Below are positions 1 through 64,000 of a stretch of 64,000 nucleotides of DNA, piece by piece; the stretch's first letter is position 1; every line of letters begins with the position of its first letter. Location: positions 1 to 64,000 of the forward strand of contig CT868016.1 of NCBI GenBank assembly GCA_000165425.1. Direction: 5' to 3'. Below the pieces are notes generated by a model. The model searched no databases, was not told where the DNA came from, and saw only the letters and a list, made by a program, of their open reading frames with translations. Both the position numbers and the translations under genes were made by a program. Source of the DNA: Paramecium tetraurelia (taxonomy: Eukaryota).

Positions 1-2
1 TG

Positions 3-353
3 TTATGCAATGATTTATACCATGTAGACACTTTCTATGAAAAATCTGGAGTGGTAGTGTATGCTGAACTAAGAAATGGAGCAGAATATAAACTGATTGA
101 AATAGATGTGAATGAGCAAGGATAGAGATTAACGCCCTGTCGTTTGTTACAGGGAGAATCAAGAGAAGAGCTAAAGAAAGTAGCGAATAGATTGAACAAG
201 ATCTTAAGATGCTAGGGGCTAACCAAATTAAAGATAGACCAGTTCATGATCTGCCCGTTCTGCATAAGAACGTTTGAGAAACAACAAATATTTAAACACT
301 CCTGTTTAATGAGGGTCGACCTCTTACAAATCAAACGGGGCCGTCGACAATGA
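3..353 (+). CDS. 3' end of a gene truncated by the window edge; C-terminal C2HC-like zinc-finger motif
   Basis: Open in code 6 from base 3 to TGA at 351-353; ends ...CPFCIRTFEKQQIFKHSC...GRRQ*. Confidence 0.7.
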
Positions 354-1585
354 TAGATTATTCATACATCATTATTATTATTATTATTATTATTTAAATA
401 ATTAAATCTTTGAACCCTAATTGCCTAATCTTTTTAATCAAAATAAAGATCAACTATTCTAAATTCATTCTATCCTCATCATACTGAATTCACGTAAAAT
501 CAAACTGCATAATTAATCTTATATAAAATTCAATCTTAAAAGATATCTCTTAATTTCAACCATCTCTAGTGCTTAAATACTAAATTTATTATTGATCTAA
601 TTAAATATAAACTTTCATTATGAGATATGTGTGGTTGTTTCTTTTATTTTTACTTTATCTAATGTAAAATAAATTAGATTTATATTTCATTTTTGGTATA
701 ATTTCACAACTAAAGAGAACAATGTTTAATTATTAATTTATTAGTATTTGTGACTGCATCAATTTTAGTCTTCTATAATTGAAAAGTCAAAAAGAATATC
801 TGACTTATTAGAGATTACCCTTTTTTTTATTTTGAAAAAAATTAGTTTTTGAAGTAGGAAATTAACATTATTTTTAGTTAAAATTTAATTTCTCAATGAG
901 TAAGCCTGTTTATTCTAATTTCAATATAAAATAAAACTATTGTGCTATATAAGGCTAAAATAAGTGATATCAATATAAAAGCGAGATTGGAATCAAGTTA
1001 ATTTAATGCGGAAATTCGGATTTTATTTTTAAATATGGAAAGAAAAATTACAATTATTAATTTGAGTTATATCAATTGAAAATTTGTGTCAAGGCTTGAT
1101 ACCAACCAAACCTAGACTGAGGAGTAATCTAGAAGTTGCCAATACTTTATTATTGAGATTGGCAAAAAATTGAAAACAACAATAATCTCCTATAGGAAAT
1201 TATTTTGCCTAGAACAGTAAAGTTACATTTACAATTGGAATTAAAAGTGATTTGTTAGATATTACAATGAAGGAAGAATTGCCTGCTAATTTGCAGGCTT
1301 TCAAATAAGAGCGAGGGTCAATATTAATTAATAATTTTGAAATATCTTATGTATTCCTATCTTACAATAATGACCCTTCCATAATAAGAAAATAGTAAAA
1401 ATATTAAAAGACTTCTAATATTTTAGTGTAATTTTGATTAACTTTTAAAATTAATCCAAAAAATAAATGAAATTTATTTGTTGTAATATAATAATATTTA
1501 TCAAATCAAAGATTAAACGAAATTTAAGAATATATTTAATGATAGAATAAATTAAATTTGATAAATCAATTTGATTAATTTATAA

Positions 1586-4500
1586 TCAAATACTCAAAAT
1601 GCCTGATTTTATTGGTTGTAAACTGACTTAAAGTAAGACTGGCCTACAATATTTTTATAATTGTTGATAGACATCTATAGTTAATGTTGAAATAAGAATT
1701 AAAGTAAAGCCACTTACATTAATCCAACCAATTATTTCAGCTGGTTCTTGATCTTAATTAGATTTGATATTTTCATTCACAGCAAAGACTAAAGTATTTA
1801 GCATAATCAGTATTTCTGATATAAATAACTNNNNNNNNNNNNNNNNNNNNNNNNNNNNNNNNNNNNNNNNNNNNNNNNNNNNNNNNNNNNNNNNNNNNNN
1901 NNNNNNNNNNNNNNNNNNNNNNNNNNNNNNNNNNNNNNNNNNNNNNNNNNNNTTTAAAAATCCCTTCCACTAAGAGATGAAAAAAGATTTGGTTTACTCC
2001 CATTTTTATTACTTAAAAATTAAAAAAAAGGAAGCTTAAAGTAAAAAAATTACAAATTAAGGCAACTAAATGTTATAAGAAAATAATTATATTAAAAGTG
2101 AATCTAAATTGGAATTAACCACCTAAAACAGGGATGCAAAGGTGAATTCATAAAAATTCGATGAATAAATTCTTATTAATCCAGAGTAAATAAAATATGA
2201 ATATTATTTTCTCGCCAATTTCTAAAAGGAAAAAATTATTTTGGTCACTTTAAAGAAGAATTCTGGATAATAATTATAAAATATGGCTGGCCAATTCTCA
2301 TACTTAATATGTGGAAGAAATTAATAAAACAAATAAGAAAGTACAAAATAAGCACATCCTACTGCAATGACAGAGAGTAGAGTTTATAAGTTTAACAAAA
2401 AGTAACAATTAATAGAATAGTATTCGAATTTCCATTTGGCAGGTATAATTGGAACTTCGAAGTCAAAAATATTTTGGAAAAGTTAATCTGTTTACAAAAA
2501 TTGGATTATTGGAGTAAATGAGCCGATTGTAAATATTTCAAAATAGATTATTAAGTTTTCTGGGAATATTACATTGTGGTATTTCATAAATGATAATTAT
2601 TGGAGCATATCAAGAAGATTCCACAAAATTTCTAAATTGCCAAACAAAAAAGCAATTACACTTACAATCAAGATGATATACATAACAATTCTTCCTATAA
2701 GGGCAGTTTTTTCAATAATAAATTATTGATCCTTTGACAATTTGTTTGGAGATTTTAATGATAATATTACTTCATTGGAGTATAAAGTGTTATCTTGCAG
2801 ATTTACAATATTACCACACTTAATTGTTACCTTCAAAACAGGATTCTCGATTTTTGTTTTAAAATAAACTATTATTTTATAAGCTACGTCATTCAATTCT
2901 TTAGAAATAGAGATCATTGGTCTAACTTCAACTTCATATTAGCTATCTTTAGCTTTTTCAAGAACAACTATAATCATTTGTAGAAATTGTTCTTCACTAA
3001 TTTCTGTAACATTCAATCGTACCTATTCTGAAAATGATAATTTGTATTCTTGATAATCTGAGTTTGATTTGGAAAGTTTATTAAGTATAATCTTAGGTAG
3101 AATAATGTAATTGCAAACACTAATGTTATTTTCTTAACGGCATTTCCAATTCATTTCAACTTTACAAGTATCACTACACCCATCATTATTTTGTAGATTT
3201 CCATCATCACATGCTTCTAACTCTTAAATTAAATATCCGTCCCCACAAACATTATGACATTATGATCCATTTTCTAAGTATCCTTTTTAACATTCTACAC
3301 ACAACCCTTAGAAGCAGTTAATACATTACTTATGACATGAGTAGGAACATTAATAGCATCCATCAAATTCAATATTATTTCCATCATCACAAAATTCCTT
3401 TCCTACTGGGTACCCATCTCCACATATAGAAATGCAAACTCCATCTGATAATAGCCACCCTTTCTTATAACAATCTTAACATATTGGACCATTGCAAAGA
3501 TTACATCCTTATTGACATTGTATTTGGCATTTATAACAACCATCATAAGGTAAATAATTGCCATCATCACATTATTCTTCCATGCTAGATATAATGCCAT
3601 CTCCACAGAAATCAATACATGAATTGGAAAAGCATTCACCTAGATATTCATCCCAAATACATTCTCCATTTTCACTATCTGAATAGCAAGCCTCTTTGAT
3701 TGTGTAATCTGAACAATTTTACTTTTTTGTGCAACCTCCCTCTAACTTAACTGTGCAATAGGGTAAATATGAATTGCATTCCAAATAATTAGTAAGTGAA
3801 ACTGATGCAGTTTAACAAGTTTTGGTATAACATTTGTCATCTATCCAAACACAAGGATTTAGATTGATATCAAAGGTACAGCCATCAATAATATTAACAT
3901 CTTCACAAGCATTTCTTAAAATACATTAATATCCATTAGTAACACATCTCTTATCTTCAAAAATTTAAGCACACGCTGAATCTATAGCGTATTAGTAATC
4001 AAAGCACCCTTTTATACGGCAACCCTCCTTTCTAACAAGTAGAAAGGAATCCTATACACTCTAAATGAGATTAGGCAAGTGCAGGTCCATTTTCACATAT
4101 CCTTTCTAAACAAGTACTTTTCTCCTCATGCCAAAAACAATAGACTCCACCTAAGTTTTTTTGCCCATCACTCTTACATTATTATTAAGTGTAATTCATA
4201 CATAATGATTAACCAATTTCGCATCCATCTAAATAAGCATTTACAGTGCATGAATCACCAAAATACTATTGACAACTATGTGCTGTATATAAAATCAATT
4301 ATGCAGTAGAACATTTCTTGATATTACAACTATTTAGATTGATTAACCAATCACATTCTACGTTATTTTTATCAATTACACATTGTTCTTGGATTAAATA
4401 ATTACTACAGTCATCCAAATATTGGCATCCCTTTAAATTTATATTAACTGTGCAAGAATTTATTCGCTAATTACATTTTTCATAAGTAGTATAAGTGTCT

Positions 4501-7500
4501 TCTAAATTTAAACAGGTTAAATTAACACACTGATTTAATGATGTTTAAAAGTAACATTCATTTCCAAATTTATCTATGTAAACATTGAGTTTATTTTGCT
4601 AAAGAACAAGAAATTGGAAGGTCTACACATTGAATTAGATCAAGTTTGACAGTACAACTTTTATTTAAAGAAGACGATTCGCATTATTTATGGGTATTAT
4701 AAGTGATATCTGCTTAAGTGCAATCTTCTACACATAAATGATTGTTACTATCCCATTAACAATTAGCAAGCCAGTTATTGCAGTCTGTTTTTGATAATGA
4801 GGATGTAGTTTTATTTGAACAAGTCTTTTCTGTGCATTATGTACTATTCCAAAAGCAAGGAATTCCTTAAGAATTACTATTAGTATCACACAAAAGGCTA
4901 CTTGAATAATTGATACAAGGACCAATAGTTATGCAAGTTGATCCATCCCAAATGCATTTGACAGAAAAGATATTACAGTTACTACTTGTTGTTAAATCTG
5001 AGCAATTTAAGAGTTGGCATCCCTGCCCAGATGATGACATACAATATGAACGCCAGCGAGCACAAGAAGAATTATAATTGGAAATATTATGAATGTATGA
5101 AGCTTCACAAATATTGATACAAACAGTTGCATTCCAATAACAGTCTATCCCATCAATCGTAATTACACATGCTTCTTCATAAGTATACTCTGAACATAAT
5201 TATTTCTTCACTGTGCATTTTGTAGTCAATGAAAGATAAATTGTCTAGAGTACACTTACTTCATTGCAATCTTTATGTGATTNNNNNNNNNNNNNNNNNN
5301 NNNNNNNNNNNNNNNNNNNNNNNNNNNNNNNNNNNNNAGTATTTAGAATTAGAACATTTAGTAGAATAGATGGGACACCAATAACATTGTGTAGATACTT
5401 CCCAATAATAAGCATAACTATTCTGGCATCCAGATTGTGTAGTATACTCATAACAATATTTGGGATAGCATGAAGAATTGTACCATTTACAATTTGATCC
5501 ATCAATAAGTTTTGTTTGAGTACACACAACAGAGTTAGTAATGTGTTTACAATCCATAAAGGAGCAACCTTGGCCTTTAGTGTAATTTAATCTGCAATAT
5601 TGGGCATTTATTAATAAGCATTCACGATTCGAGACTGCATTGGTGTTGAGTTGACAATCAAGATAATTTACGCATTTACCAGCTTGCCAAAAACAAGAAT
5701 AATATTAGCATTGATAAATTAATTTTATTTAGGTACAATCTCCAGAGTAAGTTTTACAACTAGTACCGTCAAAAACGCAATCATATTTCCAACCATAACA
5801 TCCTTTATCAGAGGTAGCATTTTTAATATGCTCACATTTTCTGTTCTCACAAGTGCTAGTAGAGGAATTATATCCACATCTTTGAATAATCTAGCTTGAT
5901 TGGGCTATTGATGCGTTGCAAAGTGAAGCAGCACCTGAAAAAAGATTGCAGGAAGTCAATAAGACACAGCAATTACAATTTGTATCATATATATAGGTTG
6001 AGGAATAGTCTTAACATTATTATCTTTTCTGTGAAAGAGTCGTAGATGAAGTAAAGTTCATAGTTTTTTGCGCTATTTATCCGATGCATTAATATTTACA
6101 AATTCCAGAGCAAGACTATACATACTAACATAGTTGTCCTAATCGTGTTTTTTAGCCATCACAATTACTCTTAGAGAGAAGCTTATCAGAACAAATCGTA
6201 TCTCTTCGACATATGTCAGAATAGTTACACACTTAATCACTTTGCATTATTGCACTGTTACAAACTTAATTTGTCAAATCTGAACAAGTTTTAGTAGAAT
6301 AACATCCTTATCCACTCGATTATAACACACAACTTTTATTATATAATTGACAGAGCTCATTACTTTTACTATCAGTAACAAACTCACATTAATAGTTTTG
6401 TACAACCTAGCATTAAGAATCAAAATAATAACATCTTTCATTACTTAATGTAACAGTTAATTTACATATAACTGGATTTGTAATATACTCACAATAGGCT
6501 GGTCTAGTTTCACATCCTGGTCCAAATGTTCCTTTGGAACTAATTTTCAATTGACAATAATTAAATTTCTTGAATCTAAAACATTCAGCTTCGGTTGTTG
6601 CAGTTGTATTATCTGTGCAAACTACTTCCTTACATAGTTAATTTTAGTCATCCCACTTACAAGGCTACTAAAATATAGTGATTTAGCATTGTTATTTATA
6701 TTTATAATCGCAAATATAGGAAAGATCTGAGCAATATCTATCAATACTATTTAAAGTGCATTTGGGCAGGAAGTTTTCACAATCCTCATGTGATAATTCT
6801 CCATAGATTCTCTTATGACAATCCACTTACCCATTATTATCATCATCCTCATTTTTACAATTTTATTCTGCATCATCCCAATAACAATACTATCCATTCA
6901 AATTCGTTCTGCAATTCCTTTGTCTGATAAATTGATTACAATTTTGCTTCTTTTGTTCGCATCCTTCAGCTGTAAAGGAAGGAGTAACAGTGCATTAATG
7001 ATTCCATGCAAAACATTCTTAATGAGTTTTATACATGTTATTGTTAGGCGAAGATGTGCAAGCAACTGAATTAGGCCTGACTTTACATCCCCCTAGAGTA
7101 TGATCAAAAATGCAATAATCCAGCCAAGTATTACATTCAACATTATTGGTATAATCAATTTTAGAAGCATCTGAGCATTCAGATATTTTACAATAACTGT
7201 TATTCCAAAAACATCTGGTTCCATTTTATAGATTCAATTCACATTATTGTTAACTTAACATTAGATTACAATCAGTCGGCCATTATTAGCATCCTTCTCC
7301 AGTAGGTCCAATTATGCAAGAACCTAAAAAGACTTTAAATGATTCGCAAATTTCATTAGTTTTATATTAATTAGGATTTGCATCTGTACAGACTTAATCA
7401 AGACAGATTTAATTAATTTAATCCCATTTGCACTAAAATCCTGAAAGTGTAGAATAGCATTGATCTTCAAGAGCATGTGAACAAATATTCATTTTTTCTA

Positions 7501-9052
7501 CACATCCAATCAGAATTTTTTAGTTGTTTGATAACATTTAAACATTAACTGTGCATATCGGCAACCATGATTCACATTTCTAATTAGTATCATATTGCGG
7601 TGGAGCACTTTTACATTTCTTCTCTATACATCCTTGATTCAATATGCAAACAGTGCCACTTGAATCAATAGTGCAATACTCGATTTCTAGAATATTCTCA
7701 CATAGATAATCTGTACAACCCAAAGAATCGATATTAAAAGTGCAAAATTCACTTGCCTATTAGCATATATCATGACTCTTGTAAGTTGGTAATTACAATT
7801 TATTACATTCTAATAATAAGCAGCTTCCTTCTAACCAAACACAACTTTCTTTATTATAATTGAATTCACAAAATTATTATTCTAGAATCTCATCACATAA
7901 TTAAGGTGTTGCATTACATCCACCATTTAATTTCCCTATGCAATTTCCATATGTCTTACAATCTGTATGGTCATAATAAATTGGTGCATGATAACATTAT
8001 CTTTATTCGCATCTATTGTTGTACCATTTGCAATCCTATAATTCTACAGAATAACAATCCATTTCTCTAACATAACCATCACATAATTCGGGTCTTATTT
8101 TACATCCTCCGTTTTCAGAAGTAACGCAATCTAATAAATTATCATAATTCTAGCATTATTGATAATTTGTAAGAGTATTAGGAGCAGTGCTACAACTCTT
8201 GATTTTACATTCATTTTAATGATACTCGCATTTCCTACCTTAAACATCAGTAACACAGCCAAATTTATTTTAAGCATCACTACATTACCTCCTTATTACA
8301 CAATGAACTCCATTTGATGTACAATCACTTAACTATGATTTACACTCAAAATCTTAAGAAAATGGAAGATTCTCACAAACTTTTTCAACACACATACTAC
8401 TTTTTTTATCCCAAAAGCAATTTTCTTATCTTTACTTACTTTCAAAACATTAAAACTCTTTATAATAGTAATTACACGATTCCAATTACTCAATGCATCC
8501 ATAACCTTTCTCACTTACAGTGCAGACACCTAAACCTTCTTTACACATTTTATGACTGATCAAATATGTTGGCAATTCTTCACAAATTACAACATCTCTG
8601 CATTTTTTCTCTATATCCTAAACCCAAAAACAGTACTTACCATTTTTATTTTTATTTTGGCATCCATTCTCTGTCTTATAATCTTTACAATCTAATATTT
8701 GAACACACTTTATGCCATCAAACACACATTTATATGAAGATTCTTAACAATAATCTTTATTAAAAATGCTACAATCTGTAAAGTTTATGCATTAACCAAA
8801 ATGAAAACCACATGATTTTTACTCTCTGCAATCTTCTTTTGCGAAATTTTTGCATGAATTCTAATTTTAAATTTACATATTGTATGTTTGACCTGGGCAT
8901 ATTTTACATTAATTTATGTCCCAAAAGCAAATACCTGATTTTTAACATTCAAATTAACTTTTAACATGCCCACAAACACATTTAGAGATTTCCGAACTTC
9001 CTAATGATAGAAGGTAGAAGAACAAAAGATAACAGAATAAATGAAATTTCAT
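1586..9052 (-). CDS. Giant cysteine-rich surface protein (~2,490 aa): signal peptide, surface-antigen-like Cys repeats, three CGDG..CDDGN..DGC repeats, C-terminal multi-pass membrane domain
   Basis: Starts MKFHLFCYLLFFYLLSLGSSEISKCVCGH; periodic C-x-W/CTV repeats; CGDGIISSMEEQCDDGNYLPYDGC etc. at ~3130-3620; hydrophobic helices ~1650-2700; TGA at 1586. Spans two N-gaps and has apparent 1-nt insertions at ~4581 and ~4024. Confidence 0.85.
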
Positions 9053-10499
9053 TTAATTTTATATAATCTCATGAAGAATCAAATTAATATGATTTCTATG
9101 CCTCATAAGGAACAATTACTTTTACCTCTTATTGAAGTTAGAGATTTAAATTATAAGAATAAGACTATTTAATTTTATCATATTTTAAACTTAAGTAAAA
9201 TTTAATTCAAGAAAATCTTCCTTCCTCATGAAAACTATCTTCAAAAACTTTTACATAGTATTCTTTATTCTTAGAATTATTATTACAGCAAAGAAACACA
9301 GTTAAATTAAATTAGATATTGTCTATTATAATTAGTCTAGATTTTCATGTTTAAATTTAAATATTTTCATTTTCTACATAAATCTATTCAGAAAAGAACC
9401 TTCATCAATATTTCTGATCGAAGTTAAATTTAAGATTAAATTTCAATTAGAAATTCTAAAAATTAAGGTTCTTAAAATCTAAAATGAGATTATTAAGTTT
9501 AATTTATATTTTACTTAGAACAAATTGTAGCGATATTTTACTACAATCTAAATTAAAAATAGCTTTTATATCAATTTAGAAAATCAGCAACATAGCTTAA
9601 TCAAAACTAAACTATTTGTAGTTATTTATTTGATAATGATTTAGACATTAATAACTAGATAGCTTTAAGATGAGATACACTTGTTTTTTTCATAGAACAT
9701 CCAACTAAATCGAAAATATAACATGTATTTAGCAGAATTCTAATCATTATAGCAATACATGAGGTCGGCAATCTATTTCTTAACCTAGAAAAATTTTATT
9801 ATGATTCAAAATTTTCTACCATTTGGTGAAATATTATTGATTTAAATATGAAAATTTACGATATTGAACAATTTTCCTTGTATTTTAGATGAAAATTGAA
9901 AACAGAAAAGTAAAAATAAATAAAACTTTTATATATCATTATAATATAATAAGAATAGTCAAGAGTCAATTTTATAAATATTTGTTAATTTAAGGTGATA
10001 AATGTATATTTTCTTTCCATTTAAGAAAGTTAAATTTTGAATTCAAATTTTAATCTAGGATGATAAAATTTGTATTAAATTAAATTAAAATTACTAGCCT
10101 TTCAGCAAAAAAGATTAATTTATATAAATATTTTGATAAGCTAATAATAAATTAATAATTAATTAATATTTTATGTATACCAATATTTGAAGAATATGCT
10201 TTATCTCTAAAATCCTAAAAGGAGTTATTTAATTTGAGGACAGCAAATGATTTTGAAAACATTTGTTCATTATTGCAAATTCATTCAAATAGGTAAATAA
10301 AACAAGTTTTTATCGATATCGATTTTGTTTGGGATTCATGTCAAAAATTGCCTTGGGGGATGTTCAATATGTGAATCAATAAATGATATGGAAGCAATTT
10401 GCATTGATTTTCAAAATATTCTAGCTTTCTTAATGGCCTGAGCAGAATGTGTGGTCAATATTGTGAATTTTGTGAAAGCTAATTATAATGAATAATTTG

Positions 10500-10545
10500 G
10501 ATTCAATTATTTAAGGTGCATTAAATGCATAGATCCCTCAAAGCA
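10500..10545. repeat. 46-bp sequence duplicated at 11236-11281 (contig overlap across the N-gap)
   Basis: gattcaattatttaaggtgcattaaatgcatagatccctcaaagca occurs identically before the gap and directly after the telomere tract. Confidence 0.95.
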
Positions 10546-11171
10546 NNNNNNNNNNNNNNNNNNNNNNNNNNNNNNNNNNNNNNNNNNNNNNNNNNNNNNN
10601 NNNNNNNNNNNNNNNNNNNNNNNNNNNNNNNNNNNNNNNNNNNNNNNNNNNNNNNNNNNNNNNNNNNNNNNNNNNNNNNNNNNNNNNNNNNNNNNNNNNN
10701 NNNNNNNNNNNNNNNNNNNNNNNNNNNNNNNNNNNNNNNNNNNNNNNNNNNNNNNNNNNNNNNNNNNNNNNNNNNNNNNNNNNNNNNNNNNNNNNNNNNN
10801 NNNNNNNNNNNNNNNNNNNNNNNNNNNNNNNNNNNNNNNNNNNNNNNNNNNNNNNNNNNNNNNNNNNNNNNNNNNNNNNNNNNNNNNNNNNNNNNNNNNN
10901 NNNNNNNNNNNNNNNNNNNNNNNNNNNNNNNNNNNNNNNNNNNNNNNNNNNNNNNNNNNNNNNNNNNNNNNNNNNNNNNNNNNNNNNNNNNNNNNNNNNN
11001 NNNNNNNNNNNNNNNNNNNNNNNNNNNNNNNNNNNNNNNNNNNNNNNNNNNNNNNNNNNNNNNNNNNNNNNNNNNNNNNNNNNNNNNNNNNNNNNNNNNN
11101 NNNNNNNNNNNNNNNNNNNNNNNNGTGCGCTCGCGAGAGTGTTAATGAAGGCTGGCCAGTCCATGGTATCT

Positions 11172-11235
11172 CCCAAACCCAAACCCAAACCCAACCCCAA
11201 CCCCAAACCCAAACCCAAACCCAAACCCCAAACCC
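11172..11235 (-). repeat. Paramecium telomeric repeat tract (C3A3/C4A2 on +; G-rich strand is -), marking a left chromosome end
   Basis: cccaaacccaaacccaaacccaaccccaaccccaaacccaaacccaaacccaaaccccaaaccc joined directly to unique sequence. Confidence 0.95.
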
Positions 11236-12556
11236 GATTCAATTATTTAAGGTGCATTAAATGCATAGATCCCTCAAAGCATTTAATTTCATTCCAAATT
11301 TTGTCCATGCTTTTAAACTTTAAGAGATGATATAACAATAAATTTATTTGAGGCATGCTTTCCGCTACAATATTATCAAAGTAGAATAGCAACTTTATGG
11401 GCAGACTGTGATGCATCTTATGTTTGAGTTTTTAAACTAACTATTTGTTAAGAACAGTGTAAATTAAGATTGTAAAGACAGTAATGGATAACTTAACAAA
11501 GATGATTAATCTTGAAATCTATTCTAATCTTAAGTTCATTATGATATAGAATAACTTGATTGAACAATTATAGGAAGATTAAGTAGTCAGTTGTGATTAT
11601 TTTTTCAAGTGGGCCATATGTTGAATAAAATTATCTATTAATTTATAATTAGAGTTAAAAGTATTCGAATTATATGTTAACTGTTATATCTATTGATTTC
11701 AGTTTAAAATCGAATGCAATAAGATACTAAGACTTAAGATTTAATTATTCTTTACTTCTTAATAATCGAATATTTTGGATAAAAATACAAAATTCTTGCC
11801 CTTTAAAAACTGAGAAATGCATTTTATCTGAGCAGAAATTATTGAATATGATGTTAATTAATTATTTTTCAATTATAGTGTACTACTTTTTAATTATAAT
11901 TTTCAAGTGGATTAATAATGCCTAAAATGCTGTTGGTAGTCCTCTTTAAACTACCTCCTATTCCTTAGATTGCTTTTATAGATGAAATTTATGTTCTAAT
12001 TGTTGTTGATTTGAACAACTTATAAATAAAATATGCTAGAGTGATCTGGTAGATAATATTACAACAACAACTACTATTTTCATCTACATCAATTTTCAAC
12101 CAAAAATAATCAATTAACTCATTGAACTTATTTCTTCTAGAACTATTTCTGGATTCGCATGGATTCAAGCAAATGTTTCTTAATGATATAATACTTCAAT
12201 GCATATGAGATGGATGTTCGAGTTTGTCTGCCACTAATTGTCTTAATACTAATCATTATTCTTTGTCATTTTNNNNNNNNNNNNNNNNNNNNNNNNNNNN
12301 NNNNNNNNNNNNNNNNNNNNNNNNNNNNNAGTATGAAGTGCAGGCTTATTTTTGGGAATTCATTAAAATATCCGAAAAGAATTGATTATTCTCTCATTTG
12401 TTGAATATGAAGATACTCTATGAAAGTTCTGACAATTTGTAAACGTTATGCAAAAGAGCAGGACAATTAGATGATATACAAACATAAAATGAGATGAGAT
12501 ACAAAACATTTGATATCAACTAAAATAGTAGCATACTAAAAGCAATTATAATATTT

Positions 12557-14125
12557 TCATTAATTTTATAATTCATAAACTGAATATCCTTTTGTATGGA
12601 AATCCCAAAAAACCAAATATTCTCCATTATCTGTCATTGTTCCATAAATATCTGAAGTATTGCAATTCAATTAATCTAATTTTTAAAACTACCCTTTTTA
12701 ATTTTCTCTAATTAAATATATATATGATTTATGTCGAACTACTATAAAATTCCTTTTCTCATTGTAAATTATTGGAAAGAAATATTCATCATAATCCTGA
12801 TAATTTGTAGCTAATTGAATTGTTTTACTTATGTTCTCCTAATAAACACCTTCTCTTTCTTCAAAATTATAAATCATGTTTATTCCTTAATCACCGGTTG
12901 TCCAAATAAATGAATTCTCGCTTATAAATCCAACTTTGAATCCTACATAATTAACTGATTATTTAACAAAATATTTAAATTCATACTTACCGTTTTTCTT
13001 TTTTTCCCAAATAATAATCTAATTCTTCTATTAAGCACATGATACTAATGAATTTTCTGATTTATTTAAACTTAATGAAATAACGTAATTTTTATGTTTA
13101 TCCAATGAATACAGATATTATAATTCATTCTTATCAAAATCAACTTTCCATACTTTTATTGAATAATCACTACCACCAGAAAAGAGTAGATCTTCATTCG
13201 AATTCATTATAATACACATAACCCAATCAATATGTTATTTATAAGGTTATGAACTAATCCATTCATTCTAGTTCAATTGTTTCCAACATCGTATTGTTTT
13301 GTCTCCAGCACCAGAAACAAATGAATTTTATTTCTTACTGTAACATAAACATTAAACCCAATTGCTATGTCCTTGCAAGGTCTATAATAACTCAAATTAT
13401 CCTTTTGTAAAGCTCCAAACATTTATATTCTGATATTCACTTGATATCATTATAGATCCAGATGAATTAAATGATATTGAATTACATTTTATACTTTATT
13501 TAGCAGATTACTAAATTAACTTGAATTTGATTTCATCTTCTAATGAATCTTTCTAATTTAGAATTTTCTTGAATTTCAGTCTTAATTCTCTAAATGAAAG
13601 CAAACCTTTATTTTCATTATATTAATTCAAGTTATTATATAACTTAGTCATCCAACTTCTATTAATAGTCTTAATTTTTTCTGTATTAGCAGCCTCACTA
13701 TTATTTTCTTTTTTAATATAATCATCCAATTCATCATAGAAGCTGTATTTATAGAATTTTTGCATCTATAATAATAATTCATCGCTCCAACCCTCTGCTA
13801 TTCCTATAAGGGAGTCAAAAAGATCCATAAATTACTACTTTAATTTTTGTGTAGAGTTGATACTTGATTATAACTATTGAACAGTTTTCATTGTTTGGTT
13901 TTCCAATTCCTTTATTTATGTTTCATATTTCTCCTCAATATTTTGAATGACTCTATGAATCCCGATAATCGTATATTCAGAATCTGAATATTCCATACAT
14001 AATCCACATAAAAATCTTTGTGTTTTTGTTAACTTTGGATCAAGTACAACTGAGCATATAGGTTAGTTGTGTTTGAATTAGCAATGGAACTCTGACTAAT
14101 TTTCTATAATAGTTAGTTTATTCAT
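12557..14125 (-). CDS. WD40-repeat protein with N-terminal CxxxH..CxxC motif and coiled coil (522 aa)
   Basis: MNKLTIIENQSEFHCQFKHNQPICSVVLDPKLTKTQRFLCGLC...; GHSNWVQCL, SGAGDKTIRCW, SGGSDYSIKVW; ends GTMTDNGEYLVFWD..YELQNQ*; length 3n. Confidence 0.9.
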
Positions 14126-15109
14126 TTAATTTATAAATCAATCGTGAATATTCTTATTTTAAACAATTACAATTAATTCTTAGATTTCTTTAAATTGTCT
14201 TTATACTTTCATCAGTTTCTTTATCCATACAACTTGAAGAATGCGAATTTTAAAAACTTTTTCAACATACTAATATATATACTAAATGATACCAATATAA
14301 AATTATTAAAACATTAGATAAAAAAGATAGATTCACTGTGTAAAATTTCAATTTTGTAATATTAAGATTTCATTAAATTTAAGTTGTATTAAAAATATTT
14401 TTTCATTTAAATAGAATTCGAATAGATAGACAATGTAGTTTAAAACATTTTAAGCTATCACATTTATGTATTCCAATGTTTTTATATGAGTCTACATCTT
14501 TTTATAGAAAAAACGAACTTACTGCTTTTGAAATAATGAATTTTCTTATTTATAAGCACTTAAAATAAAAAATGGTAAATTCATCTACTTTGGTTGAGTA
14601 ATGTAAATCATAATAATCACCAATAACCAAATACTCAAATATTAAAAAGATATTAGCAAGAAATTATAATTAACTTAATTAGTGTTTTGATGATTAATAT
14701 ATATTGTTGTTTGTTAAATTTAATTTGCTAAATTTTCAGTCATTAAGAGTTTATAAATTTATAGAATTACTAATAATTGTCAATTTATTTTTATTTGCTG
14801 TGTTAAATTTTAAAGAAATGTGACACATTTGGAGAGAAAACTGTAAAACTTTAAAAATTTCTAAATACCAAATTATTAGTTCATAACAATATTTTGATTG
14901 TATGTATGAATCTTTAATTTATTGACGATCAATAATAAGAGTAACTTCATATTGTATTTATCATAACTATATTGATGAAGTCATTGTTATTTCTATTTTT
15001 CTATAAAAACTATTAATAAACTAATTACGTAATATTAAACGTAATATAAACCTTATAAATTGACTAAAATTCTTCATTTTAATAATTATCTTTGAAGAAG
15101 TACATATCA

Positions 15110-15537
15110 ATGAAATCAGGATTAATCATTTTACTAGCTTTAATTCCTATCGTTGCCGCATTTGATGAAGGTTGTGCTTATTAGCAGTGCCCATAAGAGT
15201 ATAGCGCATGTATGCAAGAAGTTTTCGGGTGTGCTTCTTAAGAATAAGATTGTAAAAGCGAATGCGGTGAAACAGAACCATGCTTTTAATAATGTGTTTA
15301 TAAAGTAGGAAATAAAAAACTAATAAATTTGTACGTTATATTCAAATATTTAGATATGGTTGTTGGTAAGTATTTTGTTAAAGTACAACCATAAATATAC
15401 CTAAAGAAGATTGTAAAATAGAACAATGCATCTAGTATTTCGAATCAGAATGCTTTTCAACAAAAAATATGAAGTCAATTCCATGCATGATTGAATTTTC
15501 TTAAAGACATCCTGAGTGTGAATGTTTAAATTAATGA
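15110..15537 (+). CDS. Small secreted cysteine-rich protein (134 aa), one 23-nt intron (15331-15353)
   Basis: MKSGLIILLALIPIVAA signal peptide; FDEGCAYQQCPQEYSACMQEVFGC...; splicing GTAC..TTAG keeps frame to TGA 15535-15537. Confidence 0.85.
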
Positions 15538-16498
15538 TATTACTATAATGATGATATCATATCAAGAAATTAGAAAATTAATATTTTTTTAATTCTTCCC
15601 CTATTATATTGATGATAGAAAAATCTTACATCTTATTGTACAGTAGGATAGATTGAGTGCCAAAGATATCTTATTTCAAGATTATCAATCCTTTTAGAAT
15701 TGAAATGATACTCTTCATTAAAAGCGAATCAAGTATGAGTTTTGAAAAAATAAGTTAATAAATTTGTATTTTTGTAGCAAACTATTTAATTAATTTATTA
15801 TTTAGTCTATATTTCTCTATAAAAGCTAGTTAATTTATAATTAATTATTCATATAAATTTTTTCAAATAAATGAATTGATGCATCCATTCTTAGATGAGG
15901 ATGGCAAAGTTAGATTAAAAGTGTATAAATTTTACTTACAAGGATTTTAGATGGATGTACTAGGTTCTTTAGATGTCTTGATTTGAGAGAATTTAATAGA
16001 AATTCCATCCTCTAACTATTTTTTATTCTGTATTCTACTACTATGGACTTAACATTTTATTAAATTAAATATACTTTAATCTCCAAAGTGATGAAATGCT
16101 TAAACTTAATATGATTTAAGGGTAAGGAAGCACCTTTAATAAAGTAAAAATTCCTTAAATCCTTTTGAAAAAATCTCTTTCTCTTTGGTTGGTTACATTA
16201 TTTTTACTGCTTATTAGATAATCTCGCATAAATAAAGGATTGCAAACAATAATATAATGACAATCTTTAAGAGTTTTTACTATTTGTAAATGATTTATAA
16301 ATCAGATAGGTAGACATGCGATATTTTTTAAAAATATGATATCTTTATTAAGGTGTATTAAAATATTTTAATACTCTAAACAATAAAGTATAGTTAAAAC
16401 CCTTTAATTAAAAAGTATATTAATTGAAAATGTGTAATATTTGAATCTAAAATTTAATTTCAAAGTAATTAAAATAAACTCATTTTAAATTTGAAAAA

Positions 16499-19415
16499 AT
16501 GCACAATTTCAACTAATATTGCCAAATACATACCAAATATTTAGTCAATAATATTTGCATAGATCCTAATGATCTCAAAAGAAAATATTGTAAAATTTGT
16601 CAATTTTATCATAATGCTGACCCTAGTTAATTCCTTTCCAGTTTTGAATTTTAAGAAAAATATATCATAGAATTAAGAAACAAAATAGAATAATATAAAA
16701 AATCTAATTAATCCAATCTTTCCAAATTTGATAATATTAGAAAGACTTTAGAGAGTCAGATTGAACGCATTTAAAAAAAGTTTGTTTAGGTGAAACAACA
16801 CATTTAGGATATTGAAATTAATCTCTCCAATTATGAGAATTTATTATTGAAATACTTTTCTCCTGATGAATTTTCATCTGGGGACTTGGACAAAATTGTT
16901 CATTTGAAAGATGGAAAAGAGTTAGATAAAGTTGAAGAAAAATTGAAATCACTTCAGAGCTAATTTGATGAAATTCAATCCTGTTTAATCTATAATTTAG
17001 AAAAAATCAACAGAAGTTTAAATTTCGATTTCAAAATAGCAGTCAATAAGGACGAAGTAAGAAGGAAAGTTATGGAATAACATACAAAAAAGATTTACAA
17101 ATATCTAGTTTGAAGTTGAAGTTTTTTCTGAGAAGTAGATCAAATATTTAGGAAATGATGGTTAAATTCTAAGAATGTATTATACTTACTTTATTATGAT
17201 AGACAAAATGATTTGGAGATCTCAACCTCACCTGAATTATTAAATAATTTAGAATAAATCAAATATTTTAAATGGATAGGAGATTATTGCAACAATATGA
17301 AAAGGATGGGTATGTGGAATGCATCTTGGAATAAAAAAGTACTCTCAAAAGTTGGAGGTTATTACAGCTATGGAGTTAAGCAAGGATTGTGGGGTTGGAC
17401 TGTGCCAAAGGTTTTTGCATGAAGTTATTATTAATTATTATGTAAGTCAAGCTTACATTCTTGAAATTGGAGAATATATAAATGACTTTAGAAAAGGAAA
17501 ATGGAGTTATGAGTTTGAAAAACAAAAGATGTATTTATAATTAAAATATCTTATAGTAAGGGAGGATTTTATAATTTGCACTCTTAAAAAAATGGAAAAT
17601 GGGTGGAGATCTAAGATGAATTTTATTATTATTCTCAAGTTACTTATGTTGGAGAATACTAAATTGATAAAAAAGTAGGCCTCTGGGAAACATGGTATAA
17701 AAACCATGTTAAAGATTAAAAGAATGTATAAATGTAAAATATTCACAATAAAATGCATATTTTTAGTGGAGGTGGATCATACAGTAATAATATTAAAGTA
17801 GGGAAATGGGTTGAATTGAGCGATGAATTTTATGAGTATTCATAAGTCACATTTAATGGCGAATATAAAAGTGGAAAAAAAATTGGGCGATGGGATATAT
17901 GGTATAAGAAGCGAGGAGATTAATAGAGCCAGTAAATGTAAAATATAAGAAAAAGGGTTAATAATTTTAGTGGTGGTGGATTATATGATGTAAGAAATGA
18001 GGGTACTAAGACTGGGTTTTGGATAGAGGTGAGCGATGGATTTTATGAGGATTCGTAGGTGATAAATAATGGTGAGTATAAAAATGGAAAGAAAGTTGGT
18101 AGATGGGATATGTTATATCGAAAGGGAGATAGAGATTAATGGAATAAAAGAGTGTAAGATATTCGATAAATAGGGTTAAATTGTAGGAGCGGAGGATCAT
18201 ATTGTAATGATACTAAAATTGGGGAATGGATTGAATTATGTGATGGTTTTAGGAACATTTCTTAAGCTACATACTGTGGTAAATATAAAAACGGAGGCAA
18301 AGTTGGCAGATGGGATATTTGGTATAAGGGATATGAAGGGGATCAAGAGAACCATAAAATGTAATAGTGAAAAATAAAGAGCATATATTTTAGTGGGGGT
18401 GGGTCATATAATGAAAGAGGCGATGAGATTAAGATTGGGTAATGGGTGGAACTGAGTGATGGATTTTATGAGTATTCATAAGTTACTTATTGTGGTTTAT
18501 ATGACTAAGGTAGAAAACTTGGTAGGTGGGATATTTGGTATAAGTAGCATGATGAAGATTAAATGAATTAATAAGTGTAAAATTTTACAATCTAACATTA
18601 TGTTTTTATAGGGGTGGAGGACAATATCATGATAGTATTAAGTATGGCATGTGGATCTTGAATTAAGTGAAAGTTTTAGAAAGATTTCTTAAGTCATTTT
18701 TAAAGGTGAATATAACTTTGGTTAAAAAATTCGTAGATGGTCAATATTGTATTTGGAGGAAGAAAAATACAAAAAGATGTAATATATTGATATGTTTTTA
18801 GAGGTGGTGGATCATATGAGAATGGCATTAAGGTTAGTAAATGGATTGAAGTGAGTGATGTATTTGGAGATAATTCTTAAATTACATTTAGAGGTGAATA
18901 CAAAAATGGTCACAAAATAGGTATTTGGGATATTTGGTATAGGAGATATATTGATGAGCCATATAAATTGATGTAGAATTATAAAAAATAAAGGCGATAT
19001 TTTCTAGAGGTGGAGGATTATATGATCAATTTAATAATGGAATTAAGACCGGATACTGGATAGAATTAAGTAATGGTTTTAAGGATTATTCACAAGTCAC
19101 TTATAGAGGCAAATATCAATGTAATAAAAAAATTGGTAAATGGGATATTTACTACCGATATAGCGTTAAGTTACCTTTTGAATTAATGTATAATCTAAAT
19201 AAAATAGAGCAAATATATTTAGTGGAGGAGGATTTTATGATGAAAGAAGCAATGGAATTAAGGTTGGTAAGTGGATAGAAATATCTGATGACTTTAAGGA
19301 TTTGAACTAAATTACTTATGTTGGAGAATATAAGGATGGTAAAAAAGTGGGTACTTGGTAGTAAATTGAAAGAAAGAAAAATGAATAAAGAGCTATAATA
19401 ACTTATAGTATATGA
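16499..19415 (+). CDS. MORN-variant-like repeat protein (GGGxY..KxGxWxELSDxF..YxGEYKNGKKVGRWDI repeats) with N-terminal CxxH..CxxC motif; frame disruptions, possibly a pseudogene
   Basis: MHNFNQYCQIHTKYLVNNICIDPNDLKRKYCKICQFYH; ~9 repeat exons separated by introns at 17531, 17734, 17938, 18154, 18361, 18577, 18779, 18973, 19188; frame problems near 17050, 17400 and 18657. Confidence 0.75.
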
Positions 19416-19878
19416 TTTGGGAAGCGGATGATCATAGAAAATTGTTATGAAAATGAATATATATATTTGTAAATAAGTTGTTGCCTTAAAATTTCATATG
19501 CAAAGCATTGTATTTTTAAATCCTGAAATTCTACTTTTTACTAGATTATTCTTAAAATTTTAGACCAAAATAAAATTACTGTTTTTTAGTCTTATTAGAA
19601 ATATAAAACAGTTTAAAAGAAAGGTAATAAAAGTGTTTTCATACTTTTGATCAAAAAATAATATATTTGAGAATATATTTTTCTAGATTTCTTCGAAACA
19701 GATTTATATTACAATAAGTTATTAATTTTTTTAAAGTTTGAAGGACTTGAAAAAAGTGAACTTATAATGAACAAGAGCAGCATTAATACATTATCCATTA
19801 ATATTGATAATAAAGATTGGAAATGAATTATGAATTACGAATTACCACTCAATTACCATAAACTTAAATTTCCTTCAT

Positions 19879-21522
19879 TCATTCATATAATAACTCATAA
19901 GATATTAGACTCTAAGTTGACATATCAAAGAAAATTAAAAATTTTCCATCATCAGACAGTATTCCTCTGCTTGCATGCTTTAAACAAACAATTTTGTCTA
20001 CAATTTCAAAGCCATTATCTTTGGTTTATCTAATAATATAAATAAACCCCTTTGATTTAGCAATAAGAATATTTTTCAATTTATTGTATAGAATTGGGAA
20101 ATTAATATATTCCTCACAATCATTATCTTTGATTAATTTTATTGTTTAAGCTTCAATTCGATTACAAGCTCCTTAATAAATTTAGTAAATAAAAAGGGAA
20201 TTTATTCGCTAATTAATTGGTAACAGACAGAAACAATTATCTTTCAAAAACTTGGCTTAGAACAGTGATTCTATCTTTTCATTACATAAATATTCCCATT
20301 TATTTTGTGATTATTGCTTCTACCATATTATGTATTCACAAGCACTGCAAGATATTAATAGATTTTCTGAATCATTAAAACTAAACGAAAAAATAGTAAT
20401 GGTTTTTGAATCTAAATTATAAAGAAATGTCAATTCATTATTTAAGTAATCCACACCCCACACATTTATATAAGGATCTTCACCTCCAGTAAATAATTGA
20501 TCTTCGGCTTTATTTAATATCATATTGTTAACCCAAAACTCATGTTTCAAATATAATTGTGATCTTCTCCACTCTTTCTCATTAACTTGCTTCCAGATAT
20601 ATATTCCTCCACCATTCAAACCTGTGATTAGGTGATTCCCCTGTCGACTTAATAAAATACTTCTAGGGGCTTTACCAACCTCAATAGTTGTTATATGATT
20701 TTGTTTTCCATTCTCAAAATACCAAACCATTATATTGTTTAAATAATCTGAGGTTATTAATAGATTTCCATCATTATTAAAAGCAGCTGGCATGCTCGAA
20801 TTCTTTTCCATTTTTAATGTTTGAATTGGTACTATTTTTACAATTCCACTAGATGGTTAGAGGTTTAACTATTTTTCTATATTTCGTATTTAAGTTTAAT
20901 AACTTCCCTAAATTTACTGTTATTATTATCGTTATAAAATGGATTTATCGAATTCTAAATTAATGTTAATTAGATTTAGTTTTAAATTCTCGCAATTCCT
21001 AATCAGCACTTCTTTGAAATCTAAATTTTTTATTTAATTAATAACATTATCAATATAATGCTAGTTAATTTAATTTAATTCTGAAAATAAATTTTGCTGA
21101 TTTTAAAATATCACCTAGTCATTTTTAATTATATTATCAATCTCATCAAATATGCTGAATTTGACATTTTAATAACCAAAGGATTGTAAATTTGAAACCC
21201 ATTGATTTGTAGACGAAACTACTTTGTCACACATTTAAATTAGTTTACTCTTAAATATACAAACATCTCTTTAAAGTTGTTCTATTTATCCTAAATTAGT
21301 GTTTAATAAGTTTTCTAGTATCTCGCTCTTTAATTACTAATTTTGTTCTATCACTTAAACAGTCGCATTATAATTCATTTTTTTTTCATTCGAATTTGTA
21401 CTCAACAAACATTGATAACATAGTAATCTCTCATTTTTATGCAACTATGAATCTAAACTGACTTTTTCTATTCTTTAATAGTGTTTCTAGTTGCAATTAA
21501 GGTTCAACTGTTTTTCAATCAT
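19879..21522 (-). CDS. WD40-repeat protein, paralog of 12557-14125 (547 aa; start could lie further upstream)
   Basis: MIEKQLNLNCNQKHYQRIEKVSLDSQLHKNERLLCYQC...; FTGGEDPYINVW; ends GILSDDGKFLIFFD..YELLYE*; length 3n. Confidence 0.88.
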
Positions 21523-22273
21523 CTGAGATTACAAAATCACTTTTTGGTAGACTATTTTGTTTTCTTAATTTGCCAAAAGTAGTTTCTATTCCTATCTTTT
21601 GTAGAGCCAGCAATTATCTAATAAGTACAAATACTTTAACATAAATTCTTTATAAACTAATTATCTGTCACAGTATAAAATATAAGTGACTTTAGAATAT
21701 AATTATTATAAACAAAATACATCAACTAATTTATGAATTCAAATTCATTTTAAGTAAAGAAAGTTTTGATATAAAATTTTAATATTTAGATCATTAGAAA
21801 CCAAATGAGATAATTCAGGAGCTTAATAAATATCTAATTATGAGTATAATCGATATTTACAATTTTAGAAACATAAAATATCTAAAAAATTCAATGAAGT
21901 AAATATTTATTAAGTACTCACCCTTACATTTTAGAATGATTAGTTAATAGGATTTTGATATTAATCATAATTTATATATTTTAACTTAAATGAAAATTTA
22001 TAAATTAACAATAACAACTTCCAAAAAATAGTTTTTATTATATTTAGAGAGTTCTGAAGGTTTAATTTCTAATAAATAAATATTTTACTATCATCCAATT
22101 TGAGATGAGTTGTCAAAATATATAAGAAAAATGTGCATAATTCAATTTTTCTTCAAGTAGAATAACTTTAAAACGAATAAAGTTTAACACAATTGGTTTG
22201 TCTTCTCAGTATTTAATTAAAATAAAATTTGATAATTTAAATAATTATATCATAATTATACATTTCAAAGAAT

Positions 22274-23845
22274 ATGCAAGTCTTATAGATGTCTGAAAAT
22301 TATAATGAATTAAAGTGCATAGAACACCATAATTAGGTAGTAACTACTATTCTGATTGATAGAAGTCGCAACAAAAACGAGAGGTTTTTATGTTAAGAAT
22401 GTTTTGATAATACACTTTAAGGTCTTAAGAGCATAAGTATAGTTGCTATGTAAAAGATCATTGAAGATAAATAAATGAAAAGGAGAGTTATGATAAATGA
22501 AATTGCTGATTAATATATTTCAATTATCTAATAATACAATCTCAATCTAGAAAATTTAAAGACTAAATTCACATCATCTATTGAAATGATGATAAATACA
22601 ACTTAAAATTGGATGAGAGAATTGAATTAAACAAAATAAGATTCTCGTATTTACAGCTTCTGTAATGAATTGGAGGATTATATTAGGAGTACAGAACAAT
22701 ATTTACATACTTTTTAGTTTGATTTTTTTGATAAAATTAATTTTTCGTAGTTAACTAAATTGAAAATAGGAATTAAATAATTAATTGAAGCAAATTACAC
22801 ACATCAATACAAAGTGTTATTTTAAAAACTGAGAGATATTAAGGATTAAAGAAAATAAGTTGAAAAATAAGAATGGTAACTTTCTAAGGATGGCAGTATT
22901 AAATTGGAGTAGATAAGCACCCCTATAAAGTAAGATAAGGATTGCTAAGCTTTGGCATTTAATGCTACAGGAAATATATTAGTAACAAGTAATGATAGAG
23001 AAATTATAATTTGGAATTTTAACAGGGGTGTTATGAGTTTTTGCTAAAAATAATAATTATCAAATATCATTAATTGCTTAGTATTTAGTAAATAATTGAA
23101 TGTTTTTATTTCTGGCTGCATTCAAATTATTTGTTGGAAAGAAAAATCAAGCAATTTTTGGGAAAAGTCAATATAATTTCAAGAAAAAGAAAAAAATGAA
23201 AAGGAAAATGAAAAAAAGAATAATGAAATTACCTGTCTTGTTCTGAATTCAAAGGAAGATCAAATCATTTATGGGAGCAGGAGTTAAATTATAAATATAT
23301 TGGCTGTTGACCTCCGAATCAATAAGTTAGAATTTTTATATTTCATCAAAATGAGTGAGGGTGGTTGGGTTTCTGCATTGAGTCTTAATCCTTCAGAAAA
23401 TCTACTATTATCTTGTGGGTATGGGAATAAAATAATGATATGGAAAAAACAAAAGGAAAATAAATGGGTACCAATGACTGAGCCCACTAAATATTAGGAT
23501 AAATATAAAGAAGATCCATGTAAAGCAATATTTGTGGAAGATGACGAATTTATATTATTTGATAGCCACAAACAATTTTATAGCTCATATAAATATTATT
23601 AAAAAGACAAAATTGTTAAACAAAATTATAAGCGTGATTTTACAGATTTATTCCAAAGTTTATTACTTTAATCATTTGACCTCAAACTAGAAAAAAACCT
23701 ATTATTTGCCCTTTCCAAAGACTGCATATATATATTAAGAAAAAAGAATAATGGATAATATAATATTGCTTTGGAAAACCATTACTAAACAAATGCTAAT
23801 ATATGGAACTTTGTCTAATAATGGTTAATATCTTGTAATGTTTGA
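22274..23845 (+). CDS. WD40-repeat protein, same family; last blade appears frameshifted
   Basis: MQVLQMSENYNELKCIEHHNQVVTTILIDRSRNKNERFLCQEC...; SCGYGNKIMIW; in-frame TGA at 23843 while the family terminal motif YGTLSNNGQYLVMFD lies in the +1 frame. Confidence 0.82.
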
Positions 23846-24515
23846 TAAAAACACATTATCATATAACACATATGAATTTATAAGATTTATGATATTATTA
23901 TTTAAAATTTATTTAAGTATAATAAAACAAGGAACTTAATTTATGATTATATTAAAATAAATTTATTTTATTTACAAAAGTAAGTTAATTTTACCACAAA
24001 AACTATTAATGCAAAAATTCTAATATAACAAAAATGAAGAGAAATTATGTCAATTTACTTTTTCCTATCTAAACCCAATTCAATATCATATTTTATATTA
24101 ATTAAAATCATCAATTAACACTCTCAAATTTGCTGTTATAATATTTATTTTTCTTTAAATTATCTGAAATTTATATTGAAACCAGTTGATTCTTCACATA
24201 ATTCGATAACTTCAGAAAAAATTACAAAATCCTTCTATAACTCTTCATATAGGAAAATGACTGTTTCCTTCTTAATGAGTTTGTATAAATGTAATTCAAA
24301 ATAAAATAATCGAATTATAGGTAAACAAATTGAATACATAACTTAAATACCTCTCTTGTAATAATAATTAATTGAAAATGAAAAGAAATATTATTCATTC
24401 TAAAATGCGATTTTATACCTTCTCTGGAGATGCAATATAATAAATAGAATGTAGAAGAATTCTATAATTTTTAATTCTAACATAAATTAACATTAATTTC
24501 TTTTATAAAATAACA

Positions 24516-27500
24516 ATGGCATTTTATTATGAATCAGAAGATCTGAATTTAAGAAAGAAATATAATAACTTACAATATGACGAATTGGAAGAGTAAGATA
24601 AATAGAGTGCTGCATATTGCATATCCGAATAATAGATGACGAATAAATAGCATGAAGAATAATTGCAAATGGATTTTGAAATAATAATAAAGGATATTAA
24701 AAATATGTGTGTTTATTTTACATAAAAATTCATTTTGTAAAATGAAAACAATTACTAATTGCAAAAATTTCCATTTATAAAAGTGAAGAATAGAGTGTGT
24801 CATATATTTGAAAAATACCAAGAACAAAATACATTATTGGATTCAATTTTAGAGTAGATTTGTGTTAGTTTGATGGATGTTGTAAAGGTTTATGTGTTAA
24901 AGTATGTTAACAATTTTGGGAAAAGTATTTGTGAAGAGTTTCATAATATTTGCGATACAATTTATATTCTGACAAAAGTGAGAGGAATAAGAACTATCAG
25001 TAGATATTGTCCACACGAAGTATGCAATTTGGAACCAGTTGTTATGTATTTATAACATTGTTCCACAGATCTTAATTAGAATTGGGAAACTAAATATGTT
25101 ATTCTAATGTGGTTAAGTATTATTGTATTAGTTCCATTTGATTTGAATTCAATAGATTCGTAAATCTATAATGCCATATAAGACACATTCACTTCAAGTA
25201 ATACAATCATAACCTCATTGTTAAATTTGGGAGTCAATTATTTAAAATCATCTACAAAGTTAAGAAATATGGGTGCTTTATATTTGTCTAAGTTATTTAG
25301 TCGAACAGATATTTTGAAATGCAATCTATTGGAACAATTTTTATTCTGGAGTGTCAAATAAATTCATGAATTGCAAGATAATATTTTAAATACTTTCTAC
25401 ATAACAGGGATATTGGAAACATTGGTAGAAATCCTAAAGGTTGTCTAAAGAGATGTTTTAAAAGACAACTTGCAAATTTTATTGCCTTTACTCAATTTGA
25501 AATAGCAAGGTACCTTAATTAATCTGTTTCTAACTAAATTAACCTAGAGGATTGGATTGGTATACTTGAGACCAAGAGTAGTTAGTTGGACATATAAAAA
25601 AGGTACAACAAATCTATAATAAACATTAAAAATTATTGATTATTCAAGAATTGTCACCAACTCACAAATATCAAGATAAAATTAATAATTACAATAATAA
25701 TAACTATCGAATATATTACTAGAAGATGTGGATTATTTCATTGATGTTGATTAGGAAGGATTAGAAATTGTTGTAGATACTTTATTATAATAAATAATAA
25801 ATAAGGATACAGTTGTTAGATGGTCAGCTGCTAAAGGTATTGGCAGAATCTGTGCTAGATTGAATTTAGATTAAGCAGATGATATTTTCAATTCATTAAT
25901 CAACACCTGCTTTACACCAATAAATGGTGACACAGCCTGGCATGGAGGTTGCTTAGCATTAGGGGAATTATGTAGAAGAGGATTGATTCTTGAAAACAAA
26001 TTAGAATCCATCATTCCCATAATTTGCAGAGCCTTGATTTTCGAGTAGAACCAAGGAGGCTATAGTGTTGGTGTAAATGTTAGAGATTCAGCCTGTTTCA
26101 TCGCTTGGTCAGCTGCAAGAGCTTATGATCCAGAAATATTAAAAAATCATGTTCTCTCTTTGGCACAACATTTAGTGATTGTTATGATATTTGATCGAGA
26201 AGTAAATGTTCGAAGAGCAGCATCTAGTACTTTTTAAGAATTAGTAGGTAGATGTCCCAATATTATACCACATGGTATAAGTATTCTAACAGAAGCTGAT
26301 TATTTTTCATTAGCTATGATTCATAATGCATATTTAAGAATTGCTCCATTTGTCGCTTCCTATCCTGAATATTATAAATAGATGGTTGATCATTTGGCTT
26401 TCATTAAAATATCAAGTCAAGATAAAGAAGTTAGAAAGTTGGCAGCTAAAAGTTTGGGAAGATTACTTGTTTTGGATCCAACCTACTTTAAGGACAATAT
26501 GATTTATGAAAGTGTTTTAAAAATGATACGATTGCAATCACTGAATTATAAACATGGTGCCTTATTTGCTTTAGGAGATTTACTTATAGCATAATCAGGA
26601 AATATCACTAAGAATTCAGAAGAAAAAGAATTGAAAGATTCAGTTTTCTTAAGAACCTTAACTAAGAATGACAGATAATTAGCAAAAGCTGGAGAACATA
26701 TCACAATTTTCAAATCTTAATATGAGAAATTACTTTAAGTAGACAATATGAATTTGCTTTCACAAAAAATAATAGATAACATTATGCAAACACCTCAACT
26801 ATTAGAGGACTCTTTGAAAGGGAAGAGTGGAGAATAAATTAGAATTGCTGCCTACAGATTAATTGAATGTATCTCTATTTCTAAATTACCACTTTAAATT
26901 GAATAACATGCATACTACTTGAAATTTATAGAAGATGGATTAAAGAATCCTTTGGAAGAAATACAATTATCAGCAGCCAAAGCTTTAAGATTATTAAGTA
27001 ATCAATATCAAACAAAAGATCAATTTTAGATAGATGGTAAAGAATTTTTAAAAAGAGTTATAAAACAATTAAATCAAAAGTCTACTACTGTTCAAGTTCT
27101 TATACAAGGAGGCTATGCTTAAAGTGTTGGATCCTTTTCACCATAAGTACTACATGGCGAAGATTTAAGTATATTGTACACTATTGGTTTATCAAAGAAA
27201 AGAGCAAAATTAACAAGTTGGAGTATTGATCCCGATACTCGAAAATATGCTATAAAGTCTCTTGGATAAGGAATTATAAATTAGTTAAACAATAATTTAA
27301 ATTGTGATGCTCAACTCTTACCTTTTATTGATTGCATTCTTTATGCAATGTTAGATTACACAGTAAATAAAAAAGGAGATGTTGGTTTATTTATTAGAGA
27401 AAATTCAATTATTTCTATTTAATCTATTTTAGCTAGTTATGTAGGTTACATTGAGAGAAATCAAATTAATAATATTATTATAAATGAATAATATATTATT

Positions 27501-28504
27501 AAAATTATTGGATAATTATTATAGCAATTATGCGAAAAGATTGATAGAGTGAGATTATTAGCTGGAAGTGTTTTGTAAGATTTATTTAAATCGGTGTTAC
27601 CTAAATTGTAATAATTTGAAAATTATGAATAAATATCGGCAATATTCTCAACTGCTAACTTATAATAGACTATAATAAAGGATTAAGAAAGAGTTGATCA
27701 AACATTTTAAAGCGAAATTATTGAGGCTGAAATTAAAAATCTAAAAGATGTTCTATAAAACATCGGAAAAACGGATCTAATTTATCATTGGAATCTACCA
27801 CATTGTTGTTATAGACTAATTGTTCCCATTCTTGCATATCCTACATTTTGTAGATACATCCTAACCGGATTATGTATAAGTGTGGGAGGAATTAGTGAAT
27901 CAATCCAAAAATATAGTGAAGAAGCTTTAGTATAATATATCCATATGAATCAAAATCTTGATCTTTTAATGGTTAATTTAATCGAAATCCTAAAATTATA
28001 CGTGCTAGATGAAAGAGTCGTTATACCTTTGTTTAAAACAGCATCACTAGTTTTATAAAAGGAAGAAATATAATCATTACCTATGATTAAATAATACACT
28101 GAAATGCTGTTCTAATTAATATATAAAGAAACTCATAAGACTCAATCAATTAATAAATTAGCTGCAAGCGTATAACTAATAATTGATATTTTATCAATCA
28201 ATATAGGATTGTTTCATCAAATTATTTAACACATTTATGATATATTAACTAGCGAGTATCTTATTAACGTTATTTTTTTAGTTTACCTAAAATAAGAAAA
28301 CAATTAGCCGAAGCATTTTACTTGTACTTGTTATCTCATGATAATGAAGAATTGATATCTATGGACAATAATTGTTTGTTATAAGATTACTTATTAGAAA
28401 CTGATTGGCTATCTGTATTTATTTAATCTTATCATTATTAGGAGGAATTAGATTAAAATATTGACTAGTGTAGAAACCAATTAAAATAATTATTAAATTT
28501 ATGA
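24516..28504 (+). CDS. TBCD: Tubulin-folding cofactor D (HEAT repeats)
   Basis: YQEQNTLLD, KDTVVRWSAAKGIGRI, WHGGCLALGELCRRGLIL, NVRDSACFIAWSAARAY, FDREVNVRRAASSTFQELVGR, DYTVNKKGDVG, EKIDRVR; two short 3' introns (~28256-28281, ~28415-28441). Confidence 0.93.
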
Positions 28505-28986
28505 GTTAAAATATAAATCTAAATATTTTTGAATTAAATAAATGATCATCTCAGAATTGCAATCATTTATATTAAAGAACATTAATATCAAAGTTTAATG
28601 TGATATGATTTACAACAATTCAAAATCGAATTAAATATAACTTATATAGAGCAAAATGGTAACAATTATCAATAGAATATTAAAATATTTTAAAGGCAAG
28701 TGTAATGAGTCTTTAAATAAGAATTAGATTTAAATAAATTCAAAAAAATACTCAAAGTGAATTATTCATTATTGTACTATTTATTAGAATATATATTTAA
28801 TGATTCTAAATAAGAAATTTTAGAAATTTAAAGTTTATATCAAAAATTAATCTAGGAAGAAAATCAAATAAGAAATAGATAAAGTCTATTTGATTAAATA
28901 TAAAAATAGGAAAGAAAAAATTAGAATAGGAAAAAGTTAAAAAAAAAACGAGAATTATTCTTTTTTAATACATATTACAAAGTATC

Positions 28987-30058
28987 TCATTCAAATTTAA
29001 TTGCCTTGTAATCTTTTTCATTTTCTATTCCTATCCATCCATATTATTATATAATTTATTGGATCCCATTTTATAATTAGATATTTTAAATCAATCCCAA
29101 AGGATCGATGTTTTCTCTAGTAATAGGATCCACATAACCATTTTATTTAAATTACTATTGGATACTAATTTTATCATAAGTTAATCCTGAATTGAGAAGT
29201 GTGGGTTCATCCATTATTTCATATGTAATAGGGCATAAAAAGTATTCTGGCAATATTATTTCGGTTTTTTTGTGGATATTCTGCTCTATAAGATTCCAAT
29301 CTAGTTGTTAATGCTATCTATGTGCAATATCCTTTAAAGTTTATTTTAGAGATAGGATATCTATTTAAGAATGATTATAATAAGCGTACTTCTTTTATCA
29401 ATTTCTTATCTTATCAAATAAATCATTCTTTTTCCTTTAGCCAAATTTTGATTAATCAAGACTTTTAATTTATTTTTTTATTCATTTTTATTTTATTTAA
29501 CCTATTCAGAAGCTATAAATATCAAGATTATATTACCTTTTTCAAGTTCTTCAATTCCTAATTATGCTTGCTTTATAAGTGCCTCGGTAATATCAGGGAA
29601 CATTTGGACTTCAATCAAAATTACAGTTCCATAAAGAAAATGTGCTCTTGAGTTACACTTATCTATCTTTATAGCTTATTAAGCATCTTGTTTGGCCTCC
29701 TAGAATCTATTGAGAAGCTTATTTGCCACTGATCGATTTGAGAAGTAGATAGAATCATGATCATAGAGATTCTATTTTAGGTAATACAACTTACAATAGC
29801 TTGTGTGTAGGATTCAATAGCTTTTTTATATTGTTTCATTTATATGTAATGATTACCTTCACTTTTGAACTCTAACGATTTGAGAATATTAGGAGCAAAT
29901 CGACGATTACTTCTATGAGGTAATTCATTTCCCTTTGAAGCAGCCTTTAATATTTTTCTTTATGTAGAATGAGAGGAAATAAGACAATTTTTATGGTGAA
30001 AAGAGTATTCACTAAAAACTCCTGTGATTTGAGGGTGATTAGAAGTTGTGTTTCCCAT
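28987..30058 (-). CDS. CHIP/STUB1-like TPR + U-box E3 ubiquitin ligase
   Basis: TPR KSEGNHYIQMKQYKKAIESYTQAI..IYFSNRSVA; U-box PEYFLCPITYEIMDEPTLLNSGLTYDK..DPY; short introns. Confidence 0.88.
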
Positions 30059-30128
30059 TATTAAATATATAATTTTAATTTCATCAATCAAATTATATTG
30101 ATGTTGCTTAATTTTAAACGATAATTAT

Positions 30129-33100
30129 TCATTTAAGTTAGTATTCAGAAATGCCTAAAAATGCATCTTCAACAAAATGATCTTCACACTTTTCTAAGGC
30201 TTTGAATAATCTAAAAGATTTAAAATGAAATCAAACCTATGAATTGCCATACATCTTAATTTTTCTTGCAAATCCAATATCATTCTTTCTTATTCATTTA
30301 GTTTTGTTTGCTACTCCTTTATTTAACTTAATTCTAATCTACTTGCACTTTAAGTTGATTGCTAATAATTAATAATTTCATTGATTTAATTCAAAACTCC
30401 TTATTCATTAACCTAAATTAATTCTAATTGTAATACTTATGATATTTAATAACAAATGACTTATTATTTCAATTTCAAGTTCTACTCTAGAATTGCAAAT
30501 AATTTCTCTGCTCCTTTTTTTTATGGAGTTGACCAACTTTTTTGTTTCTAATCATCCAATTCAATCATAAATTCAATAAATCTCTACTTGAGGAATCCTT
30601 TAAAGACCCTTGAAATTGCATTAAGCGCCAACTTTTGACCATTCTTTTAGATGATTGAATCGAAGTCTGATTTAAAGAAGGCATCCTTAATTGGAGTCTA
30701 TTGAAGGAAACTAGAATGTGAAGGTTAAAACGAAGTATCATCTGGAATACCTTTACCATAATGTTCTAAATGAGTAAATGCTCTTTGTTTGATTCTATCA
30801 AAAGCTTTACATAAATTATTGAACAGTTTCTTACATTTAATAATTTATTAAGTAGATAATCCAACTGCTTTTTGGTTAAGGCTATTGTCTCTCATTCTCC
30901 AATATGCTACTTGTTTACTAATTCTTGAATTCTTAGCTATAATATCAGCTACCCTCTTAAACCACTTATTCTTAGAAGGTTAACCTTTCCAAACATCCAT
31001 GACATATTTCTTTATGGCCTTTTCAGCAAATCTATTTAATTAAATCATTCTTTAGATTGCTTAGCAAATCTAAATCATATTTCTTTTGACTGCTCTTATC
31101 TTCCATTAAGTGAAATAAACTCTTAATCTCACATAAGCATAATTTTGGAATAATAAAATAGCTTCTTTTTTCAATCTTTCTTCTTTTTAAGTCTTATTTT
31201 CTTATTTATTTGTGTGTATTCTTATGGTATCTCTCCATTCAATGAAAGCAACATTCAACTAATTCATTTTATGTTAATAAAACAATTATATTGCTAACTT
31301 TCTATTTTCTTATACATTCTGTAATTCTTATTGATTCATTTGATTTATTGCATCACGCCATCTTTGTACTGATTATTATTATTATGATTTAGTGGTTCTT
31401 ACCAATAATAATACAACTCTTCTCTTTTTGTTTAATGCCTAAAAATAAAGATCTTATAAGCCATCGAATGATTGTAAGAGTTGTCTTCTAAATAAACCGA
31501 ACAATTTCTTTTCAAATATATATCCTTATTTAGTTTTCTAAGGTTCTGGCAATCTTCTCCACATTTAAAATGAATTATGTAATTAGCCAATTGAGGAATT
31601 TGATATTCCCAATAAAAATTTATTTACTGCCTTTTACCTCTAATTTGAATTACTAAATTTCCTCAAAATCAGTCTTAAATTGTAATTCTTTTTGTTTTAA
31701 ATATAATCTTTAAGTATTTCAATGATAGAAAACTTTTACTTTTATCTATTTTGACTAGCCAATAAATCTAATTTAGCTTGGGTTTATTTCCATTTCTAAT
31801 AAGAATCCTTGAACATATCTTCCCATTCTTTCAATAACCGAACTAGTTCTTCTTGCTTTTTCAATTCTTTAATCTAATCCTCAAAGAAAAAATACATATG
31901 ATTTTATTGAATTTTATTTATTGAACCGAAGAAACTAAAAACTTTACTAGCTCTCTGTTCTGTCCTTTACAATTCACTTACTTTATTCCATTCTAAGAAT
32001 GCTTTTTTTTCTGCACTCATACAATTAAATAACAACTTATTGATTGCAAATTTCTATTTTGCTTATCCATCCTAATATATGTTTTGTAAATATTTAAAAC
32101 TACTCTTTCTTAAAACTTACAACTTAAATGAATTTAATTTTTATTCAAATATTGATGCTTGTTTTAAATTAGATGGATCAGGTAATTGTTTCCATTTCAA
32201 AAATGAGGTTTCAACTTAACCTGCAAATGTATGTAAAAGCTTTAATTATATTTTTTTAATTAAATTTTGTCTACTTCGACCATCATTAAATTTTCTTAAT
32301 ATATCCCTTAATTACCCATTTTGATTATGTTTCAAATTTCTTTAAAGAGCAAACAATAAAAACTTTCTTTTCTCTTAATCCATCAATGAGGCAATCTTAG
32401 CTGATTTAGCTTAATTATTCCATTTAATGAATCCCCATCTTAATAAATTGTTATATTTGGACAACATCTTTTCAAAAACTTTCTCTTAAAGCTGATTGGT
32501 CTTAAAAATGACTTAGACATTACCAGATAATGTCAATGCAAGAGTTTAAAAGAAATTTGTAGTTTACTTACAAGTTTCAATTGATTTCAATAATTTATTT
32601 GTATTTCTCCATTACAAAAATAATCTCTTATTTAATCCCATGCCCAAGATGATTAATTTTCTAATGCAATGCAACTTCTTATTCATAGCTTCTTAATATT
32701 CATCTTTTAATGGATCATATGATAATTTGATTCTGCCTCTATAAAGGTTTTCCAGTATTTTTTCTAATCTTCTTCCCTTTTTTAGATTTTCAAAATTTTA
32801 AATTTCAGGAAGATTTTTCCATTTCTGAAATGCTACGATTGCTCCTCCAAACTTCGTAGAAAATAATTTTGAAAAAAACTTCTATTAAACTGCACTAAGA
32901 ACTGAATTTCTTTTGAATTTAGACAATGCCAATCTCAATTTAGATTTCATATTATTTCTATAAAAAAATCCAATCTATCGAATTAAAAATTCTTTTTTCT
33001 CTCCTTCTATTGCTTATATTCTTTCAAATTTTAAATAATTTGTCCATCTCATAAAAAAATATCTAATGTTATCATAATTACCTCCAATTATTTTCAACAA

Positions 33101-35978
33101 TGCTTTTTCTTTTAATCTTGACTCTTAATTTGGTTGCATGATTTATAAATTAAATTAAATTTAGTCGCCCACAAATTTAAACAATAATATAACACTCTTG
33201 CATCTCTCAACTTCCTAAATCAAAGAAACATTCTTATTCCAATTGCTAAGAGCTTTTTGTTGTTCTGATTCTTATGTTTTTATAAGGAGCAATACTGCTC
33301 TTTTTTTTATTGCAAGAGCATCATCATATATTTCGTATAATGGATTCCAAATCTTTTTCTTAGTTTGGCGAATCAAGAAATGATTGAATTATTATTCAAA
33401 TTTAGTAACTTTGGCTAATTAGGAATAATCAAGTTCAGGAATTTATTTCCATTTATTAAATGATATCCAAACTTAAGAGATTGTATTTCTATGTATTATT
33501 GCTAATGCTTTTCTTCTTAAATTATAAGATTAGGCATTTTAATGGAATCTCTTCAAAATTTCAATTAATGCATAATGCTTAACTTTATACCCAGAATTAA
33601 TCCAATTAACTAATCTTTATTTAATTATTTCATCATTCAATGTAACATTCAATTAAGAAAATTGATCAAACATTTTCATTTCCCATGATCTTCTATGCCA
33701 AGATAGAAAAGCTGTTTTTAAATCACTTTATCCAACAGAAAAGATTTTATTTATGCAATACTTCTTTTTAGCTTACCCCTCCAATAGATCATCCTCCAAG
33801 ATATTCCATGAATTTACTTTAACAAATCTATAAGCAACTCTTCCAAGGGATATCATGAATTTACTTACCTTTACAGTTTTTCCATTTACTCTATCTTCTG
33901 GTAAATATTTCCATTTCTAAAAGCTAGTACTTACTTATCCTATTACAGTCTACATTAATCTAAGATTAATTTTCTTTATTTATTATGCTAACTAAAGGTT
34001 TGAATTGAATAGATTTAATGCTCTTCTTAATCTTTACTTTTTATCATTTTCTAAGAATTTCTTTAAATTTAAAATGAGAAACTTCATCTTTTCATCTCCC
34101 AATCTCTCCAAAATTTACTACTATTTATTCTGACTTTTCCACCTAAAGAAAGCAATTGCTAAATTACTATGTTGAGACGCTAAAATTTTTTAGATACATT
34201 TTTCTTTAATATCGACATCCTTTTTGTTTTAAATGAATGCAAGTAAGTTTGATTGTAATATCATAGCGAGAGAATAGAATAAATTATTCGTCTTTTAACA
34301 TGCAACTACTGATTTATAGACTTTAGCAACATTCTGCCATTATTTTATATACCTCTAAGGAGCACTCATTGTAACAGAAAATAATTATCTTATACAAAAT
34401 CTTTTCTTTTACAAGGCTTCATAATAAAGATATTTTAGAGGATCATATGCTTACTTGTGTTTATTTACTATAAACAATTACAGTTTCATTTGAAATTTAG
34501 AAACCTTTTAGATATTGTTGATATCATCAGGGTTCGGTAATATTTTCCATTTTCTAAATGAATCTATCAATTATCCATTAACAGATAGGAGAATTTTACC
34601 AAAATATTTATTTTTAATCTCCTAAGTTTCTCTATTAATTTGAAATTTTCTTAAGATTTATTTAAGTAGCCCCTTTTCAGTCTTATTGGCTGTTTCTTTT
34701 AATCTTGCTATCAAGTCTTATTTGTTTATATTATTGAGTTTTTCTTCCATTTTCTTTTGAACACAGTAATTTTCTATTTATCTCAAAGCATCTAATTTTT
34801 ACTTTTGTTGCAATTTCAAAATGATTTTGTCGAGGAAAGAACAGATTTGCATCTTTTTGCTAAGATTAAATAATTTGAAGGTTTCTTGTTTGACTAATTA
34901 GTGAGTTACATTTGCACTCTATTACAATGATTTAATTTTCTTAAGATTAGTTTCAGTTAACTTTGCATAGGTATTATAATTTGCCCATTTATAAAATGCT
35001 GTATAAGATTAATTGAATGTAACTTCGATCAATTCTCTTATGACTTTGGTTTTTTTATTTTTTGCCTCATCATGAAGATCTTTGAAAGCATTCCAAACTA
35101 ACCTCTTATTTTAGTCCACTTTATTTCCTAATTTATTAATTAATAATAATCCTTATTTTTTAATGTCGTTTTCTCTTTTATCTGGTAAATCGACCCACCT
35201 TGTGTAGCATCTTTAAAGTCTTCCAAATGTGGTTTTAAGTAAAACAGCAAAGAACTTTTTCTTTAATCTAAAATTTAATAAGTCTCCTCTCCAAATTTCA
35301 AAAGCCTTATTTGATTATGTAATATAATACTTCTTTTAATCTTGATCTATCTAATCTATCATTTCTCATGTTATATTCATCTCCTAATATTTCTAATGCT
35401 TTTAATTGTTTTTCTAATTTATTGGATTTCATTTTAGCAATTAACTTCCACCAATTAAACTTTTCTCTTAAATATCTTTCCCTATACTTTGAACTTATTG
35501 ACCAAATCAATAAGCCAAGCATTTTATTTGAATCTTGTGAGGTTGGTTTAATTGATTCAATTGCCTATCTTTTGAGTTATAATTCTTTTTTTTGAATAAA
35601 TAAGGCCAAATTGATTAAACTCAAATTTTTTTTTTTTCTTGCATTCATTCTGGCTTCCTTAGGTTGTTTTGTGCTATTTACCTTATAGTTTTTAATACCC
35701 TAACAAGAATTTGAGTTTGTGGAAGGCGTTAAATTAATTCAACTTAGAATTTAATAGGATTTTGTCAACAGCTTACTTCACAATTTCAGGGTTAGTTCTT
35801 ACTTACCATCTAAAATAAATAGGAAGTTTGCTTACCTAATAAATGCATCTTGCAAAGTGAGATTTTATTAAGTCTTAATTAATTAGGACACTATTATTCC
35901 TTTCAATTTAGGAGACAATTTCGTTGAAAGTTGATTGCTTATTGATAGTAAAATATCATACTTGGTATCAGAGAGCAT
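30129..35978 (-). CDS. Large (~1,900 aa) Sfi1-like repeat protein, probable centrin-binding scaffold
   Basis: Long helical K/Q/L-rich ORF with recurrent (A/S)FxxW motifs and SFxKWKxLP units; introns near 35810-35835, 35675-35699, 30211-30236. Confidence 0.72.
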
Positions 35979-36081
35979 TGTTAATAAATAAAATAATAAT
36001 AAAATTCGTGATCTGTTAATTAATTTTATTTCTATATAAGCAGATAACAATCCAATATTATGATTATATACAATTATAAAA

Positions 36082-36399
36082 TCATTCATGTGTAAGAATA
36101 AATTTCACAGTTTTTTATCTGATTTCCTATATTTTTTACATCCTGGGATCATATTTTGCAATTTTTCCTTGTTTTGAATTCTCAAGTGTATTCTTAAACG
36201 TTTCTTAAAGTAATAAGGCTTCTTCTTCATTCATGTCATTTAATGTTTCAATATTATTTTTAATGAACTTTTTTTTCAATCTGTCCTTTGCTTATTACTC
36301 CTTTTCTTTTCCTTAGCATTTGGTTATTAAGTGTGCGATGATGAATGCTATTATAACTAACACTATTAGAACAATAAATAATTATTCTTATTATAACAT
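36082..36399 (-). CDS. Small single-pass membrane protein (105 aa), unknown function
   Basis: MLQQEQLFIVLIVLVIIAFIIAHLITKCQGKEKEQQAKDRLKKK...ILTHE*; intronless, 3n. Confidence 0.7.
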
Positions 36400-36421
36400 T
36401 TTTAATTTATTAAATTCATAT

Positions 36422-37765
36422 TCACCATTCTAGAGCATCTAAACTTTTCTCAAAATCCCTGGATCCCTCATAAAATTGAGCATACCATTATCTCCATCTC
36501 AATAGCAATGGATCAGCATCACCCTTTAAATTATAAGAGACCTTATCTGTAAAGATCTTATTATTCCACAAACTGACATCTGCAATCACTTGTCTCAATT
36601 CTCCTCCCAAAATGTAAGCACTGGCCCAATATGGTAGTAACCTTGTGGTGTACAATGTATGAAACACTTTCAAATTGAATCTTTCAACTGGTTGAATAGC
36701 CTATTTATATAAAGCCTCAAAAACATCAGACAATACATACAAGGCCACAGTTGCTGGTCCCATTTAAAATCCAGTTGCCCAAATCACATTAAATTTCCAT
36801 TTATTAAAGATCACCAAATATGCATCCAAACATAAAACATTCATATATTATCGTAAATCTTTATTTGATAAATACTGATCGAATAGATTCTTTTAATATT
36901 TACGAACTTTCTCCTTGCTATGTTCCATTTTCTTATAGAAATCTGGGTCATTCGCAGGCAGACTTTTCATTGTCCACTTGAAACTGACTATCCAAGTTGG
37001 AATATAGTCATTAACTGATGAATGAATATAGTCAAAATGTCTAGCATCAGCACCATTTTCAGGAATTTCTTAAATGTGACAATTTACATAATTCACACTC
37101 TCCCCTCTTAATTAAAGATGATCACTTTATTCTGACACTGGTTCATACCATGGTTTAGCTTCCAAACAATGGAGCCATATATACACCATCCCTCTTAATT
37201 CTTTCACCAGATAAGTTTTTATTTTGATTTCACCTTCTTATACTTTTTGTAAATATTCTCCTTTCTTATTTGGATCCATATTTTCAATATTATTGTAACA
37301 ATATGTTGATACAATTTTTGGATCTAATTTTTCAGAGTTGACACATAATCCAGATTTTCCATCGAATGCCCATCCATGGAATGGACATTCAATACAGGAG
37401 TTAAATTTGACTTATCCTCCAATTCCAAGATTAGCTCCCATGTGTGGACAATAAGCAGCAACAGCATAAACTACTTTATCTGTACCTCTATAATAAGCAA
37501 TATGTCGACCAGCAAATTTGATTTCTTCTACTTAGCTATTAAAAATTAGCTTATTTCATTACCCTATCTTCAGCTCTGCACTTCTACAAAGTCTATACCA
37601 TCCATTTGGATATGAAGGAGGAGGTGTTCCTCGAGCTAATTTATGTCTGATGATATTTGGTTGAGCTTTTTCAGCGATTAGGTAAAATCTGAATTTTCTA
37701 TAATACAAGATATATAAAATAATGAGAATTGCAGGGACTATGATTTCTAATCTGGCCCAATCCAT
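36422..37765 (-). CDS. nvd: Rieske [2Fe-2S] sterol C7-desaturase (Neverland/DAF-36/Des7 family)
   Basis: N-terminal TM; PPSYPNGWY; Rieske CPHMGANLG..CPFHGWAFDG; iron motif EIPENGADARHFDYIH; DVSLWNNK; RWRQWYAQFY. Confidence 0.9.
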
Positions 37766-38007
37766 TTTTAATAAAAATATTATTAACAATTAAGATTTGA
37801 TTAATTAAATTTATACTAAATTATGGATATATATGTGAGAATATTTTTAATAATTAATAATTTTGGGTAATATTAATAAGCTCAAATTAAAAAAGTTGTT
37901 TCTTTGATTAATTCAAATGAAAAACTAAAATTACATGATCAGAAATAAAAAATTAAGAGATAATATATATATTTAAGCATTTTAAATTATTTAAATTATT
38001 TAAAATA

Positions 38008-40518
<2,511 letters not shown>

Positions 40519-40545
40519 AATGGTAATAATAAAATAATAATGTTT

Positions 40546-41075
40546 TCACACTTTCAATATCCATCTTTTCTTATCTTAACTAAGTAATACATTAGGTTAT
40601 TATTGAATATGCGTCACAATCTATTTTTTATATTCTATAAACTTACCTTAGACCAAATAGTATTAGTTAATTGTTTTTCATAAAACTTTTTCAATGATTT
40701 AAGTTAATCATCTATTATAAGAAATTTTTGTTATTCAAGATTACTTAATAGAGATTGTGAGACTATGTTCACAAACACATTCATTTGTTCTTCATCCTAA
40801 ACATTTCCTGATTTCATTATTTTATATCCAATCACTAAGCCAGCGGTTAATCCTAAAATAACTAATCCTATGATTATGATATTAAAGTAGTTCCCAGACT
40901 TGCTTTTAGATTATTAACTGTCAAAATGGTCCTCGTCCAAAATTTTGTTTGATTATATTATTTCACTTTTTGGACCTCTATAGACTACATCATTTGAATT
41001 CGACAAGACTTCTGATTTGGAGTAAGACATAGATTAGGTTTTTGGTTTAGGAGAATTGCTATTTGTTGCTGACAT
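40546..41075 (-). CDS. Single-pass membrane protein (~167 aa), possible MAN1/Src1-type C-terminal winged helix
   Basis: S/K-rich N-terminus, TM YFNIIIIGLVILGLTAGLVIGY, C-terminus IWSKIVTHIQQQPNVLLSQDKKRWILKV*; one 26-nt intron. Confidence 0.72.
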
Positions 41076-41317
41076 TTGCGTGCTATATTTTATAGAAATT
41101 AATTAAAAAATAAAAATTGTGTTGGTGTTATCAATTTTTAGTTTTAACAGATAGGAATTTCGATGTCAACTGACTTCTTTTTCTTCATTTATTCCAAGTG
41201 CCAAAAGAAATTAATTATCAAAAACAATTATTATATTTAAACTGTTTATTTAATTATTTTGTGTATCTTAAAACAATCCTTTTTATTTATTCATTTAACA
41301 ATTCCCAATAATTATTT

Positions 41318-41797
41318 ATGGCTAACAAAGATCCATCGAAGGGTGTAGAGGATGATATTTTGCATCATCTTGAAAGAAATGCTAACATCTATACACAAAC
41401 TTAGGATTAACTTAACAATAAACTATATGATTAAACACCCTACATGATTCCAACCCAAAACATTTCTCCATAAATTTCAAGTCTTCGAGAAATAAAATTA
41501 GTCAATTCTCTGCTTGAAAATGGAGACGGTAAAATCCATCCTGTCAAACTCATTTGCCAGAATTGCAAGAAATAAGTATATATTTAATAATACAATTGTT
41601 AAAAGGTTCAAACAAAATTAAGCAGAAGAGTTGGGAGTGGTGCATATTTGGTTTCATGTATTCTCCTTCTATGTTCTTTTGGAATCTGCTGTTTGGCATG
41701 TTTACCTTGTTATGTAGATGATTGCAAGGACATTATCCATCTTTGTCCGGATTGTCAACATCAGAATGGATCAACGCCATACTCTGTTTTTTAATGA
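41318..41797 (+). CDS. LITAF-like zinc ribbon protein
   Basis: PVKLICQNCKKQVQTKL..hydrophobic stretch..LPCYVDDCKDIIHLCPDCQHQNG; one 30-nt intron. Confidence 0.9.
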
Positions 41798-41822
41798 CAT
41801 ATCATATATATATATTTATTAT

Positions 41823-44468
41823 ATGTCAACTTCATATTTTAATTTGAAATGGAGACAGTCCATCAATTAACTTATGGAGGCCTTATAGATAGAAATGGAT
41901 CCCTTGGTTGAGAACCAGATCAAGCAAAATCTAAAACTAGTAAGGCCTGATTAAGAGTGGTTTGTATACTATGGCAAATTATACCTATTTTATGTTGATG
42001 CATATAAATCACTTGAAACCTGTTATGATTAATTGTTACATCCCTAAAAAAGACGTTTATTAAAGAAGATGCTTGAAAATACCATGTTAAGATAAATTCA
42101 AATCAAGCAGGTACGATAATGATTTTAAATATGTAGGCTATGATATTCTATTCAACTTAAGGAAATGTGATAAGATCAGATTTTGTAAATTTGCATTAGG
42201 TAATATTTGATGAAAAGAGACTCATAGAAGATACTGAAGTTACTTTACCTCATTATTTTTCAGATGAATAAAATAGAAAACTTGCTTATCGTAAATAGAT
42301 GCTTAATCATTTTTTGAATGAATTTCATGATACCACCTAACCAGAGGAAGAAGTATTAGTAGACAAAGCTGTATTGGAAAATATTGAATAAGCTATATGG
42401 TTTATATAAAAGAACGAGAGAGGAAGACAAGGTATTGAGAGGGTGCTTTTAGCAAAATAATTGAAAAAGCAGGATTTGAAGAAACAGGAGAAACAAAAGA
42501 AATTGCAAGAAGGGTTAGAAGTGCATGATTCTACTGAGAGAGAAGAAGCCATAACAACGATCTAAAAATATTATAGAGGATTTAAAGCCAGGGAAATAGT
42601 TTGGGATTTAAGAGAGCAGGAATCACTATTTCTGGGATTTACATTGGAAAAACAATTACAAGAAACTGATGCTTATAAGACATATCATTTGTAGAGAGAG
42701 AAGATGAAAGAGAAGCAATAGGAAAGATTATAAGAGTATAAAACTGCCTTAGTTGAAGCAAGGGATAATTTGATGAATGATTGGTAAGATGATATCTAAA
42801 ATTAAATGTTGGCTGAAAGAAGAAGATGGTATATGAGTGAAGTCCAGAAAGCAGAAGGTAAATTAGTGCCACCAAAAGTTGCTTAATTTTATAAAAAAGA
42901 TTAAGTGAGATTGCCGTTGACGGAGGAAGAATAAGAAATGATGGATTTGTTGGATAAGGAAAAGAAAGCAGCTAAGAAAAATAAGGGAAAAAAAAAGAAG
43001 AAGAAGAAACAAGAAGATGAGGATATTAGAGTAGAATAAGGGCCTACTGAAGCTATTGTAAAGATGCAAGATTTAATTGAAAAACATAATCATGAATGGA
43101 GAAATGATTAATTAAATCCTTATTAAAAGCATGAAAATTCGTTATTAAAGGGAGAAATTGCAAAAGGAGTTGAAAAATAAATAAGAGAAGTAGTGGATGA
43201 AATGATTGACATGGAGTTAATCAATTTAAGAATTGCATTGAAGGCAAAGAAAATGAAATATCCAAAAAAAAAGAAATCTAAAAAAAAGAAAGCAAAACCA
43301 GCTGCAAAAGCAGAAGAAGATGATCTGTTAGAAGAAGGAGAAATTAATTTTGGTTTCAGAAGTGTCGCAAAGAAGAAGAAAAAGAAATTCCCAGGAGATA
43401 AGGGAACAGCAAAAAAAGATCCTAGAGATATGTTGGCTGAATTGATTGAATCAGGTATAGCTAAGAAATTGGAACCAGCAAAAATTTCAGATCTCATTGG
43501 AAATTGTAATCCTTTAAGATAAAAATAAGAAATGCTATAAGAATAAGTAGCTGATCCCTCAATTTATGATTTAAGGCAGGTTTTAGTATAATTTATTGGA
43601 ATGCCATTAGGATCTCAATATATTAAGGATAATGTCAAAGAAAGTAACTATGTCTTATTCTATGGGCCACATGGGTCAGGTAAAACACATGCAGTTAGGG
43701 CATTATAAACTGAATGTGATGCTTTGATTCTAGACTTATCGCCTGCCAATATAGAAAATAAATACTAAGATAAACCTGATTATTTGTTATCATTAGCATT
43801 TAAAACTGCTGCCTGTTTCTAGCCTGCTATTATATATATTGATGAAATTGAACGAATTTTCAAAGGAAAGAAAAAGAAGAAGAAGGGTGATTAATAGCCA
43901 TCATCTGCAGGAGGAATGAATTGGGTTAAATTGAGAAAATATTTGTTGAAATATGGAAAGTACTTCACTGAAAAGTAGAAAGAAAATGTTACCATAATTG
44001 GTTGTAGTTATGCTCCTTGGAATGCAAATAAAAAACAATTGAAATCATTTTTCAAACGAAGAGTCTATTTCCCTTGTCCAAATTATGCTACAAGAATAAT
44101 GATATTCTAGAGGTTTTTTGATGAACGAAAGATTTAACTGCATCCCAATTTCCCCTTGAGCTCCTTGGCTCATGCTACAGAAGGATTTACTGCAGGAAAT
44201 GTATTACATTTAATATATTTTTTAGATCAAAGAAGCTCTCAGAAAGATATTGACAGAGAGACGATTATTTTTATCTGCTGAAATACCATATCGAATAAGT
44301 GAATTTGTCGATCCGTTAGCCGTGCAATAATCTACGTTTTTGTAACAATATCAAGAGTTTCGTAAATTGCATGATGATCTCTCTGGGAATAAAGCAAGAA
44401 TTGATAAACTCAAAAAACCAGCTGATGATGAAAAAGGAAAGAAGAAGCCTGCCAAAAAAAAGAAATGA
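41823..44468 (+). CDS. IQCA1: IQ and AAA domain protein (dynein regulatory complex subunit 11)
   Basis: YDQLLHPQKRRLLK; IQ motif AIQTIQKYYRGFKAR; Walker A YGPHGSGKT; Walker B IIYIDEIE; Lys-rich linkers; two introns. Confidence 0.9.
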
Positions 44469-45731
44469 CTAATATTATCATTATTTAATAGTAATTTACT
44501 CAAAAATGAAAGTATAACTAACTATTTTTCGTATTAAAGTCTTTTATAAATAATTCACAAACTTATTCTAACTCGATTCAATTAGAAAAACGGATAGAAT
44601 TGTGTCATAAGAGACTAATAATATGAAAAATATAATATTTAGCGGCAGACCTACATACATTTAGAATACAGTTTCTAGATATACTATTATTTTATTTTAT
44701 TCTAGATTCAGAAGGTTTTATTAACTAAATTATATTTATATATTTTAATAATGTAAATGCTCTAAAGTTTAATTCAATAATATTAAGGAATCTATAATTA
44801 GTAATTGATTGATTGTAATAAAAATAAATTGGTGATTCAAAAAATTACATAACTTTATCATCCTTACTAAAAGGGGTTGGCCAAGATTTGATAATCTCGA
44901 AAAGGAAATTAATGTATGAATTTCGAAATAGACAATTTATTTTAAGTAAGAAAAAAAATCAAGTGGAAAATGAATAATAAACAAGATCACATATAGAAAT
45001 TGAATAGGACTATACTAATTCAACTCATGGCAAATATCATTGCTATAAGAACAAATGAAATGAATTTAGATCTTTAAATCTAACTCAAAAGTATTAACTT
45101 TGATTTAATTTAAAACAAAATATTTATTCAATTCTAAACTCCTAGATTTTATAATTATAAATAATTTCATTCAGCAATGTTGATTTCTTAACCCTCAATC
45201 ATCAAACAAGGATACAAGTTCTTAGTATCCTTAAATCTCGTTTCCTATTCAGATTTATTAAAGCTTTATAATAATCTCAGTGGTTGAAATTTACCCCATC
45301 ATAATCTTTTGATTCACAAAGATAGTAATTTTTTCATTCTTTTGAAATTTAAGATTAGTTTTACCTTGTTTTCTGAAGGTGAATCTTTGGAAAAAGCAAA
45401 GTAGTTATTACATAATAAATTTATATTTATCTTTTTGCAAAAGCTATACTAAACCCCATTAGTCTACTTGTAATTTAGGATGCTTATTTAAGTCAGAATA
45501 ACTAATTTTTAATTTTGTACTCAATCTCTTATCTTATTCAAGGCATTTATAAATAACTGTAGCCGCATTTATCCATCTCTCTAAGTATAATTCTAGATGA
45601 TTAAACACTATGTACATAAAAAATATTTACTTCTTCTTATACAATAAGAGTAGACATGAGTCAAATATTATAAACAATACAAAAATTAATTTTAGATAAG
45701 TATTATACATTTGATTATATAATTTTATCAC

Positions 45732-46730
45732 TCACTTAAGTAATTTGAATTTCTAAAAGCAACTATTGCAGATATCAAAATCGCAAGATCGGTCACTGTA
45801 AACAGAGTCATGTTTTGAATAAATGTTCAGTCTACAGAAATCGCATTTCAAACCAAACGAAGGCTAGCATATAAATAACAAGTACTTTCTACGTAAACTA
45901 TAGAATATGATTAGCAGGACAAATGTTTCCATTGAATTCTGGCAACTTACATCTCTAGCAGTACCCTACTCTGCAAATTTCACAAACATATCTTATATTC
46001 TCATTTGCATATTTGCAAGACTCACATTAGATTCCTTGTTTAGGATAAATCCATTTCAATTCATGTCCTTGAAAACATTTTGGTTTTTTGGGTCCTTTTT
46101 AGGAATCTTCTAATTTAGTAAGTCTTGAAACCAAATCCATTATAACTTAATCAGTTGTCTTTTAATAAGCTTAGAAGTTCGCTTCTTACAATTTCAATTT
46201 CTAAAGTAAATGGACTAGACAATCATGTTCTTAATTGACTTTATATGTTGCATCACATTTCTAACAATTTTATACTCTGTGTTCACAAATTTATTCATGA
46301 TGCTTTATTTATTTTTAAATGTCTTTAAAATCACAATCAGCAAATTAACATTGTTTTTCTTAGTACTCACATTGTTGCAGATGGGAATCTATATTCTAAA
46401 TTTACATTTATAGATCACAGCCTTTATTTACACATTTTACTTCTATTTAAGAAATTTAGTTTTTGACTATGCGATGAGGATTCTTCAATTCAATTTCCTT
46501 ACTGCAATTATAAGGGCAACTCTCTATAAAATTGAATATTTGATAATACTTCTCTTTTCTAGCCACTATGTAATGCATTCTGAACAAAATAGATTTTGGC
46601 ATTAACTGCACTCCTTAGGATCAACAACTAATTCTTAACATATTAAACACAATAAATTTTAATCTATAGTATTAGGATTAACGATTAAATCTCTTAATAT
46701 TGACGATGAGGAAATTATGGAAGGATTCAT
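45732..46730 (-). CDS. RING / TRAF-type zinc finger / Cys-His domain protein, paralog of 38008-39112
   Basis: CLICQELVVDPKECSQCQNLFCSEC..CPYNC; CVNKGC..HLQQCEY; C-terminal SDRSCDFDICNSCF. Confidence 0.88.
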
Positions 46731-47021
46731 TGATTTTAAAAATTATTTATTAATAAAACCACTTTGTATTATAGAAAACATTTCAATTATAGTAAACTGA
46801 ATTATTTAAAACACTTAAAATTCTAATAGATTTACATATCAATAAAATTAAAGCAAAAATAGAGATAGCTGATTTAAATAAGGGTACATTTGAGAAAAAT
46901 CAAATTATATGGGATATATATCAATGATAGATTATTAATACGATAATTGACATATAAGTGTTTAATTCCACTTAAAAGAATTAATCAATACTTTTAAATT
47001 AAATAAACAAATATTTATTAA

Positions 47022-48446
47022 TCAATTAAACTAAAGCACTTAAATTGAGGAATCATTTAATCCTAAGAAACAAATTCGTTGGTAAGTATGAATAGATGTC
47101 ACTAATGGATAACGACCTATTTAAGAGTGTTCTTTCCATTATTTTTCTTATTACCAAATTTTAATAATCTTATCATCATCTGTAGATATAAGATATCCTC
47201 CTACATAATCTATAAAGTTGATATAGGAATTGTGATCGTAAATAGTTTAGATACAACTATAATCTCCATTTTTCAATTCCATCCATATTTTAATCTATTT
47301 ATCCCAACCACCTGAAACTAGGTATGATTCATTTATAAATTTAAGTGCCTTGATACAATCAAAATGACTTTCTAATTTAATGTTAAACTTTTCTTTTCTA
47401 ATTCTAATAATTCCATCAATTTATCCTATTGCAATTTAAGAATAATCCTTATTACAGTCAATGCTAGTAATTTCAACTTTATTCTTTAATTCACTTACAC
47501 ATGTGGTGTCATTCCAGAATGCCAGAACCTTATCACTATTGATTGAGGCAAATGAATTTTAATATCTTATTAATTGAAGAATTGTAGATTTGGTATTAAT
47601 TTTATTTTTTACTTCAATTCTGGGTCCAGTTAGATTCCAAATAACTAAAGATTTATCAATTGCAGTTGAAATTAAGGTATCATTTATAATTAGAAGGGCA
47701 GAGATTCTATCGGAATGAGCAGAAAGTTCTTAGATGAATTATTTTGCCCTAAGATCAAATTGCAATATTTTGATGTCCTAATCAGCTGAAAATAACCATT
47801 TCATTTTATCATAATAAGCCATAGATTTTACTGATTAAACCTTGGTATTGAGTTTAAATAATTCCTTATAATTTTTATGAGTATTTTTATGATTGCTTGT
47901 CTATTGAGTTAAGTCAATTTCTTCTTTCTTTAAAGAATTGATTTACGAACTGATACTATCAAAGCAGTCATTCATATGATGTTAAGATTTCGAAATTATT
48001 TTATTGAATCTAATATGGATTGCATTTTAAGATTTAATTTTATATTTTTATTGGTGAATGTCATATTGGCAATTCTCATGTAATACTTAAGCTATTTATT
48101 TGTGGTCTTTAGAATCCAAAAGTTCTTGTTGTGGATCTGATTGAATAATTAAATCGAAAACTACAGAAATTTGATCATAAAGCGATTTCAATTGACTGTA
48201 TAACTGATTAATAGTTTGCTCAAGTTAATCGAGGATTTCTGATTTATATTGTTTTAATCCAGATTGTTTTAATTAATCTATTAATTGTGTGGCTTATTCG
48301 AAATTAAGATATCTTTATTCTCCAAAGTATCCCTTGCTGAGAGAAGGGATGCAACGAGAACAAATAGGTCTTACAGTATCAGAATTCTCTATATTATATC
48401 CCACATATATCTCTTTGTGAGTAGGACATTGCTGTATAGGATTCAT
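47022..48446 (-). CDS. WD40-repeat protein with N-terminal CPTH..CSRC motif and coiled coil (474 aa)
   Basis: MNPIQQCPTHKEIYVG..ICSRC; AHSDRISAL, STAIDKSLVIW, SHFDCIKAL; intronless, 3n. Confidence 0.85.
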
Positions 48447-48902
48447 AATTTATATAATATTAATAAGTATAATAAATAAAAAGGAAAGATTAAGGTTAGC
48501 AGAAAAATGAGGAGTAGATCAATACGAGGTTGATTAAGGTAAGATGAAGGATTTGGAGAGAGAAGATATTGCTAGATATTAAAGACAATTAGATCTAGAT
48601 ATTACAGAGGAATAATTAATTAATAACTGCAGTGATTACTAAAATTTAATGGAAATTAAGCATTAATAATAATTAATTTGATGCCATAAAGTATTTTGTG
48701 CTAGGTAAAATCGATTATGCTATTTCAGAATTATTTGATTCTGTGATTATTAATGTCATTCATAACAAATTAGATTTGACATAGAATAATAAGTTATTTA
48801 CTAAGGTTAAAAAAAAATAGAGGAACTGAGATGGAGCAAACTTGAAGAAATGCAACTGCATAGAGGAGAATGTGAATATAAAAATATTAAAATCTTTTAA
48901 TT

Positions 48903-51900
48903 ATGATAAAATATTTATAGAGATCTCTCTTTAGAATTTGTTAGGAGTATGAATATCTCAAATCTAAGTAAATATTCAAGTAATAGCTTGAATAATTTAA
49001 GAAGGCTCTAAATAAAGGTATGTTGAATCCATCTATATTTAATAGCAATCTAATTACAAAAATAAATTGATCAAAATACTCAAGCTGCCTTCAAAATGTA
49101 AAATCATGCTTTCTTTACATCTAATGTGCCTGCTAAAACTATTTTGGCTGCATTTTTGTAGAAAAGAGAATACTCAAATGAAGAAATTGTTGGATTAACA
49201 TTTGTTTAATTAGGTCATGCAATAAAAGGAAGAGGAGATAGATCCTACTTTGATCATAAATCGGTTGAATCTTCCATGGGATTCGATGTCCTAATTAAAG
49301 ACTTATTAAATTTGAATGATTATAGAGTTTTAGCTGAAGCAATTCATGGATTGGCTCTCACAGGAGTAGATTTACATAGCGAATAAATTGTTGATAAGGC
49401 ATTTTAATAATTGGATGCCAAATAGTTAAATTCTGAAGAAAAATAATTAATTGAAGCATTTATATTAGATATCTTTGAAGAAAAATAAGATGTGCCTATG
49501 AACAATTTCATTTATGATGTTGAAAAATTGATTGAAGAAACACAATCTGATATCTTCTATGTTTTGGAAGCAATCGTAGAAATCAGAAGAGTTTATTTAA
49601 AATTACTTGATATCTAAAAATCTGATTGGATTCACATCAATACGAATATTAAAATGATGGAATTTGAAGAAGCTTTAATATCCACAGGTCTGTTGCATCC
49701 TGCTGAAGTTGAAAAGGAAGATATCTCATTATCATTAGAAACTGCACTTTCATATATTTCAGGAAGAGACCCAAATCTAATGGCATTTATCATTTCTCTA
49801 TTAGAAATACAATTAATTCATAGAGATCAAACAAAACCCATTGAACCAAAGTTATCTGATTTTGGAGATTTGATGGTAGCAGTGTCTGAATACAAAGGAC
49901 ATCAAATTGCAGAAAGATTAAAGAATGCATAATCTCTATTGGTTCATTCAGATAAATATAAGTTAGCAAAGGCATTTGCTAATGCTGGTCTCAATGTTGA
50001 AAGCAGAGAGTATTTAGCTTAAGTTACTGATGAAGAACTTCTTAATTCGGTAGATTCATTACATCTTCATTTATAATTGAATAAAACAGATAGACAATTC
50101 CCATAGCCTGAGAATTTATCTATCCTCTCTTTAGATGAACTAATTGCCTATGCTACATATTTGGCTTTGTAAAACCAAAACTATGGATTGTTCATTGAAG
50201 AACTCAAATTCAGAGTTAAGAATTTGAATACAATTAGAGATTTGAATGAAAAATAACAAGAAAGAATCAATGTATTAGAAAAACACTCTGGACAGAAGTT
50301 AATTTATGAAGAGAAGGACATTAATCGTACTGAAGTATATAAGGCCATTAAAGAGACTTTACCTAAGTCAGTGTAATTGATTGAGATTTATGATCTGAGT
50401 GTCAATAATGAAATAAATGGATATGCTTAATTAAGAGTAGGTTCATAGCCATATATGACGTTATATGATTTCTTAGGTAAAGATAAGGAACAATTCAAGT
50501 AGAAATTGCAATTGGCATTTAATCTAGAAAATTCTGATATCATCTTATTTAATAAAATTAAGGACAGATTGGAAAGTGTCTAAATAGAAGAAAATAGTAA
50601 ATAATTGAGTTCATAAACAATCTTTAATGCATAATGGTAATATTTGAAGAAAAGAGCATTGAATTATTTAAATAAGAATGATAATTTAAATAAGTTGAAA
50701 TTGAAATAAACTTTACTTGATTTATAAGAGAGATTGAAAATATTGAATTAGAATAATGTATTCTAAGATTTGATTGATGAAATTAAAATTCAACCAATCA
50801 ATTTTCCAAAATGGTATGGAATGATCCCATCTTAATCAATATATAATCCTTAATCCTCTATTTAAGGATTCAAGGCTAGTTTGATTAGTAATAGAATTTA
50901 TGATCCCGCTTATTGTCCAGACTAAGACTTATATAAGAGATTGGAAGATAATGGTTTTATTTCAAATATGATTCCAATTCCACATTCCGATAAACGTAGA
51001 TAATAGATAGTTGTTCAATCGTATTCGCTTGCTTGGAAGAAACATTCAGCTAAGAAGTCAGATGAGGAATTAGAACAACTTAATCAATTATATAAATTCT
51101 TATAGAAGGATTAAAAGGATCACCATAGTGATGCCAGTGATTTGTTCATTGCAAATCTATTGAATTTGAATGCAGAATTGAAATCTAAGAGTTTACCTGA
51201 AATTGCTGATTTTGTATTCAACATCAAATTTTGGGATAAATTGATTGAGGAGAGATTGTCAGCTTAAAAATCAACTAAGCCTGCTGGTATCTACTTATAA
51301 AGGGATCCAGAAGTTGTCTTACAAGAATAAATCAAATAATACAATCCATTTTTAACAACTCAATATCTACGGAAAAAATTGTAAGTCAACAAAACATTGG
51401 AAGATCTCATTAAAATGAGAAAGGAATTATTGATGAAGTTGTAAGAAGATGTCAAGAATAAAGAAATTAATAAATAATAAGCTAGAAGTATTGTTCGTAA
51501 AATTAACAGAATTCTTTATGATAAAATTTAAGATATTAAGGGTGAATTAAGAAGAAAACATTCCTCCCCCTATTACAAATAGAAAACTAACTATATCGAT
51601 ATTCTATTTAATGAAAGTGATATTGAGAAGTTAGATATCCAATAGACACCTGATAGATATCTTGATGTAGACTTATTGTATGGTATCGATTAATTTATTA
51701 CAAGAAAGAGATCAAGAGCAGAGGAAAAATTGATTACCTACTATTTGATGAACAAACAAATGGAAGGCAAATAATTAAATAAATAGGAATTATAATTCTT
51801 AGATTCTTTGAGTCTTTACTAACCAAATGTTTAAGTGACTCAATTAAGAATAAAGGACATGTAGTTTGATGATCTTATTCATTCAGATTTCAAACAATTT

Positions 51901-52606
51901 GGAGAATTCAGTGCCAGTGATCTATTATTATAATTGAGTTAATTATTTGATGATTAGTTGTTCTTGGATATTTTAAGTCACAAATATTACAAAAAATAAG
52001 GAATTTAACATCAATTTAGAAGAAGAGACAATTAATTGTATTTGTAATAATAGGAGAAATTAGTTTGGATTGAAGAGTCCAGATTAAATGATGTAGAATT
52101 AAAAGATCTTAAAGAAATGTTACAAATAGGCAATGCCTCAGATCAACATGTTGAATCATTGAATCAAACTGATTATCCTTTGTAGAATGTATATAGTTGG
52201 ATCCATGCTAAATCAGCTGAAAAGTTTGACTTATCACTTTTGGATTAACATAATTAGGAATTATGGAATAATATATTCAAATGTAAATATGAAAATACAA
52301 CCGAATAATAATTACATGATGTAGTCAATCTTTTGGTCGAAAGGTACTATATCTTATAATTTCATCCTGTTACCTATCTCAGATAGCTCTTAAAAATGAT
52401 CTTAACTCATCCCAATTTGTCTGCACTTGATAAAAAAGTAAAAATGTTCAATATATAAATTATAGAATCTTTAATGCTTGAAGAAGACTGTCGGTTTCAA
52501 TTCTGAGGATATTCTGGCTATTTCTAAATCTGAACCAGATGCCACTGTTCCATCCTATCTAAGTGAAATGTGCTATCCTTATGCTGAGAAATTAAGTATA
52601 ATTTGA
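48903..52606 (+). CDS. Large orphan helical protein (~1,215 aa), possible mitochondrial presequence
   Basis: Long open frame in code 6 with introns ~49018-49045 and ~52438-52465; N-terminus MIKYLQRSLFRIC; no recognised motif. Confidence 0.8.
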
Positions 52607-52777
52607 TGTACAAGAATTTATATTTAATAATAATAATTATTATTATTATTATTCATTTATACTCCAATTGTTATCACAGTAAATCGCAATTTAATATTAT
52701 AAAAAATATGTTTTTGTGGAATAATTATATTTATATAACTTAATTTGTCTTGAAATCTATATCAAATAATTATATTT

Positions 52778-56547
<3,770 letters not shown>

Positions 56548-56713
56548 TTCATTCTTAAAGATGATTTATTTAAATAAATCTTATTAAAATTGATTACAAG
56601 ATAATAATAAATTTATTAATTGGAATTAATAGTTATTATATAAATTTTAAAGGATAGTAGAAGATCAAATGGTCTTATAAAATAATTCATACAAGAGAAA
56701 TTGTTATAATTTT

Positions 56714-58653
56714 TCATGATTCTTCATAGAATGACCATCCTGTAATCTTATTTTTATTTTCATCAGTATCCATAAAGTTGATCCTCAATGGCACATTATT
56801 AAATGTTTGTTCTGTTGGTTTAGGTGGTTTTAATTTTCTATCATAACAATCCTTCCAATTGATCGTTGCTAACCAAGGATGTTCTCGAACTTCTTCACCA
56901 TCTAGATTAGCTCCCAATCTTTTGTTTGGATCTCTGTTTAACAGCTTATATATTAATGGTAATTTACAGCTACAATAAACTGTTTTGCTTCATTGGATAA
57001 GCTTCTTGGTATTTTTAATGGTCCTTTTCTGATATTATCAAACAATTATTCACGTTCATTGGCATAATATGGAGGAATACCAACCAATAATTCATAGGTC
57101 ATCACTCCTAATCCATACCAATCGGCCATTCTGTTGTGTCCCTATTTAGATAATATCTCAGGTGGTAAGTATGCAGGTGAACCACAGAATGATTTATTTA
57201 ATTCTTCATCAGTGACTCCTTTCTTTGACAATCCAAAGTCTGTTAATAGAGCATGTCCTTCCGAATCTAATACAACATTTTCTGGTTTCAAATCTCTAAA
57301 TATGATGTTGTTTTTATGTAAACATTCAATAGCTAATAATATTTCAGCCACATAAATTTTAGCATCTTCTTCTGGTAACTTCCTCTTTATATCAAGCAAT
57401 TTGGAGAGATCACCTCCAGGACAGAAATCCATAACCAAAAATAATTTAGATTCTGTTTGAAATGCATAATTCAATTTGACTATGAATGGATGATGCATTA
57501 CACTCAATACTTCCTTTTCTGTTTCTGCATATTTTAATAAGTTCTATGACATCATTCTTTCTTTCTTCAATATTTTCATTGCAAATAATTTCCTATTTTC
57601 TGATCCAATTTTATCCACTAAATATACTTCCCCAAAAGATCCTTTTCCCAATAGTTAATAAAAATTGAACATGTTTGGAGTCATCTTATGTTTCAAAAGA
57701 TTAACATTCTAAAATTTAGCCAGATTTTAGAATTTCGATATTTTCTTATTAGTATTGTTTTGGTTTGTAACTTAATTCTAAGCATTTGCAGTCTATCCTT
57801 CAGTTTGTTTCTCTTTAGTCATAAATTTCATCACGTGATCATACCTACTATTTCTTAAGAGGAAGTTAGTGCCTGGTATTATGGTACGTTCATAGCTCTT
57901 AATATAGATCAAGTTTAATTACTTCTTCATTGTGAGCGTACCCATATTTGATATAGATTTGTAAACTATTTGCATCACAACAAATCTGGATGCAATTCTA
58001 ATTGAAAGAGTTTCTTATATTCGGATCAGCCTTCTTCTCTAATAGAAAGGCTATCATATCTGTTGATCCCATTTAAGATGCAATATGCAAAGGAGTGTTG
58101 CCATCCTTATCCTAGCTATTGATATTGGCGTTATGTTGCAGCAAAACATTTGCACATTCTATGAAATTCTACATTACTGTCAAAAAGAAAGGGGTTCGTG
58201 AAAATTTGGTTAGTGCATCAACTGTTGCTCCATGTTTTATGAGGATGTCCACTATGTTCAAATTCCCTTCATTTGATGCAAAATGCAAGGCTGTCCAATC
58301 ATCCAGACCTCTTAATAGTTTAAATGAACTTATTATACTTTGTATCCACATCAAGGTAATATTCGATGGTAGGTATCAATAATGTCTCTATTGATTGTGC
58401 GTCCCCCAATTCTGCATAGTCCAAGAGGTGTTCATTCATTTTTTTGGTCAACAATCTATATAGTTATATTTTAGTACATAAAATCATTCCATGCCTAATC
58501 CTTGATAAAATTAACCGTATTACCATTCATTATTTCTTGGATTTCCTTGGCTTACTTAATAAATAGCAAATTTCATACCTCTGGAATTCGCATGTCAAAA
58601 ATTCTGCCTGAATCCTTATCAATCATATAAAACATCCTTTCTTGATTTGGCAT
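56714..58653 (-). CDS. Ankyrin-repeat AGC-family Ser/Thr kinase (start uncertain)
   Basis: Ankyrin DWTALHFASNEGN, GNTPLHIAS; kinase LGKGSFGEVY, FRDLKPEN, TDFGLSK, SFCGSPAYLPPE, DWYGLG; AGC tail ITGWSFY. Confidence 0.9.
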
Positions 58654-59640
58654 ATTGTAAAATTTCTATAATTAGTTTTCTTTATGTTATGTATATCGTA
58701 CTTCAAACACTTATTATAACATTGGAATTTAATCCCTTAAGGTAATAATCTCATTACATCATCAAGTCTATATTTTCAATCTGATTGTTGAAAACATCGC
58801 AATTTTCCATCGAATAAAACGTTTAGTTTGAGTATCGAGTTAGTCGACTTGGTCTAAATTCTGGTTGACCTTGAGGAATTTGCATAACCTTTATTTGTAA
58901 TCGTATATTAATTTTAAATTTAACTATTATAACACGTCACCAACCCCAGAAATAATAATAATATCCTTTTAATATCTCATATTTATAGTAAATCAACTCT
59001 TAAATTCATCTCCTTTGTAATAAGTCCTCATTATAAACAATATTTTAAATTGACATATTAATATAAAATGATATAATCTTTATGGAACTCTTGGGTCTTC
59101 CATAAATAACTAATATTAACTATTTGATCTAATGAAGTTTAAGTACTCACTTTAATACATGGTTGTTTCATTTTGGAGATATTGACAAATGTTTAATAAT
59201 AATTTTTTTCTTCATCTAACATAAATTTACTGTATCCTATCGATTATCATATGATTCTATACATTCCTTACTAAGTTTTAATAAATCTGCAACTTCAACT
59301 TCAATTTCAATCTTTTAGTCTAAACATTTTTGATCTATTTACTACTACAGTTTGATTTAGGTAGAAATTTAAAATAAAATAAAATTATAATTGAAATAAT
59401 AGAACCATTAATTTTTTATGCTTTAATTATTAAGGAAGCATTGTCCTCATTTATTTTTGTAAATTTACCAATAGAATGGATTTGAATTTCAAATTCAAGT
59501 ATTTTAAGATTAAAATAGTTTTAATACATCTTTTTCACAGAAATTTTTGATTTTATTAGAATAACAGATGAATAAATAAATGTAATTAGCATTTGAATGA
59601 ATTTTATAAAAATAATTGATGGAAAATTAATTATAAATAA

Positions 59641-61533
59641 TCAAATATAACTTACAACTTGATCACTCTTTTTTCGCAATCCAAAAGAGGAACAACTTAA
59701 AATAAATAAATAATGATACTTTTTTCTATTTGATGATTTGGCTGTGTGTATTCTTTGAGGTAGTTAGAGGTGAGAGAATATATCTTCATTTTCAACTTGT
59801 CTACTTTATAATGTGTTTTGACTCATTGCTCCACTCATTTTTCTTCTTAATTTAGCCTTTAGTTATCTACTCTATGGATTCCAGGATCTTTAGATTAGAG
59901 GAATAGTGTTGGTTGAGGAAGTGATAAAGGTAGGAGAAGTCTAATGAGGCTCTGATGAGGTGATTTGGAGTATGGTTTCAAGAGATGAAAACCTCTACAT
60001 TTTCTTAGATTTGACATTGAGTGCACTCTAAACTCTACTAGTTAAAATTTAATTATCATCTAGATGAGTAGTTTTAACTCTCTACTTCTTTTCAGCACCA
60101 GTCCAAATCTTTCTGGATACTCTGTCTCTGATTTACTCAATGAGATTTGTGTCAACCATCAGAAATTAAGTTTTAGCATCAGTAGGCAATTTCTTCTAAT
60201 GATATAACATATTCTAATGGGCAATTTCAGTCTGTAATAGTATTTTAGGTTTTTATGATCTAATATCATTCTTATCTGGTCTATCATGTGGATCTTTGAA
60301 TATCTCCTACACAGTTTTTCTTTCAGTAATCATCAACTATGGTTATTCTTTTTATTAATTTTCATGTTAAGACAGTATTGAAATGATGTTATTTTATCTA
60401 ATATTCATATAATCAGATATTAGAGAACTCTTGTCTTTCAGTAATTTCACTATTTCTGGAAAGTTCTTTTTCAGATTATTGAACTCACTTGCTTCCATAA
60501 AATAGGCTGTTGTATTATCTAAGACTTAACAAGAATACAATCGATAAGGAAGAGAATCAATTATCTCTTCTTAACCGACGAATGAGTTATCTGATAATTA
60601 ACTTAAGATGATCTTCTTCTTCTTTCTACTGACAGATTGAGTAATCATTTCTTCTGCAATATACTTATATAATTGCACTCTACCCTTCAAAATCAAAAAA
60701 TAGAATTTAGGTTCATCTCCCTCCTTCCATAATATTTCTTATGCTGAGAATTGAATAGTTCTTAGATTCTATATAAACTTAGTGACAGTAAATTTGCTAG
60801 CTCCATTAAATAATTTCATAAAATAATCAACATTTGCATTCTATTCCTGAATCTGTTTCTCACAAACTTATTTATAATCATGTTTATTCATTGATATCAA
60901 ATGCGCCTCCTCTGATACTACTATAATGCTTGCCGATCTTGGTTGATCATATATTAGTGCTTAATCACCAAAACATTATCCTGAATAGTATTGCCACACT
61001 TTTTTAAACAATGGAACTCCATTATTATAGTACATCGTATTATCCATTAGCATTCTCAAGGCTAATTCATATTTGTTTAGTTAATTTAATAGAACAGTTT
61101 TCTTTTTCTTTTAAGCATTACTTATAACAATATTAGTCTCACTACATTACTATGTCGATAACTCTAAATCCTTCTAAACATCTTCATTCGATCGTTTCAT
61201 GTATACACCCACATCACCATTCAGTAACAAATAAACTCTATCTCCATACTCTCCTTAATTCATTATTGTTTGGCCAAAACTGTAATATTCATATTTGAAA
61301 TATTAGGCTGCATACATAGCAAAATCTCTAACCTTCATACTATTTTCACATTATTTCTGTATGAAATCTATTGATGACAAAGAATCAGCCACTTATTCTG
61401 CTTAAGCTACTGTATGTAATTAAGTATACATTCTATATACTTATAGTGCTGGTTGTAAATTGATTTCATTCTGTTTACGAATCAAATCATGATCTGGCTG
61501 TTATTCTTAGATGATTGATCTTTTAATTTTCAT
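59641..61533 (-). CDS. Cyclic-nucleotide-binding domain protein (two cNMP-type domains plus low-complexity tail)
   Basis: GQTIMNQGEYGDRVYLLLNGDVGVY; GQCFGDQALIYDQPRSASI; second domain EGDEPKFYFLILKGRV..FVGQEE. Confidence 0.88.
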
Positions 61534-61850
61534 TTAATTGTTAATTTTCCTTTTTTATTTATAAAATTCACACACTTTTTTTTTATATTAAGACATTTCA
61601 GGAATTCCAAAAAAACCCCTTGAATTTATGAACACATCATGCTCCCCTTAGATTAAGGTAATTCAAATTGTTTGATTAAGAATATATATTATATTTATCT
61701 ATACATTATGTTAGTACATCAGATAAGATTTAAAAGTTTGGATAAGACAAAGGATTCAAAATGTATTGATTGTATAATATAGTAAATTTATAAATTAAAA
61801 CGCAGTAAATATGAAAGTCATTGAATAAATAAAACCTTCAAAATAAGAAA

Positions 61851-63156
61851 TCAATATTTAGTGTAAGGCTCTTTATTAATTACAATTCTTGGTGCCGCGA
61901 CTCTAGGTTCAACGGGTGGTTTTTTGCCTTGTTGAGTTGGCAGTTGGGGTCTTTTAGGGACTACGGGTTTTTGAGCTGATTGAGGGCGAATTTATTATTG
62001 TTGTATTTTTTGATTGCCTTTTGGAGAATTGATGGGTAGAGGTTTGGGTGCTATAATGGATTAAGCTTTGGCAGGATTTTGTTATGGTTATTAAGGGATT
62101 TGTTTGATTTTAGGATCCTATTCTTTATTGGCAATTTCTTCTTTAACTTTTCGAATAGCATCTACTTGATCATTTTCTTATCGTTTTTTTTCTGGTTTTG
62201 TCCAATCGTAAATGTAATCCAACTAAAGGTTCTATCTTTGTAGTGCTTATTTGAAGAGATTCCTCAAATAATTATAATCTGGTTTTTCTTCGAACTTTAA
62301 TTTCTTAACATAATTTAAGTACTAAGTCATTTCTTCAGGTAATCCTGAGCAGAGTTGTTCGGTGGTAGTTTTAATTTTCTTTTCTTTGATTAAGACGTAT
62401 TTGTCATTTTTATTATTGCATGCAAGATTCATCCAGGGTAGAGTACCTTTAGCTAGATAAACAAGAACGTAAGCCAAGCCTTCGAGATCGTCTCTTCTAC
62501 TTTGTTCATATCCCAAATGAGTATTGATACTAGCGTAACGAGCAGTTCCAGTGAGTGGTTTGTTTTCTTTGAATGGGATATGACCATCTTTAGTTAAATA
62601 TCTTTTGGCCAAACCCATGTCTACCACATAGAGTTTGGACTGCTTTTTACCAATACCCATGAGGAAGTTGTCAGGTTTGACATCACGATGTATGAAGGAT
62701 CGTGAATGCATGAGTTCAAGTCTTGACACCATTTGTTCTGCAAGCATGCATACCTGAATTAATATGGATGTTACTGTTTTAATGGATAATTTGCGATGAC
62801 ATTAAGCAAACAAATCTTCAATTGAGGATCCCAATAGCTCCATGACCAAGTAATTGTAATCTCCTTCAGTTGCTGCTCCGAATACTTTTGGAATGCCTTA
62901 GAATTTGGATTTAGTCGGTACCTTTATCGAGTTGTTGTGTATCTTAATGAAGGAATGCATAAACTTTGGCTTCATATAGTATTTGAGGATATTGGCAATT
63001 GGTTCTTTCCAATTTGATAGCAAATTCCTCTTTCTGCTTATTTTAGGCTAGATAGATCTCTCCAAAAGCACCCATTCCCAGACGTTGGATGAGTTTGTAA
63101 TTTTATTGTTATAAGTAAGTATTTGATAAGTTTCGGTTGCCCAATGGATTATCCAT
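61851..63156 (-). CDS. Casein kinase 1 family protein with Pro/Gln-rich tail
   Basis: [71 protein letters not shown]; two introns. Confidence 0.95.
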
Positions 63157-63174
63157 TATTAATTTACGTTTTTA

Positions 63175-63951
63175 ATGAGAATATTGATTGTAATAATTAT
63201 ATCAGTTACTCTAAGTGCATTCTAAGCCAGTTAGAATAATATTCAGGATTCTCAGAGGACTGATTTTGTAGAAAGAGTGGTAATAAATGAGATTAAATAG
63301 GACGTAGTTGATTAATTGGATCTGAATTCGTAAACTCCATTTGTAGATTAGATCAATGCATAAGTGGAATCATTGTTGAAAGTCAATGAAATGCAATAGA
63401 ACCATTCTGAAGATCCCTCACAATATCCCATCAAACAAGAATTCATACATTCAGTGTAATATTGGCTAGACAAATTAGATAATGATTAGCTCTCCTAAGA
63501 CTCATCAACCTAAAATGATATCAATAACCTCTAATAAGTCCAAGAACAACTAATAAATCAACCTGATTAGTCTACTCATCTTAGCAGATTGGCTAAATAT
63601 ATATAAATTCAATAAGTAGAGCAACAGTAGCAATCAGAAACACTCCCAAATAACCCCAATTCTAAAGTTGAGGAGACAAACCCTCTGAAATTGATGCTCC
63701 TCTATTCCGATAATCCCAAATAATACAACGATGAAATTGATTCACACCAAATCCTTATTACCAATGAACAAATTTTAGATCAACTGGAAAAAGAAAAACA
63801 AGATAAGATACTCAAAATGCAGAGTCTCATTATTGAACAACTCAAAGACAAAAAACCAGATCCTATTAAGGAGGAGAGTTTCTTAGAAAGGGATTACATT
63901 GAATGGGAAATGAAAACATTGACAAGTAACGACAATTTGAGGGCTAAATGA
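63175..63951 (+). CDS. Secreted acidic Gln/Asn-rich protein (258 aa), unknown function
   Basis: Signal-peptide-like MRILIVIIISVTLSA; open in code 6 to TGA 63949-63951; 3n. Confidence 0.78.
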
Positions 63952-64000
63952 ATATATTATTTAATAAATATATATATTGTGATTCATATTACCAATCAAA

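What the first reader, a model, noticed from the sequence alone, without database searches (positions are those of the whole stretch)
10500..11281. Captured alternative chromosome-fragmentation / de novo telomere-addition site
Seen: a 64-bp telomere tract joins unique DNA at 11236, and the next 46 bp match 10500-10545, where the same DNA instead continues leftward. The ~580-N gap is therefore probably false, and two molecular forms coexist: one continuous, one healed by telomerase exactly at GG|ATTC. Known: Paramecium macronuclear development fragments chromosomes imprecisely, often where germline repeats are eliminated. Inference: this marks a facultative breakage region, possibly beside a germline-limited element.
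Basis: partly seen in the sequence, partly recalled or inferred. Interest (0 to 1): 0.75.

Follow-up and report, generated by a model that had tools for sequence, protein, structure and literature searches.

The report
Telomere-capped contig end at false gap
A Paramecium somatic-chromosome scaffold was stitched across a point where one cloned copy ends in a telomere and another reads straight through, which is a well-documented kind of chromosome-end variability that here also produced a spurious assembly gap.

Summary
The 46 nt at 10500-10545 recur exactly at 11236-11281.

Both ends of the duplicate coincide with technical boundaries: the telomere junction and the contig end. So the two contigs cover the same locus in two forms, and the gap is a scaffolding artefact. 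Positions 10546-11281 (736 nt) are redundant or foreign.

The site lies in a gene-free spacer of about 2.8 kb, between a giant surface-antigen-family gene and a WD40 gene of a Paramecium aurelia-complex macronuclear genome.

The best reading is a telomere addition site of a heterogeneous or alternative macronuclear chromosome end, made during programmed DNA elimination. Healing of a vegetative break is the main rival. No reads or germline sequence were available, so how common the capped form is, and whether eliminated DNA lies next to it, stay untested.

The phenomenon is in print, including internal telomere sites at assembly gaps of this genome. It is ordinary and already known.

The parts
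1586..9052 (-). Giant cysteine-rich surface-antigen-family gene. Its ATG is at 9052-9050. It continues leftward through ORF pieces and two N gaps. The left limit is approximate.
   Evidence: PF01508 Paramecium surface antigen domain, E 2.7e-57, 10 stretches, on 5338-9055. ORF pieces 5261-9442, 4558-5955, 3999-5207 and 1586-4195. ATG checked. The joining of the pieces was read by eye and is not a gene model.
9053..10499 (.). Left part of the gene-free spacer. It is present only in the read-through form, 21.3% GC.
   Evidence: GC. Two stop-to-stop ORFs here (9601-10101, 9868-10374) have no Pfam family at E<=0.01.
10499..10500 (.). Telomere addition point in read-through coordinates. The capped molecule keeps G10500 and everything to its right.
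   Evidence: The match starts at 10500/11236 with no leftward extension. G-strand view...TTGAATC|GGGTTTGGGG....
10500..10545 (+). Last 46 nt of the left contig, from the read-through copy.
   Evidence: 46/46 identity to 11236-11281.
10546..11124 (.). 579-N scaffold gap, judged spurious because the contigs overlap.
   Evidence: The implied true offset is -157 nt, against +579 in the scaffold.
11125..11171 (+). 47-nt leader outside the telomere. Its composition is not Paramecium-like. It is probably vector, adaptor or poor read-start sequence, but it was not identified.
   Evidence: 55.3% GC, reached by 0 of 62,846 other windows. It holds NruI, MscI and NcoI sites. No meaningful match in plasmids, E. 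coli genomes, phages, bacterial/archaeal contigs (34-nt exact scan) or Rfam.
11172..11235 (+). Telomere, C-rich strand: 64 nt mixing C3A3 and C4A2 units.
11236..11281 (+). First 46 nt of chromosomal DNA in the capped form. It duplicates 10500-10545.
11282..12556 (.). Right part of the spacer. It holds a further 57-N gap at 12273-12329.
   Evidence: ORFs 11376-12095 and 11239-11698 have no Pfam family. The 239-aa ORF has no protein relative at E<=0.001 among 167 candidates, with lengths 131-419 searched only.
12557..14125 (-). WD40-repeat gene. Its TGA stop is at 12559-12557, 1321 nt from the junction.
   Evidence: PF00400 E 2.4e-19. 49 proteins at E<=1e-20. Of these, 47 are named Paramecium species, one is the window's own unnamed record and one is an unnamed ENA record.

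Best explanation
The window comes from a macronuclear (somatic) scaffold of a Paramecium aurelia-complex species, most likely P. tetraurelia.

The right-hand contig begins with a cloned natural chromosome end. It holds 47 nt of non-native sequence, left over from cloning or from the start of a read. Next come 64 nt of telomere, then unique DNA from G10500 rightward. The left-hand contig reads through the same point by 46 nt.

The assembler could not merge the two, because 111 nt do not match and the overlap is short. The scaffolder then placed them side by side with an estimated gap. So the 579 N stand for no missing DNA, and 10546-11281 is redundant or foreign.

Biologically the site is one telomere addition point within a heterogeneous or alternative chromosome end. 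[quoted passage not shown] Other copies keep the DNA joined.

Shown: the sequence arrangement and the telomere's orientation. Inferred: that capped molecules are frequent here, that the origin is developmental, and that eliminated germline DNA lies nearby.
For: The duplicate is exact, and both its edges are technical boundaries. The other 3 gaps show no such overlap.

The telomere tract has the Paramecium make-up: 7 G3T3, 2 G4T2 and one heptamer. That mix is given as the macronuclear telomere in PMC13085455 (passages) and PMC9808624 (methods passage). The C-strand runs 5'->3' into the unique DNA, so the telomere belongs to the right-hand DNA.

The leader outside the telomere is foreign in composition.

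The chromosomal 3' end ...GAATC has no G/T-rich primer. [quoted passage not shown]

The site sits in a spacer of about 2.8 kb with no detectable gene, 1448 nt upstream of a surface-antigen-family gene. Telomeric sites are reported to lie often near such genes (PMC4235209 section 8).

All 4 N gaps of the window fall in its first 12.3 kb (P about 0.0014 if placed uniformly). The left contig crosses the site by only 46 nt. Both facts suggest thin read-through coverage.

[quoted passage not shown] Chromosome ends spread over 10 kb or more, with internal telomere sites often at assembly gaps. By my count of a PDF-derived table, 13 of 36 listed additional sites are flagged as at or near gaps.
Against: No reads were available, so the cap may rest on a single clone.

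Only one junction position is seen, whereas a telomere addition region should show many.

No reciprocal G-rich cap exists on the left-hand DNA.

The leader could not be identified as any vector.

The scaffolder's +579 estimate differs by 736 nt from the overlap I infer.

Two of the four gaps lie inside a repeat-rich gene, and that alone could explain them.

The scaffold could not be matched to the published table of telomere sites.
Confidence: 0.65

Rival explanations
1. The cap is genuine but not developmental. A random double-strand break in the vegetative macronucleus was healed by telomerase (a neotelomere), and one such rare molecule happened to be cloned.
For: Paramecium keeps telomerase active in vegetative growth and heals breaks with new telomeres at seemingly random positions, without a motif (PMC13076228 sections 4, 21, 24). 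Only one junction position is seen here.
Against: In young clones telomere reads map predominantly to chromosome termini, which suggests that any single internal neotelomere is rare. A single rare read in a normally covered region should not stop two contigs from merging. Here the read-through contig crosses by only 46 nt, and gaps cluster around the site. The position, in a long spacer next to a surface-antigen-family gene, fits the reported developmental sites. All of this is indirect.
Confidence: 0.2
2. Cloning or assembly chimera. A short piece carrying telomere repeats was ligated in vitro to a sheared fragment that happened to start at 10500, so no capped molecule exists in the cell.
For: The 47-nt leader is unidentified, so the clone's structure is not fully explained. 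The tract is short, at 64 nt.
Against: The repeat orientation is the one expected if the telomere belongs to the right-hand DNA. A telomere belonging to the leader side would read G-rich here. A 64-nt tract is what shearing inside a longer telomere would leave (inference). The leader's composition looks like linker or vector sequence rather than a second Paramecium fragment.
Confidence: 0.08
3. The scaffold is correct as written. All molecules carry a real insert of about 700 bp holding an interstitial telomere-like tract, flanked by 46-nt direct repeats.
For: The scaffolder estimated a positive gap of 579.
Against: A real duplication would need its left edge to fall exactly at the telomere junction and its right edge exactly at a contig end. 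The leader's composition occurs nowhere else in 64 kb. No other repeat structure is present.
Confidence: 0.03

Closest known systems
Internal or alternative telomere sites at assembly gaps of the P. tetraurelia macronuclear reference (Subtle-seq study, PMC13076228, section 22 and Supplementary Table S2)
   Same: Telomere junctions lie inside scaffolds, many just beyond 10 kb from a scaffold end, and many at or near runs of N. The authors conclude that the sites reflect the true chromosome architecture.
   Different: Those sites were mapped from enriched telomere reads. Here the cap itself has been assembled into the scaffold, with a foreign leader. I could not tell whether this site is one of theirs, because the scaffold was not matched.
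Telomeric sites from minority telomere reads near surface-antigen genes (PMC4235209)
   Same: The same genome project and the same kind of evidence: a read with CCC[CA]AA repeats followed by unique DNA. The site adjoins a gene with PF01508 domains.
   Different: Their definition needs at least 4 telomeric reads within 2 kb, which is not testable here. Here the cap belongs to the molecule that extends away from the antigen-family gene, and the gene's 5' end faces the break.
[quoted passage not shown] 2003; Forney and Blackburn 1988). Known to me only through citations in PMC9808624, PMC5405496 and PMC13085455 and from recall. The papers themselves were not held.
   Same: Capped and joined versions of the same locus, with no conserved breakage sequence.
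   Different: The defining link to a transposon or minisatellite in the germline is untested here. No minisatellite or other repeat is seen in the retained DNA.
Tetrahymena chromosome breakage sequence (Cbs) system
   Same: Developmental breakage followed by de novo telomere addition.
   Different: No Cbs-like 15-mer lies near the site. The 7 three-mismatch matches in the window are at chance level (mean 4.1 in shuffles), and the nearest is more than 5 kb away. The motif was typed from recall. PMC13085455 and PMC13076228 state that Paramecium fragmentation is not Cbs-driven.
Ageing-associated neotelomeres in Paramecium (PMC13076228)
   Same: Telomerase healing of a break without template pairing.
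   Different: Those events are seemingly random in position and accumulate with clonal age. This site's context suggests a frequently used end, but that is an inference.

Membership tests
Paramecium macronuclear telomere junction | At least three consecutive G4T2 or G3T3 repeats, mixed (criterion in PMC9808624 methods; repeat mix in PMC13085455) | tested here: met
   7 G3T3, 2 G4T2 and 1 heptamer in 64 nt.
Paramecium macronuclear telomere junction | Similarity to the read-through sequence stops exactly where the repeat starts | tested here: met
   The 46/46 match starts at 10500/11236 with no leftward extension.
Paramecium macronuclear telomere junction | The repeat is oriented so that the G-rich strand runs 5'->3' toward the end of the molecule carrying the unique DNA | tested here: met
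   G strand...TTGAATC|GGGTTTGGGG....
Paramecium macronuclear telomere junction | Nothing native lies beyond the repeat (a true terminus) | tested here: inconclusive
   The 47 nt beyond it are foreign in composition, but they were not identified as vector or adaptor.
Telomeric site / telomere addition region (PMC4235209 definition) | At least 4 telomeric reads within 2 kb, at variable positions | not testable with these tools
   No read data. The assembled sequence shows only one junction.
[quoted passage not shown] | Germline-limited repeated DNA (transposon, minisatellite) at or next to the site in the micronuclear genome | not testable with these tools
   No ciliate germline collection is available. 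The retained flanks show no repeats.
[quoted passage not shown] | Capped and joined versions of the same locus coexist | tested here: met
   Both versions are present in the scaffold. Their frequencies are unknown.
Cbs-directed breakage (Tetrahymena type) | A conserved 15-nt breakage sequence at the break | tested here: not met
   No match with 3 or fewer mismatches within 5 kb, and window-wide matches are at chance level. This is a weak test: the motif was recalled, and by recall it is eliminated from macronuclear DNA in Tetrahymena.
Spurious scaffold gap (overlapping contig ends) | The sequence at the end of one contig recurs at the start of the next, bounded by technical edges | tested here: met
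   1 of the window's 4 gaps shows it.

The most novel reading that the evidence does not exclude
The site could be the captured edge of a regulated, epigenetically set alternative fragmentation. That fragmentation would separate the giant surface-antigen-family gene (ATG 1.45 kb away) from the rest of the chromosome in a sizeable share of macronuclear copies. The gene would then sit on its own short subtelomeric chromosome, or its dosage would fall. [quoted passage not shown]
Probability: 0.1. Interest if true: 0.45.

Novelty: already known. Interest (0 to 1): 0.15.

Why it matters
This is mainly a matter of assembly hygiene. Positions 10546-11281 (736 nt) should not be read as genome. They consist of 579 N that stand for nothing, 47 nt of foreign sequence, a telomere that is terminal rather than internal, and a 46-nt duplicate.

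For biology, the site adds one base-exact telomere addition point, in a long spacer beside a surface-antigen-family gene. The class of event, the absence of a motif, and the link with assembly gaps are all already described for this genome.

Tried and rejected
**Identity of the 47-nt leader**
- blastn against plasmids gave 5 records, none covering 80% or more, best E 0.8.
- blastn against E. coli genomes gave no match.
- blastn against phages gave one 18-nt match at E 3.
- An exact 34-nt scan of bacterial/archaeal contigs gave 0 loci.
- Rfam at E<=1 gave 0 matches in 9000-12600.
- None of these collections holds cloning vectors as such, so 'vector' remains an inference. From memory, the leader loosely resembles the polylinker/adaptor region of plasmids used for shotgun libraries, but this was not tested.

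**Genes in the spacer**
- 4 of 4 stop-to-stop ORFs had no Pfam family.
- The longest ORF had no relative at E<=0.001 in the one length band searched.
- A crude ORF-cover scan made 9849-12559 the longest stretch without an ORF of 250 aa or more. That stretch includes the 736 artefactual nt.

**Structured RNA or tRNA in the window**
- None found.

**Matching the scaffold to published telomere maps**
- The contig length (270,377) is absent from Supplementary Table S2 of PMC13076228, which uses a newer reference. I did not pursue this further.

**Papers not held**
- Duret et al. 2008, Le Mouel et al. 2003 and the 2023 review by Betermier et al..

**Not available**
- Reads, a micronuclear assembly, and any ciliate DNA collection.

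Full report
**What is in the sequence**

The window has an N run at 10546-11124, 579 N. To its right come three parts:
- 47 nt at 11125-11171;
- a 64-nt tract at 11172-11235 of C-rich telomere-type repeats;
- unique DNA whose first 46 nt (11236-11281) are identical, 46 of 46, to the last 46 nt before the gap (10500-10545).

The match does not extend leftward: position 10499 is G and 11235 is C. With up to three mismatches the 46-mer occurs only at these two places, and none of 100 shuffles gave a match.

The repeat tract is the only tandem repeat scoring 80 or more in the 64 kb. It is also the only run of two or more telomere-like units on either strand.

It is 55.3% GC in a window averaging 27%. 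None of 62,846 other N-free 47-nt windows reaches that value (maximum 53.2%). It holds three CpG against 6.9 per kb overall, and it contains NruI, MscI and NcoI sites.

**Organism and surroundings**

The gene at 12557-14125 (minus strand) encodes a WD40 protein. A protein search returned 49 proteins at E<=1e-20. Of these, 47 are named as Paramecium aurelia-complex species, one is the window's own unnamed record (on a contig of 270,377 nt), and one is an unnamed ENA record.

The closest named relative is from P. octaurelia, at 78% identity. The hits labelled P. tetraurelia reach only about 51% and look like paralogues. From this and the style of the assembly I infer P. tetraurelia. The sister relation to P. 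octaurelia is recalled, not tested.

The repeat tract reads as CCC followed by 7 AAACCC, 2 AACCCC and 1 AAACCCC. This is the G3T3/G4T2 mixture described for Paramecium macronuclear telomeres (PMC13085455 and PMC9808624, passages).

To the left, a giant cysteine-rich gene starts at ATG 9052 on the minus strand and runs down to about 1586. It has ten stretches of the Paramecium surface-antigen domain PF01508 (E 2.7e-57).

The junction lies 1448 nt upstream of that ATG and 1321 nt downstream of the WD40 stop codon. The spacer has 2768 nt of unique sequence. I found no gene in it:
- 4 of 4 spacer ORFs have no Pfam family;
- the longest ORF has no relative in the length band searched;
- there is no RNA family or tRNA.

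**Why the gap is false**

A real duplication would have edges of its own. Here the left edge of the duplicate is the telomere junction and the right edge is the end of a contig. The simplest reading is that the same locus was sequenced in two forms.

The right contig starts with a capped clone, and the left contig reads through by 46 nt. The 111 non-matching nt and the short overlap kept the assembler from merging the contigs. The scaffolder then set them side by side with an estimated distance.

The true offset would be -157 nt rather than +579. None of the other three gaps in the window has overlapping flanks.

**Why the cap is probably genuine**

The C-rich strand runs 5'->3' into the unique DNA. 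On the G strand the chromosome ends ...TTGAATC and continues GGGTTTGGGG.... This is the orientation of a telomere that belongs to the right-hand DNA. A telomere belonging to the leader side would read G-rich at this position.

What lies beyond the repeat is foreign in composition, as expected for vector, adaptor or a poorly called read start. I could not identify it:
- plasmids gave only chance-level partial matches;
- E. coli genomes gave nothing;
- phages gave one 18-nt match at E 3;
- an exact 34-nt scan of bacterial and archaeal contigs gave nothing.

None of these collections holds cloning vectors as such, so this point stays open. A tract of 64 nt is what random shearing inside a longer telomere would leave (inference).

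**Mechanism**

By the literature I could read, Paramecium removes at least a quarter of its germline DNA imprecisely during macronuclear development. [quoted passage not shown] There is no Tetrahymena-type breakage sequence (PMC13085455 and PMC13076228).

In line with this, no Cbs-like 15-mer lies near the site. Matches across the window are at chance level (the motif was recalled).

The chromosomal 3' end has no G/T-rich primer. [quoted passage not shown]

I therefore read the site as one telomere addition point of a heterogeneous or alternative chromosome end. Three indirect signs suggest that read-through molecules are the thinner class here:
- the read-through contig crosses the site by only 46 nt;
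- a second small gap lies 1 kb to the right;
- all four gaps of the window fall in its first 12.3 kb (P about 0.0014 if placed uniformly).

Two of those gaps lie inside a repeat-rich gene, which weakens the third sign.

**Rivals**

- *Vegetative break healing (about 0.2).* Telomerase stays active in vegetative growth, and ageing clones accumulate neotelomeres at seemingly random places (PMC13076228 sections 4 and 21). Against it, a single rare read would not normally stop two well-covered contigs from merging.
- *Cloning chimera (about 0.08).* This is disfavoured by the repeat orientation.
- *A real insert of about 700 bp with an interstitial repeat (about 0.03).* This would need two coincidences of boundaries.

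None of these can be settled without reads.

**Comparison with what is known**

The phenomenon is in print for this genome.

[quoted passage not shown] It maps telomere-bearing reads onto the scaffolds and finds telomeric sites often close to surface-antigen genes.

PMC13076228 (section 22) reports the following:
- chromosome ends spread over up to 10 kb or more;
- there are internal telomere sites 'barely outside' that range;
- assembly gaps lie at or near many of the sites.

In its Supplementary Table S2 I count 36 additional sites on the 188 scaffolds, 13 of them flagged as at or near gaps. The table was read from PDF text, so the count may be slightly off.

I could not match the window's scaffold to that table. 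The contig length is absent from it, because the table uses a newer reference. The founding papers (Forney and Blackburn 1988; Le Mouel et al. 2003; Duret et al. 2008) were not held. I cite them only through the papers above and from recall.

**Verdict**

The finding is an instance of a known feature of Paramecium macronuclear chromosomes, combined with an assembly artefact.

What remains open is the frequency of the capped form, whether its origin is developmental or vegetative, whether germline-limited DNA adjoins the site, and what the 47-nt leader is.

The most novel reading still allowed is that a regulated alternative fragmentation sets the neighbouring antigen-family gene apart on its own subtelomeric molecule. 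I put that at about 0.1.

Noticed in passing
window 1586-9052 (minus strand): A very large cysteine-rich gene with ten PF01508 surface-antigen domain stretches. By eye, its C-terminal part (ORF 1586-4195) looks like a multi-pass membrane region rather than a GPI-anchor signal. The gene holds two of the window's four N gaps (1831-1952, 5283-5337). PMC4235209 mentions antigen-family members with transmembrane regions instead of a GPI anchor.
   Followed up: partly
window 1831-1952, 5283-5337, 10546-11124, 12273-12329: All four N gaps of the 64-kb window lie in its first 12.3 kb (P about 0.0014 if placed uniformly). This may mean thinner read coverage left of and around the telomere site, or it may only reflect repeats in the big gene.
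   Followed up: partly
window 12557-14125 (minus strand): This WD40 gene belongs to a large family in which every named relative is a Paramecium protein (47 of the 49 proteins). PMC13085455 mentions a 126-nt minisatellite resembling a WD40 repeat that was first found through its association with macronuclear telomeres. I did not examine whether this gene family relates to that satellite.
   Followed up: no
window 11125-11171: A foreign 47-nt leader (55% GC, with NruI, MscI and NcoI sites) is embedded in the scaffold. It is probable vector or adaptor contamination that escaped screening, but it is unidentified.
   Followed up: yes
window 11172-11235: One of the ten telomere units is a heptamer (AAACCCC). 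This is either a natural variant or a base-calling slip near the start of a read.
   Followed up: no
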